DNA from: an uncultured Acidimicrobiia bacterium
GTDB taxonomy: Bacteria > Acidobacteriota > Terriglobia > Versatilivoradales > Versatilivoraceae
Assembly (NCBI GenBank): GCA_963786955.1
Contig: CAWBAT010000002.1
Location: 64,001-128,000 of the forward strand
Reading direction: 5' to 3'
Length of the DNA: 64,000 bases
Part shown: one piece after another, positions 1 to 64,000 of the stretch
How positions within the stretch are numbered: the first letter of the stretch is position 1
Layout of the letters: each line of letters starts with the position of its first letter
Program-made: the position numbers and the translations under genes
The notes under the pieces: generated by a model
Told to the model about the DNA's origin: nothing
Seen by the model: the letters and a program-made list of their open reading frames with translations, nothing else
The model's database searches: none

Positions 1-2295
1 CGTGCGGATGCTTCCACCCTGAGCGTCATTCAAAATGTGCGGCAGGCCCTCCCGAGGATGCGCAATGTGGCGCCCGAGGATGTCAAGATCGACTTGGTGT
101 TCGACCAGTCGGGATACGTGGTCAGCGCCCTCCGAGGGTTGATCAACGAAGGTCTCATGGGCGCCTGCTTGACCGGATTAATGATCTTGCTCTTCCTTCG
201 AGACTTTCGAAGCGCACTGATTGTCGTCGTCACCATACCCTTTGCATTGCTTACAGCAGTCGTTTGTCTCTGGGCAACCGGTCAGACAGTCAACATCATG
301 ACGTTGGGCGGCCTTGCGCTTGCAGTGGGCGTTCTTGTAGATGAGGCTACCGTGTCAATTGAAAGTATTCACACCCACCTAGCCTCCGGCCTGTCTCGTG
401 CTCGGGCTGTTGTCGAAGCCTCAAGTAAAACTGCCATCCCACGCTTGCTGGCCATGCTCTGTGTGCTATCGGTGTTCTTGCCCTCGTTCTTCATGACCGG
501 TGTTGGCCGCCAGTTATTCGTTCCACTATCTTTGGCCGTCGGTTTCGCTATGGTGTCTTCTTACCTGCTGTCGAGCACGCTCGTCCCGGTCCTCTCTATG
601 TGGTTGATGCGAGCCAAGCAGGAAAGCGGCGAAGGGTTTTTCGACAAGCTGCGGTCCGTCTATCGCGGCTACTTGAATTTCCTCCTTCGCTTTCGCTGGC
701 CGCTGGCGGGAGGCTACCTCGTCGTGACTGGAGCACTGATCGCGCTGCTATTTCCGAGGATGGGCACGGAGATTTTCCCTGCGGTGGAAGCCCGGCAGCT
801 CCAGCTGCGTCTCCGTGCGCCCACAGGCACGCGAATCGAGAGAACAGAAGTCGTTGCCCTCAAAGCGATTGACGTCATCAAACAGGCTGTGGGTCCTGAC
901 AATGTCCAGATTACAACCGGGTTCATTGGCGTGCAACCGCCCAGCTACCCGATCAATACGATCTTCCTGTTTACCAGCGGGCAGCAGGAAGCCGTCCTGG
1001 GCGTGGCGCTGAAGCCCTCAGCACCTCCCGTCAGTGATGCTCTGAAGGAGACGTTGCGCCAGAAATTGAAAGAAGCTTTACCAGACGTTTCGGTCTCATT
1101 TGAAGCCGCAGACATCATCAGCCGAGTGATGAGCTTTGGTTCACCGACGCCGATTGAAGTGGCGGTGCAAGGACCCAGTTTGCCGGCCAACCGGAGCTTT
1201 GCCGAAAAGCTGCGGGTTGAATTGGAGAAGGTGTCTTCGCTGCGGGATCTGCAATACGCCCAACCGCTGGATTACCCCACAATGGAAGTGACCATCGACC
1301 GCGATAGGGCCGGGCAGTTCGGAATTGCCGTGGCCGACGTGGCTAAGTCGCTGGTGGCCGCGACTTCTTCGAGTCGTTTCACGGATCCAAACTTCTGGAG
1401 GGACCCGAAGAGCGGAAATGCCTTCCAGATTCAGGTCGAGATTCCGCAACACAAAATGGCTTCGATCGAAGACGTTGAAAATCTCCCCGTGATGAATCCT
1501 GCTGCTGCTGGCAATGAGGCCTCGCGGCCACTGTTGGGGGATGTGGCCAAAGTGGACTACGGGACGGCTCCGGGGGAAGTGGATCGTTACAACATGCAGC
1601 GCGTGGTGAGCTTCACCGCAAACATCCACGGAAAGCCCTTAGGACAAGTGGTCGGAGAAGTTAGAAAGGCCATCGCACGGGCAGGGGAGCCGCCACGCGG
1701 AATTACCGTCTACACTCGCGGACAAGTCCCAGCCTTTGAGGAAACGTTTGCAGGACTCCGAACGGGCCTACTGCTCTCCGTCGCGGTGATTTTTATCTTG
1801 CTGGCCGCCAACTTTCAGTCCTTCAGACTCGCCTTCGCCGTCGTTTCGACGGTGCCGGCAGTGGTTTGCGGTGTGCTTCTGATGTTACTTCTCACCGGCA
1901 CGACGATGAACGTGCAATCCTTCATGGGCGCCATCATGGCAATTGGCATCTCAGTCGCCAACGCGATTCTGCTCGTCACCTTCGCAGAGAATGCCCGTCG
2001 CAGCGGGGAGGGTATTCGCGGTGCAGCCATCGAGGGCAGCAGCGGGCGGCTTCGTGCCGTCCTGATGACGGCCATGGCTATGATCGCCGGAATGATACCC
2101 ATAGCCATTGGCTCCGGAGAGCGAGCCCAGGCCGCTCCTCTCGGGAGAGCCGTAATTGGGGGACTGGTGTTAGCAACGATCGCAACCTTGACATTCCTGC
2201 CTGCGATATACGCAATTCTGCAGGCGAAAGCTAAACCAGAGTCCCCATCCTTAAATCCCAATGACCCAGAAAGCAAATATTATGAGCCTGTGTAA
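1..2295 (+). CDS. RND efflux transporter permease subunit (AcrB/CusA family), 5' end outside window
   Basis: Frame is open from base 1. RND motifs include NIMTLGGLALAVGVLVDEA, GISVANAILLV and RLRAVLMTAMAMIAGMIP, with multiple TM segments. Confidence 0.93.
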   Translation, partial: RADASTLSVIQNVRQALPRMRNVAPEDVKIDLVFDQSGYVVSALRGLINEGLMGACLTGLMILLFLRDFRSALIVVVTIPFALLTAVVCLWATGQTVNIMTLGGLALAVGVLVDEATVSIESIHTHLASGLSRARAVVEASSKTAIPRLLAMLCVLSVFLPSFFMTGVGRQLFVPLSLAVGFAMVSSYLLSSTLVPVLSMWLMRAKQESGEGFFDKLRSVYRGYLNFLLRFRWPLAGGYLVVTGALIALLFPRMGTEIFPAVEARQLQLRLRAPTGTRIERTEVVALKAIDVIKQAVGPDNVQITTGFIGVQPPSYPINTIFLFTSGQQEAVLGVALKPSAPPVSDALKETLRQKLKEALPDVSVSFEAADIISRVMSFGSPTPIEVAVQGPSLPANRSFAEKLRVELEKVSSLRDLQYAQPLDYPTMEVTIDRDRAGQFGIAVADVAKSLVAATSSSRFTDPNFWRDPKSGNAFQIQVEIPQHKMASIEDVENLPVMNPAAAGNEASRPLLGDVAKVDYGTAPGEVDRYNMQRVVSFTANIHGKPLGQVVGEVRKAIARAGEPPRGITVYTRGQVPAFEETFAGLRTGLLLSVAVIFILLAANFQSFRLAFAVVSTVPAVVCGVLLMLLLTGTTMNVQSFMGAIMAIGISVANAILLVTFAENARRSGEGIRGAAIEGSSGRLRAVLMTAMAMIAGMIPIAIGSGERAQAAPLGRAVIGGLVLATIATLTFLPAIYAILQAKAKPESPSLNPNDPESKYYEPV

Positions 2296-3382
2296 ACTCT
2301 TCATTTGTTTCCTCCTTTCGACGCCACTGCTGGCCCAAACCCCGGTTGAATGCGTTCGAGTGATCTCGAAGTCGATGGACCGCCAGATTCAACTTCCTGG
2401 CGAGCTCCTTCCGTACCTCAGTGTCCCCATCCACGCCAAAGTGGCAGGGTTTGTTGAGAGGGTGGATGTAGACCGGGGGAGTGTCGTTAAAAAAGGCCAG
2501 GTTCTCGCGACTCTGGTGGCGCCGGAGGTGGAGACTCAGATCGCAGAGGCTCAATCCAAGGCTCAGGCGGTGGAATTACAACGTGCCGAGGCTATCGCAA
2601 AATATTCCTCGGCAAGTAGCACTTACGACCGTCTGAAGACCGCATCTGCGACTCCTGGTGTCGTGGCTGGAAATGACGTGGTTGTGGCGGAAAAGAATAT
2701 GGAAGCGGCACAGGCATTGGTCAACGCCTATGAAGGCTCTATCAAGGCTGCCCAGGCATCAGTCCAATCGCTGAAGGCCTTGGAGAAGTATCTCACGATT
2801 ACTGCACCCTTCGATGGCATCATCACCGAGCGTGCGATACACCCAGGGACATTGGTAGGCCCGAATTCAGGCATGGGTACCACGCCGCTGCTGATGCTGG
2901 AACAACTCAATCGACTTCGGCTGGTGGTTGCCGTTCCCGAATCTCAAGTTGGTGGCATCGTTAAGAACGCTCGTGTGCCATTCACGCTACCAGCGTTTCA
3001 GGGGGAAACTTTCTACGGGGTGGTAAGCCGGATTGCCCACGTTCTGGACCAGAAGACGCGCACGATGGCGGTAGAGCTTGACGTCACGAATCCAGGTCTC
3101 AGGTTGGCCTCGGGCATGTATCCGGAAGTTCTTTGGCCCGTACGAAAGAACCGGCCGGCTTTGCTCGTCCCGCCAACAAGCATAGTGACGACCACCGAAC
3201 GCACCTTCGTCATCCGGATAAAAAACGATGTCGCTGAATGGGTGGCAGTGTCTCGCGGCGCATCGGCGGGAGATCTCGTTGAGGTTTACGGGCCATTGCA
3301 CGAGGATGACCTTATTGCTCGACGCGGGAGTGATGAACTGCGAGAAGGCACGCGAGTTAAAGTAAGCTTGCCGGCGCACTGA
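2282..3382 (+). CDS. RND efflux periplasmic adaptor (membrane fusion protein)
   Basis: Signal peptide MSLCKLFICFLLSTPLLAQ, lipoyl-like halves (VDRGSVVKKGQVLATL, ITAPFDGII) flanking a coiled coil, and overlap with the permease 3' end. Alternative start at 2261. Confidence 0.9.
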   Translation: MSLCKLFICFLLSTPLLAQTPVECVRVISKSMDRQIQLPGELLPYLSVPIHAKVAGFVERVDVDRGSVVKKGQVLATLVAPEVETQIAEAQSKAQAVELQRAEAIAKYSSASSTYDRLKTASATPGVVAGNDVVVAEKNMEAAQALVNAYEGSIKAAQASVQSLKALEKYLTITAPFDGIITERAIHPGTLVGPNSGMGTTPLLMLEQLNRLRLVVAVPESQVGGIVKNARVPFTLPAFQGETFYGVVSRIAHVLDQKTRTMAVELDVTNPGLRLASGMYPEVLWPVRKNRPALLVPPTSIVTTTERTFVIRIKNDVAEWVAVSRGASAGDLVEVYGPLHEDDLIARRGSDELREGTRVKVSLPAH

Positions 3383-3605
3383 GAGGGTCGTGGTTAAAGG
3401 GTGGAATGGCTGGATGTTTCAACCGCTGATTGACATACAGCGAAGCGAATCCGGTAACGAGCAACAACAATCTTACTTAATGATGAATATGGTCCTGAGC
3501 GATACCAGCCGATGAATTCATCGATCGCTTCCATATCGACGCCTTAAAGAGGGCAGCAGTTAGACTGTCCTAGACAGCGCAGAACCCGCATCTGTCGATC
3601 TGTAT

Positions 3606-3626
3606 GGGGTCAGGTCTTGACATTCT
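3606..3626 (+). repeat. GGGGTCAGGTCTTG motif, probable end remnant of a Y1-transposase-associated element
   Basis: TGGGGTCAGGTCTTGACATT matches the GGGGTCAGATCTT units at 42180-42228 beside a transposase C-terminal remnant. Confidence 0.35.
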
Positions 3627-3803
3627 ACAGTTCCAGTCCATCCAGTTGGGCTTTTAGGGGGCCGGGCAGATAATGGCTCGGGCCAGCCGCTCCCGCGACA
3701 TCCTAATCCTCCGGCTCATTCGTGTATGTGGATCGATGCACGCCTTGACAACTGCTCTTTCTTTCGGTTTACTAGTCCAACTTAGAATCGGTGGATTCCT
3801 TCA

Positions 3804-4918
3804 ATGGCTCAAGTTCTCATTGCATGTGTAGGCGGCTTTCTCGGGGCAGGCAAGACAACGGCTCTCGCCAGTGCTGCGCGAGAATTGATCTCTCGCAGAT
3901 TGAAGGTCGGCATCATCACCAACGACCAGGGAGAGCAGTTGATCGATACGCTGGTGATGCGCGCTCACGGTTTGGCAACTGAAGAGATCGTTGGAGGATG
4001 TTTCTGTTGCAAGTTTGACGAACTGGTGGAGCACGCCGAACAGATCCTGGACCAGGGCTGCCCGGACGTGATCCTGGCGGAGGCGGTAGGCAGCTGCACG
4101 GATCTTTCCGCCACCGTCTACCAGCCTTTACGTAAATACTATGCTTCCCGTTTCGACCTTGCTCCGCTTTCGATCCTGGTCGAGCCTGCACGGATACAAG
4201 ACTTTTCGGATCCTCTCAAAGCTCCTTCCCCGAATCGGTGGAGTATCTCTTCAAAAAGCAGTTGGCCGAAGCGGATCTCATCGTTCTCAACAAGAGTGAT
4301 CTGGTCGACCGAAAGGAGCTCCAGTTTCTCCATAAGGCCATCAAGGCGACGGTTGGGGAAATCCCCAGTCATGAAATGAGCGCACTCACAGGCGATGGCG
4401 TCCCTGGCTGGGTCGATCGGCTCCTGGATGGACGTGCCGCAGGTACTCGCATCCTGGAAATTAACTACAACACCTACGCCGAGGCTGAGGCCTCACTGGG
4501 TTGGCTCAATGCCACCGTGGAGATTACTTCGGCAAGCAATTTTTCACCTCAAGAGGCAGGCAAGGCATTACTTGAAAAGATCCGTACCCGCTGCCTCGGC
4601 GAGAATGCTACGATCGCTCATCTCAAGATTCTGATAGCCACCGTTGAAGGTAGTGACCGCATCGCTCTCACCGAGAGCCGCGGACAGGCCCAGTGGAGTG
4701 AGGGTAAAGAGTTCGCTCCTGCTTCCGAGGCCTCGGTGATTATCAACGCCCGGGTATGCCTGGCTCCTGAAAAACTAAGGCAGATCGTGGAAGAGTCCGT
4801 AGCTGAGACGGAAAAGGACCTTCAAGTCACATCCAGCGTTCAGGACATCGAGTCGTTCAGCCCTAGCCCGCCTCGACCGACGCATCGCTTCAACGAAACC
4901 GTTGCCGAGGCTGGCTGA
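3804..4918 (+). CDS. CobW/HypB/UreG-family (G3E) P-loop GTPase, putative metallochaperone; frameshifted near 4202-4206
   Basis: Walker A GGFLGAGKTT, metal motif GCFCC and EAVGSC lie in ORF 3804-4379. G4 motif NKSD lies in ORF 4238-4918. Adding one base near 4202-4206 gives a single 371 aa protein (...RIQDLFGSSQSSFPESVEYLF...). Confidence 0.85.
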
Positions 4919-5022
4919 GTGGTGGGCCGTGCAGTAGTAGGTTTGCTTATCTTCTTCGGTTCGTCCCGGTCCTTGTGAAGGAATACCAGAATCTAAAGCT
5001 GCTTAAACTTACGAGACCTACA

Positions 5023-7824
5023 ATGAAGACCAAGATTAATCGCAGAGAGTTTATCGTGGCTACCTCGGCAGCAGCCATCGGGGCAGCCTCGCCAATCCAG
5101 GGAAAGGAATCCGCCCCACCCGCCCAGGCTTTCCGCTCTTCCTCCGGTTCACTCATTCCTTATGCCCATCGAGAACTGCTTCACCAAGGACCGCAGCGGA
5201 CCTTTACGGCCGGGCATCTTTCAGAGATCGCTTTCCCGCTGGGTGGCATTGGGACAGGTACCGTGTCACTTGGCGGGCGCGGCGAACTGCGCGATTGGGA
5301 AATCTTCAATCGTCCCGGCAAAGGAAAGCTCCTGCCCTTCACCTATGTGGCGCTCTGGTCCAAACCGGTGGGCGGGACGGCAACCATCCAGGTTGTTGAA
5401 GGACCTTTGACTCCACCCTACCGCGGTGGATTTGGCTATGAGCGCGAGTCGGCCCAGGGACTACCCCGCTTCAAAGGTGCCCGCTTCACCGGAGCCTACC
5501 CTTTTGCTCGAATTGACTTCGAAGACGACAAATTGCCGGTCAACGTCTCGCTGGAGGCTTTTAATCCCTTTGTGCCTCTCAATGTGGACGACTCCAGTTT
5601 GCCGGTGGCCCTTTTTCACTATCGTGTGACGAATCAGGGCAAGGAACCGGTGGATCTCTCACTCGCTTTCTCCATCCTCAATGCCGTTGGCTACGATGGA
5701 TTAGCCCGGCTCGGAAGCGAGGAGTACGCAGGATTTGGGAAGAACATAACCCGATTACGCAGCGAAACGATCAGTCCGGAATTGAAAATCACGGGGCTGG
5801 ATATGATTTCCGAGAAATATGCGGCTGATAGCCCTCTGTTCGGCTCCATGGCCCTGTTGACCACCCATTCCGAGGCGACCGGCCGCACCGGCTGGGAGGG
5901 TGGCAAGTGGTGGGACTCGTTTCAGAAGTGGTTCGATGAGTTTGCCGCCAGAGGCGAAATGCACGATCCGAAGCCGTCTGAAGTCTCGCCGGATGGACGT
6001 TCGAACTATGCCACGCTGGCCCCACATCTGCGGCTGGCGCCGGGGGACTCCAAAACCATCACCTTCCTTTTAGCTTGGTATTTTCCAGTGCGAGAGAACT
6101 ACTGGAATAAGGAGAAAGAGGTCAAAGGTCAGAGGATACGCAATGACTACGGCATGCGATTCAAGAGTGCCTGGGAAGTGGGACGCCACACTGCTCTGAA
6201 TCTGAAAGCTCTGGAAGACAAAACGCGCTCGTTTCATCAGGCGTTCTTTTCCAGCACTCTTCCGGCTCATGTGTTGGACGCAGTCTCGAGCCAGGCGTCC
6301 ATCATCCGTACCAACACCTGTCTGCTTCTGGAGGGAAAGCAGTTTTTCGCCTTCGAAGGTTGCGGGGACGATAACGGCTGCTGCCCCATGAACTGCTCCC
6401 ACGTCTGGAATTATGAGCAGGCGCTGGCTTTTCTCTTCCCGGAGCTGGAACGTTCCATGCGCCGCACCGACTTCAAAAACAACATGCGGCCTGATGGGTC
6501 TATGGCTTTTCGCACGCTGGTGCCGGTAGGTTATGGTCAATGGAAATTCAAGCCTGCAGCAGACGGGCAGATGGGCTGCATCATGAAGCTCTACCGCGAG
6601 TGGCAGTTCTCAGGCGACGACGCCTTCCTGAAGGAGCTCTGGCCGAATGCTAAGCAGGCTCTTGAATTTGCTTGGCATCACTGGGACGCCGATCAGGATG
6701 GTGTGATGGAAGGAGAGCAGCACAACACCTATGATATTGAGTTCTACGGACCCAATACGATGATGGGTACGCTCTACCTTGGAGCTTTGAGTGCCGCGGA
6801 GCGCATGGCCGTAGTGGTGGGAGACAAGGAGGCAGCGGACAAGTATCGCCGCATCCGGGAGAGCGGGAGCAGGAAACTGGAAGAGCTCTGGAACGGAGAC
6901 TACTACGTCCAAAAAGTTCCGCCGGTGGAGCAGCTCCATACCCAGGAGAAAGGTTCTGAGGAAACCTGGCATGCTGATGCAGTCCAGAATGGGCAGATTC
7001 GCTACCAGTATGGCGACGGCTGTCTTTCGGACCAGATGTTGGGGCAGTGGTTCGCGTCGGTCGTGGGTCTGGAATATGCGCTGACGCCTGAGCGAGTACG
7101 CAAAACTCTGCGCTCCATTTATCGTTACAACTACAAACACAGCTTTTACGATCATCCCAATACGCAGAGAATTTATGCCTTGAACGACGAGAAAGGATTG
7201 CTTCTCTGTACTTGGCCGAAAGGAAATCGCCCCGCGCTTCCTTTTGTCTATTCCGACGAAGTCTGGACCGGCATCGAATATCAGGTTGCAGCCCACTTGA
7301 TTTACGAAGGGCTTCTCGACGAGGGGCTGTCGATTGTGAAAGGAATCCGCGACCGATATGACGGGGCGAGGAGGAATCCCTGGAACGAGGTGGAATGCGG
7401 ATCGCACTACGCTCGCGCGCTCGCAAGCTGGTCGGTACTGCTGGCGCTCTCAGGATTCCACTATTCAGCTTCGGAGCAGAGTCTCGCCTTTGCTCCAGGC
7501 CTCAATGATCAAAACTTTCAATGCTTCTTCACGACAGGCTCCGGCTGGGGTGTCTACAAGCAACATCTGGACAAGCCGGCTCTCGAGGCCAGCCTGGAGG
7601 CTCGCTATGGCGAGGTCCGGCTGCGGACATTGCGGTTGCGGAACGAGTTGGGCACCCCTTCCGTTTTGATCGCTTTAGCCATCGCACCGGGCGGTAAGCG
7701 CCTCAGCGCCGCCAAAGTCAGCCGCGATGGGGATTTCATTGAAATTGATCTTGGAGAAGAGGTCGTAGTGCCTGCTGGAAAGGTGCTAGCGATTAGACTA
7801 GCATCCGGCTCTTCCCAGGCTTGA
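5023..7824 (+). CDS. GH116 family glycoside hydrolase (non-lysosomal glucosylceramidase-like), Tat-exported
   Basis: Tat motif INRREFI. Family motifs PLGGIGTG, FEG (nucleophile region), HNTYD (acid/base region), DEVWTGIEY and NEVECGSHYARA. Confidence 0.9.
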   Translation: MKTKINRREFIVATSAAAIGAASPIQGKESAPPAQAFRSSSGSLIPYAHRELLHQGPQRTFTAGHLSEIAFPLGGIGTGTVSLGGRGELRDWEIFNRPGKGKLLPFTYVALWSKPVGGTATIQVVEGPLTPPYRGGFGYERESAQGLPRFKGARFTGAYPFARIDFEDDKLPVNVSLEAFNPFVPLNVDDSSLPVALFHYRVTNQGKEPVDLSLAFSILNAVGYDGLARLGSEEYAGFGKNITRLRSETISPELKITGLDMISEKYAADSPLFGSMALLTTHSEATGRTGWEGGKWWDSFQKWFDEFAARGEMHDPKPSEVSPDGRSNYATLAPHLRLAPGDSKTITFLLAWYFPVRENYWNKEKEVKGQRIRNDYGMRFKSAWEVGRHTALNLKALEDKTRSFHQAFFSSTLPAHVLDAVSSQASIIRTNTCLLLEGKQFFAFEGCGDDNGCCPMNCSHVWNYEQALAFLFPELERSMRRTDFKNNMRPDGSMAFRTLVPVGYGQWKFKPAADGQMGCIMKLYREWQFSGDDAFLKELWPNAKQALEFAWHHWDADQDGVMEGEQHNTYDIEFYGPNTMMGTLYLGALSAAERMAVVVGDKEAADKYRRIRESGSRKLEELWNGDYYVQKVPPVEQLHTQEKGSEETWHADAVQNGQIRYQYGDGCLSDQMLGQWFASVVGLEYALTPERVRKTLRSIYRYNYKHSFYDHPNTQRIYALNDEKGLLLCTWPKGNRPALPFVYSDEVWTGIEYQVAAHLIYEGLLDEGLSIVKGIRDRYDGARRNPWNEVECGSHYARALASWSVLLALSGFHYSASEQSLAFAPGLNDQNFQCFFTTGSGWGVYKQHLDKPALEASLEARYGEVRLRTLRLRNELGTPSVLIALAIAPGGKRLSAAKVSRDGDFIEIDLGEEVVVPAGKVLAIRLASGSSQA

Positions 7825-8153
7825 TCGAAGACCCATCGAGCAGATGCTAATTTCGAAGCAGAACTGAGAAGGACTTTCATTTAAGATTTTGGGAGGTTTA
7901 TTTGACATGTACACTCTTGGAGAAAAGTTTGCGTAAATATCCTGCAACCGGTCAGATTCGCAAGAGTGACTAGGTTGGCCGCATTGTTACCATCCCCCGA
8001 GCTCCCCTATGGGCAACCTCGAAATCGACCCAGTTGGAATTGATTCTGACGGTTGTTGTGTTACCTTAATGAAATAGGAATCCCCTTGTACCGTCTTCCC
8101 GAGAACTGCAGGCGGGGAAAAGCTTTCCCCAGCAAACGATAAGGAGTTTCACC

Positions 8154-9101
8154 ATGACGACACATTCCTCCGCAACCTCAACTCAAAAGCAAGAACTCTA
8201 CGAACACATTGTGGATGCATTTGGCGCAATCTTCGGAATACATCCTGGTTACCGTCCCGCGCACGCAAAAGGGATCGTGTGCGAGGGCATATTCACCCCG
8301 GCCGCAACGGCCGCCTCCCTGAGCCGTGCGCCGCACTTTCAACGTGGTTCGGTGCCAGTCACTGTTCGATTTTCTAATTCTACGGGCATCCCCAACATTC
8401 CCGATGGTGATCCGAAAGCAAGTCCACGTGGGCTCGGAATTAAGTTTCACCTACCCGGCGGGGTCCACACAGACATTGTGGCGCATTCGCACAACGGTTT
8501 CCCCGTCGGCACAGCCGAGGATTTTCTCGGATTCTTACAAGCAGTGGCCAGCAGCGGCCCAAACGCCCCGAAACCGACCCCCATTGAGGCATTCCTAGGT
8601 ACCCACCCGCGAGCCCTGGCTTTTGCAACCACGCCGAAACCTGCACCAGTAAGTTTCGTGAAAGTATCGTACTACGGAGTGCATGCCTTTAAATTCATCA
8701 ACCGGGAAGGTGCAAGCCAATTTGCCCGCTATCAAATTCATCCTGCGGAGGGTGAAGCGCACCTTGGCGATGCCGAAGCAGCCCAGCGGCCGATGAATTT
8801 TCTATTTGACGAACTCCAGGAACGCTTATCACATGGGCCCGCTGAGCTAAGGTTAGTTGCCCAGGTTGCCGGAGCAGGGGACCCAATTGATGATGCGTCT
8901 ATCTCTTGGCCGGCAGACCGCCGTCAGCTGGAATTGGGCTCTATCAGCTTAACAAAACTGGTTGAAGACAGCGAAGCGGCTCAGCGGAAACTTATTTTTG
9001 ACCCGATAGCGCTGGTTGATGGGATCGAGCTATCCAATGATCCACTGCCGCCTGCGCGGTCAGCCATTTACAGCATCTCGTACAAGCGACGCAATCCGTA
9101 G
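8154..9101 (+). CDS. Catalase-related peroxidase (small SrpA-like catalase family)
   Basis: RPAHAKG (distal His), VRFS, and RSAIYSISY (proximal Tyr). 315 aa with an AAGGAG RBS. Confidence 0.92.
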   Translation: MTTHSSATSTQKQELYEHIVDAFGAIFGIHPGYRPAHAKGIVCEGIFTPAATAASLSRAPHFQRGSVPVTVRFSNSTGIPNIPDGDPKASPRGLGIKFHLPGGVHTDIVAHSHNGFPVGTAEDFLGFLQAVASSGPNAPKPTPIEAFLGTHPRALAFATTPKPAPVSFVKVSYYGVHAFKFINREGASQFARYQIHPAEGEAHLGDAEAAQRPMNFLFDELQERLSHGPAELRLVAQVAGAGDPIDDASISWPADRRQLELGSISLTKLVEDSEAAQRKLIFDPIALVDGIELSNDPLPPARSAIYSISYKRRNP

Positions 9102-9162
9102 CCGACAGACTGTTCTTTTGGCAGCTCCAGTCAGTAAAAGTGAGAATAATATGCGCAAGAGA

Positions 9163-9312
9163 TAAGTTGCGGAAATCCGCCATAATTGTTGTAGCCGGCC
9201 TCGCTGAGGCCGGCCCCTGCCCGGGGCCAACGGCCCCGGCTACAACATCTCAACACTTGCTGTTCCCGGCCCCAGCGGGGCCAGCTACAACACGGACTTC
9301 CGCAACTTAGTA
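9163..9312. mobile_element. Miniature inverted-repeat element with GTAG-type REP core, copy 1
   Basis: 17 bp terminal IR TAAGTTGCGGAAATCCG / CGGACTTCCGCAACTTA (1 mismatch) with internal TGTAGCCGG...CCGGCTACA hairpins. Homologous to 42394-42494. Confidence 0.7.
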
Positions 9313-9687
9313 TTAGTGACCCTTGGCTGCTGCAGCGGCTTCGAGGACTTCTTTGGTTTTGGCCTTCAACTCAGATAAGTCCGATGACTTTACGATATAA
9401 GCTTTGGCAGCCCAGCTTAGAAAGTCTTCTTTGAAATAGCTATAGGCGGAGTTCAAGATGATCGGTGGATTTGAGGGAGATTCCATGACCTGTTTAAGGG
9501 TCTCCAGTCCGTCAAGACCCGGCATCCGAATGTCTAAAATGACCAAATCGACCGCCTGCAAATAGAGCTTTTCTAAAGCTTCTGTTCCGCTGCTTGCAGT
9601 AAGAACGTCATATCCATCTTCCAGAAACTCTCGTTGATAGAGTTTTAAGAGGTTTTTTTCATCATCCACGATTAACAAGGTGCTCAT
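9313..9687 (-). CDS. Single-domain response regulator (CheY-like receiver)
   Basis: LIVDDE, DLVILDIRMP (phosphoacceptor Asp) and YIVK. Overlaps the 3' end of the kinase gene. Confidence 0.93.
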   Translation of the reverse strand: MSTLLIVDDEKNLLKLYQREFLEDGYDVLTASSGTEALEKLYLQAVDLVILDIRMPGLDGLETLKQVMESPSNPPIILNSAYSYFKEDFLSWAAKAYIVKSSDLSELKAKTKEVLEAAAAAKGH

Positions 9688-11779
9688 GAGATGTCTCCCT
9701 GACTTTTGCTCGAGGGAAGTTGATCAAAAAAGTTGAGCCGACGCCAACCTTACTTTCCAAATAAATAGACCCTTTATGGTTGGCAATGATTTGCGAAGCA
9801 ATGTTCAATCCCAGCCCTGAACCGAGAGACTTGGTTGTAAAAAAAGCGTCAAAAACCTTACTCATGTCGGCTTCAGGAATGCCCCCTCCGGTATCGGAGA
9901 TGGAGAGCTGCAGAAACTCCTGGCTATGCTCAAGACCCAGAGTTAAGCTCCCACCATTCGGCATGGCCTCTACGGCATTACTCACAACAGCGGTCAAGAC
10001 GAGAGCGATCTGTTCCGGGTCGATCTCGACTTCCGGCAGATTTTCGGAAAATCGAGTCGAACATCTAATTCCTTTTCCCTTCAATGTAGGTCTGAACAAA
10101 CGCAGGGTCCGATTGGCAACGGCAGCTAAATCGGTGGGTTCTGTCCTCGGAATGCCAGGGCTAACATAGGTCAGCACATTTCTTAAAATTTTTTCTAAGC
10201 GCCGGACTTCCTCTACAATAATCTTCAATTCTTCATAATCAGGAGAGTCAGGCCCATGTCGTTTCAAAATGGCGTGGGCGAAACCTCCAATGCTGACCAA
10301 GGGGGTCCTAATTTCATGCGCGACTTTTGAGGCCAGTTCACCCAGGTCAGAAAGTCGCTTGGAACGGATGAGGCGGTCCTGCATGGCCTCTAATTCCGTG
10401 ATATGACGTTCATTTTCTTGGATGCGTCGCTGCACTTCTTCGTAAAGCAGGGAATCCTTGATTGCATTGGCGGCATAGTTTGCGAAAGTTTCAAGAAGCC
10501 TCAAATCCTCCCCAGAAATGGGTTTACCCGTGATCAGATTGTCTGCGATCAGAAGGCCTAGGGGCTGTTGGTTGTACCAGAGAGGGACGGCGGCCAGGCA
10601 TTCTACTTCAAATAGGTCCAAGAGCTTCTGACTGTCGGTAGGATCCTTGCTGTCCGCTCCACTGATGATCTCGGGTTGTGTTTGCATGAGGAGGTCGATC
10701 AGGATGTGCGAGCGTTGGTCGAGAGGGACTCGAATCCCTTTGACTATCTTGTTGACGTGAACATCCCGCGTCTCCCAACTCATGTCAAAAGCAGCCAACA
10801 GGTCAGGAAATGTCCAGTGCCGCTCTCTAATGTCATCCCAAATTTGCATGGCCTCGTGAAGATTGGATGGTCCAATGGCAAATTTCCCTTCCAGAGTTCG
10901 CGTTTGATCATTAACGAGTAGCAAAAAGGCACGATTAAATCCCAATCCTTCATTGGCCGTGACTCCGACGAGAATCCGGTAGAGGATCTCATCAAGATTC
11001 ATAGTGCTGAGCAGGGAGGTTGAGACGTTATTAATCAGCGAGAGTTCAAAATCTTTTCGTGCCAGTTCGGCTTCAATGGATTTCTTTTCGGAATAAAGCT
11101 GCAGAAATTCTTTGGACTGTTGCTCAAGTGCTTGAACGTATTCGTGTATCTCGCTGGCGGATTGGACTGTTTTTCCATCAAAACGATACGGGACATACAG
11201 CTGGCTCGAGTAACATCCCTTCACTTTGATGGGCTGAAAATAAAGGGTGGAGTCTTGCGTCCAAATATCCAAGAAAATGGACACCGTCTCCTTGAGCTGT
11301 CCAAGGATGAAGTTTGAGAAACTGCCTCGTGTTAGAAGGAAACAGGCAAATCGTTTTTTTTCATGAATTAAATTGTGAATCCAGGTCACCGTTTGCAGGA
11401 TCTCATGCTCGTGAGGAAGACGCTTTGCCAAGCTTGCCAGATCTTCGAAGACATAGATCCCATAGGGCCGCTCGTCGCGCGCGGCGAGGTTTGAGAATTG
11501 GCATCGGAAATCTTCCAGTGGTTCCATTGGCCGGGGGGTAATGCGCTGAAGAGCCGGAAAATCCATGTTGTCAAAAATCGAGTTGCCGGAAAATGAAACG
11601 GAATACGCAGGTAACCCGTTTGTCTCGACAAAATCGAGCAGCGGACGCAGGAAGGATAAGGCCTCAGAGGGTTCCCCGACATGGAAAAGCATGGACTCTC
11701 CCCAATGAACCCCTTGGATCAGGTTGTCCAAAGAATCAATTCCAGTCGAAAGAGGCTTTTCGAGGCTTGCTCTATTCAT
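9662..11779 (-). CDS. Cytoplasmic sensor histidine kinase: degenerate KaiC/RecA-like N-terminal domain + GAF + HisKA + HATPase
   Basis: H-box VAHEIRTPL, N-box NAVEAM, G1 DTGGGI, F-box FFTTK and G2 GSGLGL. GAF region with LGLLIADN. N-terminus LSTGIDSLDNLIQG. No TM segment. Confidence 0.88.
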   Translation of the reverse strand: MNRASLEKPLSTGIDSLDNLIQGVHWGESMLFHVGEPSEALSFLRPLLDFVETNGLPAYSVSFSGNSIFDNMDFPALQRITPRPMEPLEDFRCQFSNLAARDERPYGIYVFEDLASLAKRLPHEHEILQTVTWIHNLIHEKKRFACFLLTRGSFSNFILGQLKETVSIFLDIWTQDSTLYFQPIKVKGCYSSQLYVPYRFDGKTVQSASEIHEYVQALEQQSKEFLQLYSEKKSIEAELARKDFELSLINNVSTSLLSTMNLDEILYRILVGVTANEGLGFNRAFLLLVNDQTRTLEGKFAIGPSNLHEAMQIWDDIRERHWTFPDLLAAFDMSWETRDVHVNKIVKGIRVPLDQRSHILIDLLMQTQPEIISGADSKDPTDSQKLLDLFEVECLAAVPLWYNQQPLGLLIADNLITGKPISGEDLRLLETFANYAANAIKDSLLYEEVQRRIQENERHITELEAMQDRLIRSKRLSDLGELASKVAHEIRTPLVSIGGFAHAILKRHGPDSPDYEELKIIVEEVRRLEKILRNVLTYVSPGIPRTEPTDLAAVANRTLRLFRPTLKGKGIRCSTRFSENLPEVEIDPEQIALVLTAVVSNAVEAMPNGGSLTLGLEHSQEFLQLSISDTGGGIPEADMSKVFDAFFTTKSLGSGLGLNIASQIIANHKGSIYLESKVGVGSTFLINFPRAKVRETSHEHLVNRG

Positions 11780-11923
11780 GGAAGTGGTTCAAGCACGATT
11801 TTCGAAACTGAACCCATTGGAGACGGACTGGCGTTGGTGTTTAAAGCGCGCTTTCAACGCCAGTTGGCGGCGTCTTCGGGCGGCGCGATAACGTACCGGC
11901 CTCCCGAGAAACCAGAATCTTCA

Positions 11924-12412
11924 TTACTGATTTACGGCCAACTCAGCGGGCAAAGCAGCTCGAATCAATTGCGGTCGAACTAAACGGGCAAAGTCCGCGT
12001 ATTTGATCCGAATCGTGTCAATATGGGTTCCGGCGTTGAAAACGATTTCATCGTGGGCCGTGAGAGACTTGTCCACATAGACCGGCAAGTGATAGACGTT
12101 GCCAAATGGAGCCATGGCCCCTAATTCGCAATCCGGAAACAGCGAGGCAAATTCTCGCTCGGTGGCCAGTTCGATGTGTTTGAACGGCAGTTCATCACGC
12201 AACAATTTCAGATCCACTTTCATGATGGCCGGAAGTGCGAGCAAGATGTATTGGGAATCGGCTTTCAAGACAATTGTTTTTGCCATTTGCCGTCCAGGCA
12301 CGTGTTGTGCGGCAGCGACTTCTTGTGCGGTGTATGCCAGGCGGTGAGTACAGTGCGTGTACGGCACTCTTTGTTCTTCGAGGTATTCTTTAAGGCGGTT
12401 CGCGACACTCAT
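11924..12412 (-). CDS. YbaK/EbsC-family aminoacyl-tRNA deacylase-like protein
   Basis: AYTAQEVA, AKTIVLK, CELGAMAPFG and FNAGTH. CAGGAGG RBS before the ATG at 12412. Confidence 0.88.
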   Translation of the reverse strand: MSVANRLKEYLEEQRVPYTHCTHRLAYTAQEVAAAQHVPGRQMAKTIVLKADSQYILLALPAIMKVDLKLLRDELPFKHIELATEREFASLFPDCELGAMAPFGNVYHLPVYVDKSLTAHDEIVFNAGTHIDTIRIKYADFARLVRPQLIRAALPAELAVNQ

Positions 12413-12704
12413 AGAAACCTCCTGATCGTTATTGTGGCCTTTGTTGCCTTCCAATCGAATCGCGATCGGCCGGTATTAAAGGGGGGGATTTTTATCGTAT
12501 GGTGTGTAGGGTCACTCCTTCAGCCGGCAACCGGGGAGTCATTCGAAACTGAGAAAGGTAAAGGGCGGGGAACCGGTCTACCGTCTAAGAGCATTTTGAG
12601 AAGTTTTAATTCGAATGTCAATCGCACAATGTAAATGGGATAAGCCGGAAATGGAGTGGGATTAAATCGTTGATTTTGGTCTGCCCCCCTGCTATACATC
12701 TGGC

Positions 12705-13556
12705 GTGGGAAAAAGAACAAATCCTCCAATCATTGCGTTCCAAGGAGAACGTGGTGCCTACAGCGAACTTGCAACCAGGCGCTTATTTTCGCCTTCTGTC
12801 CAGTTCGCTCCCTGCCAAACTTTTGAACTCGTCTTTCAGCATGTCGATCGCGGCGAAGTCGATTTCGGAGTCATCCCCATCGAAAATTCGCTGGCGGGCA
12901 GTATTCACCAAAACTACGATTTGCTCCTGAGATATGACTTACAAATTGTTGGTGAGCTCAATCAGAAGATTATTCACAATCTCATTGCAAATCAGAAGAC
13001 GACTCTTAGCGGGATTAGGCGTATCTTTTCTCATCCTCAGGCTCTGATGCAGTGTCAACAGAATATTGCACGTTTCAAACAAGTAGAAATCGTGCCTGCT
13101 TATGATACGGCCGGCAGCGTCAAGAAAATTAAGGAAGAAAAGATCCTGGATGGAGCTGCCATTGCCAGCGAGTTAGCGGCGAAAATATATGGAATGAAGA
13201 TTCTAAAGCGCGGGATTCAAGATAACGCGGAAAATTTTACCCGCTTCTTGGTACTCAGTACGAAGTCTCCGATCCCGAGAGGCGCCAATAAGACTTCGGT
13301 GGTATTCTCTGTCAAAAACATTCCCGGCGCGCTTTTTCGCTCCTTAAGTGTGTTTGCTCTTCGTGACATTGACCTTTACAAAATTGAGTCTCGCCCACTC
13401 CATGGGAAACCTTGGGAATACCTCTTCTATATTGACTTTGCCGGGAATCAGACAAACAAGAACTGTTGGAATGCTTTACAGCACCTGAGCGAGATTGCGA
13501 CCTTTTGGCGAGTGCTCGGATCCTACAAGAGAGATGAGCAAAGGGCAGGGCGGTAA
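12705..13556 (+). CDS. pheA: Prephenate dehydratase (stand-alone PDT + ACT)
   Basis: AFQGERGAYS, PIENS, SHPQAL, NFTRF and ESRP motifs. Confidence 0.95.
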   Translation: MGKRTNPPIIAFQGERGAYSELATRRLFSPSVQFAPCQTFELVFQHVDRGEVDFGVIPIENSLAGSIHQNYDLLLRYDLQIVGELNQKIIHNLIANQKTTLSGIRRIFSHPQALMQCQQNIARFKQVEIVPAYDTAGSVKKIKEEKILDGAAIASELAAKIYGMKILKRGIQDNAENFTRFLVLSTKSPIPRGANKTSVVFSVKNIPGALFRSLSVFALRDIDLYKIESRPLHGKPWEYLFYIDFAGNQTNKNCWNALQHLSEIATFWRVLGSYKRDEQRAGR

Positions 13557-14649
13557 CCGAAGGAAATTTCTGCAAGCCTCGGCACTTGGGCCAGCGACGC
13601 TTCTGTGGAGCAATGGGCTGAGTGCGATTCAAGGCTCTCGAATCGGGGGAACCAATGCGGCTCCTTTCGGCAGTATCCTGGATATCGAGCACATCCAAGT
13701 AGGCCATTACACCGAGTCCCGCCGACCCACGGGATGTACGGTGGTTTTGTTTGAAAAAGGCGCCGTTGCGGGCGTCGATGTGCGAGGATCGGCCCCAGGA
13801 ACCCGAGAAACGGATCTGCTGAGTCCGCTGGGTACTGTCGAAAAGATTCATGCGATTTTGTTGGCGGGGGGAAGCGCGTTTGGATTAGATGCCGCCTCCG
13901 GTGTGATGCAGTATTTGGAGGAGCAGGGAATGGGTTTTGAAACCCGCGTGGCACGAATTCCCATTGTCCCCGCCGCCATCCTTTTCGATTTAGAATTGGG
14001 CGATCCGCGGATTCGTCCCGATCAGCGAAATGGCTATATGGCCTGTAAGGCCGCCAGCTCCAAATTCTGTCCAGAAGGAAATGTGGGTGCCGGCACAGGA
14101 GCGACGGTAGGGAAACTCTTTGGAATCAGCCGCGCCATGAAGGGGGGCTTGGCGACTACATCGATCAAAGTCGGGCCGGTTGTCGTTGCCGCTTTGATTG
14201 CCGTCAATGCTTTCGGAGATGTCTTGGACTCTGAGACCGGAAAAATACTGGCTGGCGCACGGACCGAAGACGGGAAGAATCTGGCCAATTCAATGGAGCA
14301 GTTTGAAAAGGGAAATATCGGATTTTTGAAACCGTCCCTTGAAAACACCACTATTGGCGTCGTGGCCACCAACGTTTCCTTGACTAAGACCGAAGCGTGC
14401 AAAGTTGCCCAGATGGCTCAGGATGGATTGGCTCGGAGCATCAATCCGGTCCATACGACCTATGACGGAGATACCCTTTTTGTTGTGGCGACAGGCCAGA
14501 ATACTGCCCGTCCTAACTTAACTTGGATTGGCTCGCTTGCCGCCGCCGTGGTGGCCAAGACTATTCGCCGCGCGATCCTGCTGGCCACAAGCTTGCCAGG
14601 ATTGCCTTGTTCCCAGGACCTGGCTGCCTCGAGGGAGACTTCTCTTTGA
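13534..14649 (+). CDS. P1/S58 family peptidase (DmpA-like), Tat-exported
   Basis: Tat-like NRRKFLQ. Motifs DVRGSAPGTRETDLL, GGSAFGL, GNVGAGTGA, the ENTTIG autoprocessing region and HTTYDGD. Confidence 0.88.
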   Translation: MSKGQGGNRRKFLQASALGPATLLWSNGLSAIQGSRIGGTNAAPFGSILDIEHIQVGHYTESRRPTGCTVVLFEKGAVAGVDVRGSAPGTRETDLLSPLGTVEKIHAILLAGGSAFGLDAASGVMQYLEEQGMGFETRVARIPIVPAAILFDLELGDPRIRPDQRNGYMACKAASSKFCPEGNVGAGTGATVGKLFGISRAMKGGLATTSIKVGPVVVAALIAVNAFGDVLDSETGKILAGARTEDGKNLANSMEQFEKGNIGFLKPSLENTTIGVVATNVSLTKTEACKVAQMAQDGLARSINPVHTTYDGDTLFVVATGQNTARPNLTWIGSLAAAVVAKTIRRAILLATSLPGLPCSQDLAASRETSL

Positions 14650-14739
14650 ATGGTAGTCTCGCGACCCTTCAAGTGGCTTTTTGGCTGCCGCATTCGTCGT
14701 TAAACAACCCTCTTGGGACTCACAATTATTTCCGATTAG

Positions 14740-15375
14740 ATGCACATGGTTTCTGTCGCCGGCCTCATTCTTGCCGCTGGAAAATCAGAACGGATGGGAA
14801 GACCGAAGCTCATGCTCGATTTCCATGGGAAAGCCTTTCTCGAGCATATTTTTACTGAAGCGAGCCAATCGGCCCTCACGGAAGTCAGGGTCGTAATCGG
14901 TCACCATGCCGAACAGGTTCAATCTCAATTTCCGAGCCTGGAAGGGAAGTGGATTGTGAATCCCGATTACGAACGAGGACAGCTTAGTTCAATCCAATGC
15001 GGACTTACCGTCCTTAAGCAGTACTCCCTTGACGGTGTCATGCTCTTATTGATTGACCACCCTTTTATCAGCCCGATGCTAATCAATCAATTAATTCACA
15101 ATTTCGGCGAAAGTCGTTGTCCGATTGTCATTCCTTCTTACGCTCACCGCCGTGGGCATCCGGTCATTTTTGCAAATTCCTTGTTTGAAGAGCTATGCAA
15201 CGCTTCACTGGACCGAGGAGCTTCCGATGTCGTGCGAACGCATGAAAAAGACATCTTACATGTGGAGGTTGACAACCCCGGCGTGCTCGTTGACATCGAT
15301 ACCCTTGAAGATTATTCACGGTATGTGCTGTCAGCCAAGGGCAGGAAAAAAAACGGGAGAGACTCTTTCGAATGA
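14740..15375 (+). CDS. Nucleotidyltransferase, MocA/MobA-like (NTP_transf_3)
   Basis: LAAGKSERMGRPK, GQLSSI, DHP, RGHPV and DIDT motifs. Confidence 0.88.
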   Translation: MHMVSVAGLILAAGKSERMGRPKLMLDFHGKAFLEHIFTEASQSALTEVRVVIGHHAEQVQSQFPSLEGKWIVNPDYERGQLSSIQCGLTVLKQYSLDGVMLLLIDHPFISPMLINQLIHNFGESRCPIVIPSYAHRRGHPVIFANSLFEELCNASLDRGASDVVRTHEKDILHVEVDNPGVLVDIDTLEDYSRYVLSAKGRKKNGRDSFE

Positions 15376-17039
15376 AAACAACCCGCCAAAAGTCAGCCAG
15401 GAATTGTTTCAAACGAGTTTTGTTGCTCTTATTTCTATTGTTGTTTCTCAAATCTGACTTTTTCACGGTTTCCTTTGAATCCATTTCAAGCGGATATTAT
15501 TCTTTAACGGTAAGCCGAATCCAGGCCACTCTCGAATTTTTGTCATCCAAAAACTTTAAAGGGCGCAAAACAGGGACGCCCGAGGAAGACCTCACCACTG
15601 CATATTTAGCAAGTGTCTTCCGGCGCAATGGACTTCAACCGGCGTCCACAACCCATGGAACTTTCATTCAAGAATTTGAGTTGACTCAAGCTCTGCCAAG
15701 CCCGGAAAGTGTTTTCAGGCGCTCCGAACCTCATCAACCCGCTGCTGAATGGAAGATTGGGCAAGATTTTCTGCCAGCCCCCTGGGGAACAGAATCGCCT
15801 GAAGTCACAGCCAGCCTGGCTTTCGTCGGTTACGGGATTACCGCGCCGGAGCTAGGATATGACGATTATTCGAAAACAGCGGTCCAAGGGAAAATTGCCG
15901 TTGCGTTGAGCAAGGTGCCCGATGGAGATGAAAAACACCGTTGGGATTTTTTCGCTCAGAAAGACTATGAGGAGCCGCTGGAGAAAGCCATTCGTGCGCA
16001 AGCGCGAGGAGCCGCGGGTTTGATCATTATTCTTCCGTCCAATGAATCGATTCCGGCGCTGGAAACAATAAATTATAAGCTTGCCAGAACGTATCTTACT
16101 TCCCAGGTGAATCAAGTCCAGATTCCGACTGTCCTTGTCACTTATCCGGTGGGGGAAAGCCTGTTCCATTCTGACGCACATTCATTGACGCTCGGGGACA
16201 TTCAACAGCAGTTGAATAAGGGTGCCCGGCCAGAAACCTTTGACATGGCTGGACGCCTGTCGCTTGCCACACGATATGACCATAAATCGTTTAAAGGTAA
16301 GAATGTTCTGGCGGTCATTCCGGGCGTTGATTCTAATTTGAAACAGGAATGCCTGATCATAAGCGCGCATCACGATCATTTGGGAACTGGAGACAATGAA
16401 GAGATTTATTTTGGGGCAGATGATGACGCGTCCGGGACTACGGGCCTCCTGGAACTTGCCGCCGCTTTTCAGGGAGGGAATTTGAGACCCAGACGCAGTA
16501 TTTTGCTAGCGGCTTGGGGTGCTGAAGAGCTAGGTCTATTGGGATCCCACTATTATGTGCAGCAACCTGCCTTCCCCCTCTCGCAGACCATCGCCATGCT
16601 TCAATTAGACATGATTGGTCGAAATGAAGAACGTCCGGCCAATGCTGCCGATCAAATTGAAGAAGAAAAACCGCAAGAGAACCTGAATACGGTCAGTATC
16701 GCCGGTACCGTTTTTAGCCCGGACATCAAGAAGCTCATCCAGTCCTGTAATTCCAGAGTTAACCTGAAACTGCGCTACCGCTACGATCATGGACAAGAGA
16801 ATTTGCTCAAGCGGAGCGATCAGTGGCCGTTCTTGGAGTTCGACGTCCCTTCCGTGTTCTTCTTCACAGGCTTTCACCCGGATTACCACAAGCCTTCCGA
16901 TACCGCCGACAAAATTAACTATCAAAAAATGGAACGGGTCTTGCAGTTGGTCTATCTGAGCGCCTGGGAAATCGCTGATTCGCCATTACGCCCCGGGTTT
17001 GTCCATCATGGATCTATGGACTCGAAGAGCACTTTCTAA
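15372..17039 (+). CDS. M28 family metallopeptidase with PA domain
   Basis: SAHHDHLG, GADDDASG, AEELGLLGS, LDMIGR, RSDQ and DYHKPSD. PA insert AFVGYGI. N-terminal hydrophobic segment. Confidence 0.92.
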   Translation: MKTTRQKSARNCFKRVLLLLFLLLFLKSDFFTVSFESISSGYYSLTVSRIQATLEFLSSKNFKGRKTGTPEEDLTTAYLASVFRRNGLQPASTTHGTFIQEFELTQALPSPESVFRRSEPHQPAAEWKIGQDFLPAPWGTESPEVTASLAFVGYGITAPELGYDDYSKTAVQGKIAVALSKVPDGDEKHRWDFFAQKDYEEPLEKAIRAQARGAAGLIIILPSNESIPALETINYKLARTYLTSQVNQVQIPTVLVTYPVGESLFHSDAHSLTLGDIQQQLNKGARPETFDMAGRLSLATRYDHKSFKGKNVLAVIPGVDSNLKQECLIISAHHDHLGTGDNEEIYFGADDDASGTTGLLELAAAFQGGNLRPRRSILLAAWGAEELGLLGSHYYVQQPAFPLSQTIAMLQLDMIGRNEERPANAADQIEEEKPQENLNTVSIAGTVFSPDIKKLIQSCNSRVNLKLRYRYDHGQENLLKRSDQWPFLEFDVPSVFFFTGFHPDYHKPSDTADKINYQKMERVLQLVYLSAWEIADSPLRPGFVHHGSMDSKSTF

Positions 17040-17229
17040 TTCAGGCGGTGAGTGGGCCGGGCATCGGCCAGGGTCTGCGGACCGCTCGATGAACAATCCA
17101 ACCTTTAAAAAGAACCATTGACCAGTATTCCCTTGAGCCATCCCGTTGTGACCCCTAAACTCTTGGTGTGATTGAAAAATACCCCTGGCTTACCGAAATC
17201 AGAATTTAGTTTCAATGAAAGGATGCGCG

Positions 17230-18159
17230 ATGGATCGAAAAAAGTTGATTCCCCTTGTCATTGTTTTCCTTGTTTTCTTGGGTGCGACGGGTTTTGCGCA
17301 GCAAGTCCGTCAAGATGTCGGGACAAAGCTCCTGATCCCTTCTTCAGTCAGAACCGCAACCTTTACTTCTTTTCTGGCCATCTTGAACCAGGATACCCAG
17401 TCGAATGACATACACATCCAGGCCCGGAACGCTGATGGTTCGACCATGGGTGAAACAAACATTACCTTGCCTGTGGGTGGGCGATTCAGAAGCACAGACA
17501 TTCTAGCAACCCTGGGAGTTGGGGTAGGCTCCTTTGGTCCGATTTCCATTGAATCAAACAATAGTCGACTCCTCAGTGCCGTTTCGGAAGTCACGAGTTC
17601 ACAGGGACCCGCCGGGTTTTTTCCGGGGGTGAATGTTCAGAGCGCCTGGCAACAAGGATATATTTTGGAGGTCAATGACACGGGGAACCAGGGGACTCCA
17701 GGCACCGTCCGGACGAATATAGGCCTCAACACGGTAGACGGTTCAGTCGCTCATGTCAGCATTCAGATGCTAAATAACACCGGTTCACCGGTCGGAGTTA
17801 CCATCAATCGGACTGTTGCGGGGAACGGTCTCACGCAAATTAATAGTGTCATACGGGAACTGCTGCAATCCGGCGGTGGAGTTACGGGGATAAACGGATA
17901 CCTTAAGATTGTATCGGATCGCCCAATCCTTGCATGGGCTAGCAAGGTTGAAAACGGAACCAACGATCCTAGCTTTCAAATCGCGATAGGCGCTGCTTCG
18001 ACTGTGGTCTCTCCGGCTCAGATCGAAGTGGCTGACACCAGAAATAACTTTCTCTTTGTCTTCTTTGCCTTCATGGGCACCGCACTTCTCCTTGGATGGC
18101 AAGGAAAAGGCAGGCGCGATGACCTTTCACAAGGCATCGTGGCCCAGGAAACCGCTTAG
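17230..18159 (+). CDS. Secreted Ser/Thr/Gly/Asn-rich beta-strand protein with C-terminal membrane anchor (hypothetical)
   Basis: Signal peptide MDRKKLIPLVIVFLVFLGATGFA, two similar beta-rich halves, and C-terminal TM FLFVFFAFMGTALLLGW followed by KGRR. Confidence 0.75.
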   Translation: MDRKKLIPLVIVFLVFLGATGFAQQVRQDVGTKLLIPSSVRTATFTSFLAILNQDTQSNDIHIQARNADGSTMGETNITLPVGGRFRSTDILATLGVGVGSFGPISIESNNSRLLSAVSEVTSSQGPAGFFPGVNVQSAWQQGYILEVNDTGNQGTPGTVRTNIGLNTVDGSVAHVSIQMLNNTGSPVGVTINRTVAGNGLTQINSVIRELLQSGGGVTGINGYLKIVSDRPILAWASKVENGTNDPSFQIAIGAASTVVSPAQIEVADTRNNFLFVFFAFMGTALLLGWQGKGRRDDLSQGIVAQETA

Positions 18160-18165
18160 TTCTCG

Positions 18166-19689
18166 ATGACCCGTTCACTTCTTGCGTTGCGACGATTGAT
18201 CCGGTTCGACTACCTTACCCAAAGCGTCGCTGACACTCGCGAAACTTTTCAACTTCATGCAACCCCTGAACCTGCGCTGTTGTTCGCGGAAAAATGCGAC
18301 CGGTTCATCCTTTCTGTCTTGGTTTTCCTCATTTTATTTTCCCCACTGGCGTACGGAAGTGTGGACTCCTGGGCTTATGTCCTGATCCGGGTGGGTGTCC
18401 TGGTCCTATTATCTGCCTTTCTTTTGCGTGCCGCCTACACGCGAGACTTTCACTTTTTAGCTCCTGCCTTTACACTTCCCGCTCTGCTCTTTCTGGTGCT
18501 CTTAATCATTCAGATCCTCCCGATCCCGATCTGGTTGCGGGACGTGGTTTCTCCGGCCCCTTTGAACCGTAGCCTGCTGCTCCCTTCATCTCCGGAATAT
18601 GGTGCGAAGCTTCTTCAATCGAGTTGGACCCAGATCTCACTTTATCCGCCTGTGACTTGGGACGCTCTGATTGATTTTTCTATCTGCCTTGTCCTGGCCT
18701 GGGTCATTTTTAATGCCATTCGTCAGAAAGACAGGCAGCGCACGGTTCTTCTTTCCGTTATCGGAATTGGGAGCTTCCAGGCCTTGTATGGCCTTCTCGA
18801 ATATTGCAGCGGGCGCCAGGGGATTTTTTTCTTTTCGAAAATGCATTACCGGGAAGATGTCACCGGGACCTATATCAATCATAACCACTTTGCAGGATTA
18901 CTGGACCTGAGCATCCCGATCCTTACTGCATTTCTATGGACAGTTTGTTCGGAACATGGCTTCCCGACAACAAAGGCAAATCACGCGAAATGGCCGAGAG
19001 AGACAATCTATCGGATTCTTACCTGGAGTGCCTTATTGAGTGCCATGCTTATAAGTCTGGTCTTGTCGCATTCTCGCGGAGGATTATTTTCAGTGGGCAG
19101 TTCTTTGTTACTTCTTGCCTTCTTTTTATTGAACCGAAGACGGCCTTCTGCAAACCGGATGAATAGGCTCATTTTGGCCCCAGTGCTCCTCGCGATGGCT
19201 TTTCTGAGCAATGAATTAATCTCCCGATTCTCCTACTCTTTCCGGGATGCCCCAGAGCGGATCGGGATCTGGAAAGATGCCACAAAGGTTGTGAAAGATT
19301 TTCCGCTCTGGGGGACAGGATTGGGGACCTTTAAGTATGTTTTGCCCAACTACCGCGAGAAAGTGGATATCGTGATGGTGGATGGAGTTCCCCGTCAAGC
19401 CAGCTGGAATTTTGCGCACAATGATTACTTGCAGCTTCTGGTTGAATGCGGAATCTTAGGTCTATTCCTGGCGGGTTGGGGGATCGCCCTTTGGGGCAGG
19501 CAGTTTCATCAAGGTCTTGAAATCACACCGAACGTTGAGAACCAGAACCTTCGCTATGGCCTGGCGTGTAGTGTCGTGGCGCTCCTCATTCACAGTTTTA
19601 TGGATTTTAATCTTCATATTCCTGCCAATGCATTCCTCTTTGTGGTTTGCCTGAGCCTCTCCATAAGCTATGGATCTTCCCAAGAATGA
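18166..19689 (+). CDS. O-antigen ligase / Wzy_C family membrane protein
   Basis: About 12 TM segments. Motifs GTYINHNHFAG, LSHSRGG, WGTGLGTF, AHNDYLQ and HSFMDFNLHIPAN. Confidence 0.9.
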   Translation: MTRSLLALRRLIRFDYLTQSVADTRETFQLHATPEPALLFAEKCDRFILSVLVFLILFSPLAYGSVDSWAYVLIRVGVLVLLSAFLLRAAYTRDFHFLAPAFTLPALLFLVLLIIQILPIPIWLRDVVSPAPLNRSLLLPSSPEYGAKLLQSSWTQISLYPPVTWDALIDFSICLVLAWVIFNAIRQKDRQRTVLLSVIGIGSFQALYGLLEYCSGRQGIFFFSKMHYREDVTGTYINHNHFAGLLDLSIPILTAFLWTVCSEHGFPTTKANHAKWPRETIYRILTWSALLSAMLISLVLSHSRGGLFSVGSSLLLLAFFLLNRRRPSANRMNRLILAPVLLAMAFLSNELISRFSYSFRDAPERIGIWKDATKVVKDFPLWGTGLGTFKYVLPNYREKVDIVMVDGVPRQASWNFAHNDYLQLLVECGILGLFLAGWGIALWGRQFHQGLEITPNVENQNLRYGLACSVVALLIHSFMDFNLHIPANAFLFVVCLSLSISYGSSQE

Positions 19690-19822
19690 TGCGGAGACGG
19701 GTGGAGCGGGTGCTCCGTCGCAGGCTGAAAGCGCGACGGGGGGACGGTGGTCCCAGGCGCGCGTTCCACCCTAGATGGCCAGACCGTTGAAAATACGAGA
19801 CCGTATTTATGAAACAGCGCAC

Positions 19823-21193
19823 TCACCAATAAGCCCTTCGCTGGTACAGACCCCGAAATAAGGTAAAGACCAAGATCTTCACATCAAACCAGAGCCCCCA
19901 GTTCTTCAAGTAATACAGATCGTGCTCCACGCGCCTTTGGATGGATGTGTTCCCCCGCCATCCATTGATTTGAGCCCAGCCTGTCATACCGCATTGGATG
20001 TAATGTCGCTGCATGTAATGCGGCACTTCTTTCCTAAACATTTCGGTATAAAAGGGGCGCTCCGGGCGGGGACCCACCAGGCTCATTTGTCCCATGAAGA
20101 CATTCCATAATTGCGGGAGCTCATCCAGGTTAGTCCGACGCAGAAAACGTCCCAACGGAGTAAAGCGATCCGTATCTTGAGGCATCCACTCCGTGTCGCT
20201 GACCTTGTCCTCCACGTGAGTCATGGTTCTAAACTTCACCATCCAGAATCGTTTTCCCTTTAGGCCGACTCGCTGCTGGCGGAATAAAATGGGTCCTTGC
20301 GAGGAACAGCTGATGGCTAATGCGATGACGAGCATCAGGGGAGTGAGCAAAACAAAGAGGGAGAAAGAAGCAAGGAGGTCGAAAAGCCGCTTAAAAACGA
20401 AGTAGCCCAGCCTCTCCGTTGGGTAGGAATGAACGCTTACCAGCTTGATCCCCCCCATGTCATCGATAGGCCCGCGAGCGCCTAATGCCGGCGCCAAGCA
20501 TTCCATCACTTTGGCCTGCACGCCTTGTAACTCACAAGCTCTGATCAGGTCGACGAGTTTAAAAGAGCACTCAAGCGGCAATGCAATGATGACTTCATCC
20601 GGACAATCTCGTTCCAAGGATTCCATCAAATCATCCATCTCGCCCTTTCGGGGGTATGTGGTCTCGTCAGTTGAGCTAGGTCCAAAGACTCCGATCACCT
20701 GGTAGCCATAAAAAAGATGAGTTGAGATTGAATTGAGGATCTGGTCAACGAAAGGACTCAGGCCGACAAGGATTAACTTTTTCGTATTGATCCCTCGCTC
20801 GCGCAATCGGCGCAAAATTAAGCGCAACGTACTTCGAAAAATGGCAAGAGTAAGAAGGGCAAACGTGACAAACGGAATAAGGGATATCGGGTGGAGGGAA
20901 GACTCTCTGAGTACAAGATTCAAAATGGTTAGCAACGCAGAGACTAGAATCCAACTCTTGACAATAATTACCCTGTCTGAAAAACAAGATCCTGTCCGGC
21001 GCGAGTTGTAGAGCCCGAAGAAGGAGAGGGTCATGAGGCAGAAAGGGAAAAGCATTCCCAATCCTACCCAAAGAGCGAGCGGCGAATATTCCCGGGCACA
21101 CCACATCCTGACCGCCAAAAACGCAGCCGATAGGATCACGGCATCGAGTGCGGCGAGAAGGAAGTTTGTCATTCGCGTCCGTATTCTAAACAT
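19823..21193 (-). CDS. Undecaprenyl-phosphate glucose phosphotransferase (WcaJ-like priming glycosyltransferase)
   Basis: Four N-terminal TMs, a CoA-binding-like domain, and motifs [28 protein letters not shown] and GMTGWAQ. Confidence 0.93.
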
Positions 21194-21386
21194 GAGGGTT
21201 GCTCTTCTAGACTATCGCATCTATTTTTAGCAGTTTTGGACGGTGATCGGAGCTCTTTTGCGCCGAGCGGTCGGAAATTAAACACGAATCCGACGATTTC
21301 GATCTCAATTGGAGGGCCAATCTTTGTGAGTGGAGTCGGCCGGATGCCTCGGTTTGAGGAAGCAATAGCTCGAATGTTTTGTAGCG

Positions 21387-22586
21387 TTACAAGGTGGGGC
21401 GGGCACTCTTGCGCAGAACCGATTCATAGACCGAATCGACTGCCTCAAGAGCTGCACCGCGGCGCAATCGAAAACCATCGTCGACCAGGATCTTCTCGAT
21501 TGCGTTCAAGAAAAGGGTCAACTTGTTGCGAGTCGAAGAATATCCCATCAGACCGACACGCCAGACCTTTCCTTTCAGAGGCCCGAGTCCACCACCAATT
21601 TCGATCCCAAACTCTTGCAGCAGCCGGGCGCGGACTCGCGGGTCCGAAATCCCTTCTGGAATCTTGATAGTATTGAGACTCCACAACCGTGCTTCTGGGC
21701 GGACGAGCATTTCAAGGCCCATGGCTTCAATACCCGCCACCAGGGCAAGGTGGCTTAATCGATGGCGCTCCCAGCGCTTTTCTAAGCCCTCTTCCTCGAC
21801 CAGGCGCAAGGCTTCACGTAATGCATAGTTCATCGAAATCGGCGCGGTATGGTGATACGTTCGGTCCTCCCCCCAGTACTTCTCGACCAGACTGAGGTCT
21901 AGATACCAGGACTGAACCTTTGACTTTCTCTTGCGCAGTTTGTCCACCGACCGTGCAGAAAACGTCACGGGAGCCAGGCCGGGAGGGCAGCTGAGGCATT
22001 TTTGTGTCCCACTATAAGCAACATCAACCTGATGTTTATCGATCCCGACGGGAATTCCGCCGAGCGAAGTCACACAGTCCACGAGCAAAAGAGTCTCGGG
22101 AAAATCTCTTAATATTTCCTGGATCATCGGAAGTGGAGTCAACACGCCTGTCGATGTTTCGGCATGAACCACGGCGAGAATCGCAGGATGATCCTTCCTG
22201 ATGCAGGCGCGAATTTGTTCAGGATCCAACGAACTCCCCCAAGGGGCGTCGACTCGAACGAGTTTTCCGCCACACCGCCCGACGATATCGGCCATTCGTT
22301 CGCCAAAAACTCCATTTACACAGACCAAGACGGTGTCTCCTGGCTCGACGAGATTCACGAATGCGGTTTCCATCCCGGCGCTGCCTGTGCCTGAAATGGG
22401 AATCGTCAATTTATTCTGGGTCTCAAAGAGGGTGCGAAGCGATGCTTGGATGTCATCCATGATCGAAAGGAATTCAGGATCCAGATGCCCCAGAAGAGGC
22501 GCCGCCATCGCCGCCAGCACGCGCGGGTCCGCATCACTGGGACCGGGCCCGAGAAGAATACGCTTCGACGGATGAAATTCTTTCAT
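21387..22586 (-). CDS. Alanine-glyoxylate/serine-pyruvate aminotransferase (PLP class V)
   Basis: [36 protein letters not shown] (PLP Lys) and YHHT. Confidence 0.93.
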
Positions 22587-22692
22587 TCAGTCTCCTTTGC
22601 CGTGCTCCAAGACCCTGACCCTGTCTTTCCATGGGAAAGCGGGAAGCTGACATCCAGCGAATCGTGAGGGCACGCCCTAATCGAATATGTGT

Positions 22693-23877
22693 TCAAAGAA
22701 TTCCCAGCCTCTTGGCAACTCGCTGCATGACGTCCAAAGCATATTGCAGTTGTTCCCGAGAGTGAGTGGCAGTGACAATGGTTCGAATCCTCGACTTGGA
22801 CTCCGGGACCGTCGGATACCCAATCCCTTGGGCAAACACCCCTTCCTTGAAAAGTTCGTCGGCAAAGCTCATTGCCAGTTCACCTTTTCCAATCATCACC
22901 GGATTGATGGGTGTTTCGCTGGAGCCGGTATTGAAGCCCAGCTTGTCCAGGCCATCTTTAAAGAACCGCGCATTTTTCCATAGCCTCTCGATCCAATGAG
23001 GCTCTTTTTCCAAAATGTCGAAGGCCGCTAGACAGGTGGCCGCGACTGCGGGGGGATGCGAAGTGGAAAAGAGGAAAGGCCGGGCACGGTGATAGAGATA
23101 CTCGATCAAATTTCGACTGCCGCATACATAGCCGCCCATAGCTCCGATCGCTTTGGAGAGAGTCCCTACCTGAATATCCACTTTCCCGTGCAGGCCGAAA
23201 TGGTCAATGGTCCCCCGGCCGCTCTTTCCCAATACGCCACTGGCATGGGCATCGTCAACCATCATGATGGCCCCATAGCGCGCCGCCAGTTCGACAATTT
23301 TCGGCAAAGGGGCAATGTCTCCATCCATGGAGAAAACGCCGTCCGTAATCACCAGCTTCTTTCCCGGCAAGGCCTGGGTCTCGGCAAGTATTTTCTCCAA
23401 GGCTTCCGTATCCTTATGGGGGAAGACACGAATGTCAGCCCGTGACAGACGACAGCCGTCGATGATACTGGCATGATTCAGCTCATCCGAGATAATGAGG
23501 TCCCCTTTTCCCAGTATCGCCGAAACTGTCCCGGCATTCGCGGTGAATCCAGACTGAAAAACGACGCAGGCCTCCACATTCTTAAATTGGGCAATTCGTT
23601 TTTCCAACTCGACATGGATCTTCATGGTTCCGGCTATACTCCGAACCGCGCCCGAACCTACTCCAAACCGTTCGGTGGCTTCGATGGCCGCTCGAACCAA
23701 CGCTGGATGCGTATTCAGCCCGAGGTAGTTATTGGAAGAAAGATTGACGACCATGCGGCCATCAAAACGAGCCTGGGGAAGTTGCTGGCCTTCCAGGATG
23801 CGCAGCGAGCGATACAATCCCTTTTCATGCAACTCATGGAGTTCGTGAGAGAGAAAGGTATCAAGCTGAATGGACAT
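22693..23877 (-). CDS. kbl: Glycine C-acetyltransferase (AONS/BioF-like family)
   Basis: SSNNYLGL, DELNHASIIDG, TDGVFSMDG, DDAH and GTLSKA (PLP Lys). Confidence 0.88.
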   Translation of the reverse strand: MSIQLDTFLSHELHELHEKGLYRSLRILEGQQLPQARFDGRMVVNLSSNNYLGLNTHPALVRAAIEATERFGVGSGAVRSIAGTMKIHVELEKRIAQFKNVEACVVFQSGFTANAGTVSAILGKGDLIISDELNHASIIDGCRLSRADIRVFPHKDTEALEKILAETQALPGKKLVITDGVFSMDGDIAPLPKIVELAARYGAIMMVDDAHASGVLGKSGRGTIDHFGLHGKVDIQVGTLSKAIGAMGGYVCGSRNLIEYLYHRARPFLFSTSHPPAVAATCLAAFDILEKEPHWIERLWKNARFFKDGLDKLGFNTGSSETPINPVMIGKGELAMSFADELFKEGVFAQGIGYPTVPESKSRIRTIVTATHSREQLQYALDVMQRVAKRLGIL

Positions 23878-23891
23878 AGAGGAGTCTTCCG

Positions 23892-24185
23892 TTAATGTGC
23901 CGTGAACTGGTGTTCTTCTGTGAAATTGAGGACTTCAATATGAGATCGAATGCGTACATTTCCTGGGCGATGGCTGACAACAATTTTCACCTGGGGGGAA
24001 TCCTCGCTCGGGCCCTTTTTTGCCTTGAGGGACTCAAGAACTTTCTCCGTAATTTGATTGGATTCGCTATCTGCAAATCCGCTTTTTGAAAGAGTGATCC
24101 GAAGAAAATCTTGAAATAGTTTTTCGAATCCGGGTGCGAGAGGCAATTCGAGAGTCAAATCTCCGTTAACCTTAAAATGATCCAT
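23892..24185 (-). CDS. Small hypothetical protein, possibly a degenerate anti-sigma/HATPase-like fold
   Basis: 97 aa ORF from the ATG at 24185, preceded by AAGGA and packed between co-oriented genes. The fold suggestion is weak. Confidence 0.6.
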   Translation of the reverse strand: MDHFKVNGDLTLELPLAPGFEKLFQDFLRITLSKSGFADSESNQITEKVLESLKAKKGPSEDSPQVKIVVSHRPGNVRIRSHIEVLNFTEEHQFTAH

Positions 24186-24204
24186 CAGCCAGTCCTTTAG
24201 CAGA

Positions 24205-24573
24205 TCACAAAAAGTGGGGATAGTGTACGATCCGTGCGGTAATCCATCCCATGAATACCCCCACCGGAAATAGGGCAACCAGACTGATCGCCAGCGCAAG
24301 CGGCAGACTTCTCCCGGTGCGCAGGACGAAGCTCCCTATAAAGAAAGCTCCGGCAAAAAATCCGGCCAGCGGGGCGATCATACCCAAAGTCCCGTGGGAA
24401 CACCAGGGGCAGTGCAGGGAAGCCGCCTGGTGAATATTGCAAAGTTGGCCGGCAGTAGTCCAGAGCCATGAGCAGCCGCAGGCAAATATCCAGCCACAAA
24501 AAGGAGCCATGATGACTGAGGATCCGACCAACACGACCATCGCCAGGATGATCTTTTCAGGCTGAATATGCAT
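24205..24573 (-). CDS. Cys-rich small membrane protein (hypothetical)
   Basis: Three hydrophobic segments, a loop CGWIFACGCSWLW...CNIH...CPWC, and a GGAG RBS. Confidence 0.7.
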   Translation of the reverse strand: MHIQPEKIILAMVVLVGSSVIMAPFCGWIFACGCSWLWTTAGQLCNIHQAASLHCPWCSHGTLGMIAPLAGFFAGAFFIGSFVLRTGRSLPLALAISLVALFPVGVFMGWITARIVHYPHFL

Positions 24574-24601
24574 GCGGCCGAATCTCCTGGAGGCAGTATA
24601 G

Positions 24602-24640
24602 AAAAAAAGGGCGACGCCTTCAACTGGCGTCGCCCTTTTT
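24602..24640 (-). terminator. Rho-independent terminator downstream of groEL (probably bidirectional)
   Basis: AAAAAAAGGGCGACGCC-ttcaact-GGCGTCGCCCTTTTT: perfect GC stem with A/T tracts on both sides. Confidence 0.9.
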
Positions 24641-24731
24641 AATGCATGTCTATAATCGATTCTTTTGATTTAAACCTCAGCAGGCCGAAGAACCCATGCT
24701 CTCTGGCGCCTCCGAGGTTCTTAAGTTTGGA

Positions 24732-26354
<1,623 letters not shown>

Positions 26355-26405
26355 TTATCCTCCCGAAAAAGAATAGATGAATTAAAATCCCAATGAAGTC
26401 CTTCT

Positions 26406-26711
26406 TTACCTTTTGCCCGCTGCTGTTTCTGTGATGGCTAATATTTCGTCTTCGCGCATGATCAAATACTCGTCACCATCGATCTTGACTTCAGAACCTG
26501 AATACTTCGCAAATAGGATATGATCTCCTGGCTTGACGGTCGTATCCAGGCGGGTGCCATTTTCCAGGATCTTGCCATTCCCAATCGCCACGACGGCACC
26601 TTCTTGAGGCTTTTCTTTTGCGGTGTCGGGAATAATGATCCCACCCTTGGCCAGATCCTGTGAATCTAGTCTTTTTACGAGGACCCGGTCGCGCAATGGC
26701 CTGAATTTCAT
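26406..26711 (-). CDS. groS: Co-chaperonin GroES
   Basis: [25 protein letters not shown] and KYSGSEV. AAGGAG RBS. Confidence 0.98.
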
Positions 26712-26745
26712 CTTTTTGCTCCTTTTAAACAGAAAATGAGGTTGG

Positions 26746-26772
26746 TTAGCACTCAATCGCTTCGAGTGCTAG
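26746..26772. promoter_or_regulatory. CIRCE element (HrcA operator)
   Basis: TTAGCACTC-aatcgcttc-GAGTGCTAG, one mismatch to TTAGCACTC-N9-GAGTGCTAA, directly upstream of groES. Confidence 0.95.
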
Positions 26773-26779
26773 CAGGAAG

Positions 26780-26808
26780 TTTATAGTCAAATCAATTTTT
26801 CTTGTCAA
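26780..26808 (-). promoter_or_regulatory. Sigma70-type promoter of groESL
   Basis: Minus strand TTGACA-17 nt-TATAAA immediately upstream of CIRCE. Confidence 0.8.
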
Positions 26809-27217
26809 GCGGAAACAAACCTAGAGGCATCCAATGAAGGAACGAACAAACAGCTTTTCCTAAAATATTCGATCTGGCCACAAAAATTTTGTAAATTGAG
26901 TATTAGACAAGGTTGAAAATGACAGGCCCTTATTTTCCGAAGCGAAACTCTGCAATTAGACCTTGAAATTATGAAGGCACTTGAAAGAGGACACCGGGAT
27001 GATTAGAGTTAAGCAATGATCAATTAAGCTGTATATTTAAGGCACTAACAGATTGAACCATTGAAGAGAAATATGAAAAATAAATGCTAATATTCTAAAA
27101 TTCACGTAAACAGCTTTTGAGCAAGGGGGAATAGACTAATCTGGCTAAGCTGAAGAAAGGGGATCGAATCTCAGGAGCTCTGGCCAATGAATGGGATTTA
27201 AGGGATCTTAGTTTATT

Positions 27218-27245
27218 AGTTTACATAATATACCTTATCAGACGT
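27218..27245 (-). other. dif-like XerC/XerD recombination site
   Basis: Minus strand ACGTCTGATAA-GGTATA-TTATGTAAACT has the 11-6-11 layout of E. coli dif (GGTGCGCATAA-TGTATA-TTATGTTAAAT). It lies in an AT-rich intergenic region. Confidence 0.75.
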
Positions 27246-27389
27246 TTGATAATGATCAGTTGATGGACGACATTTAATGCAATGGTTCCCTCCGTTCCGT
27301 ATCCTCGTGCATTATATTGAACTCTTACCCCTTATAGTTCATACAGATCTAGTCACTCTGTTGTAAGATGATTTCCAGAATTCAATTGG

Positions 27390-29750
27390 GTGGCCCTCAT
27401 GAAGATTCTCTATCGTTACATTTTCACTGAAATGGTTGCGCCGTTTGTCCTCGGCCTGGTGGCTTTCAGTTTTGTCATCATTCCCCGGCTGCCCGGTAAA
27501 CCGTTAGAGCTGCTCGTACAGAAGAACGTCTCTGCCAAAGAAGTCCTGTTGGTATTTGCCTACGTCCTGCCGACCATTTTTACCTTCTCAATCCCGATGG
27601 CGACCCTTTTGGGCGTTCTGATTTGCTTCGGGAGATTGTCGGCCGACAGTGAGATCACGGCCATGCGGTCTTGTGGTGTGAGTATTGGTAATTTGCTCAA
27701 TCCGGTTTTCGCCTTTGCTCTGATCATCTGGGCTCTGGCGTCATTCAATGCCATCAAGCTTCAGCCTTATGCAAATTATCAATTGCATATTCTTAGGAAT
27801 GAAATTGCATTGAAATCGATTTCGAGCGCAGTCAAAACGGGCGTGTTCGAAGAAGGATTCAGCAACCTGGTACTTTATATCCATGATGCAACGCCAGATA
27901 AGAGTATCTGGAAAGGAGTATTCCTGGCGGACATCTCCCAGAAAGACCAGCCGAAGATTACCCTTGCCAAGACGGGAGCCCTTTACAACGATGTTGAAGC
28001 GAAGAAGCTTCAGCTCCATTTAACCGGCGGCGCGACGCACACGGTTACCGACAAAGCTTTGGGAACCTACCAAGTGGCGACTTTCGCCCAAACGGATATT
28101 CCCATTGCCGCCCTAACGATGCCGGTGGAAGACACGTCCAACAGGAAGATTAACGAACTCAGCTTCAGCGCACTATGGCAACGCCTTACCGACCCGGCAA
28201 CAAAAGTCGCCGAATCTCGAAAAGATTTCCGGGAAGTCATTGTTGAATTCAATAGGAAGCTGGCGCTGCCATTCTGTGTAGTTATTTTTGCGGTTCTTGG
28301 TGTGCCCTTGGGCATCGTGAGCCGTCGCGGGGGCAAATCCAACGGGTTCGTCATCAGTCTCATCATTTTTCTCGTCTACTTTCTGCTTTATTCCGTCGGG
28401 GAGAGTTTTGCCAAGAGTGGCCGGGTGGCCCCTTATGTGGGGCCGTGGATTGCCGACATGACGTTTTTGATTCTGGCGATTTACCTCGTGATGACGACGG
28501 AGCGTGACAACCGCTGGACTCGAATGTTGAGTTATTTCGGAACGGCGGTTTCTTCTCTTTCGCTGAGATTTCAATTCACCGATGAAGCGGACGCGAAGCC
28601 GACCAAGGTGCTTTCTAACCTTAAGTCTCGAAAGGGCCGGATGAATTGGCTGCACCCGATGATTCTCGACAAATATATTATCAAAGGGTTTCTGAAATAT
28701 TTCTTACTGGTTTTGGGCGCTTTCGTGGTGATCTTTGTTGTATTCACGTTTTTTGAATTGCTCAACGACATCGTCGAGAACCAGGTCCCATTTATCATCG
28801 TCGTGAATTACTTCCGCTACCTATTACCTCAAATCATCTATTTCATGTTTCCCATGAGTGTCCTGGTCGCTGTGCTGGTCAACTTTAATATACTGACCCG
28901 GACATCTCAAATTGTCGCGATGAAAGCTTCCGGTATCAGCCTCTACCGATTATCTTTCTCGGTCATGTCGGTCACAATTCTGATGAGCATCTTTGCGTTC
29001 TGGATGCAGGAATACATATTGCCTTCCGCAAACCAAAAGCAAGATGCTCTCAGAGACCGTATCAAAGGGCGCAATCCGCAGACCTATCTTCGACCGGACC
29101 GAAAATGGCTGATGGGCGAACACAACAAGATCTTTAATTACAACTTTTTTGACGAATACCAGAATTTATTCGGGGATATTTCAATTTTTGAGTTCGATCC
29201 GGGCAGTTTGGAAATTACGCGCCGAATCTATGCAAGCCGGGCCAGTTGGGATGAAATGAAAAGCACTTGGATCTTTGAAGATGGATGGGTTCAAGGATTT
29301 TCGGAGCAACGCGCCTCCCCGCCTTTGTTCGCAAGTTTTAAGCGAAGCCAGTTCCCCGAGATTGCCGAAGATCCGCGATTCTTCAAGAAAGAAGTGAAAC
29401 AGTCTTCTCAAATGAGTTACCAGGAACTTCGCGACTACATTCAGGATCTAAAGAAGAGCGGATTCGACGTCATCCGCCTGACGGTCGCCCTTCACAAAAA
29501 AATCTCATTTCCCCTGATCTGCCTGATCATGGGGATGATCGCCATCCCCTTTTCCTTCTCAACCGGAAAGCGGGGGTCCCTCTACGGGATTGGGGTCAGT
29601 ATTTTGATCGGGATTGTCTTCTGGTTGACTCTGGAGTTTTTTGAACAAGTGGGCAACGCTGGTAAACTGGTTCCGTTTCTTGCGGCTTGGGCACCGGATT
29701 TAATTTTCGGAGCGGGCGGGATATACGCCCTGTTTACAATCAGGACATAA
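27390..29750 (+). CDS. Fused LptF-LptG lipopolysaccharide export permease
   Basis: Two tandem LptF/G repeats (RLSADSEITAMRSCGVS; TRTSQIVAMKASGIS), each with TMs and a periplasmic domain. Ends in AAWAPDLIF. Confidence 0.92.
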   Translation: MALMKILYRYIFTEMVAPFVLGLVAFSFVIIPRLPGKPLELLVQKNVSAKEVLLVFAYVLPTIFTFSIPMATLLGVLICFGRLSADSEITAMRSCGVSIGNLLNPVFAFALIIWALASFNAIKLQPYANYQLHILRNEIALKSISSAVKTGVFEEGFSNLVLYIHDATPDKSIWKGVFLADISQKDQPKITLAKTGALYNDVEAKKLQLHLTGGATHTVTDKALGTYQVATFAQTDIPIAALTMPVEDTSNRKINELSFSALWQRLTDPATKVAESRKDFREVIVEFNRKLALPFCVVIFAVLGVPLGIVSRRGGKSNGFVISLIIFLVYFLLYSVGESFAKSGRVAPYVGPWIADMTFLILAIYLVMTTERDNRWTRMLSYFGTAVSSLSLRFQFTDEADAKPTKVLSNLKSRKGRMNWLHPMILDKYIIKGFLKYFLLVLGAFVVIFVVFTFFELLNDIVENQVPFIIVVNYFRYLLPQIIYFMFPMSVLVAVLVNFNILTRTSQIVAMKASGISLYRLSFSVMSVTILMSIFAFWMQEYILPSANQKQDALRDRIKGRNPQTYLRPDRKWLMGEHNKIFNYNFFDEYQNLFGDISIFEFDPGSLEITRRIYASRASWDEMKSTWIFEDGWVQGFSEQRASPPLFASFKRSQFPEIAEDPRFFKKEVKQSSQMSYQELRDYIQDLKKSGFDVIRLTVALHKKISFPLICLIMGMIAIPFSFSTGKRGSLYGIGVSILIGIVFWLTLEFFEQVGNAGKLVPFLAAWAPDLIFGAGGIYALFTIRT

Positions 29751-29759
29751 TTTCGATTC

Positions 29760-31067
<1,308 letters not shown>

Positions 31068-31241
31068 TTAACGTCAGACCTTAACATGGAAAAGGTCTCC
31101 TGTAAAGAATGGTCACAAGCACTAGGTTTCCAGACCTTCCACTGACGGAAAAGCGATTTGTTGGACAGTCTTTTGCAAAATCACTATAGTGACGATGTTC
31201 CCCATCTGAGTTTCGTTTTCTTCTTCACGAAAGGAATCCCT

Positions 31242-32258
31242 ATGCGAAAATCGTTTGATCAACCCAAAGAGATGTCCTCTCCACGCCGACATTTCTTGAA
31301 AAGCTCCTTGCTCGGCGGGTTTGGACTGGCTGCTTCGACCCAATTGCCAGGGCTCTTCAATCCCACTTTGGTTTGGGGAACACCTGACGGCGCAAGATCA
31401 ACCCCATCTTCGGAAACGCTGGTAGCTACTTTCTATAAAAGTCTGACCGATCAGCAGAAGCAGGCTATTGCCTTTGAATTTAACCACCCGCTCCAATCAA
31501 AGGTTGATAACAACTGGCATATCACGCCTCAAAAGATCGGAGAATTCTACACAGCGGATCAGCGAGCCATGATCCGGGAAATATTCATCGGCATGCATAA
31601 TCCGGAGTATGTCGAAAAGGTTCTGGCGCATATGCAAGAAGATGGCGGTGGACTGGACAATTATTCCGTTGCGGTTTTTGGAGAGCCCGGTAGTGGGGCC
31701 TTTGAATTCGTATTGACGGGCCGGCATTGTACGATGCGTTGTGACGGCGATTCGGTGAAAGGGACTGCATTCGGCGGACCCATCTTCTATGGCCATGCTT
31801 CACAAGATTTCAATGAAAAGGCCGACCATCCCGGGAATGTATACTGGTATCAAGCCAAACGGGCCAACCAAGTCTTTCAGGCTTTAGATGGGAAACAACG
31901 GGCCGCGGCGCTTCTTGCCGATCCGCGGGAGGAAAAAGGAACCACCACGGTCGAATTAAATTTACAAAAAGGGACAATTCCCGGACTTCCGGTTTCAGAG
32001 ATGAGCCGGGACCAGAAAGAACTCGTCCGGAAGGTGCTGGCTGACCTACTATTACCCTTCCGAGAAAAGGATGCTAGCGAAGCCATGGCGGACATCGAGA
32101 AGAATGGTGGCATTGACCACCTCACGATGTCTTTCTATAAGAATATGGATATCGGCAGCGATGGAATCTGGGATGTCTGGCAGTTAGAGAGCCCCTCGAT
32201 GATCTGGTATTTCAGAGGCGCTCCCCATGTGCATGTATGGGTCAACGTTCAAGCCTGA
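31242..32258 (+). CDS. DUF3500-like protein, Tat-exported
   Basis: Tat motif PRRHFLK. Motifs YSVAVFGEPG, GRH, GPIFYG and the C-terminal PHVH. Confidence 0.75.
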   Translation: MRKSFDQPKEMSSPRRHFLKSSLLGGFGLAASTQLPGLFNPTLVWGTPDGARSTPSSETLVATFYKSLTDQQKQAIAFEFNHPLQSKVDNNWHITPQKIGEFYTADQRAMIREIFIGMHNPEYVEKVLAHMQEDGGGLDNYSVAVFGEPGSGAFEFVLTGRHCTMRCDGDSVKGTAFGGPIFYGHASQDFNEKADHPGNVYWYQAKRANQVFQALDGKQRAAALLADPREEKGTTTVELNLQKGTIPGLPVSEMSRDQKELVRKVLADLLLPFREKDASEAMADIEKNGGIDHLTMSFYKNMDIGSDGIWDVWQLESPSMIWYFRGAPHVHVWVNVQA

Positions 32259-32285
32259 TTCGTGGGGACCATTGACACCAAAGAG

Positions 32286-32410
32286 AAATAGCCCCCCGAT
32301 TGATCGCTGGCTGGCAGTGCGATTGATTTTCCGGGGAGCGAGTGAAAATAGCCCAGCGATTTATGGCTGGGTGAGAATACATTTTATGTTAGGCCCGTCC
32401 CATAGGGACG
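32286..32410. repeat. REP-like palindromes upstream of the Y1 transposase
   Basis: AAATAGCCCCCCGATTGATCGCTGG (32286), AAAATAGCCCAGCGATTTATGGCTGGGT (32345) and CGTCCCATAGGGACG (32396). Confidence 0.75.
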
Positions 32411-32433
32411 GCTGAGACACCGCGAACACCAGA

Positions 32434-32886
32434 ATGTCACACACCTATACCAGTACTTTGATCCATTGCGTGTTCAGCACCAAAGAGAGACATAAAACAA
32501 TAACTCCGGAAATAAAAGAACGCCTCTGGGCCTACATGGGCGGTGTTGCGCGCGAAAATAAAATTAAGGCACTGGCAATCGGCGGCATCGACGATCATGT
32601 GCATCTGCTTCTGTCTCTTCCGGCAACGATGTCCGTTTCGAAAGCTATTCAACTGATAAAAGGCGGCTCATCAAAATGGGTTCACGAGACATTTGTGGAT
32701 CGCAAGAGATTTGCATGGCAAGAAGGATACGGTGCCTTTAGTATCGGTATCTCACAAGTTGATGAAACAATCAGTTACATCCAATCTCAGCCTGTACACC
32801 ATGGAAAGCGAAGCTCTCAGGACGAATACCGACAATTCTTGGAAAAACACGGAATCGAATACGATGAACGCTACGTTTGGGGCTGA
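32434..32886 (+). mobile_element. tnpA: IS200/IS605-family Y1 transposase (probably REP-associated)
   Basis: HCVFSTKER, HUH motif DHVHLL, KGGSSKW, FAWQEGYGAFS and the catalytic Tyr in YIQSQ. No tnpB nearby. Flanked by inverted palindromes. Confidence 0.92.
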
Positions 32887-32892
32887 ATCATG

Positions 32893-33021
32893 CGTGCCTA
32901 CGGCACTGGGCAACTTGCGCTCATCCTGACCCAGCGATAAATCGCTGGGCTATTTTCGCTGGCTCCTTCGGAGCCACGTGGAGTTTGGACAATTTGGAGT
33001 GCGGTAGCCTGCTACCGCTTT
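32893..33021. repeat. REP-like palindromes downstream of the Y1 transposase
   Basis: CGTGCCTACGGCAC, ACCCAGCGATAAATCGCTGGGCTATTTT (inverted copy of 32345), GGCTCCTTCGGAGCC and TTGGAGTGCGGTAGCCTGCTACCGCTTT. Confidence 0.75.
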
Positions 33022-33143
33022 CTGGATCATAGTCGACCCATCGAAGCGCCAGCTTGCTGCCACATATCGTCAATACCAAGTGTGATCGAGGTTCCGACCC
33101 TAGGTCTACTTGACAGGGAAATCGTCCCTTTGGAGAACATTGC

Positions 33144-33733
33144 ATGAAACACAAACTGTCACGTCGGTTTTTTCTGAAGTCTAGCTGGAAAGTTCATTGG
33201 CGCTTGGAACTCTTTCAATGGCGGCACTTGTTGCCTCTGCTCCGATTACAATTGTAACGCCGCAAGGACTTCCTTCCTCGAGTATCGATCCAAGGCTGAA
33301 AGACCTGCTGCGCGCTGCCATGGATACCATAATCCCCGCCACCGAAGGGATGCCTTCCGCCAGTGCGGTAGGCGGAGTCGGTTATCTTGAACAACTCGCT
33401 CAGTCTGACCCATTAATCAGAAGTAAGTTGGAGCAGAGCTTGAAAGCCTTGGACGAAGTCAGTCTCAAATTTTTGAAGTCCGGATTTTCTTCTCTTCCGC
33501 AAAGTCAAAGAATTGAAGCTCTCAAGCGACTGGAGAGTCAATCGCCTCTTGACCTTTTTGCCGATTTGCGAGATTACGTTTACGAGTCGTATTACACCCA
33601 ACCGCAGGTCTGGAAATTGATTGGCTACGAATTTTACCCCACCAATCATCAGGGGCCTCACATGAAGCCTTTCGATGCGACCGCGCTCACACAGGTCAAA
33701 AAGATGGGAAAACTGTATCGGGAGGTCTCCTGA
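33144..33733 (+). CDS. Gluconate 2-dehydrogenase subunit 3-like protein, Tat-exported; apparent 1 bp deletion near 33189-33191
   Basis: DTIIPATEGMPSASAVG and YYTQPQVWKLIGY. The Tat peptide MKHKLSRRFFLK from ATG 33144 (GGAG RBS) joins ORF 33197 if one base is added. The stop overlaps the GMC start. Confidence 0.82.
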
Positions 33734-35340
33734 TGTCGAATACTCTCGTGGATGTCTTGGTCATTGGTTCAGGACCGGCCGGAGCTGCTGTGACCAAACG
33801 GCTTACTGACTTGGGTGCCAAAGTCAAATGTCTCGAACAAGGCGACTGGATCAAACCTGCGGAATATCCGACGACGCGAGAGAATTGGGAGATTCAAGAG
33901 CGTCGGGGTCCCTTCAACTTTAGCCCAAATGTCCGCAAACGGCCGGAAGATTATCCGGTAATCGGTGCGGGACGGAATCCTCCCAATGTCCTGATGTTTA
34001 ATGCGGTCGGAGGCAGCAGTATTCATTGGACAGGTCATTTCCCTCGTTTTCACCCTTCCGATTTCCGCGTTCGAACACTCGATGGTGTTGCCGATGATTG
34101 GCCCATAAGCTATCAGGACCTTGAACGCTATTACGACATGAATGACCGGGAGATGGGTGTCGCTGGCTTGGCCGGAGATCCGGCCAACCCGCCTCGGGCC
34201 AAGCGGCCGACTGGGCCACTGCCGTTGGGAGTTCTTGGAGAAATTATTGGACGTGGATTCGATAAGTTGGGCTGGCACTGGTGGGTTTCAGACAATGCGA
34301 TTATCTCTCAGGACTACGATGGCCGGCCCGCTTGCGACCTTCATGGAAAGTGCATGTATGGGTGTGCCATCGGTTCGAAGGCCAGCACGGATGTGACCTA
34401 CTGGCCGAAGGCCCTGAAGAAAGGGGCCATACTTGAAACTCGCGCCCGAGTACGGGAAATTACAGTTGATTCAGGGGGAAAAGTTCGCGGCGCCATCTAT
34501 TTTGATCGACACGGGAATCTGGTTGAACAGCAGGCACGCGTTGTCGTTGTTTGCGGAAATGGTGTCGGCACACCGCGTATCCTTTTAAACTCGAAATCAA
34601 AATATTTCCCCCACGGCCTTGCAAACTCAAACGGAATGGTAGGCAAATGTTTCATGGTCCACCCCTTTCGCTTTGTGGAAGGGATCTTCGAAGAACGCAC
34701 CAATTCATATGATGGGCCTTTTGGAATCCCGGCCTTTAGCCAGCAATTCTATGAGACTGATCTAAACCGGGGATTCGTTCGTGGCTATATGCTCATGCTG
34801 GAACGCAGTTTTGGGCCGTTGCATCACGCTTTGGGAAGCTTTGTGGACAAACCGATTCCATGGGGAGCGGAGCATCACAAGGCCATGCGACGGAGATTTC
34901 CACATGTGATTCGCATTACTCCATTGGGCGAAGACCTACCCGATGAAAACAACCGGGTTGAACTGGATCCCAGTGTGAAAGATTCCAGCGGGATTCCCGC
35001 AGCACGAGTCTCCTATGCATACAGCGAAAACAGCTTGAAGATGCTGGAACATAGTCTCATCACAGCGCGACAGGCTTTGGAGGCAGCCGGTGCCATAGAG
35101 ATCCTCGACAGCGGGATTATCACTCCAGCTTTCCATCTCTTGGGAACTGCCAGAATGGGAAACGACCCCAGGAAATCTGTCGTCAATGCCTGGCATCAGG
35201 CCCATGAGGTCAGCAATCTTTTTATCGTTGATGGGAGTTCATTCACAACGAGTGCTGCCGTAAATCCCACCTCCACCATTGGCGCCCTGGCTCTCCGCTG
35301 TGCAGATGGAATTTGGGAAAAGCGGCGGGAATGGAGCTAG
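33733..35340 (+). CDS. GMC family flavoprotein oxidoreductase
   Basis: VIGSGPAG, VGGSSIHW, CxxxGxCxxGC, HLLGTARMG and NPTSTI. Confidence 0.93.
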   Translation: MSNTLVDVLVIGSGPAGAAVTKRLTDLGAKVKCLEQGDWIKPAEYPTTRENWEIQERRGPFNFSPNVRKRPEDYPVIGAGRNPPNVLMFNAVGGSSIHWTGHFPRFHPSDFRVRTLDGVADDWPISYQDLERYYDMNDREMGVAGLAGDPANPPRAKRPTGPLPLGVLGEIIGRGFDKLGWHWWVSDNAIISQDYDGRPACDLHGKCMYGCAIGSKASTDVTYWPKALKKGAILETRARVREITVDSGGKVRGAIYFDRHGNLVEQQARVVVVCGNGVGTPRILLNSKSKYFPHGLANSNGMVGKCFMVHPFRFVEGIFEERTNSYDGPFGIPAFSQQFYETDLNRGFVRGYMLMLERSFGPLHHALGSFVDKPIPWGAEHHKAMRRRFPHVIRITPLGEDLPDENNRVELDPSVKDSSGIPAARVSYAYSENSLKMLEHSLITARQALEAAGAIEILDSGIITPAFHLLGTARMGNDPRKSVVNAWHQAHEVSNLFIVDGSSFTTSAAVNPTSTIGALALRCADGIWEKRREWS

Positions 35341-35712
35341 CTAGTCCTCTATACTAAAGTACAGATAATCGATCCCCTTCCCTCTAAACTTGGCATCTTG
35401 AGCTTGAGGTTTGGGCTTTCCTGTGCGAACAACTTCCCCTAGCCTGATCTTGCTCCAAAGAGCTTAGCACTCACCGCAACTAATTCCCGCGACCAAGAAC
35501 ACCTTAACAAACTATTTTCACCTTTTTCCTCGATAACCTTTCTCTAATTCCACAAGCGACGCCACTAACTTCCGACTCTTCATTTCAAATGTAAGTGGAT
35601 ACTTTTGTTAATGTTAGGGAAGTTTGCTGACGATGCATACAGTGGGTTTCGATTGAAACCCATTTCATTGCCGTATTTGTGTTGAAGGTTCTCGAACGGG
35701 GGAGAAGAACTT

Positions 35713-36930
35713 TTGCTGCGCAAGATACGCCTTTTGCCATTACTCATTATTTATCTCTGCCTTTTATTGTCGAGCGGGAATGCTGAACCAGTGTTTAAGC
35801 GGGCCCGTGACCTCGCCTCTTCAGGTAAGCGCAACGAAGCGCTGAAACTGCTGAAGGCGCAATTGGAAGAATACCCTGATGATGGGGATGCGCGCGTCAT
35901 TTACGGGATCGTTCTCTCCTGGGAGGGCAAATACGACGAATCCCGCAAGCAGTTAAATCTGCTTCTTTCAAAAAATCCCAATAACGGAGATGCTCTTCCC
36001 GCACTGATCAACGTCGAGCTCTGGTCCGACCATGCAGATCGGGCCGCCGCGCTGGCGGCACAAGGTTTGCAAGACAATCCTAATAACACCACTTTGCTGA
36101 TGGCCCAGGCCAAAGCTCTCAAAAACCTCGATAAGTATTCGGAAGCCATTCACAGTTTGAACCGGCTGCTGGATCAGGAACCCCATAATACAGCCGCTCT
36201 CAATCTCCGCAAGGCCTTACAGGTGATGTCCCGGACATGGGAAACAAGTATCGGACAATCCTATGAGTGGCTGAATGACGGGAATCCTACCTGGATTGAA
36301 ACGGCAGCGACGATCAAGTACCGGTCCCCGGTCGGCTCCATTCTGGGGCGATTTTCGCGGGCCGATCGGTTTTCATTTAGTAGCAACCAAATGGAACTCG
36401 ACTTCTATCCGAGAATCCGCCCCGGCACTTATGCCTATATCAATGTCGGTTATTCTCCGGATGGCGTTCTCTATCCGCAGTATCGCTTTGGGACAGATCT
36501 CTACCAGAGCCTCCCCCGCGGATGGGAAGGTTCGGCCGGTTACCGCCGCCTCGGCTTTCGTGAAGCCGTGAACATTTATACCTTCTCCCTGGGTAAATAT
36601 TGCGGCAAATGGCTCTTCAGTGCGCGAACCTACCTCACCCCGGATTTGCTGGGCACTTCGCATTCGGTTAGTTTTTCCGGTCGGCGCTATTTTGACGATG
36701 GCACTGATTATATTGGTTTCCGGATTGGTACAGGCGCATCACCTGTCGAGGCTCGTAACGTCTACGACGTGATCACATTGAATGCGCTCGGCGCCTACGG
36801 GGAATTCAACCGTACATTAGCCACCCGGTGGACGATCAATGTGCGAGGCGGATACAGTAGCGAAGACCGTCTGAATCGTAATGTCCTGAAGCGCGCCATG
36901 CTCGACACAACCCTCTACTATAGATTCTAG
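35713..36930 (+). CDS. TPR + YaiO-family outer-membrane beta-barrel protein
   Basis: Signal peptide, N-terminal TPRs (VLSWEGKYDES), amphipathic beta-strands (ELDFYPR, YAYINVGYS) and C-terminal YYRF. Confidence 0.85.
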   Translation: MLRKIRLLPLLIIYLCLLLSSGNAEPVFKRARDLASSGKRNEALKLLKAQLEEYPDDGDARVIYGIVLSWEGKYDESRKQLNLLLSKNPNNGDALPALINVELWSDHADRAAALAAQGLQDNPNNTTLLMAQAKALKNLDKYSEAIHSLNRLLDQEPHNTAALNLRKALQVMSRTWETSIGQSYEWLNDGNPTWIETAATIKYRSPVGSILGRFSRADRFSFSSNQMELDFYPRIRPGTYAYINVGYSPDGVLYPQYRFGTDLYQSLPRGWEGSAGYRRLGFREAVNIYTFSLGKYCGKWLFSARTYLTPDLLGTSHSVSFSGRRYFDDGTDYIGFRIGTGASPVEARNVYDVITLNALGAYGEFNRTLATRWTINVRGGYSSEDRLNRNVLKRAMLDTTLYYRF

Positions 36931-36935
36931 TCATT

Positions 36936-37835
36936 ATGCTCAAGTCCATCTTGCTTCGCATTCTAGCCCCGGCGTTGGCGCTCTGTATCTACTACTCTGT
37001 TCTTTATGGGAGTTCTACAGGATTCAAAATATTCTCCCCAGAGCCTCAGGCAACAATGCTTACTGAAGATGCCTCTCGTAAACTTTTGAAATCAATCGAA
37101 GAGTTACACCGGCAAGGTCAGTCTGAGAAGGCATTGCAACTCTTGTCAGAACTCCGCGCCGTTTACCCTCAAAATCACATTTATATCCGGCAAACGGCGG
37201 ACCTCTACCACCAATTAGGCCGCTACAAAGATGAAGCTGCGGCTTGGGAGGATTTCATGAAAGTGGCTCCCTTGCCCGTGGAAGGTTGCCCGCAAATAGG
37301 AATTGCTTATCAAAAGAGTGGCCAGGCCGAGCAGTCGATCTTGGCGTTCCATCGTTGTGTAGGCACTGATTCCCAAAACTTAGATTTCGCATTTTACCTC
37401 GCGCATGCGTATGAGCTGACACGGCAATTAGATAAAGCGGCGGAGATCTACCAGGAAGCCATCTTAAAGGACGGTGGAAATATGGATCTGCGGGTGGGAC
37501 TTGCTCGCGTGCGCATGCATCAGTCGAAAAATTCACAAGCCATCGAGATGGCAGCGGCAGTACTCAAACAGTCGCCCGAAAATGTCGACGCCATGCTGGT
37601 GATGGGACTTTCCCTCTGGCGTCAAGGCGATCTTTCACAAGCCAGAAAATATCTTGAAAAAGGAATCGTATTAGCAAGCCAATACACCGATTTCTATGTG
37701 GCTCTCGGACAGATATCAGAGCAAGAGCATCAGAATGCGAAAGCCAAAGAAGCCTATGTCCAGGCATTAAAGTTGGAACCCAACAATCATGAAATCGCGC
37801 AGAAGTTGCAGGCACTCCAGGGTGGTGTCCATTGA
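36936..37835 (+). CDS. Tetratricopeptide repeat protein with N-terminal anchor/signal
   Basis: Hydrophobic N-terminus followed by multiple TPR units (e.g. YVQALKLEPNN). Confidence 0.85.
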   Translation: MLKSILLRILAPALALCIYYSVLYGSSTGFKIFSPEPQATMLTEDASRKLLKSIEELHRQGQSEKALQLLSELRAVYPQNHIYIRQTADLYHQLGRYKDEAAAWEDFMKVAPLPVEGCPQIGIAYQKSGQAEQSILAFHRCVGTDSQNLDFAFYLAHAYELTRQLDKAAEIYQEAILKDGGNMDLRVGLARVRMHQSKNSQAIEMAAAVLKQSPENVDAMLVMGLSLWRQGDLSQARKYLEKGIVLASQYTDFYVALGQISEQEHQNAKAKEAYVQALKLEPNNHEIAQKLQALQGGVH

Positions 37836-40348
37836 GATTGAGCCGCTATTTGTTTCTCCCGGTCAGAGTCCTGTTTTGCTTGGTCACCCTTCTATCCTCA
37901 TTGTTCAGTCTGATGGCCTTCATTCCTTTCACTTATGAGCAAGTTCATAAGGGGGGTGCGATCGAAGCCTATCTGGTGTTTGTCCGATTCCAACCGTACG
38001 CTCACTTGTTCATCCTGACTCTGTTGGCCTTTACCCTGCACGACGAGTTATTGCATCCGCGGACCAAGCTTTTGACCTGGGGGTTCCTGCTCGGAGAAGC
38101 ATGCTTCGGGGTGATTGGTTTATTCTATCCCGTCTTGAAGCATCTCCCGAATAACCGATTGAGTTTCGTGTTCAGCTTATTTTTATTATCCCCTTTGCTG
38201 GTACTCTTTGCGATCGACTGGTTAGCTCGAGCGAATACACTCCGCTGGGGCAAGTCACAAGAAATCCATTCCACCCGTTTTTTCTGGGCTGCCGCTAGCG
38301 CGGCGCTATTTATCTCAGTCCTTTATGGAGGTCTGTGCTATACGCATCAGGAAGCGCCCCGTGGGGAGGCCCTTCTCCACAATGGTTGGGGGATCGCCGT
38401 GGGGTGGAGCATGGTTTCGCACCTCATCCTTTTTATGGGCTTTTTTGTGCTCTTTAATCTCGTGAACGGCTTTGCGGGAATTTTTTCGAAGGGTGCCAAG
38501 ATTGAGTTTTTCGTTTCCAATAGCTTAATCGGTTGTGGTGCCTACCTGTTACTTCATGGAGTGGCTTTTCCACCAATCGGTTTTTATGGGTGGCCCGCCG
38601 ACACCTATGCCGTTGTACTTTCCCTCGCCCTCGTTGGAACATTGGCCGGCACTTCTCTTCGTCTCCAGACTGAAGGAACAGAAACCATCATTGACGACGG
38701 GATCGGGCTTTCACTGCGCCTGTTTGGGATAGGCAGGCACAGTTCCCTACTGCTCAATCTCACGCTCCTCGCGGCGGTCACAACGTTTTTCGTTATCTTG
38801 ATTACACGAGTCGCTGCGTACGATTGGAATTTTCTAGCCCAAAAATTACTCGCCAGCTTCATGTGGATCTTTACGCTGGGCTGTTTCTATTCCATGACTA
38901 AGGTTTCCCGCCCCTCCAAGTCCGCACGGATGCTTGCGGCTGTAATTCTGATTTTGATTACTTATAAGACACTGGAGGCATCCACTTCGCGATGGTGGAG
39001 ATTATTGGATGGGGGTTTCAAAGATCCACGGGCTACTCTGGAAAGTTACTCGAAATTTGATACCTCCTTTCAGCTGACTCAACGAATCTTGTCTCCGCCT
39101 GATAAGGGGAATGACTCCTTTTTTCAATTTTTGACCCAAAACACGAACATTCCTCGCTCCGTCCAACTGAAGCCAGTCGACATCAAGCTGGTCGAGAACT
39201 TTCAACTGACCCCAGTCACCCGGCCCCATGTTTTCATTTTCGTCATTGACAGCCTTCGCCGGGACTACCTTTCGCCTTACAACCAGGCAGTCCAATTCAC
39301 GCCTTCCATACAAAGTTTTGCAGCCGAAAGCGTTGTCTTTGAAAACACCTTCACGCGCTACGGAGGAACGGGGCTTTCGGAACCCTCGATTTGGGTGGGC
39401 GGGATGCTTGTTCATCAGCAATATGTGACGCCGTTCGCCCCGATGAACTCGTTGCAGAAATTGCTTCAAGCGGAAAGCTATGACTGCTTCGTCAGCCGCG
39501 ACAGCATTCTCGAAACAATCCTTTCCCCTTGGCCGGCCCTCTCGGAGTTAGACAAGGGCACATCGACGCTGCGATTAGATCTATGCAAGACTCTCGACGA
39601 GCTGAAGAAAAACATTGGCGAACAGAAAACTTCGGGAAAACCACTATTTGCCTATACGCAGCCGCAAAACATTCATATCTCCGTCATCAATCGCGAAGGA
39701 AAAAGTGTACTGGATAAAGGTCCGTATGATGGGTTTTATGCCCCCTATGCCTCCCGTTTAAGGAGAATCGACCGCTGTTTCGGTGAATTTATTGACTTCC
39801 TGAAGAAGGCAGGGATGTATGAGCAAAGCATCATCATTTTGACGGCCGACCATGGAGAATCTCTCGGTGAAGACGGGCGTTGGGGGCACGCCTACACGAT
39901 CTTTCCAGAAGTGCTCAAGATTCCGCTCATCATGCATCTGCCCGGTGCGCTGCAAACTCAAGTCAGTGCAAATCCCAAAGCAGTCTCTTTCTCGACCGAC
40001 ATTACTCCAACCCTCTATTCCCTACTGGGACAGAAACCACTCATTTCGGGTGAGCTATTTGGACATCCATTGTTCAAATGGGTGTCTTCCGGGCCCGATC
40101 AGCCAAAACCCACAGACCATCTGGTCGTGTCAAGTTACGGCGCCGTTTACGGAGTGTTGAATGGTCAAGGAAATCAACTCTACATCGCGGACGCAGTGAA
40201 CTACCGAAATTATCTCTATGATCTGTCGCAGCAATCGTTGGGCGTTTCCATACCTGTTCCCGATTCAGTCCGAGAACGCAATGAGCGGATCATCCGGGAG
40301 CAGATCTCTGCCATAGGAAACTTTTATGGCTACGCCTCGGGTTTGTAA
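37832..40348 (+). CDS. Polytopic membrane protein with C-terminal sulfatase/LTA-synthase-like (alkaline phosphatase superfamily) domain
   Basis: About 11 N-terminal TMs. Motifs IDSLRRD, YGGTGLSEPS, TADHGE, WGH and DITPTL. Confidence 0.82.
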   Translation: MRLSRYLFLPVRVLFCLVTLLSSLFSLMAFIPFTYEQVHKGGAIEAYLVFVRFQPYAHLFILTLLAFTLHDELLHPRTKLLTWGFLLGEACFGVIGLFYPVLKHLPNNRLSFVFSLFLLSPLLVLFAIDWLARANTLRWGKSQEIHSTRFFWAAASAALFISVLYGGLCYTHQEAPRGEALLHNGWGIAVGWSMVSHLILFMGFFVLFNLVNGFAGIFSKGAKIEFFVSNSLIGCGAYLLLHGVAFPPIGFYGWPADTYAVVLSLALVGTLAGTSLRLQTEGTETIIDDGIGLSLRLFGIGRHSSLLLNLTLLAAVTTFFVILITRVAAYDWNFLAQKLLASFMWIFTLGCFYSMTKVSRPSKSARMLAAVILILITYKTLEASTSRWWRLLDGGFKDPRATLESYSKFDTSFQLTQRILSPPDKGNDSFFQFLTQNTNIPRSVQLKPVDIKLVENFQLTPVTRPHVFIFVIDSLRRDYLSPYNQAVQFTPSIQSFAAESVVFENTFTRYGGTGLSEPSIWVGGMLVHQQYVTPFAPMNSLQKLLQAESYDCFVSRDSILETILSPWPALSELDKGTSTLRLDLCKTLDELKKNIGEQKTSGKPLFAYTQPQNIHISVINREGKSVLDKGPYDGFYAPYASRLRRIDRCFGEFIDFLKKAGMYEQSIIILTADHGESLGEDGRWGHAYTIFPEVLKIPLIMHLPGALQTQVSANPKAVSFSTDITPTLYSLLGQKPLISGELFGHPLFKWVSSGPDQPKPTDHLVVSSYGAVYGVLNGQGNQLYIADAVNYRNYLYDLSQQSLGVSIPVPDSVRERNERIIREQISAIGNFYGYASGL

Positions 40349-40404
40349 TGGGGCGACCGATCACGCATGTAAAAGCAAAGACATAATTCCTAACCGGTGC
40401 ATCT

Positions 40405-42057
40405 ATGCAAACTAATCCGCTTTTGCCTGCCTCCGCTTTACAACCAGCCGTCACCCGAGCATCAGAACCGGCATCAAAGGCTTTGCGAATCCTACTGGCA
40501 GAAGAAGTCTCCGTAAACCTCCGGATTGCGGTTCAAATCCTAAAGAACCTCGGACACCATGTGACCGCTTTCCCTACAGCAAAAGAGGCCACCCGTGTAA
40601 TGGGAGATTCCTGTTTTGATCTTGTAATTCTGGGCTGTCATGAATCCGATGCAGAGGCCTATGAGGCGGCGCTTAGTATCCGCAGGAACGAATCGAAGGG
40701 CAAACACATGCCGATCATTGCTTTGACGGCAAACACACTCCAGTGCGACCGAAAAAAAAGAGAAGCTGCTTCGTTCGATGACTATATTGCCATCCCCATC
40801 GACCCTCAATCCATGGCTGCCGTGATTAATCGCTGGGACCGGAAGTCCGTTAGACCTTCCAACTTCAAACTCAGCGCGGTGGACCGAAATATAATCAAAA
40901 GTATTCAGAGTATTGCCAGGGATGACAGTTTAGACCTGTTGAATGAGTTGATTGAACTTTTCCTGAGCAGCTCTCTGAAGCAGATAAGGGAAATGGAACT
41001 TGCGTTGGAAGTGGCGGACCCATCAAAGCTCTATCGGCCCGCTCATGGCCTAAAAGGAAGCAGCGGACAGATGGGTGCCGTGCGAATGCAACAAATCTGT
41101 GGTTCCCTGGAAGCATTAGGTAGGGCCGGCACCCTAAAAGGAGTGGCCGCGTTGATCGAAGAACTTAAGGCCGAAATGGAACGAGTCCGGCAGGATCTGC
41201 TACACATCCAGATGGAGAAGCCAGAGGATCGCACTGAAGAACCCGATGTTGTGGCTTTAACTCCGGGCTCAGATCTGATGGCGATGGCTCCAGCATTCAA
41301 GGGAAAACGGATCCTGGCGATGGATCTCTACCCGGGAATCTTGTCCCAGCTAAAATCAATACTCAATATTTTTGAGTGCGAGCTGGGAATCATTGAGCCT
41401 TCATTGCTTTCTGAAAAAGGATGGGCCGCACAGGCGAGTCTGCTGCTCGTGGGAGCCAAAATCGGAAATACGACTGCTCTCGAGCAGTGTATGAATTGGC
41501 GAGAAAAAAGGGAAGATATCCCGGTCATTGTCGTCACGGGCGCTTTAGATCCAAGAATGTTCAGTTGTATTGAAGCATTGGAAGCCGATTTCGTATTGGA
41601 GCCGTTCCGAGTGGATGATCTTTTACTTCGCGCCCATCACAAATTGACCATTCCCTCCGCTGGCATTATTAAGAAGACCCAAAGCGCAACGAGTGAAATC
41701 TTAATTGTGGAGAATGACCCGTTCGTCGCGAAGTTTCTTTCAAATGCATTAAAGGAGGCAGGTTATCACGTGACCACCACTGAAGATGGTGAGTCTACAA
41801 TCGCTGCACTCCATCAAAACGATTATCAATTGGTGGTCCTCGATATCGCGATGCCAAAGATTGATGGATTGGCGGTTCTCGCCGAAATGCGTAAGCAAAA
41901 CAAATACTCGAAAATCCCAGTCCTCATGCTTACCTCCCGGGTTCATGAACAGGATGTGGTACGGGCATTTGAACTGGGGGTGGATGACTATGTCACCAAA
42001 CCATTTAATCCGCTTGAAATTGTCTCAAGAGTTCGCAGGTTGCTGAAACAACCCTAG
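40405..42057 (+). CDS. Multi-domain phosphorelay protein: pseudo-REC + HPt + pseudo-REC + REC
   Basis: The first receiver lacks the Asp (DLVILGCHES). HPt AHGLKGSSG is intact. The last receiver LVVLDIAMP...YVTKPF is intact. Confidence 0.85.
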   Translation: MQTNPLLPASALQPAVTRASEPASKALRILLAEEVSVNLRIAVQILKNLGHHVTAFPTAKEATRVMGDSCFDLVILGCHESDAEAYEAALSIRRNESKGKHMPIIALTANTLQCDRKKREAASFDDYIAIPIDPQSMAAVINRWDRKSVRPSNFKLSAVDRNIIKSIQSIARDDSLDLLNELIELFLSSSLKQIREMELALEVADPSKLYRPAHGLKGSSGQMGAVRMQQICGSLEALGRAGTLKGVAALIEELKAEMERVRQDLLHIQMEKPEDRTEEPDVVALTPGSDLMAMAPAFKGKRILAMDLYPGILSQLKSILNIFECELGIIEPSLLSEKGWAAQASLLLVGAKIGNTTALEQCMNWREKREDIPVIVVTGALDPRMFSCIEALEADFVLEPFRVDDLLLRAHHKLTIPSAGIIKKTQSATSEILIVENDPFVAKFLSNALKEAGYHVTTTEDGESTIAALHQNDYQLVVLDIAMPKIDGLAVLAEMRKQNKYSKIPVLMLTSRVHEQDVVRAFELGVDDYVTKPFNPLEIVSRVRRLLKQP

Positions 42058-42179
42058 CTCCTGTATCGCTCATTTTATTCTTAATATTGGACATGGTTTG
42101 CTGGATCTTTGCTCGTCCTTGCTACGCTCATTTTCATCCCCCAAAATCCAATCTGAGTTAGATCGCTTCGCGGGTGGGG

Positions 42180-42228
42180 ACAGAAAGGGGGTCAGATCTT
42201 TCTAACAGAAAGGGGGTCAGATCTTTCT
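42180..42228 (+). repeat. Tandem duplication with 25 bp period (ACAGAAAGGGGGTCAGATCTTTCT) at the end of the transposase remnant
   Basis: Two exact 24 bp copies at 42180-42203 and 42205-42228. Confidence 0.85.
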
Positions 42229-42560
42229 TATTTCTAAATATTTCAACGCCTGTTTCATCACTCTTTTCAGCTTTAGGTCCTCGCTGTGAGCTACTTCAAA
42301 CTCACTGAGGCGGTTGCTAACTGTGGCGTAATCAATCCCGCCGGCCAACGCGCCCAGTTCAGCCAGCTTCAGCCCACACTGCTTGCGGCCTAGTACTAAG
42401 TTGCACAAATTCGCGTTAATTGTTGTAGCCGGGGTCGTTGACCCCGGGCCTAAACAGCGGGGCCAGTTACAACACGGACTCCTGCAAGTTAGTACTAGGT
42501 ACAGCGCCAGATCCCGATCCCAGTCCTCCCAGCTAACCGTCGCCAAATCCCCTAGATCAT
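42217..42560 (-). pseudogene. C-terminal remnant of a Y1/REP-associated transposase-like gene (DnaA-C-like HTH), interrupted by a miniature element
   Basis: Removing the 105 bp insertion restores WDRDLALYLGRKQCGLKLAELGALAGGIDYATVS. No HUH domain is found upstream. Confidence 0.6.
42394..42494. mobile_element. Miniature inverted-repeat element, copy 2, with CTAG target duplication
   Basis: Ends TACTAAGTTGCA / TGCAAGTTAGTA. CTAG at 42390-42393 and 42495-42498. Shares both ends with 9163-9312. Confidence 0.78.
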
Positions 42561-42598
42561 AGCGAAGCCGTATCGTATTCTGCAAGGCAACAGGAAAA

Positions 42599-42710
42599 CG
42601 CCGCGTGAGGTTCAGGCTTTGAGAAAGCCTGAAGCCTACAATGATTTTAGATAGGTTGCCACCGCGTTGTAGGCATGAAGCATTCTCAACGCTTCGTCCC
42701 CGACCCGGCG
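42599..42710. repeat. GTAG-type REP doublet
   Basis: The reverse complement of 42599-42641 is TTGTAGGCTTCAGGCTTTCTCAAAGCCTGAACCTCACGCGGCG, matching 50498-50540. A degenerate inverted copy starts near 42667. Confidence 0.7.
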
Positions 42711-42869
42711 GAATTTCTTCACACCTTCCCTCCCTTGGGGAAATCATGTCCGTCATCTGACAGGCACGGCGAGTGCAACAATTTAAGAATGGCCCCAAAC
42801 ATAACTTTACATGGTACGTTTATAATTGACTCGAAGCCTTTGTGACAATTTAGAAAAGGAGAGACTTTT

Positions 42870-43286
42870 GTGGACAATATCGATCAAAAGGACGTGATAA
42901 TCAACCCACTCGGTCAACAAATGTACGAAGAGGTCCTTGGAAAACCTGTCTTTGCTGACAATCAGACGCCAGCTCTCATCGGCGTGCGCGAGTTCACTGT
43001 CAATCATCTTTTTGCCAATGTGTGGAGTCGATCCCTCAATGTGTCCGAGGATCATCCGGGGATCACTTTAAGAGAGCGTCGGCTAATCACCCTGGCGCTC
43101 TTGGCCGCACAAGGACGTAGCGACCAACTCAAAGACCATGTCCGTGGAGCTAGTCGTGCCGGAATAGCCAAAGAGGTTTTGCTTGAGTTGATGATTCATG
43201 TCGCCCACTATGCAGGCTGGCCGGCAGGTGCAAGCGGCCAAGCAATCGTCCAAAATATCTACCAAGGTGAAGAGAAATCGCGATAA
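42870..43286 (+). CDS. Carboxymuconolactone decarboxylase family protein
   Basis: LFANVWSR, RERRLITLALL and HVAHYAGWPA. AAGGAG RBS before the GTG. Confidence 0.88.
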   Translation: MDNIDQKDVIINPLGQQMYEEVLGKPVFADNQTPALIGVREFTVNHLFANVWSRSLNVSEDHPGITLRERRLITLALLAAQGRSDQLKDHVRGASRAGIAKEVLLELMIHVAHYAGWPAGASGQAIVQNIYQGEEKSR

Positions 43287-43472
43287 CTTGGCCGCCTGTC
43301 GATCTTCCCTGCTGCAATAGACATTCAACACCATTCTTTGTATGATGAGATCTTGGACACATTGCTTCTGCATGTTAAACCGTTTCATTGAAGAGGATTT
43401 TCAAATAACGTTTGAAGTCTACTAGAGTTGTGCAAGCGGTTTGCTGCATGGAATCAACGCCCTGGAGGGGAT

Positions 43473-44543
43473 ATGCAAACGGATCGAAGAACCTTTGTGC
43501 GAGTCGCTCTAGGAGCCGCCGCGGGAGGGCTCCTGTCGTATGGTTTTCACCAGGATTCGAGCCTTAAGGGGATAAAACTAGGGACATTTTTCGCGCCCAA
43601 CCCGACGGCCGATGATTTCATTTTTCTGAAAAGCGCCGGGGTCGAAACTGTTTCCATCTGGACAGGAATGCGGGATAACAACGTCGATTTCATGCTGGAG
43701 ACGCGGCGTCGTTTTGAAACGCATCAAATCCAGGTTAACAACATCGGTATCCTCGACCTGCACTGTGACCCGACGATCGTTCTGGGTCTGCCGGGTTTTG
43801 ATGAGAAGGTCGAGCAATACAAGACCTATTTGACCAATCTCGGAAAAGCCGGACTGCACTATACGACCTATGCTCATATTTCCAATATCAAGAATACATC
43901 CACTCCGGGAACCTATCAGACAGCCGTCGTTCCTACCCGTGGAGGCTCGACTACCCGGCAGTTTGACTTCGATATTGCTAAGACTTTACCCCTGACTTTT
44001 GGCAAAGTATATGAAGCGGACCAAATTTGGGCCACGTTTACCAAATTTATCCAAGCCGTCATGCCGGTCGCGGAAAAATCCGGAGTGCGTATCGGATTGC
44101 ATCCGGATGATCCACCGGTTGAAAGCCTGGGAGGCGTCGCCCGTATTTTCCGCAATTTCGAGGGCTATCAACGGGCTATTGAAATTGCGAACAGCGATCA
44201 TTTTGGATTGTGCTTCTGCGTTGGAACCTGGGCGGAAGGCGGGAAGATGACTGGTAAAGATGTGATGGAAATGATTCAATATTTCGGATCGAGAAAGAAG
44301 ATCTTTAAAGTTCACTTCCGAAATGTCAGCTCACCTTTGCCAAAGTTTGAGGAAACTTTTCTGGATAACGGCTATATGGACATGTACCAGGTCATGCGGG
44401 CCTTACGCGAGGTGAAATTCGACGGAGCCATTATTCCCGACCATGTTCCGGGTGGGGGTTATCCGCAAATCAACAATTCATTTACTCTAGGCTATATGAA
44501 AGCCCTCCGTGACCGCGTGAACGCAGAATCCAAGAGCACGTAG
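43473..44543 (+). CDS. Mannonate dehydratase-like (UxuA family) TIM-barrel protein with Tat-like signal
   Basis: TDRRTFVR signal. Motifs LHPDDPP, GLCFCVGT, VHFRNV, FEETFLDNG and IPDHVP. Confidence 0.85.
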   Translation: MQTDRRTFVRVALGAAAGGLLSYGFHQDSSLKGIKLGTFFAPNPTADDFIFLKSAGVETVSIWTGMRDNNVDFMLETRRRFETHQIQVNNIGILDLHCDPTIVLGLPGFDEKVEQYKTYLTNLGKAGLHYTTYAHISNIKNTSTPGTYQTAVVPTRGGSTTRQFDFDIAKTLPLTFGKVYEADQIWATFTKFIQAVMPVAEKSGVRIGLHPDDPPVESLGGVARIFRNFEGYQRAIEIANSDHFGLCFCVGTWAEGGKMTGKDVMEMIQYFGSRKKIFKVHFRNVSSPLPKFEETFLDNGYMDMYQVMRALREVKFDGAIIPDHVPGGGYPQINNSFTLGYMKALRDRVNAESKST

Positions 44544-44732
44544 GATATAGTTTGGGTAATAGGCTAACACTTCTCCTCCCTATTCTATCTTCCTCCCGAT
44601 TACACTACCCTTCAGATCTTGAAGTCTTCGAACAATTGCGTCAACTGAGGGAATGGTTGCTTACAAACGACTGAATTCAATTCTCAAAGATTAATAACTC
44701 CGCAAAAGCCTTATTTCTTTTGTTTTGTCTTT

Positions 44733-46439
44733 CTATTTGATTTCCTTAAGTTCCTCGACGACCAAATCATCAAAAACGCCATGGGCCCTACCGAATACGA
44801 CCATCCCCGCCAATCCATCGGCCAGCGTTTCATCATGAACACTCCCAACGAGACGGTCGTTCATGAAAAGCTGTATGAAATCGCCTTGGCAATTAACCCC
44901 GAGTTTCCGACGCATTTCTTTACTTGATTTTTCAGCTCCTCCTCGAGTCCAGGGGAGAATATCGAAAACCTGATTGGTTAGGATGTCTTTCCTCACCAAT
45001 TTGAATAAGACATCATTTGAGCCCGCCCAGTTGGAAATCAAAAGGGCATAAAAGCCCTTCTCATTGAGACGGAACACCAAGCCAGCACCCGGCAACGAGT
45101 CTATAACTTCAGTCTGGCCAGTGCCAACGAGTCCTGGGTTGTATGTCCCGATGGTTTCTATTTTCATTCCTGGCTTATGTAAAGTCGCTTTAACTTCGAC
45201 TGATATGCTGGCACGCATGTCTGACATCCACGGCCCATTGGCGGCCGCTGTTCCTGGGATCTCTATATGGTATTCTCCGTTCTGATAGAAGAACCCGTCT
45301 TTGATGGGCCAGCCGCTGGTCTTCTGAGAGAAATCATCTCTATAGACACTATGACCCTCTCTGATTTGTACGTTTGATTCGTAAGGTTTTGGTTGCGCTT
45401 GGATTTTCAGTTTCGATGCCAGTGTGGACTCGGATTGCCCGCCCGCATCGTCCCGGTCACTAAGTACATAGCCTTTCCTTGCTCTGACCTTGCTGCCGCC
45501 ATGGGCCACTTTCACCTGAATGCTGCGGTAATCATTGGAAGTTATCAGATTTGAAGAGTGGTAGGCGACGGTGTATTGTTCCTGAAGATCTTTCGCGATG
45601 GTTTCCATGACGGTTACTAAATCAGACCCTGATTTGGGGAAGAAACACTCGGCACCCGACTCCTCGGCCAGACGTTTAAAAACATACCGGGGATTATCAA
45701 TTTCCTGACCACTAATTAAAGTGATGGTCTTTCCGCTCCGAAGGAACTCTTGGTCTTCTTTCGGGTCGAAGTACCCGATCAAAAATACCTGAGCCTGTGA
45801 TACCTGCACTGCTTTAAGGACTTCATCGAGCTTTTGATTACTATGCTGGTCGGCCCCATCGGTGAGCAATACAAGTGCCTGCCGGTCAAACTTTGCCGTT
45901 CTTAGGCTATCTAGCCCCTCAATAATGGCATCATAGTGACTTGATCCTCCTCTCTCTGCCTCGGTTTCGGCAATAGCGGATTTGACACGCTCGTGATCGA
46001 GGGTTAACTCGACCAATCGAAATACCTCGTGATGAAACGTAGAGTAAGCGATTTCGTCGTTTGCTAGAGTAGAATTGACAAGCGCTAGGGCAGCAGTCCT
46101 GGCTTGTTCCATCTTGCCCCGGTCTCCCATGCTATTGCTCTTATCGAGAGCGATGCTGAGGCTAACGGGTTGCTCCTTTGCGGCGAAGAAAGTTATCGTT
46201 TGTTGCTTCCCGTCTTCGTAAACTGCAAACTCTGACTCCCCCAGCCCAGATATTGTCTTCTTCTTATGGTCCGTGACGTGAACGCCCACCGTCACCAAGT
46301 TGACGCCTACCTGAATAGACTGCGGATTTTTGTTTTCTGTGGTTTTTTCTGTTTGAAAAGAGAGTGCTAATGCGGCAGACACGATCAGCAGGAAACAAGC
46401 TACGATTTGAAGGGATCTCGATGGAAATGAAAGTTCCAT
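44733..46439 (-). CDS. Secreted VWA-domain protein (acidobacterial VWFA-related type) with C-terminal beta-sandwich (DUF1080/ConA-like) domain
   Basis: Signal peptide, YEDGKQQTI, MIDAS DKSNS, LLTDGAD, QYTVAY and VRARKGY. C-terminal DDFS..GW...FDDLVV. Confidence 0.82.
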   Translation of the reverse strand: MELSFPSRSLQIVACFLLIVSAALALSFQTEKTTENKNPQSIQVGVNLVTVGVHVTDHKKKTISGLGESEFAVYEDGKQQTITFFAAKEQPVSLSIALDKSNSMGDRGKMEQARTAALALVNSTLANDEIAYSTFHHEVFRLVELTLDHERVKSAIAETEAERGGSSHYDAIIEGLDSLRTAKFDRQALVLLTDGADQHSNQKLDEVLKAVQVSQAQVFLIGYFDPKEDQEFLRSGKTITLISGQEIDNPRYVFKRLAEESGAECFFPKSGSDLVTVMETIAKDLQEQYTVAYHSSNLITSNDYRSIQVKVAHGGSKVRARKGYVLSDRDDAGGQSESTLASKLKIQAQPKPYESNVQIREGHSVYRDDFSQKTSGWPIKDGFFYQNGEYHIEIPGTAAANGPWMSDMRASISVEVKATLHKPGMKIETIGTYNPGLVGTGQTEVIDSLPGAGLVFRLNEKGFYALLISNWAGSNDVLFKLVRKDILTNQVFDILPWTRGGAEKSSKEMRRKLGVNCQGDFIQLFMNDRLVGSVHDETLADGLAGMVVFGRAHGVFDDLVVEELKEIK

Positions 46440-46531
46440 CTTTTCAACTCCTGGCGTGAACACCCACTCGCTCTCTGCGCACCGTAGGACTTCCCAGTTA
46501 GAGTAGCACCTAATACGCTAGAGATGCGAGA

Positions 46532-46873
46532 TCACTTGGCCTTCTCGTTCTTGACGTTAGGATTGGGGGCCATCACGACCAGCAGAGTGGCATTTCCCTG
46601 CCCTCCGTTGTGAACCCCATGTTGTTCCCCTGCTGGGGCCAGTACCATTTGACCCGCTGAACAAACTTGCTTCTCATTCCCCACCTGCACCTCAACTTGC
46701 CCTTCAATGATGTAATAAATCTTGTCGGCATCTTCATGCTGATGCAGTTTCTGACTTTGTCCCGGGCAAAGGCAGTAGATATCACAGAAGAAATTTGCAG
46801 TTTCGACGAGATTGATCTTTTGCATCTTTTCAGCCAAAAAAACGCGTTGCTTCGAGACTTCCACGTTTAGCAT
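46532..46873 (-). CDS. Cupin domain protein
   Basis: PGQSQKLHQH...KIYYIIEG and APAGEQHGVHN. Confidence 0.88.
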   Translation of the reverse strand: MLNVEVSKQRVFLAEKMQKINLVETANFFCDIYCLCPGQSQKLHQHEDADKIYYIIEGQVEVQVGNEKQVCSAGQMVLAPAGEQHGVHNGGQGNATLLVVMAPNPNVKNEKAK

Positions 46874-46884
46874 ATCTATCTCTT

Positions 46885-47403
46885 TCAGAAGATTATTTTG
46901 ATCAAGACTGTCAGTACCATTCCAACCCCAATGGTCATTTTTAAAACGATCCCTGCCGTCCGGCCCAGCACAGTTCCCCATCCTGCTCGAAGCGCTTCTT
47001 TGGCCTGTCTTTTTCTAACGTATTCGTATAGAAAGACGGTCAGGAATGATCCGGCAAAGGCACCCACGAACGGGCCCAGCACTCCGATGACAAGCGCCAG
47101 CAGTGACCCCAGAAGCACACTTCCCACAATGGCCCCAACGAATGAAAGCCATACCGCTGCGCGTGACGCTCCAAATTTACGCGCGCCCAAAGCCATAAAC
47201 CAGTTATCAGCCGTTTCGGCAAACAGAGTCAAAGCGCAAAAAATAATCAGAAGTTTGATACTGACCGCCGCACTAAATCCGGTGGCGAAGGAATAGATCA
47301 CAGTGCTCAATAGAATGAAACCCACTCCAGGCAATCCAAAAGGGATCATCACCAACCCTGCGCTCATCCCACTGAGTAAAAGCAAGTATCCCAAGAATTC
47401 CAT
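46885..47403 (-). CDS. DUF456-like membrane protein
   Basis: IPFGLPG, GARKFGASR, GPFVGAF and ALRAGWGTVLGR. Start placed at the ATG at 47403. Confidence 0.85.
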   Translation of the reverse strand: MEFLGYLLLLSGMSAGLVMIPFGLPGVGFILLSTVIYSFATGFSAAVSIKLLIIFCALTLFAETADNWFMALGARKFGASRAAVWLSFVGAIVGSVLLGSLLALVIGVLGPFVGAFAGSFLTVFLYEYVRKRQAKEALRAGWGTVLGRTAGIVLKMTIGVGMVLTVLIKIIF

Positions 47404-47462
47404 TTCAATGCCTCTGTCAGACTGAAGCTGTGAGCGAATTGGTTTCGGTGTCGCTCTGCAAG

Positions 47463-47552
47463 TGTCCCCCTTGGTTAAGGGGGACTCCAGGGGGTTCGTC
47501 CAGCATGAGTTATGCCCACCCCTTTGCCTCCTCCTTAGCAAGGAGGGGAACC
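47463..47552. repeat. Intergenic palindromic repeats (CCCCCTT-N-AAGGGGG type)
   Basis: GTCCCCCTTGGTTAAGGGGGAC and CCTCCTCCTTAGCAAGGAGGGG. Confidence 0.6.
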
Positions 47553-47615
47553 AAAATTGAATTTCATCCCACCCCTGCTCGGACCGATACGGAGTGACCA
47601 GGGGGATGAGTTTCT

Positions 47616-48914
47616 CTACTTCTTTTTCAAATCCAGACACACCAGACTTTTTTCATTCCGCACATATAGCAACCCCTCTGCAATAGCAGGATAGGCGCGT
47701 ACGGAAGGAGGCAGCACCTTCGACTGTGCCACAATTCTGAATTCCTTGGCAGACGCCGGTGCGATAAGCAGTTCCCCGCCCTCTTTCATGATGAGTAGGA
47801 GATCTCCAGCTAATGTGACGGTTCCCGCTTTAAAGTCTTCAACATTCCAGCTAATCTTCCCGGATTGCCATTCCACCGAACGCAGACTTGGTCCATATTC
47901 CTGGCGTCCATGGAAACCAAAAAGATAACCGTTGGTAAAAACACTACTGGCATAATGGTTCGACAAGACCTCGTCTGACGTCCAGACTTTCTTGAAGTTG
48001 TGGTCACCCCATTGCAACAGCACAGCTCCGGTATCATAGCTAGCCGAAAGAAAGATCTGGTTTCCAACAACCAGAGGAACCGCCGCATTCACTGAGGCGT
48101 TATTTCTCGATCGCCAGGGAAACTGGCCAATGACCTTTCCTTCGGAGGGTTCTAAGACGGCTAAGCCGGCCCGTGTGAAACAGAAAAGATAGCGGACCCC
48201 AGCGATCGTAGCCGCGACAGGGGATGAATAGCTGGCTTCGTCGCTCGTTGCCTTCCAAACCACATTTCCGTTCTTGGCATCGAATGCCACAATGCCGGCT
48301 TGATCGGCCCCTCCAATATTTAGAATGACGCGATCTCCCTCGACTAAAGGAGAACAGGCCGCGCCAAAAAATCCTTTGCGAACATGGAATTTCGGGTGTG
48401 TGTCCACGCTCCAGAGCTTCTTTCCGGTCTCGAAATCCAGACAGTGTAAGACTCCTTCGGCGCCAAAGGTATAGACACGGCCCCCGGCAATCGAGGGAGT
48501 ACCCCGAGGCCCTTCGTCGAATCCAAAATCGTCCCGGTAATTTGTCGGATAAGCAAACTTCCAAATCTTTTTTCCATTGCGGGCATCCAAACATTCGATA
48601 ATTTCCTCGTTTTGGACCCGGTGGAAGAGGATAAGTCTCCCTCTGGCAACCACGGGAGAACTGAACCCTTGTCCCGTGTTGATCTTCCAAACTACCGGAG
48701 GTCCTTCTTTGGGCCACGCCGTGTTCAACGGCGCTCCGGCATAAACACCATTTCTCGACGGCCCCAAAAATTGCGGCCAGTCCTGGGCAAAAGTCATTTG
48801 TGAAAATAAAAATATGGAAGTGCCCGCCATCATCCAAGCCGCAAGTGAATGAAAAGAAACTCTTCCATTCGATTGCCTCACAGCACGAAAGAGCTGATTA
48901 ATGGAAGTCGGCAA
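47616..48914 (-). CDS. PQQ-binding-like beta-propeller repeat protein (BamB-like), secreted
   Basis: DWPQFLGPSRNG, GFSSPVV, GPRGTP, repeated LD..TGK..W and ASYSSP. The true start may lie further downstream. Confidence 0.88.
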   Translation of the reverse strand: MPTSINQLFRAVRQSNGRVSFHSLAAWMMAGTSIFLFSQMTFAQDWPQFLGPSRNGVYAGAPLNTAWPKEGPPVVWKINTGQGFSSPVVARGRLILFHRVQNEEIIECLDARNGKKIWKFAYPTNYRDDFGFDEGPRGTPSIAGGRVYTFGAEGVLHCLDFETGKKLWSVDTHPKFHVRKGFFGAACSPLVEGDRVILNIGGADQAGIVAFDAKNGNVVWKATSDEASYSSPVAATIAGVRYLFCFTRAGLAVLEPSEGKVIGQFPWRSRNNASVNAAVPLVVGNQIFLSASYDTGAVLLQWGDHNFKKVWTSDEVLSNHYASSVFTNGYLFGFHGRQEYGPSLRSVEWQSGKISWNVEDFKAGTVTLAGDLLLIMKEGGELLIAPASAKEFRIVAQSKVLPPSVRAYPAIAEGLLYVRNEKSLVCLDLKKK

Positions 48915-48918
48915 TGCT

Positions 48919-50409
48919 TTAGTTCCTCCCTCTCAAGTCATAGCACAAAAGTCTGGGTCCGGTGCCGGTCAATATGTCCCGGGAATTCTGGCAGACGTAA
49001 AGCAACCCACAGCTCAGGACTGGCAATGTCCAGGATTCTCGTGCCAGAAATAAACGGGAACGTGCCATTTCTTTGTAGCCGGCTGGAGTCAAGTTTAACC
49101 AAAGCAGGTGGCCAGATTCTCCTAAACAGAGAAAATTTCCGTCTGCCCAGAGCAGACTACCACGATAAGTACCAACCAACTGCGATCGTTCAGCCCCATT
49201 CGTTACAAAGGTTTCTTGCCATTCGGGGTTTTCGCGCCAAACCACTTTGCCCGTTTTGAGTTCAACGCAAATCAGTGAGGCGTCAGGTTCATTACGTCCG
49301 TCAAAGCCAAAAATATAACCATCCTTAACAATAGGTGTATTCCAGTGAAAGCCAAATTCACGTGTTGTCCACGCTTGATTAAATGAACCGTCCGGCAGCA
49401 GATTCAGCAGGGCGCTACCCGTCTTGTAACTGGCAGAAATGAGCACTTGGTTTTGAACGATGACGGGCGAGGAAGCATTAACCGATTCATAACTGCTGCT
49501 CCTCCAGGGAAATTCGAAATCGACTTTACCGATTTTCGGATCAATAGCCAACAAACCTCCCGTGGGGGGGCGGCTTTCTCCTCCGGCAAAGACAAATACA
49601 CGCCTCCTGCCCTGTACCATAGCAGGGACCGGAGAAGCATAGCTAGGCCCCCAATGATCTCCCGCAGCCCAAACAGTCTTGCCATCTCTTTTGTCAAGAG
49701 CAACCACACAAGGGCCTTCCGGGGCACCGACATTTACAATCAACAGATCCCCCTCAATCAACGGGGTCGATCCCATACCAAAGAACGTTTTGGGAGACTT
49801 GTACTCGCTCATCAGGTCCCGGCTCCAGATTACTTTTCCCGTGAAAATATTCAGGCAGTAAAATTTCCCTTCAGCCCCCAGGGTATAGACGCGTTCTTGA
49901 TCAATGACTGGACTCGACCGCGGTCCGTTGTTGTATCCGTAACGATCTTCATACTGGGTGGGGTAACTAAATTTCCAGTAAAGGTCTCCCGTTTCCGGAT
50001 GCAGGCACTCCACAATTTCATTGGATTCGAGTCGATGAAAGAATACTAATCGATCGCCGGATATCGCAGGCCCACTGAAACCATTGCCCTTCTTGACTTC
50101 CCAAATCAATACAGGGCCATTGGGTGGCCACACTTTCAGAAGCGGAGTTTCCACAGACACTGAATTATGTTCAGGGCCGAGAAATGATTCCCAATTGCTC
50201 GTTTTAGCGCCCGGAGATAAAGGTCTGGGCTTCCCGAAAAAATGTCCGTTCGGATGCGGGGTGGGTAAGCTTGGGCGGGCCGATGTTGAAGCCTTTGACT
50301 TTGAAGAAGCATCCTCTCGTGATCCTTTGCTTTGAATCGCCGCGAGATAAGAACTGGCGCATAGGACAGCCACTGCCAGGAAGGCGCCATTGCTTCGAAT
50401 AAATTTCAC
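48919..50409 (-). CDS. PQQ-binding-like beta-propeller repeat protein (paralog of neighbour)
   Basis: NWESFLGP, GFSGPAI, GPRSSP, SYASP and WTLPVLS. Start placed at the GTG at 50409 before the signal peptide. Confidence 0.85.
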   Translation of the reverse strand: MKFIRSNGAFLAVAVLCASSYLAAIQSKGSREDASSKSKASTSARPSLPTPHPNGHFFGKPRPLSPGAKTSNWESFLGPEHNSVSVETPLLKVWPPNGPVLIWEVKKGNGFSGPAISGDRLVFFHRLESNEIVECLHPETGDLYWKFSYPTQYEDRYGYNNGPRSSPVIDQERVYTLGAEGKFYCLNIFTGKVIWSRDLMSEYKSPKTFFGMGSTPLIEGDLLIVNVGAPEGPCVVALDKRDGKTVWAAGDHWGPSYASPVPAMVQGRRRVFVFAGGESRPPTGGLLAIDPKIGKVDFEFPWRSSSYESVNASSPVIVQNQVLISASYKTGSALLNLLPDGSFNQAWTTREFGFHWNTPIVKDGYIFGFDGRNEPDASLICVELKTGKVVWRENPEWQETFVTNGAERSQLVGTYRGSLLWADGNFLCLGESGHLLWLNLTPAGYKEMARSRLFLARESWTLPVLSCGLLYVCQNSRDILTGTGPRLLCYDLRGRN

Positions 50410-50468
50410 CGAGTCACCCCCAAAAGCACGTACCGATATACTGCGTTTCAGAAATTCAAGGACATTAA

Positions 50469-50540
50469 CGCCGGGTCGGTGACCCGGCCTACACCTTTTG
50501 TAGGCTTGGGGCTTTCTCAAAGCCCCAACCTCACGCGGCG
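50469..50540. repeat. GTAG-type REP doublet
   Basis: CGCCGGGTCGGTGACCCGGCCTACA back to back with TGTAGGCTTGGGGCTTTCTCAAAGCCCCAACCTCACGCGGCG. Confidence 0.7.
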
Positions 50541-50682
50541 CCCGTCTTAAGATACGTCACCGTAATTCTGGAAGGGAGTACTTAGTTTCTCAAAACTCTT
50601 TAAAATTAGTATCAGCAGACTGACTTTAAGCGAGTTGAAGGTGTACTCAAGATAACAACTTTTAATAGCCTGTCGGCGTCAC

Positions 50683-51531
50683 TCATTTCAACTTGAGGTG
50701 CTGCCGGAGAAACGCATCGATCGTCTTTAAGTATTCCTTTCCTCCGACCCATGACAGATCATTGTGGTTGGCACCCGCAATGGGGGACCACTCTTTAGGT
50801 TCATTAGCCGAATCAAATAACGCTTTCCCAAAGCGCATGGGGATGATGGAATCTTGATCTCCGTGGATCACAAGTACGGGGCAGTGAATTGTTTGCATTT
50901 TTGAGACCGAATCGTAACGGTCTGTCAATAGCCAGCGCGCCGGCAGAAAAGGGTATGCATTCTGAGCGACGTCACCACCTGAAGCGAAGCCTGACTGCAG
51001 GATCAGGCTTTCCGGAGGAATCCGAGTAGCAGCCTCGACGGCGACTCCGCAGCCCAAAGACTCTCCAAAATAAACGAGCTGGGTGTTTGTCTTTACTTTA
51101 AGCCAGCGGATGACGGTTTCCGCATCCATGTAGAGACCTTGTTCCGAGGGAGAGCCCTCGCTGCCCCCATAACCGCGGTAATCAAGAATGAAAGTACCGT
51201 AACCTAGACGGTGCAGATCGGCCAGCCATTCGAGCCGGTGCCCCCGGTGGCCTGCGTTACCATGAAAGATAACCAATGTTGTTGGCAAACTTCCAGGCCA
51301 GTACCAGTTGGCAAGACGGATGCCGTCCGGGGCGACTAACTCAATCGTCTCTAATCCTCGGAATTCATTGCCTGCTGGAGTTGGGACAATGGAAGAATCC
51401 GGAAAGTATTGCAGCTTGCGTTGAAAGAGATAGATCACAACCAGCAAGAGAACATAAATGACCGCAAGGAAACGGAGGATACGAAAGAAGGGATGACGAA
51501 GGAAGAAGTTCATCAAGTTGTCGAGCATCAC
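50683..51531 (-). CDS. Alpha/beta hydrolase with N-terminal TM
   Basis: FHGNAG, DYRGYGGS, nucleophile GESLG, HGDQD and GANHND. Confidence 0.92.
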   Translation of the reverse strand: MMLDNLMNFFLRHPFFRILRFLAVIYVLLLVVIYLFQRKLQYFPDSSIVPTPAGNEFRGLETIELVAPDGIRLANWYWPGSLPTTLVIFHGNAGHRGHRLEWLADLHRLGYGTFILDYRGYGGSEGSPSEQGLYMDAETVIRWLKVKTNTQLVYFGESLGCGVAVEAATRIPPESLILQSGFASGGDVAQNAYPFLPARWLLTDRYDSVSKMQTIHCPVLVIHGDQDSIIPMRFGKALFDSANEPKEWSPIAGANHNDLSWVGGKEYLKTIDAFLRQHLKLK

Positions 51532-51622
51532 AAATACTTTGAATGACCAGAATGAAATTCAAGATAACGATGATGATGTTAGATTAAACTGAAATCATCG
51601 CGCAAATGAACCCGATTGGTAT

Positions 51623-51798
51623 GTTGGAGGGCGGAGTCCGCCATCTGGCGGACGACGCCTTTTTGGTAGCGACCAGGCCTCCTGGCCTGTCGAGCCACGC
51701 TGAGGCGTGGCCAGAGATGGCTTTCAGCCCCCGGACAGGCATGGATGCCTGTCCCTACAAGTTCGAGAAGCCGGTCTCGCGGGAGCTTGACCCTCCAA
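51623..51798. repeat. Composite REP-like cluster
   Basis: Outer TTGGAGGG/CCCTCCAA, with GTCCGCCATCTGGCGGAC, GTAGCGACCAGGCCTCCTGGCCTGTC and GGACAGGCATGGATGCCTGTCCCTACA inside. Confidence 0.65.
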
Positions 51799-51829
51799 TT
51801 TCGTCATATGCCATCACAGCCGCGTCGGG

Positions 51830-54118
51830 CTATTCAAGTAAAAACACTCGCACATCCTGATGAGGAACTTCGACCCGAATACCTTTCCTTTCTAGTGGGA
51901 TTTCTTGCCCACTGTGGATATCTAAAACACGTTTACAAGGAATCGGAATCTCGATTCGGTCGGTCTGATCTTCGGTGCGATCGTTGAATATGGCGAGCAA
52001 GTTGCGAGTGTGCCCTTCGATGAGCCTTGGTCGAAGGCCGATAGAAGTGACCTTCGGTTTCACCACAGGAATGATGATGGCACGTAAGAACTCAATCCCG
52101 GCATCGTCTCCGGCGTGAATGGAAGCTCCCAGATTGGTGCCAAGGTAGTAGGCCATGCCCTGCCCTACTTTCTTCCTGGCGCCGACCCACAGATCTCGAT
52201 AGCGGGCTATAGGCTGAGCAGAAGAAACTTCGATAGGAGTCAGGAAGGTGTGCGCCTGAATGCTAAGCCCGGCCGGGTCCAAAACCTCGATTTCAGCTCC
52301 GCTATAAACGCTATCTTCATCAGGAACGATGCTCTTCTTCGCCGTGGAAGAGGTGTTACTGCTAATCGCCACCGATTCGTTGGTTTGAGGTTGAATATAG
52401 AAACTATCCTTCTCGCGATAACCAAACGTTTCAGCCAAACCATAGGGCGGAACTACGGGGTTATAGAAACAATGGCTGTCGAACAGTCCAAAAGCCGTGT
52501 CCAATATCAGCGTCCCTCCCCGTTCCACAAAGCGACGCAATTCCAGGCATGTTTCTTCCTTGCCCATGATGTGCCAGGGAGCGATGATCAACTTATAGCT
52601 GGCTGCCTTTAGGCTTTCGGGCTCGATAAAATCCGCCCACAGATCCAAGTTCCACAGCGCTTTGTAATATCCCCGAAACGACTTGATCGACACATCTTCC
52701 TGGCCATTCATGGCGTAAGTGAGTAGTGCGCTATCCGGATCTGTCAAGATGGCGATTTCCGGTTTTGGAAGGTGATCCTGCAAAACATCCCAGTAAGATT
52801 GAAAAAGCGCGCGATTGCGCGAAGCTTCTTCCGCACGATCGGTGCGAGCGCCGCTCCGTTCCACAAGCCCAAACCCTGTCGACTCGCTCCCGGAGCCTTC
52901 GGCCTGATAAGTCCAATACAGGATTCCCTTTGCTCCGCACGCTACGGCCAACCAGTTCCACAATCGGATATCCCGTGGACGCATTTGGGGGCTTCGCCAC
53001 AGTCCTCTATTTCCATGACCCCCTTGCAATTCCGCCATCCAGAATTCTCTTCCGGCAGCACAGCAGCGCGTGATCTCGAATTTGGCAGCCCCTTCAGAGA
53101 CTGGCAGGTTAAACCAGCGAGGGAATATGGAGACTCCCCAAGTATCCACTACCTCCGCCAGCCGCCAGCCGTCAATACCGCTGTGTGCGATCGGATCGAT
53201 CGGAGGATTATGCCCGGCATGATCCTCCATAATATGGGAAGGGTCGGCAGCTTTGAGTTGCTCGACTCGAAATTTGAGTTCAGCAGTGCTCCTTTCGATA
53301 ATGAAGCGCCGCCAATCGACCCAATCCATGTAGGTCCCCATGGCCCGCGGCGGATCAATCGACTGCCAACTGGGATAGCGGCGTACCCAGACTTCGTTCA
53401 AACGTTCCAGCGATCCGTAACGCTTTTCCAGCCAAACATGAAAAGCTTCAATGGTCTTATCGCAATAACAGAAAAGCCGCTCTTGCGGACCTGCCCAGAT
53501 GTTTCTTAACCAGGCCGGTTCGATATGGGGTTCGTTCCAGCAATCATAGGCATAGAAGGAAACATGGGAAGCGCTGAACTTGGCCAACGCCTGAATGTAG
53601 CGGGCCGCGGCTTCGCGAATGGGCTGCCAATCCAGGCATAACCCCGGCCAGCCTCCCGTCATATTGTTGCCGCTTCCCTGCAGCCGCTGAATAGTGCCTT
53701 TTGCATCAACGTAGCGCGTTTCGGGATGGGCTTGCTCGAGCCACCAGGGAGCGGTTTCAAGGACCAGTCCCATGAGAACCTTGATCCCGAGTTCGTCACA
53801 CCACTGCATGACTTCCGCAAGATCATCGAAGACGAAGCGATCCGGAGCAGGATTGTAATAATCCCAACCGGGGTAAATGCGAATGATGTTGAATCCATAA
53901 TCCTTGGCGATGGCCTGCAACATTTCTCGACGCTGCTCTCGTGGAGGGTTCGGAGGCCGGTAGAAAGCTGTGCCGTAGATAAATTGCTTCTTGGGAAGTT
54001 CACCTAAAGCATCGGTGGAGTTTGGCCCTGCCAAAATCCGCAAGCCGCTCCAGCTGAGACTAATGCCTGCTGACGCTTGCAGAAATTTTCGCCGCGAGAA
54101 GTTCCCTGGAAATTTCAT
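51830..54118 (-). CDS. GH42-like beta-galactosidase with trimerization domain, Tat-exported
   Basis: Tat SRRKFLQ, acid/base WNEP, nucleophile WMAELQGG, CYC motif and RFVERGGTL. Confidence 0.88.
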   Translation of the reverse strand: MKFPGNFSRRKFLQASAGISLSWSGLRILAGPNSTDALGELPKKQFIYGTAFYRPPNPPREQRREMLQAIAKDYGFNIIRIYPGWDYYNPAPDRFVFDDLAEVMQWCDELGIKVLMGLVLETAPWWLEQAHPETRYVDAKGTIQRLQGSGNNMTGGWPGLCLDWQPIREAAARYIQALAKFSASHVSFYAYDCWNEPHIEPAWLRNIWAGPQERLFCYCDKTIEAFHVWLEKRYGSLERLNEVWVRRYPSWQSIDPPRAMGTYMDWVDWRRFIIERSTAELKFRVEQLKAADPSHIMEDHAGHNPPIDPIAHSGIDGWRLAEVVDTWGVSIFPRWFNLPVSEGAAKFEITRCCAAGREFWMAELQGGHGNRGLWRSPQMRPRDIRLWNWLAVACGAKGILYWTYQAEGSGSESTGFGLVERSGARTDRAEEASRNRALFQSYWDVLQDHLPKPEIAILTDPDSALLTYAMNGQEDVSIKSFRGYYKALWNLDLWADFIEPESLKAASYKLIIAPWHIMGKEETCLELRRFVERGGTLILDTAFGLFDSHCFYNPVVPPYGLAETFGYREKDSFYIQPQTNESVAISSNTSSTAKKSIVPDEDSVYSGAEIEVLDPAGLSIQAHTFLTPIEVSSAQPIARYRDLWVGARKKVGQGMAYYLGTNLGASIHAGDDAGIEFLRAIIIPVVKPKVTSIGLRPRLIEGHTRNLLAIFNDRTEDQTDRIEIPIPCKRVLDIHSGQEIPLERKGIRVEVPHQDVRVFLLE

Positions 54119-54356
54119 CTTGAGAGTATTTATTTGGCTAAGTGTTGATGTCTTCCATTTAGAGGATTACCAACTTTAACAAGAGGGCAAAGAATAGCAT
54201 ACCTGCCTAATTGAGGAAGCTTTAGCATCCTTTGTCAAAGCGTGGAGTTCACACCCGATGGCGAATCTGAAATCAAACTACTTACTCAGTCGCAGTTTGA
54301 TGTATTCTTTTCTCAGCACGATACCATCATTTTGAAATCCAACATGGGAGGTCATT

Positions 54357-54770
54357 ATGAAAAGTTTCCAACAGTTCCGCACAATTGGTTTTATTTTTTT
54401 GGCCTTAGTTGGTGGGCCGAGCCCGACGATCGCCGCGCAGAGTGATCAAATAGGCTTCAGTCAATTTCGTCACTTTCTAGGTGGCTTTGTATCCGATAGC
54501 CAACAGTCGATGTCAACGTTACAGAGTCGTCCACATGTTCACATCGTCGAGGCGACTTACGGGGACAAGTCTACAGGCAACACTTGTGTGCCAAACTTGC
54601 GAATCTGCAAAGGGACCTCTGAATGTGAATTCACGGTAACTGACGGCCTTTGTGACGTGAATTCGAAGGTAAAAACACTTGAAGTCGTTTGGGACTGTGG
54701 TGCTGGTTCTGAAATGAAAACGACCACTGCGGTGAAGGGCACAAAAATTTCATTAGTGTGCGGAAATTAG
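54357..54770 (+). CDS. Small secreted Cys-rich protein, SUEL/galactose-binding-lectin-like
   Basis: Signal peptide, pattern IVEATYG...C...CKG...C.F.V...C...KTLEVVWDC, and a GGAGG RBS. Confidence 0.6.
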   Translation: MKSFQQFRTIGFIFLALVGGPSPTIAAQSDQIGFSQFRHFLGGFVSDSQQSMSTLQSRPHVHIVEATYGDKSTGNTCVPNLRICKGTSECEFTVTDGLCDVNSKVKTLEVVWDCGAGSEMKTTTAVKGTKISLVCGN

Positions 54771-54956
54771 ACTGATTTTTCGTTAGGGCATAGCGTACAG
54801 CCGGATCCTGTAGTGGTCAGTCATGCCAGCAAGCGGGTGACAAACAGTCCGCACGTTTGATCCGCTTTGAATAATTCCTTCCCTTCTTTACCTCTTGCCT
54901 TTCCTCTGAAAATTTGAGGGTACAAGCTTCCGACCGGGCATGAGAGACTATGTCGC

Positions 54957-55830
54957 TTAGCGGAAAATGGCCATGAGAATTTCGGCAAAAATCAACGCGA
55001 TGATCACCAGTTCCAGGGTGTGGCTCTGAGCCGTCCTGACCCGGTCAGTCAACAACTGATAGAAGTTGGCAATGATATCCAGCGGGCGGGAAACGGAGGC
55101 TCCCAGTCATGCAGATAGAATATTGCCGAGCGCATGTGCATCGGGCCAGGTAAAGGTCCCAATCAATTGAGCGCGCCATCTCCCCATTTCAAGTACCAGA
55201 AATTCGGTTCGAAGCTCCGCTAGTTCTTAAAAAACATTACGATAAGGGGTCTGGAACGGCAATGACCATCCCGTAGGTTCTCGGACTAACCCTTGATACT
55301 CACCGATCCGCTTGTCTAACTCGGCGTCGATGTAGCGGGCCTCCAGCAATTCCACGTTGAGTAACTCCAGCACGGTGGCTGCGTCCATGTAGTCCCGGTC
55401 GTATATGATCGCCGCGTTCCAATCAATCAAGACAAGATCGTTCTGAAAGTAGGTTATGCGTTGGGTTAATGCATCTTCCTGTTGTTCCCGACTCAGCGGC
55501 TGAGTTTCAAAGCGGAGAACTTGGGCAAGCGTCGCACGGTGCTGCGTCACTAACTCTTCCGCACGCCACAATTGATCAAATTCTTCAATGATGAACAAGT
55601 AATAATCCTCAACAAGGGAGGATAACTCAGGCTGAACAATGGCAGGTCGAATCCCCTCTATGAGTTGAAGCGCCAAAGTTTGCGCATGAGCCTCAAGATT
55701 CCGGCTGTAGAGTTCTTGGCTAAGTTTTGGGAGGTCTTGCAAGAAAAGCCTCTGCCCAGGAGCCGTTAAGCGCCAGCGATAAGCGAGCTTGCCGCTCCGA
55801 AGTCGAAAACCATCGCATGAATGTTATAAT
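54957..55830 (-). pseudogene. Degraded RMD1/DUF155-like membrane protein gene
   Basis: Fragments in different frames: AMVFDFGAA; LVEDYYLF...DLVLIDWNAAIIYD...ELLEARYID; TLELVIIALIFAEILMAIFR-stop. Multiple indels, and the 5' part is missing. Confidence 0.7.
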
Positions 55831-55885
55831 TCAGTTTGCAGAGCCGTAAAGCTATATTCGTCATGGTATAGAAGACATTTACGAA

Positions 55886-56851
55886 CTAACGATTCTGCCC
55901 TGACGCCAGCAGAGCCTCAAGCTCGTTGCCAATTTGTTGGGCTATTTCCGCCTGGCATGTCACACCATCGCCAATATTCCGCGCGTAACGGCCAGCCCAA
56001 AGATGCTGGTCTGTCGGGCCGTGAATGAGTTGTGCCGTCACACGCACTCGATCCCCCGAGAGCAACAGCGTGCCTTCTAAAACGGCATCCACATTCAACT
56101 CACGGGCAATTTGAGTCAAATGTTTTGTCGTGCTCTTGTAGGCCAGGGTTGACCGTCGAGAAGTCACCTGCAAAGAACCAATCTTGGCCAGACGGGTGAT
56201 CAGTTCCTCCGTCAATCCCTCTGCGAAAGCTTCCTGCTCGTGTTCATGCTGCAAGGTGTCAAGCGGCAGAACCGCCACCGAGCGGATTAGCGGGAGATCT
56301 GTCTTCAGCCATTTCAGATGAGCATAGTGCCACTCGATCGCAAAAACTGCCATGACAACAACACTGATTCCTGCCCACAGAATGCCGGTTTTCAGCAATC
56401 TTGTTTTTCCATGCTTCGCCGGGGCTAACGGCTCACGGTCCACTCCTTTCTTGTCGCCCTCCAGAGCGGGGCCTTCCCCAACCACGGGAACGGTCGCTGA
56501 TTTTGTCTCTGGGACAATGGGTTCGATGGGATGGATGAATCGGTATCCCGTACGCGGAATCGTTTCGATGTAGTGTGATTGCTCCGCTGCATCCGAGAGG
56601 GCTTCTCGAATCCGATGCACGTCGTGGTTGAGAGCATTTTGAAAGTCTACAAACGTGCCATCTGGCCAGAGCTTCCGTTGCAACTCTTCCCGGCTAACAA
56701 TCTCTCCGTGGTGCTCAAGCAACAGCTTGAGCACCTGGAAAGGCTGGCTCTGTAAATTGACCCTGTGGCCATGGTTTGAGAGTTCATGCCTTTCAAAATC
56801 AACTTCAAATGCCCCAAAACGGATCTTGGATGGAGAAGTGAAAGGAGACAT
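55886..56851 (-). CDS. Membrane-anchored transcriptional regulator: OmpR/CadC-type winged helix + TM + TolB-N-like domain
   Basis: RFGAFEVD, VSREELQRKLWP and YIETIPRTGYRFI, one TM, then SVAVLPL...AEGLTEELITRL...VDAVLEG...QHLWA. No TPR tail. Confidence 0.9.
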   Translation of the reverse strand: MSPFTSPSKIRFGAFEVDFERHELSNHGHRVNLQSQPFQVLKLLLEHHGEIVSREELQRKLWPDGTFVDFQNALNHDVHRIREALSDAAEQSHYIETIPRTGYRFIHPIEPIVPETKSATVPVVGEGPALEGDKKGVDREPLAPAKHGKTRLLKTGILWAGISVVVMAVFAIEWHYAHLKWLKTDLPLIRSVAVLPLDTLQHEHEQEAFAEGLTEELITRLAKIGSLQVTSRRSTLAYKSTTKHLTQIARELNVDAVLEGTLLLSGDRVRVTAQLIHGPTDQHLWAGRYARNIGDGVTCQAEIAQQIGNELEALLASGQNR

Positions 56852-57262
56852 GGAGGACTACCTCCACGCTAGGATAGGGAATGATGACTAAAAATTCCCA
56901 TGTAATCTTTGGTAACTTCAATCAGTGTATACCTACTACCTTATTGAATCAATGATTTAACCATACAGATCTATTCCGGATCTAATCCACAAATAATTAA
57001 GAAATAAATAAGACCCAATCCATTGAAAAACGTGAGTCAGCGTGCTATGCAACACGTTATTAGGGGCGTTATAAGTTTCCTCAAGTCCCCTAAGCATTCT
57101 GTGGGTCTGACTCACTTCAAGAAGTGCCTTTAACTGCACTTCGCAATACCTAGACAAAACATAGGGAGCACGAACAAACACAGCAGGGAAGGTCCGCCGT
57201 TTCCCATTAGAAATTGGCGCGACTGTATTTCTGTTGAATTTCTCGTGGCTTAACTCCACTGG

Positions 57263-57385
57263 AAGGAGGCTTTTTTGACCTTACTGGCGAGCCTGCGGAG
57301 GTTCTACCGCACCCCACAGACTTACCATCAAGGGCGTACGCCCAAATATCTTGCGGTAGTTTTTGGTGGAGGAGGCGAATCATGA
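57263..57385 (+). promoter_or_regulatory. Conserved 5' leader copy 1: RBS, putative 36 aa leader ORF (TTG 57275 to TGA 57385) and CTACCGCA/TGCGGTAG stem
   Basis: AAGGAGG, then 5 nt, then TTG encoding MTLLASLRRFYRTPQTYHQGRTPKYLAVVFGGGGES. Its TGA overlaps the ATG at 57382. Paralogous to 58449-58573. Confidence 0.55.
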
Positions 57386-57912
57386 AAAAACTCGTTATCT
57401 CTCTATTCGCAATACTGATATTCAGCGGGTTCGCCGCAGCTCAAGAGCGGCCACAATGTTATGACTCGGAAGGGAACTTCATCTACAAGGGAGTGGGGGC
57501 CTGCTTTATCGAGCTTGCCGGCCAACCTAATGGCATAGCTGGTTTTACGGAGGACGGGAGGCTGATAGCGGAGTGGATAAATAATAATAACGATTGGATC
57601 AGGGGCAACCGGGTTAAAGGGACTTTCCATCTATCGGACGCGCACGCGAACCTTACCTTTATCCCGCCCAGTGCATGTGATCAAAATGGGCAAAATTGTG
57701 ATCCCACCAAGTTTTACCACGGCGAGGGCCTGATTTCACTCAATGGACCACTGTTTTTCGGCTCGTGCCCCGATACGCTTAATATTATGGGGAAGGTCCA
57801 GAGCCCCTCGTCGGGGGACTGGTTCAGGGCCCAGTACATGCTTGTATTGACGAAAAGCCAAACTGAGGGATGCAAACTAGGTTTTGAAAAACTCACCGTA
57901 ACGCCATTGTAG
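57382..57912 (+). CDS. Secreted hypothetical protein (6 Cys)
   Basis: Signal peptide MKKLVISLFAILIFSGFAAA and a GGAGGAGG RBS. Confidence 0.8.
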   Translation: MKKLVISLFAILIFSGFAAAQERPQCYDSEGNFIYKGVGACFIELAGQPNGIAGFTEDGRLIAEWINNNNDWIRGNRVKGTFHLSDAHANLTFIPPSACDQNGQNCDPTKFYHGEGLISLNGPLFFGSCPDTLNIMGKVQSPSSGDWFRAQYMLVLTKSQTEGCKLGFEKLTVTPL

Positions 57913-58026
57913 GTCGACGGTCTGGGGGGGGATCATCTCGATCACCCAATTGAGCATTAGCTAGCAGCGACGGTTAGTTCGCAACTCGGTCTGGCTGTGG
58001 CTACCGAAATCATTCTCCACATATTT

Positions 58027-58335
58027 GGAGGCAGCGAATAGCACAAGCGAAATTCACAGGTCGCTCCTCTGGAGCTTAGCGGGCAGATTTTGGCTGCATA
58101 CTATAAACAGGAGGCTCCTGACGGAGCCAACAAAGAATTGGAGAGGGGAGGAGGTACGAAAGCAGCGTGGTGCGACGATTATTCCCAACGGGACGAGGGC
58201 GTCCCGGCTCCAGCATCAGATTGGAGACGCCGCGCCCTCGCGGCGCCTTATTCCGGCCAAGCCGCATAGCGGCGGCCTGTTTATAGAACAGGTTATTCGT
58301 CAAGAATTGAAGCTCCGTTAGGAGCGACCTGTGAA
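58027..58335. repeat. REP-like family GCTCCTCTGGAGC / CTATAAACAGG-GGCTCCTGACGGAGCC, direct plus inverted copy
   Basis: 58027-58160 matches 59372-59505. An inverted copy lies at 58272-58335. Confidence 0.75.
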
Positions 58336-58448
58336 GATGGTGAATTTGCAATGTCCACAACCAGCCTCTTCCTGAAGGGCCGATCCGCCAGACGGCGGAC
58401 GAGGTCGAAGCAAATTTGGCAGTTGTCGCTCTGTTTTCATCTTCATTC

Positions 58449-58573
58449 AAAGGAGGTTCTATCAACCCGCGAGGCAAGCCTGCAAGGCTTCTACCGCACC
58501 CCGGGCAGCCTGCGCAACAAGGCCATCGCCCAAATATCTTGCGGTACTTTTAGGTGGAGGACGAATTACATGA
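58449..58573 (+). promoter_or_regulatory. Conserved 5' leader copy 2
   Basis: AAGGAGG...GCAAGCCTGC...TTCTACCGCACCCC...CGCCCAAATATCTTGCGGTACTTTTAGGTGGAGGACGAATTACATGA. Encodes ASLQGFYRTP and, one frame over, PKYLAVLLGGGRIT-stop overlapping the ATG at 58570. Confidence 0.55.
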
Positions 58574-59053
58574 AAAAACTCATTCTTGCTTTTGCAGCTT
58601 TGTTTAGCTTGGCACTACTTGTTGTGCCGTCTTTCCCGGCGGGGGGGACACACAGGTCTTGGACATCGCCATGAATGAAACCTGGGACCTCCCGTGTATT
58701 GGTGAAACGGTTCAGGTCACCGGGATACTACACTCGGTTTCTTCGGAAGTTATCAACAATAACAGGGGGCACTGGATGGTTCAGTATAATCCGAAGGGAT
58801 TGACCGGCGTGGCCTCACCACAGGTACGGTCTATCACGCAACTGGTCTAACACGCTATAGTTACGAGTGGACCGTACAACCTGATGAATACCCCTTGCAC
58901 TGGACCATCATAAATAAAATACCATTCATCAGCGAAGGTTCTGGGGCAAACTTCTTGGAGATTGACACGACGCAGTTGACGCTAAACGCCAATGGCGACG
59001 TGACGGTGGATTTCAACAACTCTCAGATTGTCTGCCGAGGAAGAAATCCTTAA
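58570..59053 (+). pseudogene. Secreted hypothetical protein with two apparent 1 bp deletions (pseudogene or assembly error)
   Basis: Signal MKKLILAFAALFSLALLVVPSFP. Adding one base at the G7 run (58641-58647) and one at 58811 gives a 161 aa protein ...LPCIGETVQVTG...GLTGVGLTTGTVYHATG...TLNANGDVTVDFNNSQIVCRGRNP. Confidence 0.7.
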
Positions 59054-59371
59054 GCAATCCAGACGTCGGTGGCCACGGTCAATGCGAATGCAGCCACGAC
59101 GGTCTTGTTTGCTGATAATGTAATCACTTACAGCTTGGATGCGCCGCAGGACTCGTTCTCAGGCCTGCGGGGCTTCTGTGTTAGTGCTGCGATGTCTGCG
59201 GACCAATGGGGCAGCCACGAAGAACGCGTTTGTTACGGGCTTCGTGGGCTTTTCCTTAATTCTCATGGCCACGGCTGATGAGGGTCGAATAGGAAAAACT
59301 CACGATCAATGCCAAAAGGGCATTGATCGTGGTTACCAAAAACATTCTTCATCGGGTGCTTTGTCCCTACG

Positions 59372-59505
59372 GGAGCAGCGAGAAGCGTAAGGGAAATTCA
59401 CGGGCCGCTCCTCTGGAGCTTAAGAATCGATTGTGGCTCGAGACTATAAACAGGCGGCTCCTGACGGAGCCGGCAGGCAATTGACGGAATGAGGATGACG
59501 GAAAT
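59372..59505. repeat. Second direct copy of the 58027-58160 repeat
   Basis: GAAATTCACGGGCCGCTCCTCTGGAGCTTA...ACTATAAACAGGCGGCTCCTGACGGAGCC. Confidence 0.75.
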
Positions 59506-59742
59506 CTTGTCGCTCGTACCGCCGGGTTAGGATAAACAATTGAGAATGCTTCACGGCCTAGAGCACAGTGGCAAGCCCTTTGGAACCTTTGTAGGCTAGA
59601 GGCTTTGTCAAAGCAGGCAGCAGAGTTGAATCTTAAATCTGCGGCTTTTGAAAGCGGCGAGGGGAAAGGCCGCGGATCCTTTCCATCCCCTGCCGCAAAG
59701 CAGCACCGCTTTCGAACGTGGACTGCGGGTCCGCACGGCAGT

Positions 59743-60777
59743 CTAGGGCTTCTGCGCCAACGCAAGGACGACAACAGCTGCCAGGATGATTACGCACCCC
59801 CAGGCCAGCCAGGTCTTGGCCAGGGCTCCGGCACTGGCCCATTCCCCTGTGGCTAACCCCGCCACGTTACTGGCGATAATATTAGTGCCCATCAGCAGTG
59901 GCCAGCCGACTACCGTCCCAAAATCACCCATTCGGTTGATTCCCATACCATAGATCGCCAATCCTCCGTACCAGAATCCGCCCATCAGCAGGCCAAACAG
60001 CCAATGGCTAGCTGTCCCGGGGAGTCTGAACCGCGAAGCAGTTCCATTCCGACGCAAAAGGTAAATGCAGTAAATGGCATTCGCCACAAATCCTCCGCTG
60101 GTGGCCAATGCAGCAGCAACGTTGGGAGCCCACACGGGGGAAGTTCCCAGGCGGCGGGCAGTCTCGATCGTCTCAGTCCCAAAGGCATAGGCGAAGTTCA
60201 AGAATGACGAAAGCAGGCCAGCTGCAATGCAGACGAGTAGTCCCGAAAGAAATGCTTTTTGCGAACTCCCTGGAGATTGCTCTCCCTTCAGAAGCCTTTC
60301 GGCCCGCTCCCGCAGTAGGCCTGCGACAGCCACGCCAGCAATCCCCCCAAACATGACCATACTCCCGATCAGATAAAAATATCCTTGAGTAGTGAAGATC
60401 TTCTGGGGAGTGAGAATAAGTAGTGGTACCAGAGACCCCGCCGAAGCACAGATACCCAGGATAATAGCCAGGCCGAGACCGATTCCCAGCATCTTCACAC
60501 CTAGCCCAACCAGCGTGGCGCCGATCCCCCAGCCGAAACCGAAGAGCACGATCATCCATAGTGATCTGGTAGGAGCAGAGGCATAAATCTCGGCAAGGCG
60601 GGGGATCGTCGCGGCATTCAACAGCCAGGGGAAAATAATGAAGCCGGTCAACGCAAACACAAGCCAAATGTGTTCAAATCCCCACTGCCGGGCATACTTC
60701 ATGGGTAATGCGAAAACTCCCAGCAAGATCCCTCCCAGCAATACAAGCGCCGCCCCAAGAAAAACAGAGATATCCAT
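59743..60777 (-). CDS. rhaT: L-rhamnose/proton symporter family protein
   Basis: About 10 TMs. Motifs FALPMKYARQWGFEHIW, GFGWGIG, GSLVPL, VGWPL and GLATGEW. Alternative start at 60789. Confidence 0.85.
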   Translation of the reverse strand: MDISVFLGAALVLLGGILLGVFALPMKYARQWGFEHIWLVFALTGFIIFPWLLNAATIPRLAEIYASAPTRSLWMIVLFGFGWGIGATLVGLGVKMLGIGLGLAIILGICASAGSLVPLLILTPQKIFTTQGYFYLIGSMVMFGGIAGVAVAGLLRERAERLLKGEQSPGSSQKAFLSGLLVCIAAGLLSSFLNFAYAFGTETIETARRLGTSPVWAPNVAAALATSGGFVANAIYCIYLLRRNGTASRFRLPGTASHWLFGLLMGGFWYGGLAIYGMGINRMGDFGTVVGWPLLMGTNIIASNVAGLATGEWASAGALAKTWLAWGCVIILAAVVVLALAQKP

Positions 60778-60816
60778 GAGAGCCTCCAATAGAATAAAAG
60801 AACGCCAATTCAGCTT

Positions 60817-61377
60817 CTATAGATACCGTCTCACACGACTGCAATATTTCATGTACTCTTCACCAAAAACCTTTCGCAGATGCTGCTCTTCTGCCAAGAC
60901 TATTTTGTGGTGAACAGCGGCAACGAATACCCCAATGCAAAATAAGATTGGGTTCAGTGTGTAAAAGACGGCAGCAAGCAGCGTTGCATAAACTCCAAGA
61001 TACATTGGGTTCCGACTGAATCGGAATAAACCATTGATTTTCAGCTGGGTACTTTCTTTGGGAGACCCAATTCTAAAAGAGTCTCCCAGTCCAAACCGTC
61101 CGATGAATAAGAGCAAAAATCCTGAGACCCATAAGATCAGCGAAACCCATTTCAGAAACTCGGGTACCTTGATGAAGGAGAGGTTAATACCCCAGCTATG
61201 CGAAACCATGGCCCCCCAAAGAATAAGAATCGAATACTTACTCATGTAAAAAAGCTTCCGATCAATTGGTGGCTCGCCGTCCATTTCAATATTCCTGCGT
61301 CGAAACAGTTCCCCTCCACCGAACAAAACAACCAAGAACAAGACTGGAAGTAGCGTTATACCGAAAGACTCAATCAT
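60817..61377 (-). CDS. Isoprenylcysteine carboxylmethyltransferase/PEMT family membrane protein
   Basis: GLFRFSRNPMYLG and EEQHLRKVFGEEYMKYCSRVRRY. Confidence 0.88.
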   Translation of the reverse strand: MIESFGITLLPVLFLVVLFGGGELFRRRNIEMDGEPPIDRKLFYMSKYSILILWGAMVSHSWGINLSFIKVPEFLKWVSLILWVSGFLLLFIGRFGLGDSFRIGSPKESTQLKINGLFRFSRNPMYLGVYATLLAAVFYTLNPILFCIGVFVAAVHHKIVLAEEQHLRKVFGEEYMKYCSRVRRYL

Positions 61378-61449
61378 CACTAACTTCCTCAAGAGAAGTG
61401 CAATTATTACCAATGCCTTAGCGGCTGGGGTATCACCCGGCAGCGCGTT

Positions 61450-62184
61450 CTAATCATTGATAACGTCAAATAGCCGGTCCCTCTGCTCGTACAGATTGGC
61501 CGCCGCTCCCAGGGCGACTTCGTAAGTGTCGCTTTCAAGCGCCGTCACGATGCCTTGGGCGACTGCCTTGGCGCTCATCATGGTGTCGTTTTTGTCGGGC
61601 CGTCGGCGACGGCCGGCCAGCTCGGTAGGAACGATCGGAGGTGCAATCTCGAACACTCGCACTCGGGTGCTGCGGAGCTGGCGCCGCAGCGAAAGGCTCA
61701 ACGAGTGAATCGCGGCCTTTGTCGCGCTGTAGACAGGAACTTGGGCCAGCGGAGTAAACCCGAGGCCTGAGGAAATGTTGACGATTGCCGCCTCGGTCTG
61801 CTTCTCCAGCACTGGGATCAGCAGAGCAGCTAAGTGGATCGGCGCGCGTAGATTCGTTGCGAGTTCCTCATCCGCTTCCGCCAGGTCCCGAGGGCCCTTG
61901 AGAAAGTTTACAGGACGTTGGATGCCGGCGTTGTTGACCAGGATGTTGAGTGAGGGAAGACGCTTCTCTAGCCATTGCAGCAGAGAGGACCTCGAGGCAG
62001 CTCGCGAAACGTCGCAGACTTTCACCTGCAACTGAGGAATGCGCCGCTTAGCAGCCAGTAGTTTGGCCCGACGGCGGCCACAGATGGCTACCGTGTTTCC
62101 CTTCGCGACCAAAGCCTCAGCGAGTGCCCAGCCGATCCCCGTCGCGCCTCCAGTGATCAGAACTGTGTTACCGTATATTTTCAA
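61450..62184 (-). CDS. Short-chain dehydrogenase/reductase (DltE-like)
   Basis: TGGATGIG, NNAGI, SSGL and YSATK. Confidence 0.92.
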   Translation of the reverse strand: MKIYGNTVLITGGATGIGWALAEALVAKGNTVAICGRRRAKLLAAKRRIPQLQVKVCDVSRAASRSSLLQWLEKRLPSLNILVNNAGIQRPVNFLKGPRDLAEADEELATNLRAPIHLAALLIPVLEKQTEAAIVNISSGLGFTPLAQVPVYSATKAAIHSLSLSLRRQLRSTRVRVFEIAPPIVPTELAGRRRRPDKNDTMMSAKAVAQGIVTALESDTYEVALGAAANLYEQRDRLFDVIND

Positions 62185-62469
62185 GAGGGGATCTCCAAAT
62201 GCCAGGATGCTTTACACGGAATAGAAAACGGCACCTGCGATGGCTCCGATCATCCTTGCGTCTTACGTGCATCGGCTGTCCAACATAGTACCACTGAAGG
62301 TTACACCCGTGGCAGTCTCACTCGCAATGACTTGTAAAGATTGTCACATCTGACAGCCTTCTGATATTTTCATGTCCTGAGATAACGAGAGAGCATGCTT
62401 CACACTTTTTCGTCATCACTGAGCGTGAAACGCTACGAAGTTTTCCGGGTAGACAGGAGGATATCACCC

Positions 62470-64000
62470 ATGGTAATCAACACCCTCCCCAGACACTGCA
62501 AACTGCAATCGAGTCCTGTCTTTTCTAGGCGAGAGGTTCTACAAAGTGCTTTGGTAGCTGGTTTTGCTGTCCCGCTATGCCAAGTGCTGGACGCTACCCC
62601 GCAGAGTGGCACTGGTGACAGCTTCAATAGTTCAAAGAGAGTGATCTGGCCGGCGGAAGCCTACCGCCGCTTTGCCGTCGACATTCACGTTCCTGACTGG
62701 GATGAGGCGCTACTCGGTGAATTCGACGGCTCCCAATTTGTGAAAAACATGGCGGAAGCAGGCGCGCAGTCGGTGCTGCAATATACGAACTCGCATGTGG
62801 GACTTTGTTTATGGCAGACGAAAATAGGAAAGATGCACGCCAGTTTAAGAGGTAGAGACTTCTTCGGAGAGGTGGTCAGCGAGTGTCGGCGTCGTGGTAT
62901 TGCGCCTCTGGCGTACTTTAGCGTTATCTTTGACAATTGGGCTTATGAAAACCATCCGGATTGGCGAATCCTGCCAGCGGAAGGATACGGCCCCCAATTG
63001 AAAGGACGTTACGGGGTAGTGTGTCCGAATTCTCCGTATCGAAAGTATGCAGCAGCCTGTGTTGAGGAACTAACGACCCAATACGATCTCGATGGGATCT
63101 TTTGTGATATGACGTTCTGGCCAGGAATTTGCTACTGTCCTCACTGCACTGAACGGTTTCGGCAGGAATCCGGGATGGAACCGCCTCGGGTGGTAAATTG
63201 GAATGACCCACAGTGGCGAAACTTTCAGAAATCACGTCAAAAGTGGCTTTTGGAGTTTGCTCAGCTTCTTACTGATACCGCCAAAAAAAGTCGGCCGACG
63301 ATTACCATCAACCATCAGTTTTCCACCATTTTTCATAATTGGACACTGGGTGTACCTTTAGAACTGGCCAAGACCTGTGACTATGTGGGAGGCGACTTCT
63401 ACGGCGGCCCAAGCCAGCATTCCCTAGCCTGTAAGGTCTATGATGGCCTCTCCCGATCCCATCCTTTTGAGTTTCACACATCACGGACACGGGACCCTCG
63501 AGATCATGTGACAGTCAAGCCTATGGCCGAGCTTCGAACCGAGTCATTTGTGGCCACTCTTCATTCGGCCGCACTGCTGCTCGTGGACTACATCAATGCC
63601 AACGGGACTCTGAATCCGGAAGTCTACAAGTATATGGGGAAGCTGAGTGCAGAGCGGGCTCGTTACGAGCCTTTCTTGGGGGGCGAGCTGCAAGCCGACG
63701 TCGCGATCTACTATGACAAAGAATCGATGTACAACCCAGACGAACAGGGCATTCAGGTTTCTGAATTGAAAGCTGTGGACGACTGTCCTCACCGGGAGGC
63801 CGTTGTCGGTCTAGCAAGGGTCATGAGGGAGGCACACCTTCCGTTTGCAGTCGTCACCAATGCCAACATAGAAACAATCGAACGTTATCGGGCAGTGCTG
63901 CTGCCGAGTGTTCTAGAGATGACTGCAGAGCAGGCAGAAAGGTTCCGTCGTTTCGTTGAGTCTGGCGGAGTTCTGTATGTCAGCGGCTCATCTTCCCTCG
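62470..64000 (+). CDS. GH151/GHL6-like putative alpha-L-fucosidase with beta-galactosidase trimerization domain, Tat-exported; runs off the window and is absent from the ORF track
   Basis: CAGGAGG RBS and ATG at 62470. Translation gives Tat SRREVL, DIHVPDW, MHASLRGRDFFGE, HPDW, CPNSPY, DGIFCDM, CYCPHC, PFEFHTS and RFVESGG. Confidence 0.82.
   Translation, partial: MVINTLPRHCKLQSSPVFSRREVLQSALVAGFAVPLCQVLDATPQSGTGDSFNSSKRVIWPAEAYRRFAVDIHVPDWDEALLGEFDGSQFVKNMAEAGAQSVLQYTNSHVGLCLWQTKIGKMHASLRGRDFFGEVVSECRRRGIAPLAYFSVIFDNWAYENHPDWRILPAEGYGPQLKGRYGVVCPNSPYRKYAAACVEELTTQYDLDGIFCDMTFWPGICYCPHCTERFRQESGMEPPRVVNWNDPQWRNFQKSRQKWLLEFAQLLTDTAKKSRPTITINHQFSTIFHNWTLGVPLELAKTCDYVGGDFYGGPSQHSLACKVYDGLSRSHPFEFHTSRTRDPRDHVTVKPMAELRTESFVATLHSAALLLVDYINANGTLNPEVYKYMGKLSAERARYEPFLGGELQADVAIYYDKESMYNPDEQGIQVSELKAVDDCPHREAVVGLARVMREAHLPFAVVTNANIETIERYRAVLLPSVLEMTAEQAERFRRFVESGGVLYVSGSSSL

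Follow-up and report, generated by a model that had tools for sequence, protein, structure and literature searches.

The targets of the known NusG paralogs are long operons. In E. coli, the ops element is the site where RfaH loads onto RNA polymerase. The substitutions G4C, G5A, A7T and G8C were shown to abolish RfaH recruitment, while C3G and T6A reduce it (PMC5995543). In PMC7593976, RfaH-like factors are described as acting on any operon with an ops element in its leader, and little is said to be known of how NusG paralogs are recruited, apart from RfaH and the UpxY proteins of Bacteroides. For Bacteroides, PMC11685472 reports that UpxY paralogs load at pause sites in the leader, composed of upstream duplex DNA, an ops-like hairpin in the non-template strand and hairpins of the nascent RNA; in the opsX system, RNA duplexes assist both pausing and escape.

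Here, a leader module is described which was identified twice in the window, the whole stretch of 64,000 nucleotides that was analysed, in the genome designated G000. Comparison of the copies supports the view that it is a portable, orientation-fixed, non-coding cassette located before dissimilar secreted-protein genes. The copies were named W1 and W2 in G000, G1a to G1e in the sister species G001, and M55 on the metagenome contig L055. The hosts G000 and G001 are two soil acidobacteria. The locus in the window contains the following features:

55820..59209, no strand assigned: accessory island of 3.4 kb that holds the regulator and both leader-gene units; not present in G002, the closest relative
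55886..56851, minus strand: CadC/ToxR-like membrane regulator, divergent, beside leader 1 (Trans_reg_C and FlgO-like domain; Pfam Trans_reg_C, 62.7 bits)
57261..57381, plus strand: leader copy 1 (W1), from the first SD-like box to just 5' of the main ATG (homology to copy 2; covariance model R1, 124.2 bits)
57263..57269, plus strand: SD1, the upstream SD-like box AAGGAGG of copy 1 (GGAG invariant in 7/7 aligned copies, also present in G1e and the partial copy)
57275..57385, plus strand: uORF of copy 1 from the ORF list, 36 codons with a TTG start, its TGA overlapping the main ATG at 57382; not conserved
57289..57304, plus strand: short hairpin P1, GAGCC-loop-GGTTC (82.9% of cells paired; one pair with GU, AU and GC types)
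57304..57311, plus strand: CTACCGCA, 5' arm of the long-range stem P2 and reverse complement of the ops-like core (TACCGCA invariant in 7/7 aligned copies)
57352..57366, plus strand: ops-like block TGCGGTAG, 3' arm of P2, then TTTTTGG (TGCGGTA invariant in 7/7 aligned copies)
57368..57375, plus strand: SD2, the main Shine-Dalgarno sequence of gene 1 as read from the sequence, with 6 nt between its end and the ATG at 57382
57382..57912, plus strand: gene 1 from the ORF list, coding for an orphan signal-peptide protein of 176 aa
58449..58569, plus strand: leader copy 2 (W2) (homology to copy 1; covariance model R1, 111 bits)
58570..59053, plus strand: gene 2, a signal-peptide gene in three pieces and three frames (ORF pieces 58570-58674, 58659-58850 and 58895-59053)
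59210..59262, plus strand: shared 3' terminator-hairpin module (GCCACGAAGAACGCG ... CTTCGTGGGCTTTTCC) after gene 2, homologs of which follow the genes of G1a, G1b, G1c and G1d

As claimed in the preliminary description, the two leaders are homologous while the proteins behind them are dissimilar. W1 and W2 align with 84% mean column identity (176 columns), the window contains the 20-mer CGCCCAAATATCTTGCGGTA at two positions only (57339 and 58527; 0/100 shuffles), and exact matches to TTCTACCGCACCCC are located at 57302 and 58489 of the window. The complementary blocks TACCGCA and TGCGGTA, also pointed out earlier, were found in W1 and W2 alike. In W2, the ops-like core reads TGCGGTAC, with a change of G8 to C, at 58540-58547; the 5' arm is positioned at 58491-58498. 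The main ATG of W2 is at 58570-58572, which slightly corrects the preliminary description. No mutual similarity was detected between the products of gene 1 and gene 2. For the gene 1 product no Pfam family was matched, and in a search of 5.8 billion sequences, covering near lengths only, its sole match was itself. Gene 2 is frameshifted, as had been noted; it is either a broken gene or carries an assembly error, which is possible because of the G7 run at 58641-58647.

The preliminary description had overlooked that both leaders are contained in an accessory island which is rich in other repeat modules. In the closest relative, the contig G002:C8 is syntenic on both flanks with 88-92% identity, and about 390 bp take the place of the island. 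A homolog of the terminator-hairpin module is present at this empty site, and more copies of the module in G000 show compensatory changes. Each leader unit comprises only one gene, 0.5-1.4 kb in length, behind which a separate terminator-like module is located.

The earlier proposal of a portable cassette coupled to secreted-protein genes was borne out by further copies. In total, eight full copies and one partial copy were identified in two species and on one metagenome contig, so that six full copies add to W1 and W2, five in G001 and one on L055. All eight full copies have one orientation and are located directly 5' of the RBS of a signal-peptide gene. Most of the downstream genes have no detectable mutual similarity; G1c and G1d were the sole matching pair (E 4e-12) in an all-against-all BLASTP of the downstream proteins, in which the rows for the 322-aa protein and for two gene-2 pieces out of three, sliced out of frame, carry no information. 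M55 is an ortholog of W1 with about 89% identity, the homology stopping right after GTTTTTGG, and G1e is a degenerate copy. An exact pattern scan of the genome contigs identified further copies in G001 only, and the metagenome scan gave a single contig with the leader. Covariance model searches covered 31 family genomes, which are also the genomes at the order level, and 151 class genomes, with no new copies in the latter; one match in G019 (E 0.03) was rejected as false, since it falls inside an apparent coding region. By the pattern scan and the searches of family and class genomes, the leader is known from one genus only.

This restriction to one genus, the crowding of the island with other repeat modules and the break of homology between orthologous loci exactly at the edge of the leader module could also be accounted for by a low-copy REP- or MITE-like repeat, spread or homogenised by recombination and kept by recent copying instead of function. 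REP and REPIN elements are mobilised by RAYT transposases. The leader resembles them in its inverted arms and variable interior, and eight Y1-transposase (RAYT-like) genes and abundant REP-like repeats are present in the genome. In addition, a dispersed 120-nt repeat contains GGAGTGCGGTAG, which reads on the other strand as the leader 5' block CTACCGCAC(T/C)CC, and a TTTCTGG tail is common to both. This repeat also contains the core found in the leader, and the leader core could thus be repeat-derived. However, the leader has just two copies in G000 and five in G001, in no other context, and its orientation and its position relative to the SD are fixed in 8/8 copies; the high copy number, the two orientations and the RAYT linkage of REP, REPIN and MITE elements were not found, the RAYT genes being located elsewhere. 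The leaders of G000 and G001 are 70-84% identical, no less than coding DNA of the two (65-79%), invariant blocks alternate with variable ones, and degenerate copies adjoin broken genes. A mere repeat is therefore considered distinctly unlikely.

A conserved leader or arrest peptide controlling the downstream gene had been preferred in the preliminary description. The ORF of copy 1 was confirmed as an SD-led reading frame ending in ATGA, and G1c has an ORF of 30 codons ending at the T-run. However, all three frames are stopped in some copy, with no frame in common. Even the orthologous W1 and M55 differ by indels of +1, -1 and 2 nt, M55 being frameshifted after FYRT, and the uORF frame is broken in M55, W2 and G1b. 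For W2, the frame shift noted earlier was found again, with ASLQGFYRTP and PKYLAVLLGGG in different frames, as was the missing canonical start, ATC being present where other copies have a start codon; the uORF start is also missing in G1d and G1e. A start codon at a workable distance after SD1 is present in 5/9 copies, giving ORFs of 3, 5, 30, 32 and 36 codons, the two shortest in G1a (3) and G1b (5). Substitutions are distributed over the codon phases as 36/49/43, without a marked phase, so that the conservation of codons and frame looked for in support of a peptide was not obtained. With the frame disrupted by indels and an upstream start codon lacking in many copies, the leader has no conserved peptide, and control by such a peptide is highly improbable.

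A structured RNA is another way in which the leader could act on its own. A stem followed by a U-run might attenuate or pause transcription or mark the mRNA for processing or stability; the outcome would be set by ribosomes at the upstream SD and mini-ORF or by an RNA-binding factor, with SD1 as a STAB-SD-like 5' stabiliser. The stem P2 has 7-8 bp and is directly followed by U5 in most copies, a geometry consistent with attenuation, with a loop of 40-42 nt. A loop of this length is unusual in terminators, and the stem was not called by the terminator scan. The P1 loop UGCGG can pair instead with CCGCA of the next arm, and this alternative pairing, which excludes both P1 and P2, has 5 bp in three copies, 4 bp in three and 3 bp in one (hand count, alignment A3); the sense strand carries G-U pairs, and the register of P1 varies between copies. 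The factor-independent reading is further favoured by SD1, which is kept in 9/9 copies although a start codon follows in 5/9, and by an RNase J homologue in G000 (564.6 bits).

The structural evidence, however, was less favourable to a factor-independent RNA. The 7-bp P2 stem is present in the seven aligned copies and never varies, and it thus yields no covariation evidence; covariation for the three helices, proposed earlier as a check, was not above shuffles (87/500 reach the observed score). The leaders are no more stably folded than shuffled sequence (z-scores +0.16 to +1.35), and the ensemble probability of P2 is low in 4/7 copies (range 0.00-0.86). The earlier statement that no named riboswitch or leader family could be recognised agrees with Rfam, where no match at E<=1 was obtained over 54000-64000, and a small-input scan gave only 13-bit chance matches on the opposite strand. 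The pyrimidine tract that follows SD1 was rejected as a means of sequestering the main SD, since occlusion was no higher than in shuffled leaders (100 dinucleotide shuffles per copy; fraction at or below observed 0.10-0.80; the ATG of W2 was set one base off here, to negligible effect). CsrA binding was rejected because a CsrA gene was not found in the genome, which is 93% complete. The length and position of the uORF are inconsistent between copies. Moreover, a factor-independent RNA leaves unexplained why neither arm changes in sequence when the interior is free to vary. This reading is regarded as unlikely.

The known systems of this kind resemble the leader in part. The trp and his attenuators combine a short ORF led by an upstream SD with hairpins that exclude each other and with a stem and U-run before the gene. 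The same elements can be recognised in the leader, which in contrast has no conserved ORF or regulatory codons, lacks the ORF in 3-4 of nine copies and has the loop length given above. STAB-SD sequences are 5' stabilisers of Bacillus mRNAs, for example of cryIIIA. According to PMC3997798, a strong SD without a start codon can stabilise mRNA. The leader is similar in its perfect SD-like box, located far 5' of the real start and kept without a start codon, and in the presence of RNase J in the genome; the likeness, however, covers just the first 10 nt of the module.

Since the inverted half-sites TACCGCA and TGCGGTA are both invariant, a DNA promoter or operator bound by the adjacent CadC/ToxR-like regulator was also considered. 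The regulator gene adjoins the leader divergently in G000 and also on L055, and a scan of the plus strand over 56800-59800 revealed no sigma-70-type promoter. By scan and by eye, nothing convincing was found for sigma-70, ECF or sigma-54 promoters in or before the leader. Against an operator, the half-sites are 40-42 bp apart, and no such regulator is present on the stretches taken for the G001 arrays, the best G001 matches being 39-55% identical and on other contigs. The perfect SD-like box at its 5' edge and the main SD directly behind it suggest that the module is a transcribed leader, and an operator is considered improbable. Other candidates were rejected as well: target-site duplication of the SD by a mobile insertion, because the SD flanks agree in W1 only (hand comparison), and an integron attC, an invertible promoter and a T-box, given that no integrase is encoded close by, that the spacer is not long enough and that Rfam gave no T-box match.

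What had further been overlooked in the preliminary description is that the 3' arm of the stem coincides with the core of an ops-type site for the recruitment of NusG paralogs. GCGGTAG of the leader is identical to positions 2-8 of ops12, GGCGGTAGCGTG as printed in PMC5995543, which speaks for this reading. As in the enterobacterial ops/RfaH system, the block is on the non-template strand of a 5' leader near the first gene and has T at position 11; specialised NusG paralogs are present in the genome, and the targets are accessory and extracytoplasmic. The ops core bases 3-8 (CGGTAG) were recovered on the non-template strand when the leader copies were compared with ops12. GCGGTAG is exact in 6/8 copies, W2 and G1e having C at position 8, and these two are the copies that precede frameshifted genes, which is also in favour of an ops site. 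Of the pause-determining flank (T11, G12; consensus pause G-10, Y-1, G+1), T11 is present in 7/8 copies, but position 12 is T; the arrangement G-10/T-1/G+1 fits 2 nt further (T13/G14) in 6/8 copies.

In contrast to the enterobacterial ops, positions 1, 9, 10 and 12 of the leader are all T, the likely pause is shifted by 2 nt, and the core also serves as the 3' side of an RNA stem whose upstream partner is invariant, with U5 following it. The leader targets are single short genes instead of long multi-gene operons, which argues against an ops function, and the paralogs are UpxY-like and not RfaH. Compared with Bacteroides, as described in PMC11685472, a factor of the UpxY family and a leader site with an ops-like non-template hairpin and nascent RNA hairpins are shared features. 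There, however, the UpxY paralog is the first gene of its own long operon, and the pause hairpin is upstream of opsX, whereas the leader is found on unlinked single genes and its RNA stem contains the site itself.

G000 contains four NusG-domain genes, three of which are paralogs, and G001 contains two, one of them a paralog. All four paralogs tested matched the UpxY model NF033644, with 126.2, 114.9, 102.9 and 96.2 bits (cut-off 100), and scored 70-77 bits with the RfaH model, below its cut-off of 144.5. The UpxY-like paralogs of G000 include those encoded at C6:921602-922195 and C5:251176-251715. At the family level, 25 paralog loci were examined, 15 not linked to Ugd and 10 Ugd-linked. The 8-base core GCGGTAGC, identical to that of the enterobacterial ops, recurs upstream of UpxY-like paralog genes in six family genomes: 10 sense sites were identified upstream at 9/15 non-Ugd-linked loci (20,760 nt, about 0.3 expected), with no antisense and no downstream sites, and none at the 10 Ugd-linked loci (15,263 nt). 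The consensus at the paralog loci, nGCGGTAGCYTG, matches 11 of 12 ops12 positions. The leader and such a paralog occur together in G000 and G001, and neither the leader nor a paralog with the GCGGTAGC motif is present in G002 (88-89% nucleotide identity); the co-occurrence supports an ops function.

Several observations count against it, among them the long loop of P2, which the terminator scan did not call, the low P2 probability in 4/7 copies and the presence of the core in the dispersed repeat. At 6/15 non-Ugd loci no GCGGTAGC was found within the stretch taken, and the leader differs from the motif of the paralog operons at ops positions 9, 10 and 12 and has no upstream TGGGAC box. Within the family, no enrichment of the exact 12-mer was seen (27 matches vs 45 for the reversed control), and outside G000 no exact match adjoins a paralog. 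The TGGGAC-N-GC spacing of the paralog motif would also suit a sigma-54 promoter at 8/10 sites, and rpoN is present. This last interpretation is weakened because the 13 clear sigma-54-type sites in G000 are canonical TGGCAY-N5-TTGCW. Two further TGGGAN-N6-8-GCGGTAG sites in G000, inside ORFs and on the opposite strand, were set aside.

Taken as a whole, the module is proposed, tentatively and with somewhat less than even confidence, to be a portable leader whose ops-like site recruits a specialised NusG paralog and at the same time forms the 3' arm of a terminator-like hairpin. The leader would put single accessory genes for secreted proteins under a NusG paralog of the UpxY/RfaH type, with TGCGGTAG, the T-run and GG on the non-template strand just 5' of the RBS as the putative loading site. 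Pausing, factor loading, termination and read-through are predicted here from the sequence. RNA polymerase would pause at the block, T13/G14 of which agree with a G-10/T-1/G+1 arrangement, and the non-template DNA exposed at the paused polymerase would be bound by the paralog. Once transcribed, the block could pair with the invariant upstream arm CUACCGCA to form the 7-8-bp stem with U5 directly behind it, a geometry like that of intrinsic terminators or pause hairpins. Transcription would then stop or stall at the end of the leader when the factor is missing and read through into the gene when it is loaded. Since SD1 is conserved whether or not a start codon follows, it probably binds ribosomes on the leader, for mRNA stabilisation or as the start of coupling. 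A more far-reaching version, which appears doubtful but conceivable, is an 'ops-in-a-terminator' cassette: the same eight bases would load the UpxY-like paralog as non-template DNA and then, as RNA, form the arm of the terminator to be passed by the loaded polymerase, any captured gene would obtain factor-dependent expression, and NusG paralogs of the Acidobacteriota would make use of an ops core of the E. coli type.

The leader carries the signal of an E. coli anti-termination factor and therefore may be a plug-in expression switch for accessory genes. Through this locus, the question of how NusG paralogs are recruited becomes testable in the Acidobacteriota. If the proposed model fails, the leader still is a clean example of a non-coding cassette exchanged among unrelated genes, and the module is useful for annotation and expression studies in a poorly studied soil phylum. 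If the model is true, the ops core would be common to distant phyla, far outside the Proteobacteria, and about 120 bases of leader would plug newly acquired genes into an anti-termination regulon.

The two leaders of the window, copy 1 (57261-57381, before gene 1 at 57382-57912) and copy 2 (58449-58569, before gene 2 at 58570-59053), are homologous, with a mean column identity of 84% in their alignment. The longest block common to both, a 20-mer, has two occurrences in the window and was absent from all 100 shuffles. The 36-codon ORF and the ATGA overlap reported for copy 1 in the preliminary description were both found, as were the shifted frames of copy 2. Gene 2 is broken as claimed there, but a G7 run sits at its first break. 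Another gene (33144-33733), whose start is twin-arginine-like (MKHKLSRRFFLKS), passes out of frame into an ORF of 178 aa, which precedes an oxidoreductase-like ORF of 535 aa; here, a frameshift near a T run is possible. Given the G7 run and this apparent frameshift, homopolymer errors in the assembly of the host genome (G000), the break of gene 2 included, are possible.

In G000 (5.65 Mb, 93% complete), exactly two copies of the leader, those of the window, were identified by BLASTN, by an nhmmer profile and by a covariance model, each used separately. The sister species G001 contains five copies, with G1c, G1b and G1a forming a tandem trio on a single contig, and G1d and the degenerate G1e both located on one contig of 4.7 kb. 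Another copy, M55, was identified on the metagenome contig L055 at a locus orthologous to that of copy 1. The divergent regulator found beside copy 1 is present there with about 89% nucleotide identity, the gene behind M55 differs from gene 1, and the homology of the two loci stops directly after GTTTTTGG. A ninth, partial copy in G001 is limited to the initial ~40 nt (SD box and ATGAATCTGCAAGGCGGGCC), followed by an unlike sequence of ~150 nt including a uORF of 32 codons:

Partial copy of the leader: L050 (G001:C18), ~3030-3215 in reverse-complement coordinates, reverse strand; precedes a secreted repeat protein of 322 aa

No further copies were found among 31 genomes of the family, among 151 class genomes, of which just 2 were positive and had already been found, or by an exact-pattern scan of the species collection. 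A weak match in another genome, G019 (E 0.03), was dropped, as it falls in an apparent coding region.

By eye, every downstream gene starts with a typical signal peptide. Two of the downstream proteins are DUF3466/HAF-like, and no Pfam family was identified for those of 458 aa and 267 aa or for the 176-aa product of gene 1, whose sole match among 5.8 billion sequences, searched at near lengths only, was itself. In an all-against-all BLASTP, the informative rows revealed similarity only between the G1c and G1d proteins (E 4e-12), three rows being uninformative (two of the three pieces of gene 2 and the 322-aa protein). The leaders of G000 and G001 are 70-84% identical, compared to 65-79% for coding DNA between these genomes. 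With the leaders conserved and the genes behind them unrelated, a simple tandem duplication diverging neutrally was excluded.

A leader or arrest peptide, one of the modes of action suggested initially, was not upheld. Between copies, 1-nt and 2-nt indels break the frames, and a stop is present in every frame in some copy; M55 is frameshifted directly after FYRT. Substitutions are distributed over the codon phases as 36/49/43, with no marked phase. The first SD-like box, at the 5' edge of the leader, is retained in 9/9 copies and is followed at a workable distance by a start codon in five of the nine (ORFs of 36, 3, 5, 30 and 32 codons); at the start position copy 2 and G1d contain ATC, G1e has none, and in M55 a TTG lies just 2 nt past GGAGG. 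The leader-peptide mechanism was rejected on these grounds. The leader is real, lineage-restricted, portable and non-coding.

For the structured RNA proposed alongside, the complementary blocks TACCGCA and TGCGGTA are present, and the long-range stem formed by them (P2) is invariant in 7/7 aligned copies and therefore offers no evidence of covariation. Across three helices, paired cells amounted to 92.4% compared to 91.3% in shuffles, the observed share being attained by 101 of 500 shuffles, and the covariation score, reached by 87 of 500, was not above the shuffles. Single-sequence folds of the leaders were no stabler than those of shuffles (z +0.16 to +1.35), the ensemble probability of P2 ranged from 0.00 to 0.86 across copies, and occlusion of the main SD, the RBS of the downstream gene, was not above that of shuffled leaders. 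A structure of the leader RNA is thus possible but unproven. An Rfam search matched no family, in agreement with the preliminary description, in which the leader was not recognised as a named riboswitch or leader family. Its pattern is opposite to that of a riboswitch, the arms being frozen in sequence and the interior freely variable, which points to a sequence-specific recognition.

In G002, the closest relative of G000, both flanks are syntenic and 88-92% identical, and ~390 bp take the place of window positions 55820-59209. One accessory island of 3.4 kb is therefore made up of the CadC-like regulator and the two leader-gene units. Within it, repeat modules common with the G001 arrays were identified: a terminator hairpin after genes, a REP-like unit and a GC-rich palindromic unit. 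These and other repeat-associated features of the window are:

59210-59262: terminator-hairpin module (GCCACGA...TCGTGGGCTTTTCC); at several genes in G000, G001 and G002
58031-58161 and 59375-59504, inverted at 58270-58340: REP-like unit, ~75 nt
58184-58254: GC-rich palindromic repeat unit (GGGACGAGGGCGTCCC and GACGCCGCGCCCTCGCGGCGC); also between G001 cassettes
32434-32886, + strand: Y1 (IS200-like, RAYT-type) transposase gene; Pfam Y1_Tnp 100.7 bits
32981-33104: dispersed ~120-nt repeat, one of five full or partial copies in G000

Copies of the terminator-hairpin module are told apart by compensatory stem changes. The REP-like unit has a pair of small hairpins (GCTCC..GGAGC and GGCTCC..GGAGCC); BLASTN matched it 55 times in G000, in both orientations, and it occurs in G001 and G002 too. 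In the leader and array regions, the homology of G000 and G001 is limited to such non-coding modules. We infer that genes lying between a 5' and a 3' module, both conserved, are swapped by recombination. The transposase gene is flanked by inverted 44-nt repeats (32335-32378 and 32923-32966) and has seven more paralogs in G000 (30-44% identity), some adjoining REP-like repeat clusters. Just outside the island, a small signal-peptide protein of 137 aa with no Pfam family is encoded without the leader module (54357-54770, + strand).

The frozen 3' arm of the leader reads TGCGGTAG, followed by TTTTTGG. In E. coli, the ops element, the loading site of RfaH, is described as GGCGGTAGCGTG: recruitment requires bases 3-8, G5 and T6 being contacts read directly, a small hairpin of the non-template strand is closed by C3:G8, and U11 is the pause site of the polymerase (PMC5995543). 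GCGGTAG is exact in 6/8 leaders, the exceptions being copy 2 and G1e, both with G8 to C and both leaders of the two frameshifted genes. In 6/8 copies, T13/G14 of the block agree with the pause consensus (G-10, Y-1, G+1). The dispersed 120-nt repeat, found in mixed genomic contexts, carries TTTGGACAATTTGGAGTGCGGTAGCCTGCTACCGCTTTCTGG, an ops-like core that pairs with its complement in a perfect hairpin and precedes a U-rich tail. This hairpin is GCGGTAGC-loop-GCTACCGC, then TTTCTGG, with the leader core here forming the 5' arm. The 5' block of the leader is the reverse complement of GGAGTGCGGTAG in the same repeat. With core and 5' block both matched, a repeat origin of both leader arms is plausible.

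Four NusG-domain genes were identified in G000, the top scorer, presumably the housekeeping gene, and three paralogs. All four paralogs tested matched the model of UpxY, a NusG paralog family of Bacteroides, at 126.2, 114.9, 102.9 and 96.2 bits (cut-off 100), and were well under the RfaH cut-off. GTGCGGTAGCTTG or GGCGGTAGCCTG is present in two paralog operons of G000 and in a G001 operon of the same layout, in which a small ORF is followed by the paralog and then by polysaccharide genes. A PilZ domain is present in the single small ORF tested, and in the G000 operons the motif lies 53-60 nt upstream of the start of this ORF. Sites of the motif in UpxY-like NusG paralog operons are:

G000 C6:921119-921131, + strand
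G000 C5:252400-252412, - strand
Loci L078, L093 and L097-L101 of the family

The consensus of these operons, ATGGGAC-N7-nGCGGTAGCYTG, matches the 12-nt ops element at 11/12 positions; its TGGGAC box is absent from the leader, which also differs from this consensus at ops positions 9, 10 and 12. Of 25 paralog loci examined in the family, 10 are linked to a UDP-glucose dehydrogenase-like gene and 15 have no such gene in front. Ten sense-strand sites of GCGGTAGC were found in nine of the 15 (20,760 nt upstream; ~0.3 expected), with no antisense or downstream sites, and none in 15,263 nt at the dehydrogenase-linked ones; at the other six of the 15, it was not found in the stretch fetched. The exact 12-mer was not enriched in the family (27 matches compared to 45 for the reversed control), and none of its matches outside G000 lies beside a paralog. 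G002 contains only the presumed housekeeping NusG gene and a dehydrogenase-linked paralog, and no leader. The paralog-operon motif could also be an odd sigma-54 promoter, as rpoN is present and the spacing from TGGGAC to GC fits in 8/10 sites. The 13 clear sites of sigma-54 type in G000, however, are of the canonical form TGGCAY-N5-TTGCW.

In how the module may work, the ops/opsX leader is the closest known likeness. However, the module was not filed as a member of this family, as its pause flank is only partly present, none of its targets is a long operon and recruitment is only proposed. In a literature search not aimed at Acidobacteria, neither a leader of this kind nor an ops-like motif from Acidobacteria was found described, which makes the novelty of both tentative; the word Acidobacteria is absent from the main text of PMC7593976. 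RfaH-like factors are described to act on all operons whose leader contains ops (PMC7593976), and the UpxY paralogs of Bacteroides to load at pause sites in leaders, where nascent RNA hairpins that aid pausing and escape are combined with upstream duplex DNA and an ops-like hairpin of the non-template strand (PMC11685472).

The best-supported idea, which we put forward tentatively, is that the leader may unite a terminator-like stem with an ops-like site at which a UpxY-like NusG paralog would load. The polymerase would pause at T13/G14 of the block, with the ops core then still inside the transcription bubble. A few bases on, the transcribed core would pair with CUACCGCA, closing the stem directly 5' of U5. 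A short and only partly conserved alternative pairing, of UGCGG in the loop of the short hairpin P1 with CCGCA of the 5' arm, might serve as antiterminator. The upstream SD may function in ribosome loading or mRNA protection; stabilization of mRNAs by a strong SD without a start codon has been described (PMC3997798), and RNase J is present in G000. The end of the leader would then act as a factor-dependent read-through switch.
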